Positions 1 to 64,000 of a DNA stretch of 64,000 nucleotides are shown here, piece after piece. The notes under the pieces were generated by a model that ran no database searches, was not told the DNA's origin, and was given only the letters and a program-made list of their open reading frames with translations. How positions within the stretch are numbered: the stretch's first letter is position 1; every line of letters begins with the position of its first letter. The stretch comes from an uncultured Planctomycetota bacterium (GTDB lineage: Bacteria > Planctomycetota > Planctomycetia > Isosphaerales > Isosphaeraceae): assembly GCA_963823665.1 (NCBI GenBank), contig CAWGMQ010000003.1, positions 32,001 to 96,000 of the forward strand, written 5' to 3'. The translations under genes and the position numbers were made by a program.

Positions 1-140
1 TGCGCGAGGTGGCGGACCTCGTCTTTCATGCGGCGGTCTTGCTCGGCTATCGTGATCTCTCATGGAACGCGGTCGAGAACGAACTGGCGCGGCGATTCGG
101 GATCAGCGGGATTGCAGAGAAAGAAGCGCGCGGGAGATGA
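1..140 (+). CDS. hisE: Phosphoribosyl-ATP pyrophosphatase, C-terminal part (runs off window start)
   Basis: Manual translation from nt 3: REVADLVFHAAVLLGYRDLSWNAVENELARRFGISGIAEKEARGR*, typical HisE C-terminus; its TGA overlaps the next ATG (ATGA at 137-140). Confidence 0.85.
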   Translation, partial: REVADLVFHAAVLLGYRDLSWNAVENELARRFGISGIAEKEARGR

Positions 141-1252
141 GTGAGAAGGACGGGACCAAAATGGGTAAGCGGGTTGTGCTCGCGATGAGCGGCGGGGTGG
201 ATAGCTCAGTCGCGGCCGTGTTGCTCAAGGGGCAAGGCTATGACGTGGTCGGCATCTTCATGCGGACGGGGGCCGCGGTGGAGGATGTCGAGCGGCGGGC
301 GAAGACGTGTTGCAGCGTGGCCGATGCGGCCGATGCGCGCAACGTCGCCGATCGGCTGGATATTCCGTTCTACGCACTCGATTTCGAGCGCGAGTTTGCG
401 CGGATCGAGGATTACTTCGCGGACGAATACCTCGCCGGCAGAACGCCGAACCCATGCGTGATGTGCAATATCTGGCTCAAGTTCGGCAAGCTCTGGGGAT
501 ATGGAAAGCAGGTCGGGGCGGATTTCGTGGCGACGGGGCATTATGCGAGGATCGTCCAGACGGGCGACGGCGCGTCTCGAATTGGACGGGGGCTCGATCG
601 CGAGAAAGATCAGTCATACGTGCTGTTCGGCCTCAAGCGCGAGCTTTTGCCCCACGTGCTGCTTCCGGTTGGCGAATATACGAAGCCGGAGATCCGGGCG
701 ATCGCGCGCGAACACAATCTGCCGGTGCACGACAAGCCGGACAGCCAGGAGATCTGCTTCGTGCCCGACGATGATTACCTTTCGTTCGTGCGCGAGCGCC
801 GGCCCGGGCAAGCGACGGCAGGAGCGATCGTCGACGGGGACGGAACGGTCGTGGCCGAGCATTCGGGAATCGAGGCGTTCACGATCGGCCAGCGGCGGGG
901 GCTGGGGGTTGCGCTCGGCACGCCTCGGTATGTGGTGCAAATCGAGCCAGAGACCCGGACGGTCCGCCTGGGCAGCAGAGTCGAGCTCGAGAAGGCGGGC
1001 CTTACTGCCGCGCGGTTCAACTGGCAGGGACCCGTGCCCGAAGGGCCCGTTCAGTGCATGGCGCAGATACGGGCGCAGCATCGAGCAGTGGCGGCTCGCG
1101 TGTGGGCTCTCGAAGGCGGGCGAGCGAAGGTGGTATTCGACGTTCCGCAGACGGCCATTGCGCCCGGGCAAGTGGTCACGGTCTACGAGGACGACCTCGT
1201 GCTGGGCGGCGGCTGGATCGAGGGGGCGCTCGAGGGGCCGTCTTGCGAATGA
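137..1252 (+). CDS. mnmA: tRNA-specific 2-thiouridylase MnmA
   Basis: AMSGGVDSS, TPNPCVMCN, ATGHYA, KDQSY, DSQEICF, TIGQRRGLG motifs; start 137 or 161. Confidence 0.97.
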   Translation: MSEKDGTKMGKRVVLAMSGGVDSSVAAVLLKGQGYDVVGIFMRTGAAVEDVERRAKTCCSVADAADARNVADRLDIPFYALDFEREFARIEDYFADEYLAGRTPNPCVMCNIWLKFGKLWGYGKQVGADFVATGHYARIVQTGDGASRIGRGLDREKDQSYVLFGLKRELLPHVLLPVGEYTKPEIRAIAREHNLPVHDKPDSQEICFVPDDDYLSFVRERRPGQATAGAIVDGDGTVVAEHSGIEAFTIGQRRGLGVALGTPRYVVQIEPETRTVRLGSRVELEKAGLTAARFNWQGPVPEGPVQCMAQIRAQHRAVAARVWALEGGRAKVVFDVPQTAIAPGQVVTVYEDDLVLGGGWIEGALEGPSCE

Positions 1253-1396
1253 GCAAAGCGGTTATTTCATTCTGGCGAAAAGCGAAATCATTGGATAGAC
1301 TTCACCATCGTGGCGTGGAGGGCTCGCCGAAAGAGCGGTGTGATGCCCAGCAGCGTGCGTGCGGCGCATGACACCTTGGATACGGGAGTGGCTCGC

Positions 1397-3252
1397 ATGT
1401 TGCTAAAATTGACATGCCCCTCGTGTGGCCGTGTTGAGCAGGCGTCGGATCGGGTTCTGGGGAAGGAGATCCGCTGCCCGTGCGGGACTCAGTTCCGCGT
1501 GCTCCAGCCGAAACCGGCCGCCCCGGCCGCGCCGCCGCGAGCGGCGGCCCAGGCACCAGTTCGCCGGGAGCGAGCGCCGGAACCTCCGCCGGCGACGCGC
1601 CGGCCCGAGACCGAGACTCGATCGCGACCAGCGGCGAGCAGGCCGCGCGAGCCCGTAAAGACCCCGCGCGCGCGCCCTTTTCGCTGGACGACGACGACCG
1701 GCCGGTTCGATATCAACCGCCGAAACCGAAGCGGAAGGCAAGCTCCGGCATGCCGCCGTGGGCCTATGCGGCCGTTGGGGCCGGCGGAGTCATGTCGCTG
1801 TTGCTCATGATCTTCGTGGTCAAATCGCTGGTAGGCGGTCCCGAGGCGCCGGCGGCTTTACCAGACGCTTCAAGCCCGGTGGCTCTCAAGACACCACCGG
1901 AGGGTAAGCAGGCGCCGATTGAAACGGCCGCAGCCGCGCCGGAACCTGCAAGCCCGAGGAACCCTGAGCCGGCGGCGTCCGCACCGCCGCGGGAACGGCC
2001 AGCCCCGGCGAGAAGCGGCGAGACGCTTACCACGGCCGAGATCGTGGCGCGGTGCGAGCCGTCGGTCGCCCTGATCAAGGGGAGCGTCGGGAGTGGAACG
2101 GGGTTCGTCATCGAGCGCGGAATCATCGCGACCAACGCGCACGTGATCGAGGACGAGCTGCTTGCCGCGATCGAGGTTCGATTTCCTGGGGCGCCCGAGG
2201 GCAAGCAGGGCCCGCTCAAGGCGCGGTTGCTCTACGAGGACCGTAAGCGAGACGTGGCGTTCCTGGCCGTCCAGACGGATCTACCCGTGCTCGAGCTGGC
2301 CCCCAATTATGCGTTTCAGAAAGGGGAAGACGTCACGGTGATCGGCAATCCGGGGCTCGGCGAAAACGTTGTGCTCGAGAACGCGATCAGCCGCGGCGTC
2401 ATGAGCTCCAAGATCGTGATCGAGGGGATGAATTATTATCAGATGAGCATCGCGATCAACCCGGGTAATTCCGGCGGCCCGGTTTTCGACTCGGCGGGCC
2501 GGGTGATCGGGGTGGCGACGCTCAAGTCGAACAAGGCCGAGGCGATGGGGTTCTGCATTCCGGTGGAGGAGCTGCGGCTGGCCACCAAACAGCTCGGCCA
2601 GTCGCATCCCGAAATGGTCACCCGCCACCGCGCCGTGGCCACGTTCAAGGCGCTCACGCTGGCCGGTGTGCTGTACGTGGTGGGAATCGTCGCTCGCTCG
2701 GGGCGCGCGGAGGGAGCGAATCCCGAGGCCGTGCAGAAGATTCAAGAGGCTGTGAAAACGCTGGACGAGAAGCTGTTCTCGCAGGTTGACGTGGAGATCG
2801 CCGGACTTCAGCGCGAGCCGTCCCTTTCGCCGCGCACCAGGCGCAATTATCAGGAGCTCTCCGCGAACTACAAGGCCATGAAGCAGGTGTACGGGTATTC
2901 TCCTCAGCAAGTCAATCAGTCTGCCAACCATATCGAGGAATTGAGGAAACAGCACTTGAACCTGGTGATGTCGATCAAGGACGCGCTTCAGGTCGAAGTA
3001 GCGGACAAGCTGCTGGCGGTGCTGAGGGAGCCACTTACGGCCAATCAGCAGCAGGTGGTTGTGGTGGACATGATGCCTCCCGGGATGCAACGTGGATTCC
3101 AGCAGCGCGGCCCGGGCCGGGGCATGGGCCCGCGAGGGCAGATGGGGCCGGGAGCGATGATGCCGGGCCAGCAGTTGCACAATCAGATGATGAGGCGAAT
3201 GGAGCAGCAGAGGCGGCAGATCGAGAACCAGTTGCGGAACATGCGGCCCTGA
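1397..3252 (+). CDS. Trypsin-like (S1C) serine protease with N-terminal Zn-ribbon, Pro-rich linker and TM helix; frame break near 1670
   Basis: CPSCG...CPCG N-terminus in ORF 1310..1810; GSGTGF, TNAHV, DVAFL, INPGNSGGP in ORF 1480..3252. Confidence 0.85.
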
Positions 3253-3473
3253 GCGAGGAAGCGATTGCCAGAGCGACACGCGAGCAAGCAAACCTTGCCC
3301 AAGCGGCCGGAGTGGACTAAGATGGTTTTGGAGTTACGGCCGAGTGCCGGACATCGCCACGACGATGTCGCGAGCGAGAGTTGATCTCGATCCCACCCTT
3401 TCCCGCACGTTCGTCGCTCCATCTCTCGAGTCGACTTGAATACGGTCTTCTGACCTGAAGGAGATTGTCTTTA

Positions 3474-4652
3474 ATGATGGCGTGCGAGGAGGACCGTCAA
3501 TCCGCCGTTCGGCTCGGGCGAATCAGCCTGGTTCTCCGGCTCGCACCGGGAGCCTCGCTTTCGGCCGCGCGCTTGGCGGAGTATCGCGAACTCCTTCAGT
3601 CAGACGGATGGTTCGACTCAATTGAAATGATCGTGTCCGGGCCGGCCGGTCGATCTCTGACACCGGAGCTTGCGCAGGAGCGAGGAAACGGCGAAGGGCA
3701 TGACCGCGTGATCTACGTCGCTGCCAACGAAGGCCTGGAATGGTCGCCGATGGTCCGAGCGGGGCTGCGGGCGGCGACCGGAGATCATGTCGTTGTCCTG
3801 GACCTCGGCCGGAATTATTCCCCGCGCGCGCTCGCCGAGGTTCTTGCTCCGGTGCGGCTCGGCCACTGCGATATCGCCGTCGCGGTTCCCGAGCGCGATG
3901 GCGGCGGCCGGTTGTCGTGGGCCAGACCTGGCGCAGGCGTCGGCGTGATCACCCGCCGAATTCTGGGCACATCCGACGTGTTCTCAGGACTGTTTGCGCT
4001 CAAGCGATCGGTGTGGGAACGCGCCGGCAAGAGCGGGGCCGTGGCGAAGGGCCCGGTGCTCGATTCGCTGCTCAGGCGGCCGGCTCGCATCATGGACGTC
4101 AAGGTCGATGTCGACGATCAATTCAAGGCGCGTCAGGCGACATTCGCGGATCTACGCCCGCTCAAACACGCGCTCGACAGCCGGTTCGGCAACTATTCCC
4201 GGCTCGTGCAGTTCTGCATGGTCGGCGCATCAGGAATGGTCGTCGACTTGTCGTTCTACGCGCTGCTGCAATGGCTGTTGTCATTCACCGTGCTCGCCAC
4301 GCTCAAGTCGCCGGTGTTCTTCGGCGGTACGTGGCAGCTTGCAGTCGCGGCCGGGCTGGCAATCGCGATCGCGCTCGTGTGGAATTTCACCTTGAACCGG
4401 CGTCTCACGTTCAACGACGCCCGACATGGCTCACTGCCCCGGCAGTTCCTCACCTACGCGCTTTCAAACGCCCTCGCGATCGCGCTGAGTTTCTCGGTTC
4501 GGCTGTATCTTCCATCGCGGGTGGATTTCTTCGCGAGGCACCGGCTCGCGGCCGCTGTCGTGGGGATCGTCACCGCAACGGCAATCAGCTTCACGATGGC
4601 GCGGTGGCTCGTCTTTGCGCGGCGGCCGGAAGCGGGGGGTGGGGGCAGGTAG
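3474..4652 (+). CDS. GT2-like domain fused to GtrA-family flippase domain
   Basis: GLRAATGDHVVVLD and DVFSGLFALKRSVW (GT2-like); RLVQFCMVGASGMVVD and WNFTLNRRLTF (GtrA); start uncertain (3465-3477). Confidence 0.8.
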   Translation: MMACEEDRQSAVRLGRISLVLRLAPGASLSAARLAEYRELLQSDGWFDSIEMIVSGPAGRSLTPELAQERGNGEGHDRVIYVAANEGLEWSPMVRAGLRAATGDHVVVLDLGRNYSPRALAEVLAPVRLGHCDIAVAVPERDGGGRLSWARPGAGVGVITRRILGTSDVFSGLFALKRSVWERAGKSGAVAKGPVLDSLLRRPARIMDVKVDVDDQFKARQATFADLRPLKHALDSRFGNYSRLVQFCMVGASGMVVDLSFYALLQWLLSFTVLATLKSPVFFGGTWQLAVAAGLAIAIALVWNFTLNRRLTFNDARHGSLPRQFLTYALSNALAIALSFSVRLYLPSRVDFFARHRLAAAVVGIVTATAISFTMARWLVFARRPEAGGGGR

Positions 4653-4654
4653 AC

Positions 4655-4720
4655 TCGGGGCTCGCGTCTTGATTCGGGGCTCACGCCCCGAGCTACGTGA
4701 TGTCGCCCCTCCGGGGCTAC
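4655..4720. repeat. REP-like palindromic element
   Basis: CGGGGCTCACGCCCCG hairpin plus GTCGCCCCTCCGGGGCTAC, intergenic; the minus strand begins GTAG. Confidence 0.6.
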
Positions 4721-4958
4721 TTGCATGGATTCCTGTTAAAATGAACTGAGGGATTTGACAAATTGGGGGCTTTGGGTCATAATTGAGGGCCTGTCCCCAC
4801 CGAACTCGCTGTGCAGCGGGCTTTTCAAATCGTGTTGAGTTCTCGCCCTGCGCCGGGATTGGGTGTCTGCCCTTTTTTCGCGGGCCGGGGAGCGTATCAC
4901 GATCAATCCTTTGGGCGTTCCGCGCGGTTCAAGAACCATTGGCAACAATCGCCGGAAT

Positions 4959-4984
4959 CCTCGCTGACGCTTCGGGTTAGTGTG
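4959..4984. repeat. REP-like element (second family)
   Basis: CCTCGCTGACGCTTCGGGTTAGTGT resembles a dispersed repeat I recognise from planctomycete genomes; single copy in window. Confidence 0.45.
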
Positions 4985-5025
4985 AGTGGCGGGGCCTCGC
5001 AAGTGCGCGGCCACGGTTTCGGCCG

Positions 5026-6260
5026 TCAGTGCGGCGGCGAGAGCGATTGCGAAGCCGAGTCGTTCTTTCCCAGCGAGAGGGACGCACCCGAAGCGATCAA
5101 GGCGATGGCGGGGACGATCGGGGCGCGCATGCGGAGGTCGGACCAGTAGAACGCGTGGACGATCGTGAGGCCCAGGATGGCCAGAGGCGCTGCGATGCGG
5201 GGCCATGACCAGACGGCGGGCTGAAAGAGACCGATCACCAGTGCGAGAAAGAGAGGCAGGGTCCATAAAAGAGTCGCGATTCGAGCGGGCGTGGGATAGA
5301 CCGAAGCAGTCGGCGCCACGGACCAGAAATGCCCAAGCCTGGCCAGCGTTGCATGTGCGAAGTCGACCGGCTGCCGGCGCGCAGCGAGAGCACCTCGTTT
5401 CTGAGGTAGCGGTCTGCTTCGGGCTCGGACATGCCGGCGGTCTCGCGCGTAATTGAATCGGCCCAGAGCCACTGGTCGTGGCCAGACCAGACGCGGCCGC
5501 TTGGTCCGTTCAAGACATCACGGTAATACACGGGGTTATTGGCCAGCGCCAGGGTGTAGCCTCCGTGAGTCGTTGCCCAGATCGGCTCGCCCAGTTGCAT
5601 GAGGTTGCGGACCATCCATGGAGAAAGCACGAGCAATGACGAAAACGCGAGGAGCGCGGCTCGCGCGAAGCGCGTCGACGCGGGGCCGGGCCGGGCGAGA
5701 GCGCCGACGGCGATCGCCAGCAGAATGCCCGGGACGACGCTGGGGCGGCAAAGCGCGGCCAAACCGAATGCAAGACCCCCCAGGAGCGGGCCTTGCCAGG
5801 CTGGGCGGCATAAGCCGGCAAACCCCAGTGCCAGCAGGAATGCCGTGGGCGTCTCCGTCATCACCGAGCGGCATTGCCACACGAGTACGGGGTCGCAGGC
5901 GACAATAAACGCAGCGAGATTGGCGCGACGATTCGACAGACCGAACCCGCGGGCGGCTTTTGCTGTCAACCAGACGGTGCCGGCGCCAAGGACAACGTGC
6001 AAGAGCGCGATTGCCGGGTAGGACATCTCTCCGGTCTTCGAGACCAGCCCGGCCAGCAACAGCGGATAGAGCGGAGGACGATAGGCTGTGGGCCTTCCTC
6101 GCAGCACAAAGCCGTTGCCTTCGGCAACCGACCGTGCCAGCGGCACGTAATTATCGGGGTCGTCGAACCCACCTGAGGTGAGCGACATCACCCCGATGCG
6201 CATGGCGACCGCCAGCAGGACGACTCCCCAGAGAGGATCAAGTCGCAAGCGATGTGGCAT
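5026..6260 (-). CDS. GT39/ArnT-like multi-TM glycosyltransferase; frame breaks near 5300-5400
   Basis: DPDNY, TAYRPPLYPLLLA, VMTET, LAALCRP, PWMVRN, HAFYWSDLRMRAP; joins ORFs 5235..6590 and 5026..5472. Confidence 0.75.
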
Positions 6261-6387
6261 CAAGGTAGAGCGGCCTGCTGGAACTCGGGCAATGGGTGGG
6301 GACCATGGCCGGATTGACGGTGATTCATTGTATAATCCCTCGAACGAGACTGAATTCCCAAGCCCTTGCTCTGGAGCGAGCTTTCCG

Positions 6388-7404
6388 ATGGTAGAGCGTC
6401 CGATTCTCCTTTCGCTTACGACCATGCACGAAGCCGGGCTGAAGATCTTGCGCGAATCGACCGAGCTGCGCATGGCCAGCGCCCTCGATGCAGCGACCTT
6501 GCAGCGTGAAGTCGTCGGGGCCGACGCGCTCATCATCCGGACCGGGGGTGTCGTCGACGCCGCCCTGCTCGATCGCGGCGAGAAGCTCAAGGTCGTGGGC
6601 CGGCACGGCGTGGGATACGATCAAATCGACATCGAGGCCGCAACGGCCCACGGCGTCCAGGTTGTCTATACCCCGGGCGCCAACACACAGAGCGTCGCCG
6701 AACACGTGTTCGCACTGATGATCGGGCTGTCGCGGCACTTTCCCAGAATGACCGCCGGTCTGCTTGCTGGCAATTACCACATTCGAACCAGCATGACCGG
6801 GCGCGAGATCGCCGGCAAGACTCTTGGGATCATCGGCTTCGGCCGGATTGGCCGGCTGGTGGGTGAAATCGCCCATCGCGGGTTCGGGATGAAGGTGCTG
6901 TATCACGATATCGTCGCGCCGCCCGCCGAAATCGAGGCACGCGCAAACGCCCGCCGCACAACGTTCGACGATGTGCTCAAGCTTTCCGATTATGTCACAT
7001 TGCACGTACCACTGGATTCGAGTACCCGGCGAATGATCAACCGCGACACGCTCGCCTTGATGCGACCGGATGCGATCCTGATCAACACCTGCCGCGGACC
7101 GGTGGTCGACGAAGACGCGGTGAAGCTCGCTCTGGACGCACATCGCCTCTGGGGCTATGGCGCCGACGTCTTCACCGTCGAGCCGCCGCCGCCGGGCCAC
7201 CCGCTGATCGGCCGCGACGACGTGATCGTCACACCCCACAGCGCCGCTCAAACCGAAGAAGGGCTGCGCACGATGGCGGTGACGATCGCGACAGACGTGG
7301 TGGGCATTCTTGGCGGTAAACCACCAATGAATCCTGTGAATGATCCCGATGAAGTTGAGGCTGTGCGGAGGGAGCTTGGGCGGAATCGTAGAACCACTGG
7401 CTAG
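6388..7404 (+). CDS. D-isomer-specific 2-hydroxyacid dehydrogenase (SerA-like, no ACT domain)
   Basis: RHGVGYDQID, GIIGFGRIG, LHVPL, INTCRGPVVD, DVFTVEP, TPHSAA. Confidence 0.92.
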   Translation: MVERPILLSLTTMHEAGLKILRESTELRMASALDAATLQREVVGADALIIRTGGVVDAALLDRGEKLKVVGRHGVGYDQIDIEAATAHGVQVVYTPGANTQSVAEHVFALMIGLSRHFPRMTAGLLAGNYHIRTSMTGREIAGKTLGIIGFGRIGRLVGEIAHRGFGMKVLYHDIVAPPAEIEARANARRTTFDDVLKLSDYVTLHVPLDSSTRRMINRDTLALMRPDAILINTCRGPVVDEDAVKLALDAHRLWGYGADVFTVEPPPPGHPLIGRDDVIVTPHSAAQTEEGLRTMAVTIATDVVGILGGKPPMNPVNDPDEVEAVRRELGRNRRTTG

Positions 7405-10400
7405 CGTTTGACGTTTGATGATTCGCTCAGGAAAGCAACCAGATCCGCGGGCTCGTGATAGCCTTCGATGTGCCCGCGGAAGTCACCTTTGGGCGAAAGC
7501 ACGACGAAGGACGGCACGGTGGCTGTCTTCGTCAGCTTGACCAGCCGATCCTGGTTATTCTCGGCGAGCTTTTCACGTTGCTCAGGGGTGATCGACCGGA
7601 TCGGCACATTGTCGATGTACAGCTTGACCGTCACGAAACTCTTGAGCTTCGCGACAACCTCCGGCTGCGGCAACACCCGGCGCTCCATTAACCGTCCATT
7701 CGCATCATTGATGCCCGAGAAATGAACCAGGACCGGCTTGTTTTCCAGCACCGCCGTCTCGCGGGCCTGATCCAGGCTCATTCCCCAGACCACGCCATCC
7801 ACCGTTTTCTCTTCCCGTTCGGCACGCTCCGGGTCATTGGACGTGGCCCTCGCCTCGCGGGCCGGCTGCTTGCCGTCATTCTCAGCTCGGGGCGGGTTTT
7901 TCTTCGCATCCGTATTCGTCACCGCGGGAAATCGGCCGAGCGCGTGGCTCAAGAAATCAAGGAACACCGGCGGATCATTGTAGCCCCCCATTCGCCCGAG
8001 CACCTCGCCCTCTGCCGTCAGCACCACGTAAAACGGGTTGGTCGCCTCTTTCGCGAGCTTCAGCAGGCGCACCTGATTGGCGCCGGCCAGTTCTTCGCGC
8101 GCGTCGGGTGTGATCGAGGAGATCGGGACGAAGTCGGTGTAGAGCTGCACCGTCACGAACTTTTTGAGCAGCGAGATGACTTCGGGACGGGGCAGCACGT
8201 TGCTTTCCATCAAGCGGCAATTCGAGCAATTGACTCCCGTGAAGTCGATCAGGATCGGCTTTTTCTCAGACGCAGCCAGCTCGCGGGCTTGCTCGAAGCT
8301 CATTCCCCAGAGGACGCCGTGCAGCTTCTTCTCTTCTTTCTCCGCCTGAGCCGGATCGGTGGAGGTCGCCTTCACCGCTTGACTGGCAACGCCCCCAGTT
8401 TCCGGTCCAGCGGCGGCGAATGCCGGCGTGCTGAACTCGCTGGCATCGGGCGGGAGAATTCCCACGATCAACCGATCCCAAACCAAGCTCTTGGGCGGCC
8501 GGCCAAAGAGCGCGGGTGCCATGTAGATCGCCAGACCCAGGAAGGCTGCGCCGAAAATGATCCTGCCGGTGCCCACCTTGACGTCGCCGTGATCGTGGTC
8601 GGTGCGGAAGATGCCGAGGAGATAGAGGCCGCATACGACGGAAAGGGCGATCCAGCAGGTCAGGATGACACTTGCGTCAAACCAGGCATCTTCCGGTACG
8701 ACGCACGCCAGCTCGGCGGTATTGATGAACTTGAGGGCGGCTCCAATCTCGACCAGGCCGCCAACGACCTTGACGGCGTTCATCCAGTCTCCGCTGCGCG
8801 GCATCTTCGAGATCAATCCCGGCGAAAGGGCGAGCAGCAGAAACGGAAACGCAAGGACGGTGGCGAAGGTTGCCAGGCCGACGATCGGATAAAAGAAATT
8901 ACCGCCGGCGGCCATCACCAGCAGCCCGCCGACGACGGGAAACGTGCAGGTGAACGAAGTGATCGTGAGCGTCAGCGCCATGAAGAACACGCCGACCAGA
9001 CCACCGCGGCCCTCGTTATGCGCCGAGGCGTTCAAGAGAAAGCTGGGCAGCCGCAGCTCGAAGAGGCCGAGCAGGCTGAGGCCAAAGATCACAAAAAGGC
9101 CCGCGACGAACAGGTTGAGCCAGGGGTTGTTGGCGAGGTTCTGGAGCGAGCTGGCCGAGAAGAAGAATGAGAACAGCACACCCACCGCCGTGAAGACGCC
9201 AATGATCGAGAGGCAGTACATGAACGCGAGCCCGGTTGCCTTCTTTCGGCCTGACGTCCCCTGCCCTTGCTTGATGAAGAAGTTGACCGTGATCGGCACC
9301 ATCGGCCAGACGCACGGCATGACCAGGGCAAACAGACCGCCGAGCGCCGAGGCGAACAAGAACGGAATCAAGCCGGCCTGCGCCTTCTGGGCGATTTCGC
9401 TCTCGACTCCGGCGCAGCCGATGCTGGTACCGCCGGCGAGAACGGCCCGAACCCGCGGACGCGGCCGTGGCCGCTGCGGAGCTGACTGCTGGCTTCTCCG
9501 TCGGGCTCGACGGCGGCGTGCCTGGCGCGGCTGGCGGCTCGGACGCGTTCTTGAGAAGAGGAGCGGCCGCCGCACTGCCAGCGGCCTTCATCGGCGGCTT
9601 CGTGAGCTCGCCGTCGGAAGAGGCCGGCTCGGGCTTACTCGCGGCAGCAGCGGGCGGCGGGCTCGAATTCCCCGGCAGGAGAGTCAGCTCGGCGGCGGGA
9701 AGGGTCCAGTACGCCGGTGGGCTGCACGTACTGGCGTTGCAGATCATGTAGTGCACCTGGCACTGCAGCAGCTTCTTACCTGTCAGGGCACTGGAGGGAA
9801 CCTTGAGCTTGATGCTCCACGTCACCTCATCCTCGAAGTACTCGACGAACGGAACGTCCTCGAATCCCGGGTCCTTATGTTTGATCGGAGGTCGCGACGC
9901 AGTCCAGTCTCCCGCGAGCTCGAGCCCTTGGCGGTCAAAGAAGTCAAAGCTCGTCGGCAGCGGTCCAGCCCCGGCTTCCTTCGCGTATTGATAGATGTGA
10001 TAGCCCTGATCGAGCTTCGCCGTCACTTTGAAAGTCACGACGTCGCCGACCTTGGCCTGGGCCGGCTCGATGGACGTTGTGAACGTGGCCTGGGCCGGCC
10101 TGAAAGTCGCATCGCTGTCGGCCTTTGCGGGCTTGGCGTCCGCCGGGGCAGCGGCGGCGGACGGTTGGGCCGCCGGGGCAACGGCAGCGGCGGCCGGCTT
10201 CGCCGTCGCGGGTTCGGGGGCACCGCGGTTCGAGCACAGTCAGCTCGGCATCGGGGAGCGTCCACCTTCCCGGAATGCTGCATGTCTTGGCGTCACATAC
10301 CATGTACCGAACCTGGCAAAGCAGCGACTTCTTGCCGGGTGCCGTGCTGTCGGGGACCTTGAGCTTGATGCTCCAGGTCACCTCGTCTTCGTAGTACTCG

Positions 10401-10783
10401 ACGAATTCAAGGTCGGCAAAATTGGGGTCTTTGTGCTTCTCGGCATCACGCGACGCTTTCCACTCTCCCTCGACTTCCAGGCCCGCTCGCCCGAAAAAGT
10501 CGAAGCTGGTTGGAACCGGTCCACTTCCTTGTTTTTTCGAGTACTTATAGATGTGGTAGCCAGAATCCAGCTTCGCGGTCACCTTGAAGGTCACCACGTC
10601 ACCGGGCTTGGCCTGCGCCGGCTCGACCGCGGCCGTGAGCGTCGCCTGTGCCGGCTTGATTGCTTTCGGACTGTCCTTCTTGGCCGGTTTGGCCTCGTCA
10701 TCCGCCCGAACCGAGACAGAAGATGCCGATAGTCCTGTCAGGATTGTGGACACGATGAGCGGAAGCACCAAAGGTCTATGCAT
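7401..10783 (-). CDS. DsbD-like thiol:disulfide interchange protein with two N-terminal domains, TM domain and two thioredoxin-like domains; frame breaks near 10230 and 9450
   Basis: YMVCDAKTC and YMICNASTC; MPCVWPMVP; SFTCTFP; DFTGVNCSNC; joins ORFs 9944..10783, 9016..10038 and 7401..9575. Confidence 0.88.
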
Positions 10784-11190
10784 GATGAGGTCTTCCGAAG
10801 AGATTGGAGCCCGAACGAGTGACGGTGGTAAATCTTACAATGGGCCCGTGCGTGAATTCTCGATCGCTCTGGAATCTCGACACCATTCTAGCTCGCGCGC
10901 CGCAGCGGGACAACGCACGGAATCGGCCCGGATGGCCAGATCGAGAGAATCGGTAGCCTCAATTCATCGGGGTTCGGATTGACCGCGATACCGATCCGGC
11001 CTAAGATTCCCTCGCGCCAGAGGGTCGTCCCCCACCACGACTGCACTTCCTTAGCAGAGACTCCCTCGTCTGACCGGACAGTCGGCGCCCAGGGCGGGCT
11101 CGCGCCATTGTTCCTGGAATGAAGCGTGATTTCGTTCTCGGGCCCTTTTCGGCCAAGCCGATCGATTCCGACCCGCAAGGATCGTGCTGG

Positions 11191-11881
11191 ATGCGCAGAC
11201 TTTTGTTCGGGCTGATACCCTTGGTCGCGGCAGGCGCAGCCGGCTGGCTGATTGTCCTCGACCGCCAGGGGACGGCTGGTCTGGGATCACTGGGACGAGT
11301 CCAAGCGTGGAGTTCTTTACCGGAGCGGCCAGCTCACGAACGACCAGTTCACGGAGGCCACCCGTCGCTACGGAATCCGGACGGTCGTCAACCTGCAAAT
11401 GCCGGGTGAGGAGCTGGAAGAGGAGCGAGCGCTCGCGAAGCGTCTGAAGGTCGACTTCGTGAATCTACCCATGCCCGGCGACGGCTTCGGCGAAGAATGG
11501 CAATTTCGAGAGATCTTGAAGATCATCGATGATCCCGAGCGTCGCCCGGTGCTCGTTCATTGCGCCCGCGGCACTTGCCGCACCGGGGCCGCGGTCGCCA
11601 TGTACCGCTTCGAGCGCGACGGCTGGACCATCGATGACGTCGCCGTCGAGATGCGCCGACAGACCTATCGTTACGGTTGGCTTCCCGGCTACATCTACGC
11701 GATGGCGAAGAACAAGCCGGCGGCGGCCCTGCCCCAACCCGAGATGTTGTACGAGCACAACCAGCCGGGCGCTGAACCGACGCGAATCGGCAGGCGACGA
11801 AGCCTCCGCCGACTCGAGCAGCGGGAGCCGAAGCGACGATTTGCCCGGGGACGAGCGAAGCATCGAGGAGACGGCGCATGA
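11191..11881 (+). CDS. Tyrosine/dual-specificity phosphatase with N-terminal signal anchor; frame break near 11275
   Basis: LYRSGQ, IRTVVNL, VLVHCARGTCRTG (CX5R); MRRLLFGLIPLVAAG leader in the adjacent frame. Confidence 0.85.
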
Positions 11882-13589
11882 ACGTTGATGCGGCGCTTGC
11901 GCCTCTGGCTCGCGTGATGCGTTTGCGAGCGATTTCGGGTGGACAGCGAGGCGCGAACCGTCTCGCGTTGCCAGCGCCGAAGCACTGGGAATGGCTCGTG
12001 CTGGGGCTGCTTGCCACTTTCTTTGTCCTGGTCGGCGCGATCGACCTGGATCTCGGCCCCTCCGAGGCACGGCTGGGTTTGGCCGCCGGCGAACAGCCCG
12101 GACCTCTGGGCCAGGTCGTCGGATACTGGGCACCCGACTTGTGGCCGGCGAAGGTCGTGCCAAGCTACATCCTGGCGCTGATCGAGCCCGGAGGACGGCC
12201 CACTTCGGCGGCGGTTCGCTGGCCGGCGGCGATTGGCGGGAATCCTTGCCGGGTGGATCTTGTCGCGCAGGACGGCGCGTTTCATGGGGACCAGCGCGGG
12301 GCTCCTGGCTGGCTGTCTGCTGGTTCGGAAGCGTGGCTTTGATCGATCGCTCGAGCGCTCTGGGGATGGATTTCATCGTCGGGCTGGCGATCCTCGCCAC
12401 TCTCAGCCGATTGATGACCACCGGGCGTACGGACTGGATCGCCGGGCTCTGGGCGTCGCTGGCGTTCCTCGCGGGCGGGTTGCCGCCTCTGGTCATGATT
12501 GCGCTGGCGACGATCGTGATGGGTCGTGCAAACAAACCGATTCTCACTCTCGCTGCTCATGCCACCGCTTCTCACGTTGATCGCCTGGTCGGCGTGGACT
12601 TCCGCCACACTTTCGCCCGAAATCTGCGCCGGGCGCTCGGGTTGCCGTTCACTCAGAAACCGGAATGGTCGCTGGGCGCCCTGGTTCTGGTCCTGGGTCT
12701 TCCATTCAGTCCGTTCGCCGTCCTGGCGATCGCCCGCTCGACCCGAAGCGCATGGACTCCCGAGGCTCGGGCCTGGATGACGGCATGGTTTCAGGCGGCG
12801 GTCGCCAGCCTGATCGCCGGCTCGTTGGTGCCGGGTCTGGCGACGCCGGCGCGAGTGATCATGCTCGGCGCGATGGCGATGGGGGCCGCCGCCGGATTGG
12901 AATGCCGCGTGGAAGCAGTCGATCTCCCGCGCGGCGGGCCGCACGTTTCTTCGTTCTGTTCTCGATCGTGATGGCGATCTGGCTTTGCGTCATGATGTTC
13001 GGTAGCGTACGTCTGGACCTTATGCCTGGCTTATTATCGCGTGCTCGGCATCGGAATGGCTGTTCTCATCCTGGGCGTGGCCGCACTTTGCTGGCTGGCC
13101 CTGGCGATACGTCGTGCCCGGCTTGCCATTGCTCACGCTCGTGCTCGCCGCGGTCGGGCTCAAGTTCGCCTACTGGTGCTACTACGTGCCGGAGTGGAAC
13201 TATCGTTACAGTCAGGGACCGTGGGCGCGTGCGGTCGCTCAGTGGATTCCGCGCAAAGTGGACGTTATACGTTCTGCACGAGTGGCCGGCCGACTTCGAA
13301 TTCTTCACCAAGCGCACCGTCCGCCAGTTACATAGCCCCCATTTCCTCGAACACCAGGGCGGCAATGCGTCCAAGTTCGTGCTGCTGCTCGCCTCGGAGT
13401 TTGAGAACTGGCCCGCGACTGCACCGCCGATCACGCAGGTGGCAAGGTTCACAGACGCAGTCGGCCGGTGAGCGGATCCTGGCCCGAACGGCCGGCCCGA
13501 TTCCCCTGCCGCCCGGTCGCAACCACGCGTGGATCAGTTATCTTCGCAAGAACGCCGCGGCCGCCTCGCCGGATTCTGATCGACGTTGA
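11878..13589 (+). CDS. Multi-TM ArnT-like membrane protein; several frame breaks
   Basis: Successive hydrophobic segments in ORFs 11878..12342, 11991..12971, 12665..13471, 13114..13335, 13041..13589; VRWPAA motif; ATGA overlap with the phosphatase. Confidence 0.6.
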
Positions 13590-13992
13590 GAGAATGAAGA
13601 TCGCCTCCGTTGCTCTCGGGGCTGCGGCGATACACTGACGAATGCATGCAGTCAAGTTCAAGATTCGTTAATGAAACCATAACTTCGGACGAATGTCACT
13701 TTGTCGCACGAGCGTCGTACTCATACCGTTAACGAGGAGCAGAAGACGAGTGCGCGCGTGGAACGGTATGCTCGAGTTGCGAACATTTTTCCCCTCAACA
13801 TCGGTCGACTGCGTAGAATGTTGATGAAGCTACATGATGGGATGGTCCCGCCGCGACAAAATGCTACGCTGGGGCAAAGTCATCACCTCGATTGCAATGA
13901 ATGATTGAGTCAATCTCCGCGACCGCCGTGGGTGCGCCTCATTCCCCAATAGGATCACCGGGGTTTTTCAAGAACAGATCGAGAGCGTCGTG

Positions 13993-14871
13993 ATGCTCAC
14001 CAAGTTGAGAGAGCTATTTGCTTCGAGTGGATCAGGTGGCGCCTCTGGCGGATCGCGCCGGGTGAACCTCGAGAAGCGTTTCTCGATTGTCTCGGAGACT
14101 TCGCGCGGAAGCATGTCCAAGGTCTTTCGCGCGCTCGACAATCAGACCGGCAAGACGGTTTGCTTGAAAGTGCAATCTCGAGAAAAGAACGAAGCGGCCA
14201 CCGCCCGAGCTTCGGCCAAGGAAAGACGTCCCGTTCGAGGGGGAGATGGCCATTCATCTGGTGCACCCTCACATCGTTCGCACGTTCGAGTATGGGACGA
14301 CCAATCGCGGCGAGCACTTCCTGGTGATGGAATTCATCGACGGGGTCAGCTTTCAGTTCGTGCGCGAGACACGGTCGGCTCGCACGGCCGAAAAGGTCGA
14401 GCTGCTGGCCCAGGCCGCCGAAGCGCTCGCCTCACTCCACTCCGTCGGGTTTATCCATCACGACATCAATCCGCGGAATTTCCTGGTCAATCGCGAACAG
14501 CACGTCAAGATGATCGACTTCGGCCTGACCATTCCCAACCGGCCGGCGTTCTGCGGGCCCGGCAACCGTACCGGAACGGTGCAGTACATGGCCCCCGAGC
14601 TGTTGCGTCGGGAGGCGATCGACGAGCGGATCGACATCTTCGCCTTCGGCGTGATGGCATTCGAGTTCCTGACCGAGCGCCTGCCGTACGACGCCACCAA
14701 CAACGCCGCGCTGATGCTCCAGCGCATCAACGCCGAGCCGCTCGACCCGGCCCAGGTCAAGCCCCAGCTCTCGGAAGAGTTGTGCGCGTTGCTTCGCCAG
14801 CTGACGGCCAAGGAAGCCGCGAACAGCGCTTGGCGGATTTGAAAACCCTTCCCGAAGCCCTGCGGCAGTAG
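13993..14871 (+). CDS. Ser/Thr protein kinase, catalytic domain only; frame breaks near 14235 and 14815
   Basis: GSMSKVF, VCLK, HPHIV, VMEFIDG, HHDINPRN, DFG, GTVQYMAPE, DIFAFG. Confidence 0.88.
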   Translation: MLTKLRELFASSGSGGASGGSRRVNLEKRFSIVSETSRGSMSKVFRALDNQTGKTVCLKVQSREKNEAATARASAKERRPVRGGDGHSSGAPSHRSHVRVWDDQSRRALPGDGIHRRGQLSVRARDTVGSHGRKGRAAGPGRRSARLTPLRRVYPSRHQSAEFPGQSRTARQDDRLRPDHSQPAGVLRARQPYRNGAVHGPRAVASGGDRRADRHLRLRRDGIRVPDRAPAVRRHQQRRADAPAHQRRAARPGPGQAPALGRVVRVASPADGQGSREQRLADLKTLPEALRQ

Positions 14872-14932
14872 TTCCGGTAAAGCGGCAAACAGGACCAAAG
14901 TAACGACTGTGCGGACTGGCGATAACTCCGGT

Positions 14933-15851
14933 CTACTGGCCGACGCGGGCCGCTTGAATGACACGCGGGTGTTTGGCGTGGTCGAACACCGTCGGGGCCA
15001 GCTTCAGCCCCGGCTGTTTCTCGATCAAGGCGCGTACCGGCAATTCCTGCGCGCTGCCGATCTCCAGGATGAGGTGCCCGCCCGGCCGCAGGTGCGCGGG
15101 CGCGTCCTCGATCAAGCGCGAGACCACCACCAGGCCGCCTGGCCCGCCGTCAAGGGCCAGTCGCGGCTCGTAGTCCTTCACGCCCGCTTCAAGTTGATCG
15201 ATCTCATCGCTTGCAATGTAGGGAGGGTTGGCGATGATCGCGTCGAAACCGTCTTCACCGCCAAGCGGCTCGAGCCCGATCACCCAGCCGAAAGTCGATG
15301 CGATCGGCCACGCCAAGCTCGGCGGCATTCGCCTCTGGCGACCGCCAGCGCTCGCTCGCTGATGTCGATCGCAACGAAGTGTGCCCCTGGCTGACGGTGC
15401 ACCGAGGCGATGGCCAGGCAGCCCGAACCGGTCCCGACATCGACACACCGCGGCGACTCGATCGCCTCGGGTTGCAGTCAGGTATTCGGTCACGACGAAT
15501 TCCGATTCCGGACGCGGGATCAATACATCCGGAGACACGGTAAACGACAGCGAGAAGAATTCCTTGCGGCCGACGAGGTAGGCCACCGGCGCCCCCGCTG
15601 CTCGCCTCTGCACAAGCTCGCGGAACGCCTTCCGCGCCGGCTCAGCCACCTCATCGTTGAAATGCGTGTAGAGCTCGACCCGCTGCGTCTCAAGCGCGTG
15701 AGCCAGCATGACCTCCGCGTCCAGGCGCGGGCTCTCAGACCCCTTTCGCTTGAGGAAATCGGTGGTCCAGCCGAGCAATCGCCCGATCGGTCCAGGCCGT
15801 CGTCGCCGGGCTTCTCCGGTTCATCCCGCGCGGTTGTCGTGCGTCTTGCAT
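14933..15851 (-). CDS. prmC: Release factor glutamine methyltransferase PrmC; frame breaks
   Basis: SPRLDAEVMLAH, PVAYLVG, VLIPRPE, ANPPY, YEPRLALDGG; directly downstream of prfA; start approximate. Confidence 0.92.
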
Positions 15852-15910
15852 CGATCACGGTGAAGAGACCCCACTCCGTTCTCGCCTCGCAAGCGAGTCT
15901 GCCGCCTTGG

Positions 15911-16983
15911 TCACGCCAGGTCGCCTAGCTGTTCGCGCCGGTCGTGCTCGATCAGGGCGCTCGTCAGGGCGAGTAGGTCACCTTGGATGATCTGGTCCAG
16001 ATTGTACAGCGTCAGACCGATCCGATGATCGGTCATGCGGTTCTGAGGAAAATTATACGTGCGAATTCTCTGCGAGCGATCCCCAGATCCCATCAGTTTT
16101 CGGCGTGCTTCGTCGCGCTCGTTCCGCGCCGACTCGCGCATCTGGTCAAACAGCCGGCTGCGCAAGATCCGCATGGCCTTGGACTTGTTCTTGTGCTGGC
16201 TCCTTTCGTCCCGGCAATTGACGACCACGCCGGTGGGAAGATGGGTAATCCGGACGCCGCTTTCGGTCTTGTTCTGGTGCTGGCCGCCCGGCCCGCCGGC
16301 ACGCATGACGTCGATGAGGAGATCCTCCGGCCGGATCACGATGTCGACCTCTTCGGGCTCGGGAAGCACGACGACGGTCGCGGCCGAGGTGTGAATGCGC
16401 CCCTGGGCTTCGGTTTCGGGCACGCGTTGAACGCGATGGCCGCCGCTTTCAAACTGAATGTGGCGAAATGCGCGTGTCGCCGCTCAAGCTGAAGGAAACC
16501 TCGCGGAAGCCCGCCAGCTCGGTCGCTTCCATGTCGAGCATCTCGAACTTCCACCCCATTCTCTCGGCGAACCGGCGATACATCTCGTACAGGTCGCGTG
16601 CGAAGAGCGCCGCTTCTTCTCCACCGGTACCCGCCCGGATCTCCAGGATCACGGCCGCGTGCATGGCCCCGGCCTTTCGGTCGTAGAGCAAGTCGCGAAG
16701 TGCCTCACCTTCGCTCGCCTCCTTGTCTCGCAGCGCGGCCAGCTCGGCCTCGGCGTAACGACCGCATTTCGGGGTCGCTTTCGTGCTTGCAAACCTCCTC
16801 TGCCTCGGAAATCTGGCGGCCGAGATCGAGATAGCGCCCGTAACCGAGGGCGAGCTTCGCGAGCGAGCCCCGTTCCTTCGAGAGCGCGCGGACCTGACGT
16901 GCGTCAGACGTCACTTCCGGGTCAAGCAACGCTCGCTCGATTTCCAGAAATCGCTGATAATCCGCCTGGAGTTTCTCGAACAT
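15911..16983 (-). CDS. prfA: Peptide chain release factor 1; frame breaks near 16760, 16700 and 16470
   Basis: [18 protein letters not shown] (PxT motif), [20 protein letters not shown]. Confidence 0.95.
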
Positions 16984-17111
16984 GAGAGTTCCCGGCGACG
17001 TCGCCGGCGCATTCCGGACTGGCGGCCGACTGAGCGAAACGCAGAACGGCCCGCGGTCCGATCGTCTTGACCGGGTCGCGGGCCGTCGCCGTGAAACGTC
17101 GAGTTGAGGCG

Positions 17112-17361
17112 CTAGGTCTTCTCTGCCAGCGGGCGCCGCAGCACCCTTCTTGCCCTTGCCGTAGGTCCCTTGGAACTTCTTGTTGAAACGATCGACGCGC
17201 CCCGCGGCATCGACAAACTTGACCGAGCCGGTGAAGTACGGGTGGCACTTCGAGCACACTTCAACCGCGATCTTGGCTTTGGTGCTGCGTGTGTTGAACG
17301 TGTTGCCGCATCCGCAGGTAACGACGCAGTCCTGATACTTGGGGTGAATTCCGTCTTTCAT
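17112..17361 (-). CDS. rpmE: 50S ribosomal protein L31 (Zn-binding type); stop probably at 17112 after an indel
   Basis: [31 protein letters not shown]; upstream of prfA. Confidence 0.95.
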
Positions 17362-17411
17362 TGATCTCTACTTGCTAAACAGAGGTTTGCGTTGGTTTGT
17401 GGCCGGGTGAA

Positions 17412-17959
17412 TCACTTCTTGGCGTCGAGCAGCGAGCTGATCGCCTTCTCGACTTCGTCGTAAGTGAACTGGTTATCGGGGTCGTCCATCGTGAATCGTT
17501 TCACTTCCTTCCCATCGGGCCCATACACGAATACGGCGGGAATCGTGTTGACGTGAAACTTCTCGAAGCCCCCGCCCTCGCCTTCATCAAGAAGGATGTT
17601 GATGATATTCGACTTCTTGGATTCGAGGAACTTCATGGCCTCTTTGACGGCGGCTTCGTCTTCGGGATCATCGAATGAGAGCGAGATGACTTGCAGGCCC
17701 TTGTCGGCGAATTTCTTGTGCATCTCGAGCACGTGCGAGAAGTTCTCCTTGCAGGGACCGCACGTCGTCGCCCAGGCGTCGACCAGGGTGTACTTGATCT
17801 TCTGGTTCTCGGCCAAGCGGGCCTGGAGCTGTTTCCAGTTCAGCCGCTCGAGCTTGACTTTACCGCTTCGAGTCGCCGTCGTCTGACCGACCGGTACGAG
17901 CCACAGACCCCAACCACGCCACCCGCGATCAAAACGACCAGCACCAGGTATCGAGCCAT
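17412..17959 (-). CDS. TlpA-like thioredoxin-fold protein with signal peptide; frame break near 17900
   Basis: LVDAWATTCGPC; MARYLVLVVLIAG leader in the adjacent frame. Confidence 0.85.
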
Positions 17960-18085
17960 TGGGTTCATCGAAGTTCTTTCTCAATGAATAACGCCGCCGA
18001 GCCGATCGCTCGGCCCGGCAGCTATCAAATTGATCGTACATCACGATCAGCGAATCAAGCAAGCACGATGCGCCCGGGCACGTGC

Positions 18086-18704
18086 TCATTTCGCTCCTCT
18101 TGTAGACAACGTTGCAACCCTGGGGCTGGGTCTCTTCGACCGGAGGCGTCTCACCCTTCAGCAGGGCCTCGACCGCGTCTTTCAGATAGGTCTTCGTGAC
18201 CTTGTCTTCACGCTGGCTGTTGTCCATCGCACCTAGGTAGCGGATCTTCCGCTCCTTGTCGAAGACGAAGAACTGCGGCGTGTTGGTCGCACCATACGCA
18301 CGGCCGATCTTCTGGCTTTCGTCATAGCCGTAGACGTAGTTCGACTTGTGATCCTTCATGTAGTCCTTGATGGCCGGAATGCGGTCATCGTCGCGGTCAT
18401 TGACGCTCACGCCCACGACCTTCACGCCCTTGTCCTTGTAGGCCGCCGTGAACTCGATCAAACGATCTTCGTACGCCTTGACGACCGGGCAGTGATTGCC
18501 CAGGAAGACCAGAACGACGACCGGCTCCTTGATGTCGGTCAACGTCAGACGCTGGTGTCTTCGCCGTTCTCGACAGCCGGAAGGCCCGAGAACTCAGGCG
18601 CCTTGTCGCCGAGCAGCGACCTTCTTGTTGAACTTCCCCGGGCCGCCGAGGGCCGGCATGGCGATCAGCGAAAGAACCACGAGACCCAATGCAAATTTTC
18701 GCAT
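18086..18704 (-). CDS. Exported redoxin (AhpC/TSA-like thioredoxin family protein); frame breaks
   Basis: MRKFALGLVVLSL leader; FLGNHCPVV, YGATNTPQFFVFD, YLGAMD, PQGC; ORF 17412..18542 is an artefactual fusion. Confidence 0.8.
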
Positions 18705-19043
18705 CGATGCAAACTCCTGTTGAGACTCACGATCGGACGGGACTGCGAATGTGCCTTCCCGCCAATCAACCACTCAGTGCTTTCGTCGAACCCTGATTTC
18801 GGACTGGAGCATCCAACCAAGGCTTGGACCCTGCGTGTTCCCGATGCCAGACCCGTCTTGAATGCCCGCTGCCCCAATGCGGACCGATCGCTTCACATTC
18901 ACTCCACGCATGGAACCAAGCACGAATTCTCGAGGGGCTCGATCTGCGCGGGATCGACTCAGGATCGATTATAAAAGGCGTCAAACGCTAGTCAACCGTC
19001 CCTGAAACAGTTCATGGACCCTTCAAATTCTCTTAGTCGATCG

Positions 19044-19100
19044 AAAAAATGATATTCGGGGTGCCAGAGGAGGCGATTTCGCCTGCCTCTGCACCCCGAG
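19044..19100 (-). terminator. Probable intrinsic terminator
   Basis: Long GC hairpin CGGGGTGC-AGAGG-AGGCGA/TCGCCT-CCTCT-GCACCCCG followed on the minus strand by ATCATTTTTT, downstream of 19165..19881. Confidence 0.55.
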
Positions 19101-19164
19101 TGATCAGTCACGTCACGTCACGATCAGTGCGCCAGCCAAATTCCTCACCGGCTCAAGCACGCGG

Positions 19165-19881
19165 TCACTTCTCGATCCGTGAATTCTGGATCGTGTCTTC
19201 TTCTCGGTGCTCGACGAAGTGCCACGAGATCTCCTTGACCACGATCTTCACGAACGTGTGGGCGAACGCACTACGGCTCGTCCCCGAGTCAATCGGCAGC
19301 GGCCCGCGGTTCGGGAAAGTGCTCTCCGCGTAACCATCGTAGATGTTGTGGGATTCCTTGGGCTGGTCCTTGATCGGTTTGTCCCGGCTGTTCTTGGGGT
19401 AATCCAGCTCGAACACCTGGATGTGCACCTTCGACTCGCCATGCACCATGTTCAGATCGCCTGGCGACTGCGACTGGAATTGCTCGACCTCGAGGAAAAT
19501 CGCGACATCCGCCCCGAAGTCTCGAGCCGCGTCGGCGGGCTCGGTCCAGTGCGGGTGGGCCTCAACCCAGGTCGCGACCTTGTCCGGCTCGACGATCGTG
19601 ATCTTCTTGATCTTCTTCCGCAGGATGTCAGCCAGGATGCGAGGTACATCGCGATCGAGCGACGGATATTCCCCCGCAGCCGACGATGTGACGTTGCACA
19701 GGATCACGACCTTCTTCCCTTCGAGCTGCGGAGATCCCTCAGGAGGAGGGATGGTCGATTCGAACGGCTGGAGGAAGTAGGCGAGGGTCCGCGGGTCACA
19801 TCCACAGACCGCGATCAAGCCGCCGGCAACCAGCACGATTCTCGCGGCGATCTGAAACCTCGTGCGAATTCGAGGGGTCAT
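19165..19881 (-). CDS. Hypothetical lipoprotein
   Basis: Basic N-terminus, hydrophobic stretch and lipobox-like VCGC; intact 238-aa ORF. Confidence 0.7.
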   Translation of the reverse strand: MTPRIRTRFQIAARIVLVAGGLIAVCGCDPRTLAYFLQPFESTIPPPEGSPQLEGKKVVILCNVTSSAAGEYPSLDRDVPRILADILRKKIKKITIVEPDKVATWVEAHPHWTEPADAARDFGADVAIFLEVEQFQSQSPGDLNMVHGESKVHIQVFELDYPKNSRDKPIKDQPKESHNIYDGYAESTFPNRGPLPIDSGTSRSAFAHTFVKIVVKEISWHFVEHREEDTIQNSRIEK

Positions 19882-20411
19882 CCGTCCCCCCTCCTTCCTT
19901 GATTAATGATCAGAACCCTGTTCCGGCTATGGCGCTCTCGGCCAAACCCCTGCCCGACCGGAACGGCGGGCGAGACGATCAATCGCACCAACCAGGTCGC
20001 GACGCTCAGTAGGACGGCCGCGACAATTACAATCACCAGCGGCCTCGACAGCGACTTGAACCCGCACGGTTGGTTCGCAACCGCGCTCGCCGCCAGCCAG
20101 AAAATGAGCGGAACCGACAGCATGGCAAACATGCACCCCGCCGGATTCGCCTGCCATGACCTGTCGAATCGGCCTCGCGCAACCCAGGCAAACGCGGTCG
20201 TCATCCCGCATGTCGGACACGGCCTCCCCGTCGATGTCATGAACGAGCAAGGCTGCAATCCGAGCTGCGTGTGCGTGCCGAATCCGCTTGGATCGGGCTC
20301 CAGCTTCCTCGCCAGGACCAAAAGCCCCAGTATCACGGCCGCCGCCACCAACAGCGAACACCGGATCGGCCAACCCAATGGATGAACCGCACGCGGTCGC
20401 AGGTTCACGGT
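19878..20411 (-). CDS. DUF2752-family membrane protein
   Basis: GTHTQLGLQPC...PCPTCGMTTAF...ANPAG; start uncertain. Confidence 0.8.
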   Translation of the reverse strand, partial: TVNLRPRAVHPLGWPIRCSLLVAAAVILGLLVLARKLEPDPSGFGTHTQLGLQPCSFMTSTGRPCPTCGMTTAFAWVARGRFDRSWQANPAGCMFAMLSVPLIFWLAASAVANQPCGFKSLSRPLVIVIVAAVLLSVATWLVRLIVSPAVPVGQGFGRERHSRNRVLIINQGRRGDG

Positions 20412-20591
20412 TGGCCCCCGTCCAAGAAGACATGCACGCGCCGGCGCGCCTGAAAGCAAGGGCCTGGAAAGGAAGGCGGACGTTACTCGAAACGCAAAAT
20501 CCAGGCAAGAGGAATCCGGAGCTCAAATCAAATTCCCAGCGGCCGCGCCTGCTCTACCAGTCTACGATCGACCAGCTCGCCGTTTCCACCC

Positions 20592-21259
20592 TCAAAGCGA
20601 TTCCACCCACGCCTCGGCTTCAAGCATGGCTTCTTGCATCCGCCGCTCGACCTCCCTGCGGCACGACTTCAAGCGTATCGCGGTCGGCGTCTGGCGGCAC
20701 GATCGACTGCCTCCGGCACGACGCAAGCCGCTGGACTGAACGGTCGAGGGACGGCGAATCGGTCCCAGCTCCTGGCTCTCCACGGCTTCTTGAACGCCAT
20801 TCCCGCCCCCACGATCGGGAAGGCCGTGCGGCTCGCAAGGTAGGCAACTCCCTGGTGAACCGACCGCCGCGGACCCCGCGGACCATCCGGCGTCACGCAC
20901 AGATGTCCCCGGTCAATGCGCAGGCTCATCTCCCGCAGCGCCCGCGCACCGCCCCGGGTCGTCGAGCCGCGAACCACGCTGAAGCCCAGCCGCCTGATCA
21001 CCTGCGTGATCAGCTCGCCATCCCGATGCTCGCTGATCAGAATGTGCATCTCGGGCCAGTTCCAGTAATAGGCCGGAAACAACATCACTTCGTGAAAGAA
21101 CGCGTAGATGTAGCGCTGGCCCGTCGACTTCGCGACCTCGGGGGCGACAGCCGGGTCCTTGTACCGAAAATGGTACTTGAGCGTCCGGCCAAGCCGCCGC
21201 ACGAAAGCGGCCCCGCCCGCGCCGATCGCCCGCACCAGAAGCGGATGCTCGATTTTCAT
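20592..21259 (-). CDS. DUF374 / lysophospholipid acyltransferase-family protein; frame break near 20700
   Basis: FFHE, ISEHRDGE, VRGSTTRGG, TPDGPRGP, SWDRFAVPRPF. Confidence 0.88.
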
Positions 21260-21455
21260 GCGATGCCGGTAATCTCATGCCGCTCGTCTGTCGCCCTGGG
21301 CGGTCCTGGGTTACCGCGACGGCCTACATTCCGCCGGCAACGAAGAGCCGCCGCATTAAAGCAGAATCTCGCCGCAGGGCCAGATCAGAAATGGGCAGCA
21401 GCGATCGCATGCCCGCCCCGACATCCGACTTCGCTCGAACACCCGTGCCGCGGGA

Positions 21456-24012
21456 TCACGGCGGCGGGCTATCCTTGCGGCCGTTGGGAAGCCTGTTACG
21501 AACGCCCCGTGGGGCAACCTTCTCCGGGAGCGCGCACTGCGCGTTCGTCTTGGCGCCGGCTGCCGGTATGGCGAAGAGATAGCCGACGACGTCCGAAAGC
21601 GTATCGACGAGCCGAAGGGTCAGGTCGGCCTTGACCTCCGCGGGAATGTCCACCAGGTCTTTCTCGTTGTGGCGCGGCAAGAGAACGATCTCGATGCCGG
21701 CCCGCCGTGCCGCCAGGATCTTCTCCCGCACGCCGCCGACGGGCAGCACTCTCCCGGTCAGCGTCACCTCTCCGGTCATCGCCAGATTCGGCACAATCGG
21801 CAGGGCTCGGAAGAAGCTGATCAGCGCGGCGGTGATCGCCACGCCCGCCGACGGACCATCCTTCGGGACGGCCCCGGCCGGCACGTGGATGTGCAGGTCC
21901 GTCTTGCCGAAGCGCGACGCATCGAGCGACAGCGCCTTGGCATTGCTGCGCAGGTAGCTGAGCGCGGCCTGGGCACTTTCCCGCATGGACTCGCCGAGCA
22001 AGCCGGTCAGCGTCAAGCTCCCCTTGCCGGTCATGCCGCTCGTCTCGATGAACAGGATCTCGCCGCCGGCCGGCGTCCAGGCCAGGCCCGTGGCGACTCC
22101 CGGCACGCCGGTCCGATCAGCCAGCTCGCGGAAGAACCGTGACGGCCCCAGCAGCTCGGCGGTATCCGCTGGCTCGACCTTGGTCGGCCCTTTCTGGCCC
22201 GTCCGCGCGGCGGCGGGCAACCTTGCGGCAGATGGCAGCAATCTCGCGCTCCAGGTTCCGCAGCCCGGCCTCCCGCGTGTAATCGGCGATGATCTTGCGG
22301 ATCGCCGCATCGGTGATCGAGAGGTCCTTGGCTTCGAGACCGTGTTGCTCGAGCTGCTTGGGTATGATGTACTTCTGCGCGATCTGCGTCTTTTCCTCCT
22401 CGCTGTAACCGGGAAGCTGCAACACTTCGAGCCGGTCCAGCAGCGGCGAAGGGATGGTCTCGAGCATGTTCGCAGTTGCAATGAACATCACCTTCGACAG
22501 ATCGAAATCAACGTCGAGGTAGTGGTCGCGGAAGGTCGAATTCTGTTCCGGGTCGAGCACCTCCAGGAGCGCCGCCGACGGGTCGCCGCGGAAATCCGCC
22601 CCCAGCTTGTCGACTTCGTCGAGCATGAACACGGGGTTGTTCGTCCCCGCCTTGCGGATCCCCTGAATCACACGACCGGGCAAGGCGGCCACATAGGTGC
22701 GACGGTGCCCTCGGATCTCCGCCTCGTCGTGCACCCCCCCCAGGCTCACCCGCACGAATTCACGGCCAAGCGCCTTGGCGATGCTTTTGCCTAGCGAGGT
22801 TTTGCCGGTTCCGGGCGGGCCGGCCAGGCACAGAATCGGCCCTTTCATGTCTCGCTTCAGCTTGCGCACCGCCAGGTATTCGAGAATCCGCTCCTTGATC
22901 TTCTCCAGGTCAAAATGGTCGTCGTCCAGCACCCGGCGCGCCCGCCTCAGGTCGAGGCGATCGCGGCTCGCCTTGCTCCACGGAAGAATCGCCAGCCAGT
23001 CCAGATACGTGCGCACGATCGAGTATTCCGCCGAGCTCGGGTGCATTCCCGAAAGCCGCTCCAGCTCACGCTCGGCCTCGCCCAGCACTTCCTGCGGCGG
23101 ATTCGCTTTCTTGATCCGCTCCCACATCTCTGCGACGTCGGGGTTCTCCCCCTCGCTTTCACCAAGCTCCTCCTGGATCGCCTTGAGCTGCTGGCGCAAG
23201 AAATGGTCGCGCTGGGCCTTGGTCAGCTCGCTGCCAACCTGCTCCTGGATCTTGGTCGAGAGCTCGAGGATCGCTAGCTGACGAGACAGGTATTGCCCCA
23301 GCCGCTCCAGACGAGCCCGCACGTTGATCTCACACAGCAGGCTCTGCTTCTCCTCGATCGTGAACGGAAGGCTCGACGCCAGCAGATCGGCCAGCCGGCC
23401 CGGCTCCTTGGTGTTGATCGCCGCAACTTGCAGCTCCTCCGGAATCTGCTGGCTCTGGTCCACCATCCGCTGAAAAAACCGGTTGACGTGATGCACGAGC
23501 GCATCCAGCTCGACACCCCCCTCGACGATGTCTTCATACGGCTCGATCCGCCCGATCAGATAGGGCTCCGTCTGCACCAGACCCACCAGCCGCGCCCGAT
23601 GCTGGCCCTGGCAGACGATCCGCGTCGAGCCATCGGGGAACTTGAGCATCTTCAGGATCAAACCGACGCATACGACCGGATAAAGATCGTCGATTCCCGG
23701 CGCGTCCGTCTCCGGATGAAGCTGACTCACTAACCCGACCATCCGCTCGCCCACCATGCAATCGTCAATCAACCGGATACCGCTGGGCCGGTTGACGACC
23801 AGCGGAACGACCGTCTGCGGAAAGACCACATCCGACCGCAGCGGCAAGAGCGGAATCTGGCACGGCTGCAGAGCCTGGTCATCCTCGCGCTCCGACAGCA
23901 CGAGGAGCCCACCGGCCTGGCCGGCTTTGCGGACCCGTTCCTCCACTGTCGGCACAACCGATTCGCCCGACGGCTTCCTCGGCTTTCTCGTTCGCGTTTT
24001 TCTTGGAGACAT
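21456..24012 (-). CDS. lon: ATP-dependent Lon protease; frame break near 22200
   Basis: LON N-domain, GPPGTGKTS, GHRRTY, LDEVDK, GLAWT, PKDGPSAG, GGVREK. Confidence 0.96.
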
Positions 24013-24239
24013 GGCGGCTTTCTGAATAGACCACGACCGCACGATCGCGGATGAATGATGATGATGAGGTCGGACGCCCTCCCACCCCCGGTCGGACCGT
24101 ACATGATTGTGGTTCGACGCCCCGAAAGAAAGGGATGACCTCACCCACATCATAGAATCAATCACACATCCCCGCGACCGTCAAACGGGCGGTTCTTTCT
24201 ACGTCGCGCCCGCCCCCCCGGTGCGCGGAGCTTCCGTCT

Positions 24240-25052
24240 CTACTTCCTCCACCACTCGTCTTCTTGATAAAGCCCCATCGAGTGTGCTTGGTGGAGCGTC
24301 TGCAAAACCTGATAGTTGACGAACGCGAAGTAGCCGAAGAAGACAGTCAGGAAAATGTCCTTCGTGAGCTGATACACCACAAGCGCGAGCCCGCCTGCAA
24401 CCAGAAGTGAAACAATATGGCTCCAGCGCTGCCCTCGATGGCGATCGTACAGCGACAGCAGAATCTGCGTCGCTTGCCCGCCGTCCAGCGGCCAGATCGG
24501 CAGCAGATTGAGCAATCCCCAGAAGAGATTGATCAACATCAAGAACAGATAAGCATAGGCAGTATAATAAGTTGCACCCTCCGCCCCGAGAGTCACGGCG
24601 ATCTTGTCATGAACCCCGCCGAATCCGCTTCCCGTTCCCAGCCCGACGATCGCTCCTGCCGCTTGAACGTGTTCCAGCGGTGTGATCCTGAAGAACAGCG
24701 TGCCCAGCAGCATGACCAATCCCAGCAGCAAGAACCCCGCACCCGGCCCCGCAAGCACCACAGCCAACCGCTCGCGCGGCGTCTGCCGCTCTCCCTGACT
24801 GTAACAAAGGCCACCCATTCCCCACAGCACGATCGATGGTGTACACCCGAACGCTTTCGACATCAGGGCGTGCCCATACTCGTGCACCGTTATCGACACG
24901 AACACGCACAACACCCAGAGCAACACCACCGGGAGATTATTTTCGCGCCAACCCAGCACCGCCGCGACCGCCCAGAATAGCGGGTGAATCCGCACTGGCA
25001 CATCCAGCAGGCGAAACTTCAGGTCGAACGGGGTCTCGGCCAGGCCAACCAT
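24240..25052 (-). CDS. Site-2 protease (M50 family)
   Basis: HEYGH, LAGP, NLLPIWPLDGG. Confidence 0.92.
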   Translation of the reverse strand: MVGLAETPFDLKFRLLDVPVRIHPLFWAVAAVLGWRENNLPVVLLWVLCVFVSITVHEYGHALMSKAFGCTPSIVLWGMGGLCYSQGERQTPRERLAVVLAGPGAGFLLLGLVMLLGTLFFRITPLEHVQAAGAIVGLGTGSGFGGVHDKIAVTLGAEGATYYTAYAYLFLMLINLFWGLLNLLPIWPLDGGQATQILLSLYDRHRGQRWSHIVSLLVAGGLALVVYQLTKDIFLTVFFGYFAFVNYQVLQTLHQAHSMGLYQEDEWWRK

Positions 25053-25425
25053 GACTCACCTCGGCGGGCACTTCGCCCGCAACAGACTCTCGATCAACCC
25101 GGCCGGCGATGTCATTGAGCTGGCCAGGCACCCTATTCTAGGGAAGCAGCAAGCGTTCCGCAAACGCCCATCCCGAGACGGGTGCCGAAAAGCGCTCGGC
25201 AACGGATCAGACCTGCCTTCGTACCGATCAGCAACAGCGAGAGCGGTGCCAGCGGAAATGGGGTATCCCCGATCCTCCCTCCATCCTCCGCGCTCCTCTG
25301 ATCGGTCGCTTGCACGCTTCTACATGGGTGATTAAACGAAACTCTAGCCATTCTATGCAAGATAGGCGAGAATAGCAGTTTCGCGAAGACTGGTCAGGGT
25401 CAGGGCCTCTTCTGGAGCCGAGACC

Positions 25426-25653
25426 ATGCCCACGCAGTACCAGGTCATATCGCCGGACGGAACTTTGGTCGGCGAAGGTACTTCCATCGATGAAGTCGTC
25501 GAAGTCGTGCGCCGTGCGCAGCCCGGTCGATATCGCGTCGATATCGTCAAATCGGAAGCCGATCCCGCGCAAAGGTCCTCGCGCATCTGGGGAGAGGTCA
25601 TCAAAACAGTGCGCGGACGGATCAAATTAAGCGCTCCGCCGTGGGCCGATTGA
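25426..25653 (+). CDS. Small hypothetical protein (75 aa)
   Basis: GGAG upstream; protein-like sequence PGRYRVD...SRIWG...PPW. Confidence 0.6.
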   Translation: MPTQYQVISPDGTLVGEGTSIDEVVEVVRRAQPGRYRVDIVKSEADPAQRSSRIWGEVIKTVRGRIKLSAPPWAD

Positions 25654-25754
25654 CGTGCGGCCACGTCCCCACCGGACGAGAATTGCCATCGGGACGAGTT
25701 CGCGTCACAACCCGGTTGTTGCCGTTCGCCGCTTCGATATCGCGCATTGGGAAA

Positions 25755-26255
25755 TCAGCAGAATACCAGTTCATAATAAATGAGCGGCGTCGCCCGGTAC
25801 GTCACCCGTCCGACCTCCCGAAATCCGCATTTCGCGTAAAACTCTCCCGCTCCTGCCGCGGTGTTGTACGCGTCAAGCCGGATCGCATCGCCCGGCCACG
25901 CTCGCGCGATTTGCTTCGCGTCGTCGAGCATCGCCCGGCCGATTCCCGTGCGCTGCTGGCAAGGCTCCACGGCCATCGCCGTCAAATAGAGCGGCCGCTC
26001 ACACTTCGTGAAGTACGACTTGTCGATCGCCCACGGCTTCGTCGTCGCCAGCCGGAGACTGCCGACAACCTTGATGCCGCTCTTGGCCACGAAGACGCGC
26101 GAGGTTCGCAGCGCGAACAGGACGCCTTTCTCCGAAACATGAGACGACCAGTGGCCGCGGCCGAACTCGTCCGTGAGCCGATCGGCGACCGCCGTGTGCA
26201 GCTCCGCGATGGCCGCAGCATCGGCCGGCGTGGCTTCGGCAAGTCTGACGTTCAC
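25755..26255 (-). CDS. GNAT N-acetyltransferase
   Basis: MAVEPCQQRTGIG, AGEFYAKCGF; GTG start inferred. Confidence 0.88.
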   Translation of the reverse strand: MNVRLAEATPADAAAIAELHTAVADRLTDEFGRGHWSSHVSEKGVLFALRTSRVFVAKSGIKVVGSLRLATTKPWAIDKSYFTKCERPLYLTAMAVEPCQQRTGIGRAMLDDAKQIARAWPGDAIRLDAYNTAAGAGEFYAKCGFREVGRVTYRATPLIYYELVFC

Positions 26256-26348
26256 TTGACCATCTCCCGCGACCGTAGCAAACTGAAACGATCGCCATCC
26301 AGATCGCCCGACTGGTTTCTTCCCGTCATCTAGCCGGAAAGGGTTGCC

Positions 26349-27050
26349 ATGCAGCCTCTGCTGGTCTTGCTGACCGCGCACTTCGGATTGGTTTTCGCGG
26401 CCGTGCTCTCCGGCGACGACCAAGAAATCAAGTTCGCCGATTGCCCCGCGGCCGTTCGCAAGTCACTCGAAGCCGAATCCAAGGGGGCGAAGATCGAGAC
26501 GGTGACCAAGGAAACGGGTGACGACGAGCAGACAGTCTACTGGGCCGAAGTCAAGCTCGGCGGTCGCCCGTACGCAATCGGCGTGCTCGAAGATGGCACG
26601 CTGAGTGAAGTTAACCTCGCGGTTGATGATGCCGAAATACCCCTCGATAAATGCCCCGCCGCCGTTCGAACGACTCTACGCGACGAATGCTTCGGCGAGA
26701 AGATCACAGATGTCGGTAAGGACATCAAATACGGAGTCACGGTCTACGAGACACTCGTCGCGCATGCCGGCAAGTCCTACCAGCTCGTCGTTGCGGAGGA
26801 CGGGACGCTCGTCGAAAAAGTCCTCGTCATCACCGACGAGGAAGTCACGCTCGACAAGTGCCCCCTCGAGGTGAGAACCGCCTTGCGCGAGTGCGCGAAG
26901 GGTGGAACGATCGGGGACATAACCCGGTCGACCGGTCTTGGCCGCCAAACCTACGAAGCCGAGGTCAAGTCGAAGGACAGCATTTACTTGATCGAAGTCG
27001 CCGACGATGGGCACCTGATCTCGAAATCCCTGGAAGCTGCCGAGGAATGA
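26349..27050 (+). CDS. Exported PepSY-like repeat protein
   Basis: Signal peptide; three repeats beginning CPAAVR/CPAAVR/CPLEVR and ending in V.EDG-like turns. Confidence 0.75.
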   Translation: MQPLLVLLTAHFGLVFAAVLSGDDQEIKFADCPAAVRKSLEAESKGAKIETVTKETGDDEQTVYWAEVKLGGRPYAIGVLEDGTLSEVNLAVDDAEIPLDKCPAAVRTTLRDECFGEKITDVGKDIKYGVTVYETLVAHAGKSYQLVVAEDGTLVEKVLVITDEEVTLDKCPLEVRTALRECAKGGTIGDITRSTGLGRQTYEAEVKSKDSIYLIEVADDGHLISKSLEAAEE

Positions 27051-27064
27051 CCGGCGGTCCGATC

Positions 27065-28087
27065 TCAGCGTATCGACAACGCGACGTGCAGTTCCTGAAT
27101 CGCGTGCATGACGTGCCCTCGTGCTCGCCCCTGCCCCAGCGTGTATCCCCCCTGCCCCCCGAGCTGCATGTTAATCCCCTGCAGCGTCCGCAGCGCGTGG
27201 CTCATCCGAATATCCGACTGCGCCTGCGACATCCGCCCCGCCCCCCCGCCGCCAACGCCGCCACCTCTTCTTCCCATCCCCATCCCCCCTCCCATCCCCA
27301 TTCCGCGGTTCATCCCGGATGCGAATCCCGCCCCGTTGTAGATCATCGACCGGTGCGATAGTTGGCGAATCGCCATCGAGATCGCGTGCATCGCCCGAAC
27401 GCGATGCCCCCGGTAATCGTGATCGAGCCGGGCGAGCTGCCCGAGGACCGATCGCAGCCGCCCGACGATCCCACGGTTGTAACCCTGCGACCGCCCATAC
27501 CGGTAGCGGCGGCCATAATAGTGGTTTCGGTAGCCAGCGCCGTAACCGTAAGCCCGATAGAGACGAGCGTTTGGGCCGTAGCCGTATGTGTAGCCCGTCC
27601 CGTAAAGCCCGCCTGGGCTGTTGTTCGTCGCGCCAGTGCCGGTCGTCGCCAGGTTGTGCGTCGCGCCAGTGCCGGTCGTCGCCAGGTTGTGCGTCGCGCC
27701 AGTGCCGGTCGTCGCCAGATTTTGCCCGCCGGCGGTGTGGTTCTTTCCGTGACTGACAGTCGAGCCGGCCTTGTTCGTGGCAACATTCGCGTGACTCGCG
27801 TGTCCCGAGCTCCGCGCCGGCGCTTTGATTCGAGGCATGCGCGGCGCCTTGAACCCCCCGTGCGACCCGGAAACCCGCGGCGCATGCCCGCCATGTCCAC
27901 CGCCATGCCCGCCCCCGTGGCCCACCCAGGCATTCGCTTCGGGCCCCATCAGCAATAACCCGGCCAGAACGAACACCACAAGCAGAGTCGCCTTTCGCTC
28001 CGCGAAAGTGCGTCCTCCTATCAAAAACGACCGCGCCACAACGGACGCCAGCAACCCCGCTTGCTTGCCGCTCGATCGCCTTTTCAT
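27065..28087 (-). CDS. Exported Gly/Arg/Tyr-rich hypothetical protein
   Basis: Hydrophobic leader ending EANA; GGH repeats; HDYRGHRVRAMHAI domain; start uncertain. Confidence 0.65.
   Translation of the reverse strand: MKRRSSGKQAGLLASVVARSFLIGGRTFAERKATLLVVFVLAGLLLMGPEANAWVGHGGGHGGGHGGHAPRVSGSHGGFKAPRMPRIKAPARSSGHASHANVATNKAGSTVSHGKNHTAGGQNLATTGTGATHNLATTGTGATHNLATTGTGATNNSPGGLYGTGYTYGYGPNARLYRAYGYGAGYRNHYYGRRYRYGRSQGYNRGIVGRLRSVLGQLARLDHDYRGHRVRAMHAISMAIRQLSHRSMIYNGAGFASGMNRGMGMGGGMGMGRRGGGVGGGGAGRMSQAQSDIRMSHALRTLQGINMQLGGQGGYTLGQGRARGHVMHAIQELHVALSIR
27626..27720. repeat. 33-bp tandem repeat x3 (NLATTGTGATH)
   Basis: CGTCGCGCCAGTGCCGGTCGTCGCCAG at 27626, 27659 and 27692. Confidence 0.95.
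27987..28008. repeat. REP-like palindrome inside a probable coding region
   Basis: GTCGCCTTTCGCTCCGCGAAAG with hairpin CTTTCGC-TCC-GCGAAAG. Confidence 0.55.
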
Positions 28088-28320
28088 GGTGAAGAACCCC
28101 GGCGAGATGCGAGTACCCTGAAATCCCCCAGATTCCCGCGCAGTCCGAGTGTGCGGCGTGAACCGCCGCCAAACCCTGAAGTACCACAATCGTCGCTCGG
28201 ATAACCCATCTAACACCGCACCGAAACAAAAGTCTCGCAGCATGCTGCTAGTGTCCGGCCCCACCCCACTACCGCCTTCCCTTTTGACCAACCGCAAGTG
28301 AAAAATAGACCCGAATGCCA

Positions 28321-28356
28321 ACTTACAACTCACCACTGACAACTGACCACTGACAA
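28321..28356. repeat. Heptamer short tandem repeat
   Basis: TACAACT CACCACT GACAACT GACCACT GACAA just before the ATG at 28363. Confidence 0.75.
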
Positions 28357-28362
28357 ACCACA

Positions 28363-29307
28363 ATGCCCCTCACAGCCGCCTTGCTGGCAATGATCGTTGC
28401 TTTTCTCCAAGACGAGCCCGACTCCTCGAGCATCGTCGCCGCCGGCGCCAAGCTGGAAAAGGTCTGGGGCGACGGCTCGTTCACGGAAGGGGGCGCGCTT
28501 GACCAGGACGGCACGATGCTCTTTTCCGACATCGGCAACCGGATCATGCGGTTCGACCCGCGAACCGGCCGCACCTCCGTCTTTCGCGAGCCGAGCGGCC
28601 GCGCCAACGGGATGGTCTTCGACGGCCTCGGCCGCCTGATCGTCGCCGAGGGAGCCAACACCGGCGGCGGCCGCCGCGTCTCGGTCACCGACCGCGATGG
28701 CACGATTCGCAAGCTCGCCGACAGCTACGACAACAAGCGGTTCAACAGCCCCAACGACGTCGCCGTCGATCGCGAAGGACATGTGTATGTCTCCGACCCG
28801 CGCTACGTCGGCGACGAGCCTCGCGAGCTCGATTCGGAAGGAGTCTACTTGATCGGACTCCAGGGCGACGTCATCCCGCTTTTGACCACGGCAATTAAAC
28901 CCAATGGCCTGGCGATCTCGCCCGACGAGAAGACACTGTACATTTCCGACAACGGCTCCAGGCGGCGGGCGTTGATCGCGGCCGTTCGAGGGCCGGACGG
29001 CAAGGTTTCGAAAGCTCACGTCATCCATGACTTCGGCGCCGGCCGCGGAATCGACGGCATGACCGTCACCACCGACGGCCGGATCGTTGCCGCCGCGGCC
29101 TTGGACGGCAAGCCCGCTGTGATCGTCCTCTCGCCCGAGGGAAAAATCCTGGGCGGCATCGCCGTCCCCGAAGCACCCGCCAATGTCGAATTCGGCGGCG
29201 ACGACGGTAAGACGCTCTACATTTGCGCGGGAAAGAGCCTTTACCGGGTCAACACGACGATGACCGGCTATCGTCTAGGGCCTCCCCCGAAGAGAAACAG
29301 GAGTTAG
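28363..29307 (+). CDS. SMP-30/gluconolactonase family protein
   Basis: FTEG, FSDI, ANG, RFNSPND, SDPRY, PNG, DGM, NVEFGG. Confidence 0.93.
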
Positions 29308-29315
29308 ATCACGCG

Positions 29316-30152
29316 ATGCGCTTCACCAAGATGCACGGAATCGGCAACGATTACGTGTATGTCAGCACCTTCGACCAGCGCCCGCCGAGTGACCCCATCG
29401 CACTGGCGCGCGCCGTGAGCGACCGCCACACCGGCGTCGGCGGCGACGGCCTCATCATGATCATGCCGTCCGAACGCGCAGATGCGAAAATGCGAATGTT
29501 CAACGCCGACGGCTCCGAAGGCGAGATGTGCGGCAACGGCGTTCGCTGCGTCGCCAAGTACCTGTTCGACCATGGTATCGCCCAGAAGCAGCAGTTGACG
29601 ATCGAGACCGGCCGCGGAATCCTCACCCTCGATCTCGAGATCGACGGCCGCCGCGTGAAACGCGTCCGGGTCGACATGGGCACGCCCATCCTCTCCGCCG
29701 CCCTGATCCCGACGCTCCTGCCCGGCGACCCGCCGATTGACGCCCCGATCGAGGTCGGCGAGGGAACACTCCACGTCACCGCAGTCTCGATGGGCAACCC
29801 CCACATCGTCACTTACGACCCGGATGTCGCGTCGTTTCCGCTGGAAACCGTCGGCCCGTTACTCGAGCACCACACGGCATTCCCGCGCCGCGTGAACGTG
29901 CACGTGGTCGAGGTGAAGAGCCCCAGCGAGGTCACCATGCGCACCTGGGAGCGCGGCTCCGGCATCACTTTGGCGTGCGGCACGGGAGCTTGCGCCGTCT
30001 GCGTCGCCGGCGTTCTTACGGGCCGCACCGGACGCACTTTGCTCGCCCACCTCCCCGGCGGCGACCTCGAGCTCCACTGGCCCGGCGATGGCTCGCCCGT
30101 CTTCATGACCGGCCCAGCAACCGAGGTGTTTTCGGGTGAGTGGCCAGGTTGA
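29316..30152 (+). CDS. dapF: Diaminopimelate epimerase
   Basis: [40 protein letters not shown]. Confidence 0.97.
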
Positions 30153-30174
30153 ATACCGCGGGACGCGCTCCGTC

Positions 30175-30204
30175 GTAGCAGGCGCACTTCGTGTGCCGCT
30201 TCCG
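30175..30204 (+). repeat. GTAG-type REP-like palindrome
   Basis: GTAGCAGGCGCACTTCGTGTGCC just after dapF. Confidence 0.5.
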
Positions 30205-30401
30205 TCGTCCCGACTTTTTCAAAAACAAGTCCAGCGGCGAGAATGTCGAAGGGCTTTCATATTTCGGGCACGATAGCTAGCGTGCATCTCAAACACAAGA
30301 TTTCGAGAATTCGACGCGTTCTGTCGTAATCGGCTGACGGCGCAACGATGTTATGTCGCGAGGCAACTTGCCGTTTTTTTTGGGGGCGCCGCGGTTTAAT
30401 T

Positions 30402-33400
30402 TCACGCATTGGCAGCGGCATTGTCGGCGATCGCAAGCTCCGCATCCCCCGCCTGTCTACGCTGAACGTAGATGATGCCGCGATTGACGCGAGCCTGCGC
30501 CCGCTGGTCGGCGGGAGCATCGCTCATCTCGATCACGGCGGTGTAGTCGGCGATCGCAAGCTCCGCATCCCCTGCCTGTCCACGCTTGCCGTAGGCGAAG
30601 CCGCGACTGAAGCGAGCCCTCGCCCGTTGGTCTGCGGGAGCATCGGTCATCCCGATCACGGCGGTGTAGTCGGCGATCGCAAGCTCCGCATCCCCCGACC
30701 GCCCACGCTGGCCGTAGGCGATGCCGCGATTGAAGCGAGCCCTCGCCCGCTGGTCTGCGGGAGCATCGGTCATCCCGATCACGGCGGTGTAGTCGGTGAT
30801 CGCAAGCTCCGCATCGCCCGACCGCCCACGCTGGCCGTAGGCGAAGCCGCGATTGAAGCGAGCCCTCGCCCGCTGGTCTGCGGGAGCATCGGTCATCTCG
30901 ATCACGGCGGTGTAGTCGGCGATCGCAAGCTCGGCATCCCCCGCCTGCCCATGCTGGCCGTAGGCGATGCCGCGACTGCCGCGAGCCTTCGCCCGCTGGT
31001 CTGCGGGAGCATCGCTCATCTCGATCACGGCGGTGTAGTCGGCGATCTCAAGCTCCACATCCCCCGCCTGCCCATGCTGGCCGTAGGCGATGCCGCGGTT
31101 GACGCGAGCCTTCCCCCGCTGGTCTGCGGGAGCATCGCTCATCTCGATCACGGCGGTGTAGTCGGCGATCTCAAGCTCCACATCCCCCGACTGCCCACGC
31201 TGGCCGTAGGCGAAGCCGCGGTTGAGGTGAGCGTTCGCCCGCTGGTCTGCGGGAGCGTCGGTGATCTCGATCACGGCGGTGTAGTCGGCGATCGCAAGCT
31301 CCACATCCCCCGACTGCCCACGCCCGCCGTAGGTGATGCCGCGATTGACGCGAGCGTTCGCCCGCTGGTCCGCCGGAGCATCGGTCATCTCGATCACGGC
31401 GGTGTAGTCGGCGATCGCAAGCTCCGCATCCCCCGCCTGCCCACGCTGGCCGTAGGTGATGCCGCGATTGACGCGGGCCTTCGCCCGCTGGTCTGCGGGA
31501 GCATCGGTCATCTCGATCACGGCGGTGTAGTCGGCGATCGCAAGCTCCACTTCCCCCGCCTGCCCACGCTGGCCGTAGGTGATGCCGCGATTGACGCGAG
31601 CCTTCGCCCGCTGGTCTGCGGGAGCATCGGTCATCTCGATCACGGCGGTGTAGTCGGCGATCGCAAGCTCCACTTCCCCCGCCTGCCCACGCTGGCCGTA
31701 GACGTAGCCGCGGCCGATGCGAGCCATCGCCCGCTGGTCTGCGGGAGCATCGGGCATCTCGATCACGGCGGTGAAGTCGGCGATCTCAAGCTCCACATCC
31801 CCCGCCTGCCCACGCTGGCCGTAGGCGTAGCCGCGAATGACGCGAGCCTTCGCCCGCTGGTCTGCGGGAGCATCGGTCATCTCAATCACGGCGGTGTAGT
31901 CGGCGATCGCAAGCTCCACATCCCCCGCCTGCCCACGCTGGCCGTAGGCGATGCCGCGAATGACGCGAACCTGCGCCCGCTGGTCTGCGGGAGCATTGGG
32001 CATCTCGATCACGGCGGTGTAGTCGGCGATCTCAAGCTCCACATCCCCCGCCTGTCTACGCTGACCGTAGGTGGTGCCGCGACTGAAGCGAGCCCACGCC
32101 CGGTGGTCTGCGGGCGCATCGGGCATCTCGATCACGGCGGTGAAGTCGGCGATCGCAAGCTCCAAATCCCCGACCTGACAACGCTGGCGGTAAGTGATGC
32201 CGCGATTGGCGCGAGCCCTCGCCCTCTGGTCTGCGGGAGCATCGGTCATTTCAATCACGGCGGTGTAGTCGGCAATCGCACGCTCCGCATCCCCGACCTG
32301 CCCCCGATCTGCGTAGACGCGGCCGCGACGGAAGCGGGCCAACGCACGTTCTTGAAGCGGGAGGACGTTGGAGTGTGTGACAACGAAGTCCAAGTCGGGG
32401 AGTGCGCGTAACGGGATTGGGGCCGAAGTAGACATCGGATGCGGCTGCGAAACGCTTGCGCACGCCGGCTGCCAACGCCTGATTGATGTTGCTGGTGGAC
32501 TCTCCGGTGAAGATCGCCTGGGCGTGCGTTAGATCCGCTTTGATTGTTTCGATTGCATCGCTGAGGTCCAGCTCGTCCGAGGCGCCTGTAGCGGCAGACG
32601 GGTCAAGATCTGTGCCGTACGTCCCCGGTGTCGAGTCAGACGAAGGAACTCGAGCGCGGTCGGTCCTTGTCGAGAGCGTGATTCCTTTGAGATCACAAGT
32701 ATCGAGTTTTTCCCGCGCGACGAGGATCGGCTCACGAAACAAGCGAGGGAGGGTCGAGCCGACAAGGTGTTGATGCATCTCGGCAAGCAAATTGTCGGCA
32801 CTCTTGATCGGCACGTAGAAGGCGTCACGCTTCGAAAGGATCTCCTTAGCATCAGCAGTGAGGTCGCTGCTATTCGGACTCGTGCCGCGATCACACCAGT
32901 AGAGATTGAAGGTGAAACGGTCAACGCTTTTGAGCGCCCGGGTGATAGAATCATCCCACCCACTGAAGCCGATGATCAGCACCGCGTGTTTTCGGAAGTA
33001 GTCCGGAAGCAGGCTGTGATTCTTCGTGGCGAACTCCTCGATCTCCTCGGGGCTACTGGCGAGGATGTAACGATAGATGCTGCCGTGCGCGTGAACCAGA
33101 TGAAGGGCATCCAAGACCCCGTCATCATCAGGCGCTTGAAGCGTGTCAGGGCGATCGGAGACGAAGTACGGGGCATTGAACAACTGAAGCGATCGCTGAA
33201 GTAGGGGATCGAAATTGGTGGTGAAAACGGTTCCGAGCAGGTGCGGCAACTCGGCGATGATGGAGGCCAGAAAAAGGTGTGCAGCATTAAGTCGATGCCC
33301 GGCGCGGCGAATGATGTCCCCGAAGTACTGCCGAACCATGTGTGCATTGTACAGTCCCGGCGTACAAACGGGGGCCAGCGCAAATCTATACGCCTCTCCC

Positions 33401-33771
33401 ACCGTTTCACGCGAGGGAAGGCCCTCGGCATCGAGCTGAAAAGGCTTTCTCTTGGGGTCGGCGGGCTGGTCGTTCTGACACGCCAGCACGCGCTGCCAGA
33501 ACTCTCTGGCTTCTTCCTTAATGCCGGCCGCAAACGCAATCTCTTTTCGGTCGAGGTAATCCTGCAACTTCGGACCGCCCGGTTCGACTCGCTTACACCA
33601 AAGCCACCAAGGAAGGTCTTCACGGACGAGTTGGGACGTGGTAGGGACGATGGGAACACTGAAGCCAGAGCCCAGAATCAGAGTAAACGCGGGCGGCTTA
33701 CCAGCCGCAGGTCGGCAGCAAGCCTTCATTCGCACAAATAACTCGTCACGTTTTAGAATATTGTACGCCAT
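30402..33771 (-). CDS. SIR2-family (SIR2_2-like) NADase fused to a 16-unit TPR-like array, ~1120 aa; frame break near 32410
   Basis: LILGSGFS, FTTNFD, HAHGS, IIGFSGWD in ORF 32251..33852; continues ...FGPNP/LRALPDLDF... into repeat ORF 30402..32435. Confidence 0.88.
30405..32354 (-). repeat. 123-bp tandem repeat, 15 full units plus 1 partial (41-aa TPR-like)
   Basis: ATCACGGCGGTGTAGTCGG recurs every 123 nt; consensus DQRAKARVNRGITYGQRGQAGDVELAIADYTAVIEMTDAPA. Confidence 0.97.
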
Positions 33772-33789
33772 TGAAATCATCCTAATCGT

Positions 33790-33905
33790 TGCCAGGTAAC
33801 CGGCCGCGAGCTTGCGTAGCTCGTCATAGAGCAGCAGAAAGAGCTGCGCCAAAGCTTTCGAGCGGCCTTCTTCGTCAAAGGTGAAGCTCGGGTGATCTCG
33901 TTCAT
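33790..33905 (-). pseudogene. N-terminal remnant of a planctomycete ECF sigma factor (TIGR02999-like)
   Basis: MNEITR then, in a shifted frame, ALAQLFLLLYDELRKLAAGYLA; nothing of the rest follows. Confidence 0.7.
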
Positions 33906-34302
33906 GAAGTTAAGGATACTCGGCCGGGACAGCTCCGTCGAAGATAGGCCGGCAATTGCTGAGTGTGGGATCAAGCCACGAAGACGAACAACCTGTCCCA
34001 ATACGTCGAACCAACCAGTGATTTTCGTAGCAACGACGCGACTTTGCGTTGTAGTTGGGGCTTCATAGCGATCCAGATGTCACGTAAGAGTTCGACAATT
34101 TCATCGGCACGCTGTGTCGGCGGCCGCACCGGTTCAGGCCGCAGCCCGATGACCTCTCCATCGACCAATTTACGTTATCACTAGGCGTTTCATTTTCCGT
34201 AGTTCCCACAATATAAGCATGCCTATGGCGTGCCCGCCTGAAAAACAGTTATCCTTAACTGTATGGAGAAAACGACTTAAGACAAGGTCCCGCCTCCCTC
34301 AT

Positions 34303-34349
34303 TGGGCGCGGTTCTCCAGACCCCGCCCCCAACCCGACCGCAGGTCTCC
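34303..34349. repeat. REP-like element
   Basis: GGGCGCGGTTCTCCAGACCCCGCCC...CGACCGCAGGTCTCC imperfect palindrome after the DUF1501 stop. Confidence 0.45.
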
Positions 34350-34363
34350 TGCCAGTCCATGCC

Positions 34364-35843
34364 TCAAGCCAACACATCCTTGACCACCGTCCCATGCACA
34401 TCCGTCAGCCGATGATGCCGCCCCTGATACGAAAACGTCAGCCGCTTATGGTCCACACCCAGGCAGTGTAAAATCGTCGCATGCAGATCGTGCACGTGCA
34501 CCGGATTCGCCGTGATGTTGTAACAGAACTCGTCCGTCGCCCCATACGTGATGCCCGGCTTGATCCCGCCTCCCGCCATCCAGATCGTGAAACACCGAGG
34601 ATGGTGGTCCCGCCCGTAATCCGCCGCCGAAAGCGGCCCCTGGCAATAAACCGTCCGCCCGAACTCGCCCCCCCAGACCACCAGCGTGTCCTCGAGCAGC
34701 CCGCGCTCCTTGAGATCCGCAACCAGCGCCGCCGCCGGCCGGTCCGTATCCCGGCACTGCCCCGCGATCTGCTTGGGCAAGTGCGTGTGCTGGTCCCACC
34801 CTCGATGGAAAAGCTGAATGAACCGCACCCCCCGCTCGGCCAGCCGTCGCGCCAGCAGACAGTTGGCCGCAAACGTTCCCGGCGTGCGCGACTCCGGTCC
34901 ATAGAGGTCAAATATCGAGCCCGGCTCCCCCGATAAATCCGTCAGCTCCGGCACGGAAGCCTGCATCCGGAACGCCATCTCGTACTGGGCAATTCGCGTG
35001 AGGATCTCCGGATCGCCGAACTCGCGATGATTGATCGCGTCCAGCTTCCCCAGGTCGTCGAGCGTCCGGCGCCTCGCCGCCGCCGAGATCCCCGGGGGAT
35101 TCGACAGATACAGCACCGGGTCGCCCACCGATCGAAACTTGATTCCCTGATAACTCGTCGGCAGAAAACCGCTTCCCCACAGACGATCATAGAGCGGCTG
35201 GTCATTAGGGTTCCCCGATCCCCGCGAGATCATCACCACAAACGCAGGCAAATCCTGGTTGTCGCTTCCCAGCCCGTACGCCACCCACGACCCGATGCTC
35301 GGGCGCCCCGCAAGCTGGGCCCCGGTCTGGAAAAAACGTCACAGCCGGGTCGTGATTGATCGCCTCGGTGTGCATCGAGCGAATGAAGCAAAGCTCGTCC
35401 GCAATTTTCGCCGTGAACGGCATCAGCTCCGAAACCTGCGCACCGCTCCCACCGTGTCGCTTGAACGCAAACTTGCTCGCCGCTACCGGAAACTTGTCTT
35501 GCCGCGAGGTCATCCCCGTCAGCCTCTGCCCCATCCGGATCGAATCCGGCAGGTCGTCGCCCTGTAAACGCGCAAGCCCCGGCTTGGGATCAAACAGATC
35601 CATCTGCGACGGCGCACCCGACTGAAACAGGTAGATTACCCGCTTCGCTCGCGCCGCGAAGTTCGGAAAGCCAGCCACGCCGGCCCCCGTCGAAGAAGCG
35701 CCAGCTCCCCCGTCGGCCGCCTCGAGCTCGGCCCCGAAAAGATGCGCCAGAGCGATCGCCCCAACCCCGACGCCGGCGCGGCCGAAGAGCTGCCGGCGGG
35801 TAATCAACATCTCATGCTCGAGCCGCGGGTCCACCGGAATCAC
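34364..35843 (-). CDS. DUF1501 family protein with Tat-like leader; frame break near 35335
   Basis: [56 protein letters not shown]. Confidence 0.93.
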
Positions 35844-38800
35844 TCCTTGGTCAGCGTCTCGTCCAGGTTGAGGATGAGTTGGGCGATCGCCGTATACGCC
35901 GCCAGCTCCACCGCGTCGAGCCGCGCGTCGGGCCGCGACTCCCCCTGCCCGATCAGCGCCAGCGCCCCCTTGCGATCGCGCCGGAACCGCTCGAGCTGAT
36001 TGCGAAATCCATCGACCAGGATCGCCAGCTCCACCGGCCGCGGCCGCCGCCCCGTCGCCTCACGAAACGCCCTCTCGAGCCGCCCCTCGATCGAGCGTTC
36101 TTGCCCGCACATCAGCCGCTCGGCAAATCCGCGCGCGGCCTCCACGAACGTGACGTCATTCAGCACGTCGAGCGCTTGCAGCGGCGTATTCGTTCGCGAT
36201 TCCCGAACGATGCAGGTCTCCCGCCCTGGTGCATCGAATGCCACCATCGCAGGCGGCGGCACGGTACGCTTCCAGAACGTGTAAAGACTGCGACGGTACA
36301 GGCTCGGCCCGTGATCCTGCACATAATCCGCATCAGCCAGCTCATTCCAGAGCCCCGCCGGTTGATACGGCTTCACCGAAGGACCGCCCGCCCGCTCAAC
36401 CAGAAGCCCGGCAAGCGCCAGCGCCTGATCACGGATCATCTCCGCCGAAAGCCGGAGCCGCGGACCGCGGGCCAGCAGCCGGTTCTCGGGATCAAGCGCT
36501 CAGCGCCTCGTGGCTCACCCGCGACGATTGCCGGTACGTCGCACTCGTCACCATCGTCCGCAATAAGCCCTTCACATCCCAGTCCGAGCTCATGAGTTCA
36601 ACCGCCAGCCAGTCGAGCAGCTTGGGGTGCACCGGCGGCTCTCCCTGCGCACCGAAGTCGTCGAGCGTCTTCACAATCCCCGTGCCAAAAAGCATCTGCC
36701 AATCGCGATTCACAGCCACCCGCGCCGCAAGCGGTTGCTCCGGAGAAACCAACCAGGTCGCCAGCTCGAGCCGGTTGCGCACCAGCCTCTCGTTGCCTCC
36801 GTTCAAACACCGTGGCACGCCCGCCGTGACTTTCGCGCGCGGCCGGTCGTACTGGCCCCGCTCGAGCACGTGCGTCACCCGCGGCACCGGCATCTCTTCC
36901 ATCACCATCGTCGTCGGTATCTGCTCGAAAAACGCCGCCTCTTCGCGGCTCACCGCCCGGCGCTCCGTATCCAGTTTCCGAATCCATTCAGGAGCCCCTC
37001 TTGCAAGAAAACACTCGTGGATCTTCCGGGCCGCCCCGGCCGGCCGTGCCTTCGCCGGCGTGGCCAGGATCTCGGCAATCGACTCCTTTGCGGCCAGGAT
37101 CGAGAGTTCGTCTTCGGGCACTGCCGCCGAGTAGATGAACAGGTCGCGGAGCGCACCGCTGAATCGGCTGCCCGGGCCGCCACCCCAGCCCAGCCGGAGC
37201 GGCTCCTTGGTCAGAAACGTCTGATTCAGCTCGTCAAGATGAACCACCATCGCCGCGGGCTTTCCGTTCAGGTAAACCTTCACGCCCTTCGCATACCGTG
37301 AACCATCGTACGTCACCGCGACGTGCGTCCACACCCTCGCGGCGAGCGAGTCCTTCGTCTCCATGCGAATCGCGTCGTCCAGCCAGCGCTTCACCAGGTT
37401 CACCTGCACCTTGCCCTTCTCGAGCACGATGCTGAAGCCCTCGCCCAGCGGCTCATCAACCATCCGCGAGAGAATCGTGCCGCCCCGGCCCCCGGGATTA
37501 ACCCATAGGCTGAACGTGAACTTGTCGTAAAAGCCAAACCCCGCGACGTCGCCCAGAACCGCACCCGGACGGCATTCAGCCGGCGAGGGATGCACAACCA
37601 GATTCTCCTCGATCATCCAATCCGTGGGCGGATTCCTCTGCACAGCGCTTTCCCACTCCGCCTGCGCCGCGGCGATCTTGGGGTCATCCGCACTCGCGTC
37701 TGACTCCAGGAAGGCCGCCAAAAGCACCAGCTCCGCGTGCTTTTCCACCTGCGCCCGAGTCGGTGCTTTGATCATCGGCGGCGAATTGCCGTACTTGAGC
37801 GCTCGCCCTTCTTCCGGAACGTTATTGAACAGCGCAAAGAACCGGTAAAACTCCTCCTGCCCGATCGGGTCGAACTTATGGCTGTGACAGCGGGCGCACG
37901 CCAGGGTGAGTCCCAACCAGACGGTCGCGGTCGTATCGACGCGGTCCACCACATACTCGACCGCGTATTCCTCGGGGATGATGCCCCCTTCTCCATTGCC
38001 GCGATGGTTGCGGTTGAAGCCGGTCGCGATCTTCTGCTTCAGCGTCGCCTTGGGCAGCATGTCGCCCGCGAGTTGCTCGATCGTGAACTGGTCAAACGGC
38101 ATGTTGCGGTTATATGCGTCGATCACCCAGTCGCGCCATCGCCACATCACTCGAGGTGCGTCGGTCTGATACCCGTTCGTATCCGCGTATCGGGCCGCGC
38201 TCAGCCATCGGGTCGCCATCCGTTCGCCGAGTCGCGGCGAGGCAAGCAGCCGATCGACCACCTTCTCGTAGGCATTCGGGCTCTCGTCCCGCTCAAACGC
38301 GTCGATCTCCTCGGCTGTCGGCGGCAGCCCCGTGAGATCGAGCGTCACGCGCCTGAGTAAGATCCCGCGCTCCGCCTCGCGTGACGGTTTGAGCCCTTCC
38401 CGCGCCAGTCGCGACCGGATGAACGCGTCGATCGGATTCCGGATCCCCTCACGTCCTCGAACGGCCGGCACCTCCGGCCGCACCGGCGGAATGAACGACC
38501 AGTGCCGCTGCCACTTGGCCCCCTCGCTGATCCACTGCTTGAGCTTTTCGATCTCCGAGGGGCTGAGCGACTTCCCCGACTTCGCCGGCGGCATCCGCTC
38601 GCCGGGATCCTTCGCCGTGATCCGCCAGTAAACCTCGCTGGACTCGAGATCACCCGGCACAATCGCCCGCCCGCCATCCCGCTCGGCTTTGGCCGAAGCC
38701 TCATCGTCGAGCCTCAAATCCGCCTTGCGCCGCGCAGCGTCGGGTCCATGACATTGATAACACCGATCCGAAAGAATCGGCCGGATGTCGCGGTTGTAAT

Positions 38801-38915
38801 CAATCGGCCCGGCCGCACCAGAACGATTCGCCGCGCCGGCTTGGTCACCGGTCAGCAAACCAACCACGACGGCGGCAAACGCGCTGGCAACCCACCCCAC
38901 GGAATGCCCTCGCAC
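35840..38915 (-). CDS. Planctomycete cytochrome c / DUF1549 / LamG / DUF1553 (PSD1) protein; frame break near 36495
   Basis: CYQCHG, HWSF, NPIDAF, ARYADTNG, CARCHSHKFDP, WTHVAVTYDGS, RRSLYTFWKR, TNTPLQAL. Confidence 0.93.
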
Positions 38916-39144
38916 GAAGAGTTCCTGATCGTGCCGACACGTTCTTTCCCGGCCCTCAGTATAAACGCCACTCGCCAGGAGATCCAAGCCGCGAGCCGAC
39001 GCCGACCGATGAACGACCACGATGTCCGGATCGCGTTTGCTCCTAGGCAACTTCCTGCGCCGTTCCGCTCACTCTTGACCCGCAGTGGAAGTCGGGCTCG
39101 AATGATCGGCGAGAGAGAGCGGGCGTCTACCTCGGATCAAGCCG

Positions 39145-40308
39145 ATGAAAAAGCAATGTCGCGTATGCAAGAGTGTATTGGATACTTCTTCCTTCAACGG
39201 AAGCAGTAAGGAACCCGACGGTCTGGCGAAGACTTGCCGAGCTTGCATCAACAGGCGCAGGCGCCAGCTTCACGCGAGCAAAACTCTTGATCGAAAACCA
39301 CTTCACTTGGGATCGCTCGTAAAAAAGGGTGCTTGCACCGCGATAAAGAGCAATCGAAGTCTGATCAACGCGAGCAACCGCGACCGACTGCTCGCTCTGG
39401 CTGTCATGGATTTCAAGTCGGCTCCCAAAAAAACCAGCCACGTGGAAATCATCAAGTTTCTGATCACGTTGGGCGCACAACCCGATTTCCACCTTGTATG
39501 CGCCGCGACGGTCGGGCCGCATATCGACATTATGAACGCCCTGATCGACGCGGGGGCGGAACGAAACATCTTTACCGCCGCCGCGCGCGGGGATGTAGAG
39601 CGGCTTCGCGATCTGCTTGGTCGGGATAGAGCACTTGCCGCCAAAACCACGGATTACAACCCTTTGGGTGAAAAGGGCATGACCGCGCTCGACTACGTCT
39701 GCCGGTCCGAGCTGGGAAAGGTCAACCCAGCCGATGCGGACCGGCTCGTTCTCTGCGCGGAATTGTTGCTGGCTCAAATGCCGGCGAGACTCGTTCGCAC
39801 CCTGAACCCCCTCATCCAGTGCGCGGCTCGAGGAGGAAGCGTCAAGATCGCAAAGCTTCTCGTCGCGCGAGGATGCCAGCCAGATATTAGCACCCTGCTG
39901 GCGGCCCTCGGTCACGGCCAGCGACATGGTCGAGGCAATTACGACATTGCGGCCCTGTGCCTGAATTCGGGCGTCGACATCAATGACCTTATAGGAAATC
40001 GTACACTGTTGCACGCATTCGCGCACCAGGGCGACATCGTCGGAACCAGGTGGCTGGTTGATCACGGTGCCAGAATCAACGCAACGGATATCGGCAACGA
40101 CACCCCCCTGCATAAAGCCTGCGAGAGAAACTCGACGCTCAAAGTCGTCGAGTTACTCGTGAAGCGCGGCGCTAGCCTGACCGCAGTGAACAACAACGGC
40201 CAGAAAGCTCTCGACGTGGCGATGAAAAACGACAAGAAAAGCATCGCGGCCTATTTGAGAAAGGTGGGAGCCAAACCCGAATCGATAGTCAAGGCGACAA
40301 AACAATAG
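39145..40308 (+). CDS. Ankyrin-repeat protein with N-terminal C4 Zn-finger
   Basis: CRVC...CRAC; IFTAAARGD, TLLHAFA, DTPLHKAC, GQKALDVA. Confidence 0.85.
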   Translation: MKKQCRVCKSVLDTSSFNGSSKEPDGLAKTCRACINRRRRQLHASKTLDRKPLHLGSLVKKGACTAIKSNRSLINASNRDRLLALAVMDFKSAPKKTSHVEIIKFLITLGAQPDFHLVCAATVGPHIDIMNALIDAGAERNIFTAAARGDVERLRDLLGRDRALAAKTTDYNPLGEKGMTALDYVCRSELGKVNPADADRLVLCAELLLAQMPARLVRTLNPLIQCAARGGSVKIAKLLVARGCQPDISTLLAALGHGQRHGRGNYDIAALCLNSGVDINDLIGNRTLLHAFAHQGDIVGTRWLVDHGARINATDIGNDTPLHKACERNSTLKVVELLVKRGASLTAVNNNGQKALDVAMKNDKKSIAAYLRKVGAKPESIVKATKQ

Positions 40309-40312
40309 CACC

Positions 40313-41875
40313 CTAGGCGGGGGGGATGCTCTGGGGATTCCTGAAGAGATTGCTTGGATCGTACGCCTTTTTCACGTCGCGGAGTTTTGGCAAGTTCGCG
40401 CCGTAGTAGGCTTCTAATGGGTCGCGTAGGTTTCGATTTGGGAAGTTCTGGTAGCTCTCATTCGGCGTGTGCGGCGCCATGATCTTGATCATGCCTTCTG
40501 CCCAACCGTCTAGCTGTTTCACAAAAGACGGGGGGACGTTGTTGGGCCAAACCGTCGTGGGGCGGAGCAACGTCAATACGTCGCGATGGACGTATGCCGT
40601 CTGACTTGGGGCGAATTGATTGACGACCTCGCCCCCGACCCACCCCAGTGACCAGAGTGAGCAATTAGCCTCGTCGGAGCGCGCGGGGGCCTCGGCTAAC
40701 AGATCGATGAGGTCGCTGGTGACCTTTTCCGGGAGGGGCTTCCTCGCGTATCGCGAGATGTCGCCGAAGGAGTGCGTTTCGTGCCGCGGCTCGTCTCTGT
40801 TCGCCCAATCGACCCAGATCTTTTGAATCTCCCAGAAATTCATCGTCTCAAAGGTCTGCTTCGTCGGCTTAGCGGCATCGAGGAGCGGTCGCACGAGGTC
40901 TCGCAACTCGTCCGCAGCCCCGATGTAGTGCCCGCGTGACATGACGTTTATGGCTTCGCGAGGCCCCTTGGGTCCCACGAGGGCCGCTTGTGCCATGGCG
41001 ACTGCATTCAGCTTCATGGTCGGATTGGTGAGTAGCTTGTGGAAGGCGATGAAGACAGCCTTCGCCGCGTCCGCTCCCCGCCAGTCGAAGCGGAAGTAGG
41101 TGGCTTCGTCTTCCAGCACCTTCACCAGGTCAAAGACGAAGGAGGTGTTGACCCCGAAGCTGCCACCGGCACCGCCCCGGCACGCCCAGAAAAGCTTTTC
41201 GTGTGTCTTGGCGTCGATTTCGATGACATCTCCCGAGGCGATGACGATCCGCGACGACTTGAGGCGATCGCAGGTCAGGCCGGCCCAGCGGGTGTTGTAG
41301 CCGATTCCTCCCCCGAGCACGAGCCCGCCGATTCCCACGCCGAGACATGTGCCGCCCGGGAGTATGTATGGCCCATCGACGGACTTCTCGAACAAGTTCC
41401 GGTTGCTTGCGGCACCGCCGACGACGGCGGTTCCCTTGTCCTTGTCAATGGTCACCTGATTGAGCTTTTCGATGTTGATCAGCAGTTCCGGGCTGGTCGA
41501 GAAGCCTGCGTAGCTGTGCCCGGCGCCCCGTACGATAGGCCGCACGCCGTGCTTGACCGACCATTTGACGCATGCGACCACGTCGGCCTCGCTCGCGCAC
41601 TGCGCCACCGCGAACGGCCTGATGCTGTTGAATCGACCGTTCGCCGGGGCGCTGGCGGCTTCATATCCGTTATCGCCCGGGAGTAGCAGGCGACCGGTGT
41701 TTATGCTCAGTGCACCCCGGAGCTCGGACAATCCCGTGGACGTAATCTTCTCGGCACTGCCCTGTTCGTCCGCAGCGGGCTCGAGGTGGCAGGCGTCCAT
41801 GCTCAGGGACGCCCCCAGGGCTGCGGACGCGGCGTACCCTGCCTTCAAGAACTCCCGTCGATTGGATTCGCTCAT
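40313..41875 (-). CDS. Tat-exported FAD-binding oxidoreductase (berberine bridge enzyme-like)
   Basis: NRREFLK, RGAGHSY, GGTCLGVGIGG, RGGAGGSFG, YQNF, YYGAN, YDPSNLF. Confidence 0.93.
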   Translation of the reverse strand: MSESNRREFLKAGYAASAALGASLSMDACHLEPAADEQGSAEKITSTGLSELRGALSINTGRLLLPGDNGYEAASAPANGRFNSIRPFAVAQCASEADVVACVKWSVKHGVRPIVRGAGHSYAGFSTSPELLINIEKLNQVTIDKDKGTAVVGGAASNRNLFEKSVDGPYILPGGTCLGVGIGGLVLGGGIGYNTRWAGLTCDRLKSSRIVIASGDVIEIDAKTHEKLFWACRGGAGGSFGVNTSFVFDLVKVLEDEATYFRFDWRGADAAKAVFIAFHKLLTNPTMKLNAVAMAQAALVGPKGPREAINVMSRGHYIGAADELRDLVRPLLDAAKPTKQTFETMNFWEIQKIWVDWANRDEPRHETHSFGDISRYARKPLPEKVTSDLIDLLAEAPARSDEANCSLWSLGWVGGEVVNQFAPSQTAYVHRDVLTLLRPTTVWPNNVPPSFVKQLDGWAEGMIKIMAPHTPNESYQNFPNRNLRDPLEAYYGANLPKLRDVKKAYDPSNLFRNPQSIPPA

Positions 41876-41910
41876 TGGTGGCTGCTCAGCTTGGTTGGTG
41901 CGGCGGCTGC

Positions 41911-41982
41911 CTACCCGTCCCGGAGATCAGGGATGACCTCGAGGGCCTCCATCATGCCGAGGTCCTCGTGAGACAGGATGTG
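41911..41982 (-). pseudogene. C-terminal remnant of a multicopper oxidase
   Basis: Manual translation HILSHEDLGMMEALEVIPDLRDG*, matching the HCHIxxHEDxGMM motif but lacking the leading HC. Confidence 0.7.
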
Positions 41983-42316
41983 TTGGCTTCGCGACCGCTT
42001 TTGTGGCATCGTGATGTGCCCTCGAAGTTCGGAGCCTCGATCGTACTCTACTCAGCGGTTGACGCCGCATTCGGTACTGTCTCGTAGGCTTCAAAAGTGG
42101 GTCGTCGGACCGCTTGCTCTTGGAGCGACGGCCCAAAACCCTTCGCCATTATAGCTGACCCGACCCTGTCAACAATCGGCGAGTGCCCGGCGGCGGCCTC
42201 ACCTAACCTTCGCGGGGTCGCGTCCGACTGAACAGCGCCCTAGAGTCAATCCGTACAGCCCGCTGCCCGTCCTCGCCGTGGGGCACCCGCGCCCCTCCGT
42301 CCAGAAATCCATTGAT

Positions 42317-45037
42317 TCAATACTCCCCATCAATCCCCGGCTCCAGAATTCGCGCTTGCTCGTAAGCTTCCTCCGCCGCATCGAACTTCCCCTGCTTTTC
42401 CAGAATGATCCCCAGATTGTAGTAGGCTTGCGCATCCTTGGGCTCCAGGCGGATCGTTTCGCGGTATGCGGAAATCGCGTCATCCAGACTTCCGAGCTTC
42501 CGCAGCGCCTCGCCGAGCTCGAACCGGATGGTGGCGTTAGTCGGGTTCAGCGCGCCTGTCAGGCGATACGCCACGATCGCGTCATCCAGTTTCCCTTGCT
42601 TAAAAAATGCATGAGCCAGATCGAAGTTCAGGCTCGCGTCGAAAGGCTCAATTGCGAGCGCCTCGCGGAACGCCGCGATCGCCCGTTCGAGCCTCTCCTG
42701 CTCGGAGAATTTACGTCCGAAAAGCGTGAAAGGCTCGGCGCTCGCAGGCTTCAGCCTGATCGCTTGCCGATACGCAAGCACGGCCTCCGTGAGTTTTCTC
42801 GCCTTGTGGAAAAGGTGACCAAGAAAAAACTGCGCGTTGGCGTCAGGCGTCTTGAGCCGTGCCACCGCTCGATAATACCCGAGCGCTTCATCCAGCTTCC
42901 CCGTCTCCGCCAGCAGCAATCCGATGCTGAGCTGAGCCCAGACATGTTCAGGTTTGAGCCGCCCCGCCTCGCGGAATTCGGCGATGGCCGCCTCGAGCTG
43001 ATTCTGCATGGCCAGCACGATCGCGAGGCCAAAATGGCAATCGGGATTCTCGGGATCGAGCCGGACCGCCTCTCGCAGCGTGCCCTCCGCTTCATCTGGC
43101 TTTTGCTCGAGCGTCAAGGCATAACCAAGACCAAGACGCGCCGGCACATGATCATGCTGAAGCCGTATCGCCTCCCGGAACTCAGCAATCGCCTCCCTGA
43201 TCTTGCCCTTCATTTGAAATGCATGGCCGAGCTGGACGTGGGCGTCCGCATCATCGGGCGCCAGCCGAACCGACTCTTTCAAAGCGGCGATCGCTGCATC
43301 CAGCTTTCCTTGCTGGCCCAGCGCGAAACCCAGAGCGAAATGAGCTCGGCCCTCGCTCGGCTTGAGACGGATCGATTCACGAGCGGCAAAAGCGGCGTGG
43401 TCGGGCTTTCCCTGCATCCCCAGCACGTCCGCCAGCGCAAGCCACGCCTCGGCATTCGATGGGCTGATCCCGATCGCTTCCCGAAAACTGCCGGTGGCTT
43501 CTTCGAGATTCCCCTTCTCTTTCCAAGCGTATCCCAGGTCAAGATGCGTCTCGGCCTGGCGCGGCTCGAGCCGGATCGCCTCGCGAAACTCGACGATGGC
43601 TTCGTCGTATTTCCCCTGAGCGGATAAGACGCCGCCCAAGAGCGCATGAGCCTGACCATCGCTCGGCTTGATGCGGACCGCCTCGTGCCCCAGCACGAGC
43701 GCATCGTCAAATTTGCCCGCTTGCGCGAGCGCTTGCCCCAGCCCGACCTTCGCCGCGACGCTCTCCGGGTCCATCTTGATCGCTTCGCGGCACGCAGCGA
43801 TCCCATCCTCCAGGTCCCCATGCGCCGTGAGCGCGGAGCCCAGTTGCACATGCATCCGAAAATCGCCCGGCTTGAGCCGGATCGACTCGCGATATTGAGC
43901 GATCGCCTCCTCGAGTTTTCCGGTGTAAGCCAGTACAGAGCCGAACATGCTTCGCGCCTCCTCGCTCTCGGGCGCGAGCCTGACCGCCTCGCGGCAAACC
44001 GCGATCGCCTCCTCCAGCTTCCCCTGGGCCGACAAGACCGCCCCCAGGCACGAGTGCGACCGATCGTCGCCCGGCTTGATGCGGATCGCTTCGCGATAAC
44101 GGGCACTCGCTTCCTCGAGCTTTCCGTCTCGTTCCAGCAAATACCCCAGGCCGACCTGGACATCGCTGCTGTCCGGCTTCAAACGGATCGCCACGCGAAT
44201 CTCGACCATTGCATCCTTGCGCTGACCATTGGTCTGAAGCGCCAGGGCCATGTTCATGTGAGCCATCGAGCTTTGCGGCCGGAGGGCGAGAGCCGCCGAG
44301 TACGCGCGTACCGCAGCCGCCGGGTCTGCGTTCGGAGTTCCTTCGATATCGAGCGTGCCTTGACTGCTGCAGAACCAGTAATCGTTCGGAAATCGCCGGC
44401 GTCCAACCCGTACCACGGCCGCGGCCGCCCGCCGGTCACCAAGTTCAGCCAACATGAGCGACAGGCTCAGCAGCGAGTTCGCCGGCTGCGTCTCGAGCGC
44501 CTTGACGTCGGCGGCCTGGATCTTTAAGCCGGCCAGAGCATCGGCCGGCGGCCGCCCATGTTGATCGCGCACCGCATTGCGCCACGGGTCTGGATCCGCA
44601 GCCCGTGCCACTGCGACGAGACGGGCCCAGCTCGGAACATGCAATCTCGTTCGGCGAATGCGGCACCACTCATCGATCGCCGCCGCAATCCCCGCAGTCC
44701 CTGGACGCCCGGCGAGTCGCGCGCCCATTTCCTTGGGATCCCCTTTGTCCAGTTCCAGCCCAAACCGCTGAAACGCCGCCGCCAGCTCGCGATCCACCCG
44801 CGAATAGTCGCCATCCTCGCTGTCCGTATCAAGCGCGCTCGACAGATCTTCCAGGAGTCTTCGCTCGGCATCGACGTCGCGCGAGCGCAGTTCTTTCTGA
44901 GGCTCCGCCCGCTTGACCACGTCTTGGGGCAGATTCGCCGCGAAAGCCCTGACACTCCGCCCGAGGTCAGCCGCAACCATTATCGCGCCGACTACGATCA
45001 GGCCCTTCATCCAATCTATGCGATTCCAAATGTCCAT
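42317..45037 (-). CDS. Large TPR protein with N-terminal hydrophobic segment
   Basis: About 19 tandem 34-aa TPRs (G.L.EAIA.FREAIRLKP); start 45037 or 45094. Confidence 0.9.
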   Translation of the reverse strand: MDIWNRIDWMKGLIVVGAIMVAADLGRSVRAFAANLPQDVVKRAEPQKELRSRDVDAERRLLEDLSSALDTDSEDGDYSRVDRELAAAFQRFGLELDKGDPKEMGARLAGRPGTAGIAAAIDEWCRIRRTRLHVPSWARLVAVARAADPDPWRNAVRDQHGRPPADALAGLKIQAADVKALETQPANSLLSLSLMLAELGDRRAAAAVVRVGRRRFPNDYWFCSSQGTLDIEGTPNADPAAAVRAYSAALALRPQSSMAHMNMALALQTNGQRKDAMVEIRVAIRLKPDSSDVQVGLGYLLERDGKLEEASARYREAIRIKPGDDRSHSCLGAVLSAQGKLEEAIAVCREAVRLAPESEEARSMFGSVLAYTGKLEEAIAQYRESIRLKPGDFRMHVQLGSALTAHGDLEDGIAACREAIKMDPESVAAKVGLGQALAQAGKFDDALVLGHEAVRIKPSDGQAHALLGGVLSAQGKYDEAIVEFREAIRLEPRQAETHLDLGYAWKEKGNLEEATGSFREAIGISPSNAEAWLALADVLGMQGKPDHAAFAARESIRLKPSEGRAHFALGFALGQQGKLDAAIAALKESVRLAPDDADAHVQLGHAFQMKGKIREAIAEFREAIRLQHDHVPARLGLGYALTLEQKPDEAEGTLREAVRLDPENPDCHFGLAIVLAMQNQLEAAIAEFREAGRLKPEHVWAQLSIGLLLAETGKLDEALGYYRAVARLKTPDANAQFFLGHLFHKARKLTEAVLAYRQAIRLKPASAEPFTLFGRKFSEQERLERAIAAFREALAIEPFDASLNFDLAHAFFKQGKLDDAIVAYRLTGALNPTNATIRFELGEALRKLGSLDDAISAYRETIRLEPKDAQAYYNLGIILEKQGKFDAAEEAYEQARILEPGIDGEY

Positions 45038-45090
45038 CGGCTCGAAACCGTCCCGCTGCCGCCCTCGCATTCCCACCCCGTCGCTCCTTC

Positions 45091-45540
45091 TCACGATGCC
45101 GACTCCGGATCAATCCGCCATTCAACCCAGAACCGCAGCAAAATCATGCTGACAACGCATAAGAATTCGCCGAGCACGAAAAAGAACGTCCATCCCTTTT
45201 GGTCAAGAAAGAATGCCCCGGCTACGACGGCGCTCAAGATCGGAAACACCACAGCGAGCCTGGCCACCCCGCGCCACTGGATGATGGGCTTGCCATTCTC
45301 CCTGCCAACGAAACCATACCCGCCCAACATGTTCCAACGAACAATGAGCGCCACGAGGAGCAACATCAAACTGCAACAGAAAATCCCGAGCTGAAACGGG
45401 AACACCCAAGCTCCCCTCACGACCAGGGAGATCACGCACGCGCCAATATTCAGGGCACCGAAAACCACGGCAGCGCCCAACATTCGCCACCAGGTCGCCG
45501 TCGGCTTCGCCTGTCCGTTGCGCACCCCGCCGAGCCTCAT
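45091..45540 (-). CDS. Hypothetical four-TM membrane protein
   Basis: Four hydrophobic segments; GGGAG upstream. Confidence 0.65.
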   Translation of the reverse strand: MRLGGVRNGQAKPTATWWRMLGAAVVFGALNIGACVISLVVRGAWVFPFQLGIFCCSLMLLLVALIVRWNMLGGYGFVGRENGKPIIQWRGVARLAVVFPILSAVVAGAFFLDQKGWTFFFVLGEFLCVVSMILLRFWVEWRIDPESAS

Positions 45541-45600
45541 CTCAGTTACTCCCGCTCAGTCAATCGCGTACGCCCGTCCCATGAACGCCCGGAACTCCTG

Positions 45601-45639
45601 CTCTTAATCTTAATCTTAATCTTACTCCTACTCGTATTC
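45601..45639. repeat. Hexamer short tandem repeat
   Basis: CTCTTA ATCTTA ATCTTA ATCTTA CTCCTA CTCGTA. Confidence 0.8.
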
Positions 45640-45671
45640 AAACTCCCAAATCCCCTTACATCTCTTCCCTC

Positions 45672-47474
45672 TCACCTCACCCCCGCCAACCCCTTCGCAT
45701 CATCAATAACCAGATAATGCCCATGATCCGCCGAAACAATCAGCACCGATTCATCCCAGTTGCTGTGTTTCTCCACCCACCCGATCACCACCCGCACAGC
45801 TTCTTCCCCGCTAAACACCGCCCCGATCGCGTTATCCAGATTGTTCGCATGCAGCGCAAAATCTACATCTCCTGCCTCGATAAAAAGCGCGGTGCTCTGC
45901 TGCGGATTAGCCGTCATCACGGTCAGGGCTGCCTCAGTCATCTGCGCCAGTGTCGGCTGCTCGATGCGATCGGAAGCGGTGTAAACCTCAGCCGACGGAC
46001 TCTGGCCGCTGCGGCCCAGACTCAGCGCCGGGTTAAATCCTCCATCCGCCGTCTGGTACGGCAGATGATCCAGCTCATTCCGCCCGAACACGCCAAACAA
46101 GCGGCCATTCCGTTTCGCCGCACGCGATTCCGCCTTCATGAGCGATTCACCACCGTTCACCCCGGCTTCGGTATGCACGACGTCGTACTTCCCCCCGTTC
46201 TTCACGTCGACCGCCGCGAGATCCGCATCCGTGATGAACAGGCTGCCCTTCACGCCGTTCTTCCCTTGCAGCCTCAGTGATGACGAATTCGTCGTAACAC
46301 CAAATCCCGTCCCGAGCACCACGTCCAGCCCCGGCCGCACCGGCTCGTGCCGGCTCTCCTGCATGATTCCCGGCAGCCCGAGCATCGCCCGCGCCAGGTC
46401 TTGATAGTCATCCCGGTGCACGTTCTGGGCGTACATCGCCGCTGGCGACACGTGGTCAAACGGAACACTCGTCACTGTCCCGACCTTCCATCCCTTTTCC
46501 TGGAGCTCGTGAAACAGAGTTGTACAAATCCGGTTGTCATCCGTGACGTTTACTCCGTTGTTATAAGACTTCACCCCCGTGACAAACTCCGCCGCGCTCT
46601 GTGATGAATCCGTGTAGGCATGAAGCACACCCCCCACGGCCTGCACGCCCGCCAGATCAGCCGTGTTGGCCGACTGTCCTTTGAAATACCCGCGAGCCTT
46701 CTCGCCCAGCGGACCAAGCGTCCACGGATTGGGACCGCCGATTCGCGCGTCATAGCCCCCTCCCAGGCTCGTCGGCGGAATCATCACAGATTGCTTGTCG
46801 ACGTCGAACCGGTTCTGGTCGTGCGTTGGGCTCGTGACGAAGAAGCCAAACTGCGCGGTTCCCCCGGCCGTGTAATCCTGAAAGATCAGCCCGGATCCCT
46901 TCCCTTCGTCATAAACCTTGCCCGTCCGCACGATCGCCGCAGCCCGCGTGGTCTGCCAGTCCATGCCATCAAACCAAACAATGAAAAGGTGCTTGATGCC
47001 TCGCGCAATCGCATCCTTCTGCACGCGATAGAGGTCGCTTTGATCGGCATAGATAGCTTGAGGGTTCAGCGTGTGTTCGGGCAAGACACCATACAATTCC
47101 TTGATCTTCTGCGCATCGCGATAGCGGCTGTTTTCCCCGGTAACCTCGCCCAGATTGGCCTTCCTACCGAAGACATAAACGGGAATCAACCGGTTGCTGT
47201 GGCTCGTATGGTTGGAGAAGACGTCGCCGGGTCCCTGTGATCCAAAATGATAAAGCCGCGCGACCTTCTGCGCTCTTTGCTCGATGTACTCCGTCTGGAG
47301 TGTGCGCAGGCGGTCCCCATCGCTTTGTCCGAACGCACACCTCGCCGGGCCCGCAAGCACCAGAATCGCGCCAACGACGATTGCGGGCCTACCAGTGAAT
47401 CGAAGTTCCGGCAAAAATCCAACCCGCCCATTCAGGAGGGCAAGGCTCCGCCCGAGTCGATTGGTTGTTGACAT
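45672..47474 (-). CDS. Alkaline phosphatase family protein
   Basis: WFDGMD, TDSSQSA, GTVTSVPFDHVSPAA, EAGDVDFALHAN, SADHGH. Confidence 0.9.
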   Translation of the reverse strand: MSTTNRLGRSLALLNGRVGFLPELRFTGRPAIVVGAILVLAGPARCAFGQSDGDRLRTLQTEYIEQRAQKVARLYHFGSQGPGDVFSNHTSHSNRLIPVYVFGRKANLGEVTGENSRYRDAQKIKELYGVLPEHTLNPQAIYADQSDLYRVQKDAIARGIKHLFIVWFDGMDWQTTRAAAIVRTGKVYDEGKGSGLIFQDYTAGGTAQFGFFVTSPTHDQNRFDVDKQSVMIPPTSLGGGYDARIGGPNPWTLGPLGEKARGYFKGQSANTADLAGVQAVGGVLHAYTDSSQSAAEFVTGVKSYNNGVNVTDDNRICTTLFHELQEKGWKVGTVTSVPFDHVSPAAMYAQNVHRDDYQDLARAMLGLPGIMQESRHEPVRPGLDVVLGTGFGVTTNSSSLRLQGKNGVKGSLFITDADLAAVDVKNGGKYDVVHTEAGVNGGESLMKAESRAAKRNGRLFGVFGRNELDHLPYQTADGGFNPALSLGRSGQSPSAEVYTASDRIEQPTLAQMTEAALTVMTANPQQSTALFIEAGDVDFALHANNLDNAIGAVFSGEEAVRVVIGWVEKHSNWDESVLIVSADHGHYLVIDDAKGLAGVR

Positions 47475-47704
47475 CCGCTTCTCTCGCACTGTCCGGGAAT
47501 CGCTCACCGTTCGTCCTCGTCGAAAGTCAAATGATCAAAGATTCCTCAATCCTGGAAAGAATCTAAAGTATGAGCCAGCCCGTGGAAACCCGCCAGGCCC
47601 GTCAGTAGAATCCATCCTGTCTGCCTACCCCTCGAGCGCTCCGGCATTCCTCAGGCGCGCCCGAGGAGCCGCACTCCCCTGCCAACGAACGGGAAGGACA
47701 CGCC

Positions 47705-48943
47705 ATGAACACGCGCGATGCGCTCGGGTTTTCGATCATCGCCCTGTCTACCCTGGCAACGGCAACCTCGGGCCACGCCGCCGATCCGCTCAACATGAGA
47801 ACGCTGAGCGTGCGTCTGGCGAGTAAGCCCACCGGCGAAGCTGCCACCGCCCTGGCTGACGACATCCGAGCCTGGTTCGGCAAGGATCGATCCGGCAAGT
47901 TGAACGTATCAACCGGCGCAAATCCCAAGGTCGAGGGTCTCCTCGCCGCCTGGGCCATCGAGGCCCCGGACGCGAAGACCGCCGCGGTGGCCCTCGAGGG
48001 TGGTAAAACCCTTGAGCTCGCCCGGATCGGCGACACTCCTGTTTTCGCCAGGGTCGTCCCGCTCGAGAACGGCGCGGGCTTCCGCTGGTCGTACGAAGTC
48101 GACGGCAAGCGCTCCGGCCGCCGCGGCGACATCGAGGTCTACACCGACGCGCCCGAGCTCGCCGAAGTACCCGGCGTGCCCAAGGGCAAACTGCTGCCCC
48201 AAAAGCCCTGGGAGAGCAAGATCTATCCCGGCACCACGCGGCCCTGGTGGATTTACGTCCCCGCCCAGTACAAGGAAGACCAGCCGGCTTGTGTGATGGT
48301 CTTTCAAGATGGCGGTGGATACACGAGCTTCGTGCCGACGGTATTTGACAATTTGATCGCCAAGGGCGAGATGCCCGTCACGGCCGCAATCTTCATCAAC
48401 CCGGGCAGCGGCCCCGGCCAGCGCAGCATTGAGTACGACACGCTTTCGGACCGTTACGCACGGTACCTGCTCGAAGAGATCCTGCCCGAGGCCGAAAAAA
48501 CAGTGAAGCTCCGCCACGACCCGGAGAGCCGCGCCATCTCCGGCATCAGCAGTGGCGGAATCTGCGCCTGGACGGTGGCCTGGGAGCGCCCGAACGAATT
48601 CCGCAAGGTCCTCTCGTGGGTGGGCAGCTTCACAAACATCGCCAGCGGCAGCTCCGGGCGCGAGGGCGGCCACAACTACGAGGCCATGATCCGAAAGACC
48701 GCCAAGAAGCCGATCCGCGTGTTCCTTCAAGACGGCGCCAACGACCTGGACAACAACAACGGCAACTGGCCCCTGGCGAACCAGCAAATGGCCAAGGCCC
48801 TCAAGTTCGCCGGCTACGACCACCAGTTCGTCTTTGGCCAGGGCTTCCACAGCAACCGCCACGGCCGCGCCATCCTCCCCGACTCGCTCCGCTGGCTCTG
48901 GCGCGACTACAAACCGAGCGAGGATAAGAGCGAGGGCAAGTGA
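47705..48943 (+). CDS. Exported enterochelin-esterase-like alpha/beta hydrolase
   Basis: YVPAQY, MVFQDG, RSIEYD, GISSGG, LQDG, GNWPLAN. Confidence 0.9.
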   Translation: MNTRDALGFSIIALSTLATATSGHAADPLNMRTLSVRLASKPTGEAATALADDIRAWFGKDRSGKLNVSTGANPKVEGLLAAWAIEAPDAKTAAVALEGGKTLELARIGDTPVFARVVPLENGAGFRWSYEVDGKRSGRRGDIEVYTDAPELAEVPGVPKGKLLPQKPWESKIYPGTTRPWWIYVPAQYKEDQPACVMVFQDGGGYTSFVPTVFDNLIAKGEMPVTAAIFINPGSGPGQRSIEYDTLSDRYARYLLEEILPEAEKTVKLRHDPESRAISGISSGGICAWTVAWERPNEFRKVLSWVGSFTNIASGSSGREGGHNYEAMIRKTAKKPIRVFLQDGANDLDNNNGNWPLANQQMAKALKFAGYDHQFVFGQGFHSNRHGRAILPDSLRWLWRDYKPSEDKSEGK

Positions 48944-48952
48944 CGCAATACC

Positions 48953-49904
48953 TCAAAGCTCGTGCAAAATCGAATCCAGGTGCTCGCGAAGCGTCCGTTC
49001 GACCAGCGGCTTTCCACCAATCGAGTCGTCGTAAAAGATGACGCGATAACTCCGAATGTCGAAAGGCAGCTCTCGACCTCGTTGAGCCAGGAGAATCGTC
49101 GGTTTGTTGAGTGCGTGAGCGTAGCCAACTTCATAATAGACGTTTTGGTTCGGCGCCGTGATTTCCGCGATCACCACCTTCGCATCCTCGATCTTTTTCT
49201 GAATGTCCTGGAAGATGATTCCCGGCCGATTAACCTCGTCGATTCGCGTCACTTCGAATCCGAGCGACATGCGCTTTCGGCCTGATCACCGATCGGTAGA
49301 GCGTGTCATAAGGCTCACCGAACTGCATCGCGACGAACGCAGTCGGTTGCCTCCGCCAGACCTCAAAATCTCGGAACACAACTGGCGAGTCCGTCATCGT
49401 GAACAGACCGAGTTGGTTTCCCGGGAGCGGGCTCGGAAGGACGTGCTCTAGGACCGGAACGCCGTCCACAACCAAGCCAATTCGCTGGCCTTTCTGAGTC
49501 GCCTCAATCTGATAGTCCCTGTTCGTCCGGAGGTTACGTATGTCCCCCGCAGCTTTGCGCGGCACCCAACCTTGCGTCGGTAAGAATTCCCATATCGAAT
49601 ACGCTTGATCAAACGCCCCGAGACCCGCGATCAAATAGCCTTGTGTTTCCATATTGTAACCGAGCACGATTCCCGCGGAAGTGTCCTTCATCGGACCGTG
49701 CTGCGACTCTGCCCTGTCGTCCACGTGAATTTTCGTGCGAATGACGCCATCTCGGAATCGCTCGTCACAGATGGCAAACCCGCAACCTTGCTCGGTCACA
49801 CGCCCCTCATAATGGGCGATGTGCTCCGCAAAGCTCCAATTTCCCGCAAGCGCAGCCCACTGCGTAATTCGCACCCATTCGGACTCGGCCGGGCTAATCA
49901 TCAT
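48953..49904 (-). CDS. Beta-sandwich (ConA/DUF1080-like) domain fused to a nucleoside 2-deoxyribosyltransferase/TIR-like domain, ~316 aa; frame break near 49271
   Basis: AFVAMQF...GFEVTRID...VIAEITAPNQNVYYEVGYAHALNKPTILL...LPFDI; N-half has AGIVLG, LVVDG, GNQLGL. Confidence 0.78.
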
Positions 49905-50027
49905 GCTCTCATCTAAGAGTAAAGTGTGGCGCGGATTCCACTTCCCAGGTCTTTGACAGCATAGCATAGCGGAACCCGAGTGACATCCGCCGCCGAAAGA
50001 GAGGACTTGAGCCCTTCGCAACGGAAT

Positions 50028-50050
50028 GTCAGGCTAAAAGCCTGACCTAT
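50028..50050 (-). repeat. GTAG-type REP-like palindrome (same family as 63077)
   Basis: GTCAGGCTAAAAGCCTGACCTAT. Confidence 0.7.
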
Positions 50051-50067
50051 TCTGGAAGCACCTGACC

Positions 50068-53000
50068 ATGCCCGAACCCGACGCACCCGTTGATGGCCCC
50101 TTCAACGCTGACCAAGCACCCCGTCACTCGTTCCTCATCCGTCTCCGCCAAAGCCGCCCGACGATCCCCCACACCCTGGCCACCAGCGCCGCGACAATCC
50201 TCCTGATGGCCGCCGCAACGCTCACCTGGCGATTCTACGACGCATGGCGCCAGGGCCAGATCGAGCTGACCACGGTCGACGCCCCCGTGGTCGCCCAGGT
50301 CCTCGCCGAGTCAACCGACACGCCAATCGGCGAGCCCTTCGACCTGGTCACCCGCGCGGTTGTTTCACTCCCCGCTGGCGACTACCGGCTGCACGTCAGC
50401 GGTAAGGGCCGACTGAGCCGAACCTACCGCTTTGGAGTCACCCGCGGCGAGACGCAAACCCACGAGATCTCCCTCGACGAGGGACGCCTCCTCGGCGGCG
50501 AACGAAGCGTCGGCTTTGGCGGTGACGAACGAGCGCGCGACGTCCCGATTCGCTTTCCGCCGTTCATCACATCACTCGGGCTGACGAAGGGCAAATCCGA
50601 CCTGATCGAGTGGTCGGGCGATTCCGTCGTACGGCGCGACGGCGCCACAGGCGAAGTGCACTGGGACACCTTGCACCCCGCCCTGCCCTTTCGCCCAAAC
50701 CACGACCCGGCGCCGTGGATCCGAGACTATTCGGGCGAGGACGAAGGGACTCGGATTGTGGAGCTTGCTCCCGACTTGAACGGCGACGGCACGGGCGATT
50801 TACTCTGGTTTTTTCCAGGCACTTCGGCATTCCTTGCACAATCGGGCGAGAACGGCTCGATGCTCTGGAATTGTGCCGCCGGGCTCGACGAAAAGGGAGG
50901 ATTTCAAGCGACCGGTCTCGACCTGAACCGTATGGACACCGAGAGGTTGATCACCGGCCAGATCATCGGCGTACCCGCTCTGGCCGACATCGATCGCGAT
51001 GGAGCGCCCGACCTGATCGCCACGATCATTTTCGCGGAATTGGACGATGACGCGGCGCGACGACGGCAAGCGAAATCCCCGGGTGTGCTCGCTGTCCAGC
51101 CGGAGATCTTCCACTGCCGTCTGGTGATGGCAATCTCCAGCCGATCGGGCCGCGCGCTCTGGACTTACCCGCTCGACCAGGCTTTCGCTGACGTTCCACG
51201 CGAGAGCTGGGAGCGACCGTCAGTCCTTGTCCAGGGCCGGCACCGGGCGCTGGTGGCAGTCCTCGATGGCGCGCAATGGCTGGGACTGGACCTCGCAACC
51301 GGCCGCCCACAAGCAGGCCCGTTCCCACTGGGCTTTAGCCCGATCCGCCGACTTAAGCATGCCGACCTTGATGGTGACGGAGAACCCGAGATCCTGGCTT
51401 TGGACCTTAGACCGGGCGGCGGGCAGAACACGTTGCATGCCTTCTCGATCAAGACCGGTCGCGAGCTCTGGGCCGAGAAAGTCGGCGCGACCTACGACAT
51501 CGCCCGCTACGCCGGAGCGACTCCGGATTTTCCCATGACGGCTGATCTCGACGACGATGGCCGTGCCGAGATCGTCGTCGCCGACTCCGGACTCATGCCA
51601 CCGCTCGCCGGCTACCGGGGCGTGAAGCTGCTTGAGGGCCGGACCGGCAAGCCACGGTGGCGACATCCCATGCGCCCGGATACGGTCGCCAACGACGGGC
51701 CGATCGAGGCGATCGCCGCGCCGGACCTCGACGGAGACGGCACACGCGACCTGATCACCATCTCGCTGTACTGCGGCAAGAATCTGCCCACGGCCCCACG
51801 AGCCCTTCCCCAAGAACCGGCGCTCGCCTACGTCGACGCAATCTCGGGAAAAGACGGCCGCCCGCTCTGGCTCTGGCACATCGAGCTGCCCGTGCGAAAG
51901 TTCACCCGGATCTGGCCGCTGCACTGGTGGGGCCGTGGCCACGACGGTTGGCCGCTCCTCGCCGTGCCGCTTGGCGGCTCACGCCCGGACGGCGCTGAAC
52001 GAAACTATGGACGCTCAGTGCTCAGTCCCCCGGTTGTCCATCTGCTCGAGGCTTCCACCGGCATCGAGCGCCACACCGTTGACGGGCTCAGCAGGCCCCG
52101 CTTTGCCGACCTCGACGGTGACGGCCTGGCCGACCTCTGGGGTGAGGTCGACGGCGAGCTGCGAGCCTTCCGTGGCGAAGCGCCGGAAGCCTGGCGAGCC
52201 CTGGGCCGGTTCGATCCGGCAAATTCGTCGAACGGCGAAGACGATTACATCCGCGGCCCCTCGGTCGATTTCGACGGCGACGGCGTCGCCGACACGATGA
52301 TTCGCACCGCGCGGGGCTCCAACGACTGGCCGCAATTTCCGGCATTCAGCCGCACTGCGCAGGTTCGCTCGGGACGCGACGGCCATGTGATCTGGACGAC
52401 CACGCTCGACCCGGCCGAAAGCTGGCTCGGACCCGGCCGCACTGACCGGTACTACTTCACGGCATTCTCGCCGCCCGAGGGAGACCTGGATGGCGACGGC
52501 ACGCCCGATGTCTTCGTGCTGCGACCCGTCCCGCCTTCGCGGCCAGCGGTGTTTAAGCAGAACGCAACGCTGCCCGTCCAGGTCCTCTCAGGGCGCACCG
52601 GAGACTCTCTTGTGGCGGGCCGGCCCGCTTCCCCTCGGCTTCGACGCGCGAGGTTACTCGCAGGTCCACTCGCTCAAAGCCGCCGCAGTCGAGCCCGGCG
52701 CCGCGCCCGATCTGTTCGTGCGCCACGGCAACCCGTTCGTGAAGCCCGGCTCAGCTCCGCCGGTGCCCAAGACCCGTGCCTCATCGGGCCTGCCCAGTCT
52801 GGCGCGGATTTCAGGACGCGACGGCCGCGTCCTCTGGAACATTCCTTTGGCAGAAGGTGTGCCTCCAGGCGTCAATCACGACGTTCCCTCGAACGAATTC
52901 GCAGATTTAAACGGTGACGGCGGGCTCGACACACTGATGGTCGTGCCGCCGGTTCCCGGCGCCGGCGGGCCCGACTACACGATGGTCGCCGTCTCCCTTC

Positions 53001-54374
53001 GCGAGGGCAAACGGCTGTGGTCGCAGCCGCTTCACTTCGAGCCCAATTCAGCCGGCGAATTGCGAATCGCCGACCTCGACGGAGACGCCCGCCCGGAAAT
53101 CGTTGTCATGGAACCATTCCCAAAGTCGAGCCCGAACGAGCTGCAAATCCGTGCGTGGAGCGGCCGCGATGGCAAGCCTCGCTGGGTCTGGCACACCGCC
53201 GCCGACGTGCAGACCAATCGACCGCGCTTCGTTCTGGCGGAGCTCGATGGCAACGGCAAGACGAATGTCTTCGTGAGTTTCAAAGACTCCGCAAATGTGC
53301 ACCGGTTCGTGGTTCTTGACGCCGCAGGCAAGGAGCGTGCACGACGCGAGATGACCGGAGATTACTTCAATGTCCTGGCTGCTGCTGATCTCCGCGGCAA
53401 CGGCCGCGACGAGCTGTTGGTGTGGTCAGCCGATCGGCTCCGCGCCTGGAGCACCGCCCTGCACGAATCCTGGTCCTGCGCCCGATCTGCTCGCGAGCGT
53501 CGATCAGGTGCTTCCCGGCTCGCCCGGCCAGCCCGCGTCATTGGTCGTCACGCCGGGACTCATCCTCGACGGTACGACCGGCCACCCGCTTTGGTCGGGC
53601 CAGGGTCCTCTGACCTACACGCCGGGCCAGTCGGAGCCGGCACTCCTCGACCCAGGAAATTCCGCGCAGCCTCCGCTCTGGATCAGTCAAGCACTAGGCG
53701 CGACCGTCTGTCGCGTGGCCTTGCCCGTGACGGCCCGAGGAGAAATCGGACCGCCCCGCGGCATGCTTGTCCAACCCGGCCGCATCCCGATTGACCCGCG
53801 CTGGACGCGGCCGCTTCCCTGGCTGGCCAGGCTCAAGGGCCCTTTCGGCCCATGGGGCTTCCTCGCCGCGGCTGGCCTTGCCTTTGTCAACGTGTTCGTC
53901 CCGCTTTCGCTTCTCCGCCTCGTCGCCGGCCGGCGTCGTTTCAGCATCCGCGCCCTCATGGCCCTGCCCATCGCCACCGCGGTTCCGCTGATGGCATTTC
54001 TGTTGCTCGAGCCCGTTCTTCCAGTGGACTCGCTGCCCTTGATCGCATCCGAGAAACAGATCTTCACCGCCGGCACCCTGGCAGGTCTTCCGATCGTCTT
54101 TTGCCTGGTATCGATGGCCAAAAGCGTGGCGCACCTGCGCTGGAAACCCGCCGCGGCGTTGATCCTCCTGACCGCGTTGATTTCACTCTCGATCGCCGCC
54201 GTTTGGCTCTGGTCTGACAAGCGGTCAATGTCATCCATGGAGCGTTACGACCCCTCCGGCTGGTACCTCGTTCTCCTCCCCGGTATCACCGCCTCCGGAT
54301 TGCTGATGTTGATCGCCGTGACGCTGAGGGCAACGTCGACGTTGATCGCGCGCAAGAGACGCAGATCCCCGTAG
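50068..54374 (+). CDS. Membrane-anchored FG-GAP/PQQ-like repeat protein with C-terminal multi-TM domain and no kinase, ~1430 aa; frame breaks near 52605 and 53490
   Basis: Many DLDGDG motifs and SGRDG..LW units; joins ORFs 50068..52917, 52490..53794 and 53370..54374. Confidence 0.85.
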
Positions 54375-54515
54375 GGCCCGCCCTTGCGGACCGTCCCTTG
54401 TCCACAATCCCCCCGCACCCGCGTGACATTCGCCACCGTTCCGGCCCTAATATCACGGAAAGCTTGAGGAATCCCGCTCAGGTCCCAATCAAGCCACTGA
54501 AGGAATCAACCAATA

Positions 54516-57500
54516 ATGACCGAGCCCGGTGACACGCTGGCCCAGCCCGGTCCCAAAAATCCCCACGAGCAGGAGACGGTCCCTCCATCCGAATCGGCCG
54601 CCAACCTCGCCGCGATCCTCGACCAGTACATGGCCGACTTGAGCGCCGGCAACGCGCCCGAACGGAACCAACTGCTCGAGGCCCATCCAGCCCTCGCTCC
54701 GCAGCTCGAAGCTTGCCTTGCGGGCATCGAGTTCATCAACCGAGCAACCGGGGCGGGCACGGCGAGCGCCGAGCCGCCTGTCCTCGGCGACTTCCGCCTC
54801 ATCCGAGAAATCGGCCGCGGCGGCATGGGCGTCGTCTACGAGGCCGAGCAAACCTCGCTGCACCGTCGCGTGGCCCTCAAGGTCCTTCGCTTTGGCGTCT
54901 CCGACGAAGAGGCCATGAAGCGATTTCGCCGCGAGGCCGAAACGGTCGCCCGGCTGCACCACACCAACATCGTGCCGATTTTCGCCGTCGGCTGCGAGCA
55001 CGGCGTCCATTATTACGCCATGCAGTTGATTGAAGGCCAGAGTCTGGCGGACCTCCACGACGAGGCCCGGCGCTCGGCCAAACCGCTACCGCAGGAGGAC
55101 GTCACTCGCTGGTGCCTCCAGGCCGCAGAGGCCCTGGCGCATGCCCACCACCGCGGCGTCATCCACCGCGACATCAAGCCCTCGAACCTGCTGATCGACG
55201 TTGACGGGGTTGTCTGGCTGACTGACTTTGGGCTGGCCAAGCACGCCGACGAGGTGACGCTCACCGCCAGCGGCGCCCTGATGGGTACGCCTCGGTACAT
55301 GAGCCCCGAGCAGGCTGAATCGGTCCGGCGCACGATCGACCATCGTACCGACATCTATAGCCTGGGCGCATCACTCTACGAGCTCGCCACCGGCCGGCCC
55401 GTGTTCGAATCAACTTCAGCGCATCACGTGATCATGCAGATCCTGACCGAGGAGCCCGCTCGCCCGCGCCAGTTGTGCCCGAGCCTGCCGCGCGACCTCG
55501 AGACGATCATCCTCACCTGTCTGCACAAGGACCCGGCCCATCGTTACCAGTCGGCCCAGGCACTCGCCGATGACTTGCGAGCCGCGGTCGAAAACCGCCC
55601 CATCTGGGCCCGGCGCGTTCCCCTCTTCGAGCGTGTGGTGCGACATGTCCGCAAGCGCCGGAAATCCATCCAGAACACCGCGATCGCCACGGCGGCAACA
55701 CTGCTCGTTGTGCTCACCGCCTTCGTGAGCTGGCGCTATTACTCCGAGTGGCGGCTTGGCCGGATCGTGCTCTCGACCGACGGCCCGCCCCTGTCCGCCC
55801 AGATGCTTTCCGAGCAGGGTGACGCGCCTGTCGGCGAGCCGTTCGACGTAGGCACGCAAACCGTCGTGAGCCTGCCGGCTGGAGACTATCGCGTTCGTCT
55901 GGGCCATGCCGGACGCATGACCCAGACGTACCGCATGGGCATCCATCGCGGCGAGACCCAAATGCGCTCGGTTTCCCTGGGCGAAAACCGACTGCTCGGA
56001 ACCGAGCCGATCCCCTTCTCATTCAACACGCAATCCCTCGTCTTGTCGCCGGGCAAGGCTGACTTCGTCGAATGGGACGGCCAGAGAATCCTTCGCCGCG
56101 ATGGATTAACCGGCAAGCCCGTCTGGGATACGTCGCACCCTTCCAAGCCCTGGGAACAAAAACGCGACCCGGCCGCATGGCTCCGCCGGCTGGCTCGGTA
56201 CGGTGAAGACAAACCCCCCGGAAAACTGCTTCAGCCTGCGGCCGACTTGAACGGTGACGGTACCGCTGACCTGCTCTGGGCGATCTACGGCACGCCCGCG
56301 CTGCTGGCGCTCTCCGGCAGGGACGGCTCTCTGCTCTGGACATTCACAACCAATCCCGACGGACCCGCTTCGTCTGGACCGGACGATCCGGTCCCGGTTC
56401 TCGGCCATGTCCTGGGCGAGCCGGCAGCAGCCGATGTCGACGGCGACGGCACTGCCGATGTGGTCACAATGTTCGCCATCGCCCACGATTCCAAAGGGTT
56501 GCTCGCGCAGCTTTCCGGTCCCAACCGGATTGAACGCTCTTTCTTTTGTCATCTCCAACGGACGTCGCATCCTGACCGCTGTCTCAGGCCGCACCGGGAA
56601 GTCGCTTTGGAACCTTTCGCTCGACCAAAAGCCGATCAACCTGGTGAATGCGAGCACCGTCGACCATGGTGCCACAATCATCCGTGACCGGTCCGGTCCG
56701 CTCGTCGCCGTCGAGAGCGGCTCACAATGGATCGCGCTCGATGCCGCGACCGGAAAACCGCGCGGCCGGCCGATTGACCTCGGCTTCGACCAGTTGCGTC
56801 TGGTGGGCTTCGAACCGGCGCGGCCGATGCAATACGCTGAGCTCGACGGCGACGGGACACCCGAGTTGCTCGTCCTCGGGCTTGTGGAACAAGCCCGCAC
56901 GGTCGAGCTAACGCTCGTTGCCTTCTCGATCGCGACCGGAGAAAAGCTCTGGTCGGAACCGGTCCAGAACGGATACAGCGGCCAGGGCCCGAGCTTGCCC
57001 GCCGAATGGCCCGCCGTGGCCGACTCCGATGGCGACGGCCGGGCCGAGGTCATCGTCCCCTTCTGGGGCCCAAACTGGCTCGACGCAGACCAGGGCGGCG
57101 TCAAAATGCTCGACGGCGCTACCGGTCGAACCCGATGGGCTCGAGTATTGTGGGCTTCCGCCAAGCCACCCACTGCCGTTTTCCACATCATCACCGGCCC
57201 CGACCTTGACCATGACGGCACCCGCGACTTCATCGTCGTCTCCCGATTCGAGGGCCGAGTTCCCTTGATGCGCGGTAGCGACGGAAATCGGCTCGAGCCG
57301 AGACAGGTCTTTCTCGACGCACTCTCCGGCAAGGACGGCCGGAAGCTCTGGTCCTGGCACCTGGACTTGGGCGAAAACGCGTCGCCCGTGCTGGGACGGC
57401 CCTTCTGGTGGTCGCGCGGACCTGACGGCTGGCCGTTCCTGGCCTTCCCGACCGGAGGCAATATCAAACCCGCGATATCCCAGGTGATGTTCCCCGTCGA

Positions 57501-59836
57501 ACAATCCGAGCCACCCATTGTTCATCTCCTGTCTGCTTCGAGCGGGCAGGAATGCCACACGATACCCGCACTTTCCTGGCCCAGCCTGGCCGACCTGGAC
57601 GGCGACGGACTGGACGACCTCTGGGGAGCCGTCGAGGGTAATCTCACCGCGCTTCGAGGCGAGATGCCCGAAGCCTGGCGCGCGCTTGGCGAGTATCAAC
57701 CCGCCGGCGACCTTGACGGCGACGGCTCCAGCGACGTTGTGAGCATCGACTGGACACCTCCCGGGGCAAAGCCGATTGCCACTCTCGCCACTGAGTTTGC
57801 CGTTGCCCGCTCGGGTTGCGACGGCAAGCTGCTCTGGCAGGAACTGATCTCTCCCGCCCAATCGCTCGCATCGAAATTCGACGTCCTCTCGATGCCGCCT
57901 GAGAGTCCGCCGGAGTCACTGCGCCTGGCGAGCTAACCCGATCGCGATACATCCTCGGCAACAGCCCTCGTTCCTCAGGCGACTTCGACGGCGACGGCAC
58001 ACCCGACGTCGTTATCACCACCGCGCGGTGGGAGAACTGGGCCAATCCACCGAGAGGAATCTCAGACAACCTGCCCGTCCAGCTCATCTCCGGGCGCACC
58101 GGACGGCACATCTCACAAGCGCGCGGTGTAATGAATATATGTAGTTTCGACGTATGGTCCGTCGGCCGCGACGAGCCGCCGGACATCTTCGCGCTGCACA
58201 TTGTTCCAGTCGGCGACTCAGGCATTGGCCTCCCTCGGGGGGGTATGACGGAAAAACAAGCCCGCCTGGCGCGGATCTCTGGCCGCCAGGGCGCACGCTC
58301 TGGGACGTGCCCATCGTCGAAGTAGAGAGGTTTGTGGCAACCGAGTTCTTCATCTATGCGCGCCAGGCCGGCGATCTTGATGGTGACGGCGGTCTCGACA
58401 TTGTCCTGGCGGTCGCGGCGACGTCCCCACCCGCCCGGCCAAGGGTGGAGCTGCGTGCCATCTCGCTTCATGACGGCGCGCCGCTTTGGTCTTATCCCGT
58501 CCGATTTCAGGATGCCGGATATTCGGCCTTCCTCGTGGGCGACCTGGACGGCGACGCCAAAGCCGAGGTCGTGTTGAAAGATCGGCTTGCTGACGGTGCC
58601 GCTGGTATGGAGGTCACGGCGCTCGACGGGCGCGACGGCTCGGCTCGCTGGACCTGGCGCGGCGGTGACCACTGGGACGAAAGAGCGCAGGGTCACTTGC
58701 CGTTCTGTTTGATCAACCTGGAAGGCAATGGCCGCCGCTCGGTCTGCTTGAATGCCGGCACGTCCACTGGCACGCGGCGACTCGTGATCCTCGACGCACA
58801 GGGGAAGGAGCGTGCGGCTCGTGACCTGGCGTTTTCGTCCTTCCCCAGTGTGGCGAGCATCCGCGCCGGTCGCGATGGCCGCGAAGTGATGTTAACCTGG
58901 GAAAACGGTCGTCTTCGGGCGAGCACGCCAGACCTGAAGGAACTGTGGTCGTGGCCGTGCCTGGGCTCGAACCGCGACTTCCTGCCCTTACCGTCGGGCC
59001 GGCCGGTCGTCGTGATCGAGAACCCGCTCGTCGGGATTGACGCGGCCAACGGGCGTCCAATCTGGGCCGGAGGCTTGTCGCGCTCACTGCTCGAAGATGC
59101 ACGCAACGGCAGTCTCCCCCGCGTGCTGAGCGGCCCAAAAGGCGCAACCGTTTGCCGCACTTCCCTGCCCGTCTCGCCGTCCGGCTCCTACGCATCGGTC
59201 CTGGGCGAGCCTCCCACCGCTGCACCCGTGATCGCTCGCGACGACCAGCGATGGAAACGCCACTTGCCGTGGTTGGCTCGAGGAAATGTCCTCCTGGGCA
59301 TGCTCGTTCTCGCCTTCCTCGCCTTGATCAACATCGTCGTGCCCTTGACGGTTCTGCGCTTCGCGACGCGAAAGCGCCGCGGGAGCATGATGTTGTTGCT
59401 GACCTTACCCATCGTCGTGGCGATTCCGCTGGCGACGTTCCTCGCCATGAGCAGAACATTGAAACCCCCGCTGGAGGAACCCGCAACCTGGTCTGCCATG
59501 GCACAACTGGCATTGAGCTCTCTGGGCGGCCTGCCGGTCCTGGCGTTCGCCGTGCTGGCCGGCCGTTGCTGTGTGCGCCGCCGCTCGCGACGATTGACGT
59601 GGCTGGCCGGTCTGACCGCAATTGCCTCGCTCCTGATCGCAGCGGTTTGGATGTGGTTCGACATGAAGTCAATGGTCGCGCTTGAGCACTACGCGTGGCG
59701 TGGCTGGTATCAGATCGCGCTCCCGGGCGGCTACGCCGTGGGAACACTGGCGCTCGTCGCCTGGCTCGTGTCATGCGCGTGGGGGTTGTTGAAAAGGATG
59801 TTGCGCCTGCGAGTCGCCAGCGCGAGCCCATCGTAG
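54516..59836 (+). CDS. Ser/Thr receptor kinase with TM helix, FG-GAP/PQQ-like repeats and C-terminal multi-TM domain, ~1770 aa; frame breaks near 56545, 57920 and 58295
   Basis: GRGGMG, VALK, HRDIKPSN, TDFG, GTPRYMSPE; DLDGDG repeats; joins ORFs 54516..56687, 56254..57936, 58131..58325 and 58154..59836. Confidence 0.9.
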
Positions 59837-59894
59837 GGTGGGTGAAACCCACCGTTTGCTGATTTAACCATAGGTGGGTATCACCCACCCTACG
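59833..59894. repeat. Inverted REP pair (GTAG type)
   Basis: GTAGGGTGGGTGAAACCCACC ... GGTGGGTATCACCCACCCTAC. Confidence 0.8.
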
Positions 59895-59903
59895 AGACAC
59901 ACG

Positions 59904-60491
59904 ATGAGCCAACCCGAACCCGACTCCAATCGCCCGGGCATCGCCGCGCTCGAGCGCCACAGAACCTGGCTCGGCCTGCTGGCGCGCCTGCAAGTCGACG
60001 CGCGATTTCGCGCCAAATTCGATCCCTCCGACGTCGTCCAGCAGACCTTGCTCGAAGCCGTGCGTGATTTCCGCAAGTTCCGCGGCCGCACCGAGGCCGA
60101 GCTGGCCGCGTGGCTGCGGCAGATCCTCGCGCACGTCTTGCTCCACCAGGCACGTCATTTCGCTGGCGCCGCGAGGCGCGACATCCACCGCGAAATCTCG
60201 CTGGAGCAGGCCCTGGCCGAATCATCCCGGCGCCTCGCCGATGCGCTGGCTGCTCCGATCTCTTCGCCCAGCGAGCGCGCCAGTCGCCACGAGCTCGAGC
60301 TGCGCCTGGCCGACGCCTTGTCTCGCCTCCCCGCCGATTACGCCGAGATTATTCTCTTGAGAAACGTCGAGGGCCTCTCGCACGAAGAAGCCGCCGCCAG
60401 AATGGGCCGCGGCGTCGGAGCCGTCCGCATGCTCTGGGTCCGAGCCCTCGCCCGCCTGCGCCAGGTGATGGACGTTTCTGCCGAGGAATGA
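59904..60491 (+). CDS. ECF sigma-70 factor, planctomycete subfamily (TIGR02984-like)
   Basis: KFDPSDVVQQTLLEA, FRGRTEAELAAWLRQIL, SSPS, LPADY, LWVRAL. Confidence 0.92.
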   Translation: MSQPEPDSNRPGIAALERHRTWLGLLARLQVDARFRAKFDPSDVVQQTLLEAVRDFRKFRGRTEAELAAWLRQILAHVLLHQARHFAGAARRDIHREISLEQALAESSRRLADALAAPISSPSERASRHELELRLADALSRLPADYAEIILLRNVEGLSHEEAAARMGRGVGAVRMLWVRALARLRQVMDVSAEE

Positions 60492-60594
60492 AGGGCGACC
60501 TAGTCGATCCGGGAAGAGTTTCACGCTCGCCGTCCCCTTAACATCAGAGCACAAGGGCGAAACCCATCTTTATCGGCACGGAGGCCACCGTCCC

Positions 60595-61872
60595 ATGACC
60601 CTGGCATGGTGCGTGCTTGCAATTGCCTTGGCAGGCTCGGACAAGACGCCTGCCGCCAAGGCTAGCGAACCCGAAGAAATCTGGCCAATGCGCCTTCGGG
60701 AAGCGGTGGATTTCGGCCTCCGGGAATGCCCATCCATCCGCGTGACGTTCGAGCCCGGCTGGCGTCCACTCCTTTGCTTTCCCGAAGGACCGACCGACGA
60801 GATCGGTCGCCGGCCCGTACCGAAGGGTGCCACGCCGTCATCCATCGTCGTCGAGCCGGTAGACGTCCACGCAAGCCTCCCAAATATCAAATCCGAGGTG
60901 ACCTCGAACGTTCGATCAGTCGAGCGCGAATACTGGCATCTGGCCGTGCGCCACGTCGAGCTCTGGGCAGCCGACCGGGCTGTCAATCACGCTCTCGATG
61001 TTAAAGCGGTCGAGGAAGCTTTCGGAAATCCCGCCTGCCCCCAAGACTTCGACGACTACACCACAATCCAACGGCGGCTGACACAATTCGCAAAAGACCT
61101 CCGCGATCGAACCGCCGATGTGATCGCGGCCGAGCGGCAGCTCCGCAACCTAATCGGAGTACCGGAATCTGACAACCGCCGCATCATCCCGATCACCCCA
61201 CCGGCCGAGGCGCCCCTCGCTTTCGCTTGGGGAACCTGCCTCGACAGCGTCCCAGCCAACCATTCGTTTGTACCTCGACCAAAGGCACTCTGCTGCACGC
61301 CCAAGCCAAACTTGATCGCGGCGCTCGACGAATTCGACGAGATTCCCCCGAAGCAAATCTTCCGCATCGAAGACGAGGTTTGCCTCGCACGGTGGTGCTT
61401 GGCCCTTCCGCCTCGAGCGAGTGGCTTTAGTTGTTGCTTTGGCGAACCCTCCCGGCTTCCACCCCAACCGCTGGTCTTGCTCCGAAAGCGCGCTCGCCAT
61501 TCGCCCCCGTTATTTGATCGCGCGGTACTCGAGGCACAGAGCAGTTACACGCACTATGCAACAGCGAAGCGCCTGCGAGTCACCGCCGAGGCTCAGATGG
61601 AGGCACAGCATTCCCTTTGGTACAAAGGCCTAACCTCGGCCGCTCGCTACCTCGACGCCGTCGAACAATTCACGACTGCAGTCGCAACTGCGTCGCGTGA
61701 ACTCCATGCTTTCAACCTGGCCGTTTCCGCTGTGAATCAAATTCAAGGAACCATCCTCGACCAGCACGAAATCATCGTCCAGGAGCCGACAGCGCAACAC
61801 GCCGCGTCCGACGGCGAAGCGATTAACACACGCAGCACTCGTTTCCATCTCATGGAGGAGAAGATCCAATGA
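60595..61872 (+). CDS. TolC-like outer-membrane protein, paralog 1
   Basis: WPMRLREAV, RSVEREYWHL, AERQLRNLIG..SDNRRIIP, QGTIL. Confidence 0.7.
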   Translation: MTLAWCVLAIALAGSDKTPAAKASEPEEIWPMRLREAVDFGLRECPSIRVTFEPGWRPLLCFPEGPTDEIGRRPVPKGATPSSIVVEPVDVHASLPNIKSEVTSNVRSVEREYWHLAVRHVELWAADRAVNHALDVKAVEEAFGNPACPQDFDDYTTIQRRLTQFAKDLRDRTADVIAAERQLRNLIGVPESDNRRIIPITPPAEAPLAFAWGTCLDSVPANHSFVPRPKALCCTPKPNLIAALDEFDEIPPKQIFRIEDEVCLARWCLALPPRASGFSCCFGEPSRLPPQPLVLLRKRARHSPPLFDRAVLEAQSSYTHYATAKRLRVTAEAQMEAQHSLWYKGLTSAARYLDAVEQFTTAVATASRELHAFNLAVSAVNQIQGTILDQHEIIVQEPTAQHAASDGEAINTRSTRFHLMEEKIQ

Positions 61873-63080
61873 AACTCGCATGGTGTGCGATCGCGCTGGC
61901 GCTCGCCGGTGCCGGTGAAAAGGACAAGGAAACCTGGCCCCTCACCTTACGCGACGCAATCCGAATCGGCCTCGACAATAGCGAAATTGTCCGCGTCATT
62001 TTCCAGGGCAAAGCCGCCATCCCCATCGGCAATTGCTTCGGCCCACCGTGCGCTGCAATCCCGCCCATCCCGATCGACCTTCCCAAGGGCATACAGATTG
62101 ATCGCTCGTCGCTGGTCATTGGCCGACTGAATGCCGATGTAAGCATCCCTCGCTTCGAATCCGCAGTGATGGCAGACATTCGCTCGATCAACCGCCAGTA
62201 CTGGAGCCTGGCCGAAGCCTACGCCGCGCTCTGGACAGCCGCGCAGACCGTCCACTTAGGGCAGGAAGTTGTCAGTATCGAGCAAGCGAATCTAACGCTG
62301 CCGCACGGCGGTATTGCCGACGTCGCCGAAGCCGCCCAGCGACTGGAGGCATTCCAAAAAGTTCTGGCTAGCCGAAAGACCGAAGTCCAAACCTCCGAGC
62401 GCCAGCTCCGCCAGCTCCTGGGCCTTCCCCAATCCGACAACCGCCAGATCATCCCCGTCGATCATCCGACCAAGGAACACGTCGTTTTCGACCGAACGGA
62501 ATGTCTCGAAGCCATGATGCAAGAGCAGCCCGACGTCGTCCAGCAGAAGGTAATTGTAGATCTGGCCATCCAGAAGTTGACCGAGGCGCGAAGTGCGATC
62601 AGGGCCGGTTCGACAAATCCCTTAGCTCATCGCGACAACGACGTGAAACTCGCCTCGGACCAGCCATCTCCGAGGTCGAACCATCCCCTCGCGAATACTC
62701 GCGCGGCGCAATATGCCGTGATACGCGCACAGGAATTCCTGGACCAGGTCATCCAACAAACCACGCAATCCCTGGACAGAGCCGTCCGTGAGGTCGAGAC
62801 CGAATGCCAAGGCTACGCAAAAACCAGACGCTTGCGAAGTGCGGCTGAAAAGCGCCTCGAAGTGCAGCGAGCATACTGGGAAGAACGCCGGATCACTGCC
62901 GACCGTTACCTTGACGCCGTCGAGCAATACACCACTCTCCTGACCAGCGAGCAACACCACCTGGCCGCCTACAACGCCGCCCTCGCCGTCGTGAGCGAAT
63001 GCAAAGGCACCCTGCTCGAAGATCAAAACATCGTCGTAACCGAGTTCTATCCCGTTGCCCGTGCAAGAGCCCACCCGTAG
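61869..63080 (+). CDS. TolC-like outer-membrane protein, paralog 2
   Basis: WPLTLRDAIRIGLDNSEIVRVI, QYWSL, ERQLRQLLG..SDNRQIIP, DRYLDAV, KGTLL; ATGA overlap. Confidence 0.78.
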   Translation: MKLAWCAIALALAGAGEKDKETWPLTLRDAIRIGLDNSEIVRVIFQGKAAIPIGNCFGPPCAAIPPIPIDLPKGIQIDRSSLVIGRLNADVSIPRFESAVMADIRSINRQYWSLAEAYAALWTAAQTVHLGQEVVSIEQANLTLPHGGIADVAEAAQRLEAFQKVLASRKTEVQTSERQLRQLLGLPQSDNRQIIPVDHPTKEHVVFDRTECLEAMMQEQPDVVQQKVIVDLAIQKLTEARSAIRAGSTNPLAHRDNDVKLASDQPSPRSNHPLANTRAAQYAVIRAQEFLDQVIQQTTQSLDRAVREVETECQGYAKTRRLRSAAEKRLEVQRAYWEERRITADRYLDAVEQYTTLLTSEQHHLAAYNAALAVVSECKGTLLEDQNIVVTEFYPVARARAHP

Positions 63081-63099
63081 GTCAGGCTTTAGCCTGACG
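63077..63099 (+). repeat. GTAG-type REP-like palindrome overlapping a stop codon
   Basis: GTAGGTCAGGCTTTAGCCTGACG. Confidence 0.7.
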
Positions 63100-63220
63100 A
63101 TTCTCATCGCACAAGCGATCCCCGATCCGCAGCTCATCGCCCACAATTGATTCTCCCGCGCCACCCATGTATCCTCAGCGAAAAGTCCTTCACGTTCACC
63201 ATTGAGTCCGCGCCACACCA

Positions 63221-64000
63221 ATGTCTCGCACCCGCCCCCAGCTCCGCCTCTTCGATCTGGTGATGTGGGTCACATTGTCCGCATTGGTCCTCGCCTTCGC
63301 CCGCGAAATCTGGCAAATTCCCGGGCGGGCTGACAGTTTTAGCGGGTCCGTCATCTTCGTGTGCGTCGGCTTCGGCGTCTGGTTCGTCGTTTGGTCAACT
63401 GTTCGCGCAAAGCGCACTGGCCCCATTTGCCAGGAATGCGGGCGGCGATTCTTTGCGCACGGCCAACTGGCGAATTCGACCCTCTGCGCACGATGCCGGG
63501 CAGCGTCGCTGCCGCGCGTGCAAGGTCGTCACGAACAGCTCGTCGCGTGGCTGGCGATCCTTTTTGCCATGACCGTCCTGATGTCCCTGATCGGCCTCCC
63601 GTTCTGGAATCCACTCGTCGCCAGAGCCGGCCTATTCTCCTGGATTCTCTATCCATTACTCGCCTTTGGCGCAGTCCTGGGCCTGCTCGTGGCGCTCTTC
63701 GCCACGGGTACGATCGTCATCGCCATTCGGAACTGGCGTCTGCGATTCGAGAGGCCCGTCCTCGCCTGGGCCCGGAAGTGTGCCCGCGAGGAAGGAACAA
63801 TCGCGCGGATCGGCCCGTTAACCATCTGGTGGTCCGGCCCCATCGATCCCGTTCCGCTTGTAACCGAGCAGATGGAAACAATTTGCAAGCGTTTCGAGCG
63901 ATTGGTCGATCAACCGGTCGACGCGCCAGCGCTGCGCGTGCTGGTCTTCCACCAGCGCCGAGCGTTCACCGCCTTCCACCGAAACGTCGTCGCTGATACC
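63221..64000 (+). CDS. Membrane protein with C4 Zn-finger (runs off window end; missing from the ORF track)
   Basis: Manual translation MSRTRPQLRLFDLVMWVTLSALVLAF...CQECG...CARC..., four hydrophobic segments, frame open to the end. Confidence 0.75.
   Translation, partial: MSRTRPQLRLFDLVMWVTLSALVLAFAREIWQIPGRADSFSGSVIFVCVGFGVWFVVWSTVRAKRTGPICQECGRRFFAHGQLANSTLCARCRAASLPRVQGRHEQLVAWLAILFAMTVLMSLIGLPFWNPLVARAGLFSWILYPLLAFGAVLGLLVALFATGTIVIAIRNWRLRFERPVLAWARKCAREEGTIARIGPLTIWWSGPIDPVPLVTEQMETICKRFERLVDQPVDAPALRVLVFHQRRAFTAFHRNVVADT

Follow-up and report, generated by a model that had tools for sequence, protein, structure and literature searches.

We asked whether a locus in a very large bacterial genome encodes, as a preliminary description of the sequence had proposed, a single-gene immune receptor in which a SIR2 NADase is joined directly to a TPR array. 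This raises the further questions of whether the two parts form one gene, what kind of SIR2 head and repeat array they contain, and how far the architecture departs from known defence systems. Throughout, "the window" refers to the whole 64-kb stretch of DNA that was analyzed.

Organization of the SIR2-TPR locus

The ORF listing divides the locus into two minus-strand frames, one carrying SIR2 (32251-33852) and one carrying the repeats (30402-32435), which overlap and are both open over 32251-32528. Its features are collected in Table 1. The assigned start codon agrees with the N-termini of relatives (MAYNILK...), and the SIR2 motifs GSGFS, TTNFD, HGS and GFSGWD, described as intact, are all present in the translation. 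The earlier count of 16 TPR-like units of 41 residues is roughly right, although strictly the array consists of 15 full units and one partial unit. No NTPase lies between SIR2 and the repeats, in agreement with the preliminary description: SIR2_2 is the sole Pfam family in the first frame, and the gap is only ~85 residues long. In the AF2 models this linker comprises a disordered stretch (~residues 378-396) and then two long helices that run into the array; it matched no Pfam family.

Several features reported for the surroundings were also recovered. The flanking genes dapF and DUF1501 were both identified in place, the nearby AT-richer DNA corresponds to a G+C content of 0.54-0.59 over 32500-34500 versus ~0.62-0.69 in the surroundings, and the REP-like element has at least 50 further genomic copies at 81-92% identity. 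The proposed sigma remnant is present by its 71% DNA identity to G000:C10:1165069-1165185 but weak, with a Pfam Sigma70_ECF match (E 0.027) below the cut-off. A scan of 30100-34400 returned no promoter-like and two terminator-like sites, no excess over shuffled sequences, and Pfam found no integrase or transposase among the small ORFs of 33772-34168.

Table 1. Coordinates of the SIR2-TPR gene, its parts and its surroundings in the window
Feature	Position	Strand	Remarks
Whole SIR2-TPR gene	30402..33771	-	~1,120 codons if one frame; ATG 33771, stop 30402-30404
SIR2 (SIR2_2-type) domain	32692..33771	-	Residues ~1-360; Pfam, PADLOC SIR2 models, AF2
Linker	32425..32691	-	~85 residues between SIR2 fold and first repeat; AF2 models
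Frame-break site	32412..32424	-	One extra base within ggccccaatcccg
15 full TPR-like units	30495..32339	-	41 residues (123 nt) each
Partial 16th unit and C-terminus	30405..30494	-	30 residues
Interval from dapF stop to DUF1501 stop	30153..34363	.	4.2 kb
Sigma-like remnant	33796..33918	-	Immediately upstream of SIR2-TPR start codon
REP-like dispersed 50-nt element	34302..34353	.	Genome-wide copies
dapF	29223-30152		Neighbour of SIR2-TPR gene
DUF1501	34364-35843		Neighbour of SIR2-TPR gene

The frame break

An indel had been suspected near 32410. Judged against fused relatives, exactly one extra base is present within 32412-32424, a stretch that contains CCCC and CCC runs. Here 13 nt separate DVYF (32425-32436) from LRALPDLDF (from 32411), where relatives have four codons, and in the alignment the junction is colinear with four fused relatives once one base is removed. 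A search for relatives found 53, most of them 650-866 aa long with SIR2_2 plus TPR, and TPRs are present in 118 of the 123 family proteins of at least 600 aa. Judged by these alignments, the SIR2 and repeat frames are one gene, as first proposed. RF-1, Lon, DUF1501 and PSD1 are each broken into two frames within the same window, which makes an assembly indel likely at this site too; in a same-genus genome the orthologous genes are also split, at other positions. The break regions of RF-1 and PSD1 contain no run of four or more, so homopolymers cannot account for all of the errors. The break in the SIR2-TPR gene probably arose in the assembly and not by mutation.

A genuine frameshift would imply either a gene that has recently been inactivated or two independently translated products: a SIR2 protein extended by 60 out-of-frame residues, and a TPR protein whose start codon is the ATG at 32435. 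The break is, after all, present in the assembly as given, that ATG exists, and two loci from other MAGs (L048 and L027) also have SIR2 and TPR in separate frames or ORFs. None of the public sequencing runs contains the window's stretch (best share of sampled words 0.18; the small shares in runs X1-X4 are uninformative on habitat), and no read or contig from X1-X4 spans the break. Contigs from X2 and X4 provide 100%-identical pieces of 150-160 nt, the nearest of which (32428-32578) ends before it, while those from X3 represent a relative ~95% identical that falls short of the junction. We nevertheless consider a real frameshift improbable: at least four other genes of the window are split, including RF-1 and Lon, which points to frequent assembly indels; the two halves are stop-free over ~444 and ~677 codons; fusion is seen in 118 of the 123 long relatives; and L048 comes from what is apparently a long-read MAG and may hold the same type of error. 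Two separate genes were likewise rejected as the main reading, given the fused relatives, the stop-free halves and the split genes of the window.

The SIR2 head

The SIR2 head matches Pfam SIR2_2 (PF13289) at 38.1 bits, above the cut-off of 24.5, with an E value of 2e-9. Its Rossmann GxG motif, GSGFS, spans G34-S38, the asparagine of TTNFD is Asn186 (33214-33216), the histidine of HGS is His229 (33085-33087), and GFSGWD occupies G268-D274. N186, H229, G268, G271, W272 and D274 are invariant in all 37 aligned family sequences. The best PADLOC matches, to pAgo-associated SIR2 (E 7.8e-17), the candidate PDC-S65 (E 9.2e-16) and Aga_SIR2, concern the SIR2 part only: the pAgo model covers positions 133-296 of 1030, and the match to PDC-S65 covers only the SIR2 core of its profile (positions 138-290 of 592).

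The AF2 model of the domain has a pLDDT of 87.2. Structural comparison with VIA-align, as well as a Foldseek search, related it to the SIR2 domain of SPARSA (Z 22.8, rmsd 3.9, 295 aligned), with lower VIA-align Z scores for KomC (17.9), ThsA (17.4), SIR2-HerA (17.2), DSR2 (15.4) and Avs5 (15.2); classical sirtuins reached ~14.8. By profile and by model, the head is of the defence-NADase kind, nearest to anti-phage NADases, with NADase activity itself predicted.

A different role for the same fold would be that of a protein-modifying sirtuin, whose SIR2 head deacylates or ADP-ribosylates a protein recruited by the TPRs and so serves regulation instead of NAD+ depletion. Classical sirtuins do share the fold (Z ~14-15), and substrate recruitment is a common function of TPR arrays; one example, O-GlcNAc transferase, was recovered in the structural search with the array. 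Yet structural similarity is clearly greater to the defence NADases (Z 22.8 and 17-18 versus 14-15), the matched Pfam family is SIR2_2 and not SIR2, and the gene is patchily distributed, all of which makes this role very unlikely.

The TPR array

Tandem Repeats Finder detects a 123-bp period with 15.3 copies and 91% matches over 30423-32303. The units share 75-96% of their DNA sequence with one another and have a mean identity of 0.78 at the protein level. With TPR_8 (43.9 bits, cut-off 25.7) and TPR_1 (33.2 bits, cut-off 27.8) found by Pfam in the whole protein, the HMM search places SIR2_2 and both TPR families above cut-off, which agrees with the domains first assigned. Each unit is built from helix A, a loop, helix B and a second loop, and is 41 residues long rather than 34, both loops being longer. 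The model of a relative, P0010 (pLDDT 88.9), has an array that matches consensus-TPR (CTPR) superhelices (TMt 0.78) and also the TPR domain of OGT.

The residues that vary between units fall on one face of the repeat. In the window array the variable positions are 3, 4, 7, 8 and 41, which form a stripe along helix A, the helix that in TPR superhelices generally lines the concave face. The six most variable unit positions in 25 relatives, picked without using the window array, are 7, 3, 10, 15, 11 and 8. At these six positions the pN/pS of the window array is 2.02, compared with 0.75 at the other 35, values that, among paralogous and recombining repeats, do not amount to a formal test of positive selection; random six-codon sets reached the pN of the chosen positions in 7 of 20,000 draws. 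The overall array pN/pS of 1.0 could alternatively reflect relaxed constraint. For all 15 window units tested, the nearest unit lies inside the same protein, and family-wide this holds for 79 of 183 units against 6.8 expected. The array is homogenized, with its variable residues in one helix-A stripe, as in NLR sensors. To judge from this pattern and from the models, it appears to behave like a diversifying sensor.

Comparison with known defence systems

The closest parallel in overall design is DSR2 of Bacillus subtilis (PDB: 8wyb, 8yg1), likewise a single polypeptide that runs from an N-terminal SIR2 head through a linker to an alpha-solenoid sensor at the C-terminus, with neither an NTPase nor a partner gene. 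The HEAT-like solenoid of DSR2 directly binds a phage tail tube protein and activates the NADase without an NTPase (PMC11850899). The two proteins differ in the sensor, which in DSR2 is irregular, HEAT-like and accompanied by a helical-bundle middle domain, and here consists of regular, near-identical 41-residue TPR units. The head is also nearer to SPARSA than to DSR2 (Z 22.8 versus 15.4), no DSR model is among the eight PADLOC families matched at E <= 0.01, and full-length alignment to DSR2 chains gives a TM of ~0.2 and an rmsd above 30. A SIR2 domain with an alpha-solenoid sensor and without an NTPase is therefore not new, being known from DSR2; what is new is confined to the sensor, a TPR array of near-identical repeats.

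The other SIR2 systems resemble the protein in parts. SPARSA (short pAgo SIR2-APAZ; PDB: 8y80, 8jl0) has the closest SIR2 head by both profile and structure, but carries APAZ and acts with a partner Argonaute that senses nucleic acid, where the present protein has a TPR array; neither neighbour, dapF or DUF1501, is an Argonaute. Avs5 (AVAST type 5; PDB: 9nc9, 9jap) shares an N-terminal SIR2 effector and has C-terminal repeats that sense phage proteins, but places a STAND NTPase between effector and sensor, which is missing here. A distant relative of the SIR2 head, P0053, does carry NB-ARC/NACHT. In Thoeris ThsA a C-terminal SLOG domain takes the place of the TPR array, and a ThsB (TIR) gene is adjacent; SIR2-HerA has an adjacent HerA ATPase gene. 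Neither neighbour of the SIR2-TPR gene corresponds to these.

Highly similar repeats are known from NLRs. In work on fungal and bacterial NLRs (Dyrka et al. 2014, PMC4986451; Dyrka et al. 2020 preprint), the repeats are ~80-90% identical with few variable positions on the binding face, a pattern read as concerted evolution plus diversification. The units described here, 0.78 identical and with a helix-A variable stripe, resemble those of NLRs with conserved TPR, WD or ANK repeats; such receptors, however, contain a NOD (NACHT or NB-ARC) switch, which this protein lacks. The Effector-TPR-GreA/B-C-PIN system (Kaur et al. 2021, PMC8195603) couples rapidly evolving TPRs to an N-terminal effector that varies and can be a SIR2 domain. 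There, constant GreA/B-C and PIN domains follow the TPRs, whereas the SIR2-TPR protein ends with the array, and Pfam found neither domain in it.

Distribution and genomic context

No orthologue of the gene was found in 40 relatives, in which the only three matches are 21-30% identical over ~120-170 residues. In the same-genus genome G001, ~90 bp with a palindromic element stand between dapF and DUF1501 where the window has 4.2 kb; this element is absent from the 4.2-kb interval but occurs at 59837-59889 of the window. The SIR2-TPR gene is accessory and non-core, in an inserted position, and its SIR2 part has a lower G+C content. That it is a stand-alone gene, as first described, extends to the family, with no conserved neighbour or partner gene in 39 loci.

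At 50% identity the family forms ~117 clusters, of which none is characterized as far as our literature searches reach; its members come mainly from MAGs of Planctomycetota and Acidobacteriota. One member lies on an IMG/VR (predicted viral) contig, where it is surrounded by ORFans. Phage and plasmid collections contained no close relative, only distant SIR2-domain matches (identity of at most 34%, coverage of at most 60%).

To look for defence islands, we considered 89 neighbouring ORFs from 12 of the 39 loci, leaving aside family genes, ORFs more than ~5 kb away and loci L028-L030. Pfam identified mostly housekeeping genes among these ORFs, and PADLOC found no system, with only seven generic-domain matches, one of them the TPR half of a family member itself. 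The relatives thus appear to lie outside recognizable defence islands, which counts against the defence reading. So do the absence of a conserved partner gene, the absence of close relatives from known phages and plasmids, and the TPR partner, which is nearly constant across the family and not swapped, unlike in many conflict systems.

These observations bear on a further interpretation, in which the same intact protein is a ligand-gated SIR2 switch serving not antiviral defence but another conflict or regulated cell death, such as self/non-self recognition or, in bacteria with complex lifestyles, a dormancy triggered by stress; fungal NLR-like incompatibility receptors would be its analogues. 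The housekeeping neighbourhoods and the concentration of the family in the two phyla are compatible with such a role, and highly conserved, diversifying repeats occur in fungal allorecognition NLRs (PMC4986451). On the other hand, the structurally closest SIR2 heads all belong to anti-phage NADases, the same-genus genome lacks the gene, and one member lies on the predicted viral contig. We regard a non-antiviral switch as rather unlikely.

Proposed mechanism

The reading that we favour, with a probability of roughly 0.55, is that the SIR2-TPR protein is a one-protein, DSR2-like system of ~1,120 residues, combining a sensor without an NTPase with an NAD+-destroying SIR2 effector; this function is predicted. 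In this scheme, a foreign protein, likely of phage origin, would dock in the variable groove of the TPR superhelix and thereby activate the SIR2 head, probably through oligomerization of SIR2 heads; the active heads may then drain NAD+, and the infected cell would stop as NAD+ is lost, in a form of abortive infection.

More tentatively, and with some doubt, the protein can be seen as an immune receptor whose array is homogenized, rapidly reshuffled and hypervariable in its groove, as in fungal NLRs, but which has no NTPase switch; its activity is again predicted. Such a receptor would have a 16-unit TPR superhelix wired straight to a SPARSA-type SIR2 NADase, and repeat shuffling alone could retune what the cell treats as foreign. 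The preliminary description had likewise suggested an NLR-like sensor-effector without an NTPase. What holds of this is the architecture, that is, one gene, no NTPase, a defence-type head and a diversifying array. The principle is not new, given that a SIR2 domain with an alpha-solenoid and no NTPase is already established for DSR2, and the location of the relatives away from defence islands weighs against its defence role.

Significance

If active, the DSR2-like protein would represent a plain TPR superhelix that gates a SIR2 NADase without a STAND ATPase, and would broaden the DSR2 principle to include a modular, easily retuned sensor. With near-identical repeats that differ at a few groove positions, the array is reminiscent of designed consensus TPR binders, and the family could therefore be a natural scaffold for programmable sensor-effectors. 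To our knowledge, phage defence has been little studied in Planctomycetota and Acidobacteriota; an active SIR2-TPR protein would be a first candidate defence gene in these phyla.

Domain organization of the SIR2-TPR gene

The SIR2-TPR gene was found by ORF search as two minus-strand frames, both open across 32251–32528. The first contains the motifs GSGFS, TTNFD, HGS and GFSGWD. Its only family in the Pfam scan is SIR2_2, matched above the curated cut-off (E = 2e-9). The second encodes the repeat array, which has a period of 123 bp with 15.3 copies and 91% matches in Tandem Repeats Finder, corresponding to 15 complete 41-residue units and one partial unit of 30 residues. The summed scores of TPR_8 and TPR_1 exceed their Pfam cut-offs; further Pfam families matching the array were disregarded as unrelated, since the array is a low-complexity repeat. 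The preliminary description, which had noted intact SIR2 motifs and 16 TPR-like units of 41 aa with no NTPase between them, was thus right in its observations. The gene is present in one copy in its own genome.

Coordinates of features within the window
Feature	Position	Strand	Basis or remark
SIR2 frame	32251–33852, probable ATG 33771	-	ORF search
TPR-array frame	30402–32435	-	ORF search
RF-1, split in two frames	15914–16483 / 16452–16910		same Pfam profile continued
Lon, split in two frames	21459–22487 / 22120–24180		same Pfam profile continued
DUF1501, split in two frames	34364–35284 / 35205–35843		same Pfam profile continued
PSD1 (PSCyt/PSD1), split in two frames	35840–36439 / 36492–39050		same Pfam profile continued
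REP-like element, 50 nt	34302–34353		
Palindromic element	59837–59889		
ORF, 432 codons	27065–28363	-	no Pfam family
TPR protein, 930 residues	42320–45109	-	

The two frames form a single gene

A word-indexed search returned 53 relatives, mostly 650–866 aa long, that carry SIR2_2 and TPR families and are labeled at source just “SIR2 family protein” or “tetratricopeptide repeat protein”. A search restricted to longer proteins added forms of up to 1,005 aa, and a HMMER scan run exhaustively over 1.84 billion cluster representatives yielded 117 clusters at E ≤ 1e-30, rising to 224 when the limit was relaxed to E ≤ 1e-10. Pooling these searches gave 186 proteins, 123 of them at least 600 aa long. 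At least two of the 41-residue units, detected with an HMM made from the window's units, occur in 94 of these 123, and ordinary Pfam TPRs in 24 of the remaining 29, so that fusion of SIR2 to TPRs (118/123) is the rule in the family. The five long proteins without TPRs comprise one SIR2 with NB-ARC/NACHT, one SIR2 with a beta-helix and three with SIR2_2 alone. Distant relatives of the SIR2 head have other partners: P0053 carries NB-ARC/NACHT, P0127 a right-handed beta-helix, and P0052 and P0030 are listed with TIR_2 (PF13676), so the effector has occasionally exchanged its partner domain.

Relatives are continuous across the junction, with the pattern RF..A.DLY(L/F), four residues, then (V/L)(K/R)ALP.LDFVV. 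In the window's SIR2 frame, DVYF extends to 32425, and LRALPDLDF takes over in the TPR frame at 32411, leaving 13 nt where four codons belong and therefore exactly one extra base inside 32412–32424, a stretch containing CCCC and CCC runs. The indel suspected near 32410 is thereby located, and comparison with the fused relatives indicates that the two frames are one gene. The SIR2 and TPR parts also lie in separate frames or ORFs in two loci from metagenome-assembled genomes, L048 (7866–11552) and L027 (170–2179), which may represent further assembly indels or true split forms.

None of the indexed sequencing runs contains the stretch with the frame break; run contigs supplied short pieces of 100% identity in two runs, the closest stopping at 32428. 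Four other genes in the window are likewise split, the orthologues of DUF1501 and PSD1 in the same-genus genome G001 are also split, at different positions, and neither half of the SIR2-TPR gene contains a stop. On these grounds, the frame break is probably an assembly error. The assembly seems to carry about one indel per 10 kb, and frame breaks in this genome should therefore not be called pseudogenes without reads.

The SIR2 head resembles defence effectors

In the HMM and PADLOC searches proposed in the preliminary description, PADLOC profiles matched the SIR2 core alone, namely pAgo-associated SIR2 (E = 7.8e-17), the candidate PDC-S65 and Aga_SIR2 models; DSR, ThsA and Avs models were absent from the matches. 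An AlphaFold2 model of residues 1–443 (pLDDT 87.2, pTM 0.83) retrieved only defence SIR2s as top Foldseek matches. In VIA-align, the predicted head was closest to SPARSA SIR2-APAZ (Z 22.8, rmsd 3.9 over 295 residues), followed by KomC (Z 17.9), ThsA (Z 17.4), SIR2-HerA (Z 17.2), DSR2 (Z 15.4) and Avs5 (Z 15.2), with classical sirtuins and FAM118B at Z of about 14–15. Asn186 of TTNFD, His229 of HGS and the glycines, Trp and Asp of GFSGWD are invariant in all 37 aligned sequences.

A long, homogenised TPR array

The model of P0010, a full-length relative with a 57% identical SIR2 part (pLDDT 88.9, pTM 0.78), contains an array that matches consensus-TPR superhelices (TMt 0.78) as well as the TPR domains of OGT and SPY. 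The 41-residue unit is predicted to comprise an 18-residue helix A (positions 36–41 and 1–12), a 4-residue loop, a 13-residue helix B and a 6-residue loop. In TPRs, helix A generally lines the concave groove. The variable unit positions of the window array (41, 3, 4, 7 and 8) follow an i, i+3/4, i+7/8 spacing, which places them on a single face of helix A.

Because scoring pN/pS at sites picked by their variability is circular, test positions were chosen instead from the arrays of 25 relatives, as the six most variable (7, 3, 10, 15, 11 and 8). At these, pN/pS in the window array is 2.02, compared with 0.75 at the other 35, and 7 of 20,000 random six-codon sets reached that pN; as the units are recombining paralogues, this describes a pattern and is not a formal test of selection. 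Each of the 15 window units has its nearest unit within its own protein; across 26 proteins this holds for 79 of 183 units, against 6.8 expected under exchangeable units. Protein-specific residues are common to all units of an array, as is a 3-residue deletion in the relative P0025. The unit sequences thus indicate that arrays are homogenised within proteins. By the unit HMM, the window array is the longest observed among family proteins, the next having 12 units. A second large TPR protein nearby, of 930 residues, is built from canonical TPRs over nearly its whole length, includes a BTAD-like stretch and is unrelated to the 41-residue array.

An accessory gene between dapF and DUF1501

The gene is not core: no orthologue of the SIR2 part was found in 40 genomes related at the level of genus (one), family (23) or class (16), which gave only three matches of 21–30% identity over about 120–170 residues (E 4e-8 to 9e-4). 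G001 is colinear with the window on either side, and the distance from the dapF stop to the DUF1501 stop is about 90 bp there, compared with 4.2 kb in the window. G+C is lower (0.54–0.59) across the SIR2 part and upstream region, consistent with the AT-richer surroundings described previously, and the SIR2 frame falls short of the GC3 cut-off of 0.72, a value reached by 72 other frames. No integrase, transposase or target duplication was seen in the interval.

Of the nearby elements in the preliminary description, the REP-like one is confirmed, with at least 50 more copies (81–92% identical) on at least eight contigs, often in tandem clusters. The sigma remnant is present, although its match is weak. 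A relative in a peat metagenome run (X3), about 95% identical, can be aligned as far as 33796, which lies 25 nt before the start codon; past this point its sequence is sigma-like too, related but not the same, suggesting that the remnant travels with the gene. The G001 spacer (locus L009) is filled by a palindromic element, GGTGGGTGAAACCCACC and its complement, that also occurs elsewhere in the window, and thus represents a second dispersed repeat family common to the genus. The 432-codon ORF is Gly/His/Arg-rich, with three NLATTGTGATH motifs and GGHGGGHGGGHGG runs.

Genomic context of relatives

We located 39 relative loci in one-per-species genomes, from Planctomycetota (Limnoglobus, Gemmata, Urbifossiella, Tepidisphaeraceae, Phycisphaerae), Acidobacteriota (Thermoanaerobaculia), Tahibacter, Armatimonadota and a few distant taxa. 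When all locus ORFs were clustered, no neighbour family occurred in more than three loci, in agreement with the stand-alone gene described earlier; some three-locus clusters come from the single genus Limnoglobus (L021, L023, L029) and two others span different MAGs. A set of 89 neighbouring ORFs from 12 of these loci encodes mainly housekeeping enzymes by Pfam, and PADLOC recognised no defence system among them, giving seven generic-domain matches. The IMG/VR predicted viral contig L060 (47.7 kb), which may be a prophage or other mobile region, carries a family member with 48% identity to the SIR2 part in the window; the ten ORFs flanking this member gave no Pfam match and one PHROG match, of unknown function. 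The family is thus a solo gene, scattered outside islands, and this distribution weakens the defence reading.

Proposed mechanism and relation to known systems

The NLR-like sensor-effector without an NTPase switch proposed in the preliminary description retains its fused gene, NTPase-free architecture and predicted defence-type SIR2 fold; the location of relatives outside defence islands counts against it. SPARSA SIR2 heads are activated by oligomerisation. By analogy with DSR2 and SPARSA, we infer that the TPR groove would take up a foreign protein or peptide, that binding would free or assemble the SIR2 heads, and that these would hydrolyse NAD+. DSR2 joins a SIR2 head to an alpha-solenoid that binds phage tail tube protein, whereupon the NAD+ pocket opens, without an NTPase (PMC11850899). 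The SIR2-TPR protein shares this NTPase-free design, here as predicted from sequence. Kaur et al. 2021 (PMC8195603) describe a different architecture, effector-TPR-GreA/B-C-PIN, with SIR2 as one of the effectors; SIR2 does not feature in Kaur et al. 2020. Strong conservation between internal repeats is reported for fungal and bacterial NLRs (PMC4986451; Dyrka et al. 2020 preprint). Titles and abstracts on DSR2, Avs5, SAMD9 and FAM118 do not mention an NTPase-less SIR2-TPR protein, and our literature search, which covered subscription journals thinly, found no published description, so an earlier mention is possible.

The SIR2-TPR feature is confirmed as a single gene. Its product is a predicted DSR2-like SIR2 sensor-effector without an NTPase, a design already known; what is notable is the long, homogenised TPR array, varying at putative groove positions.
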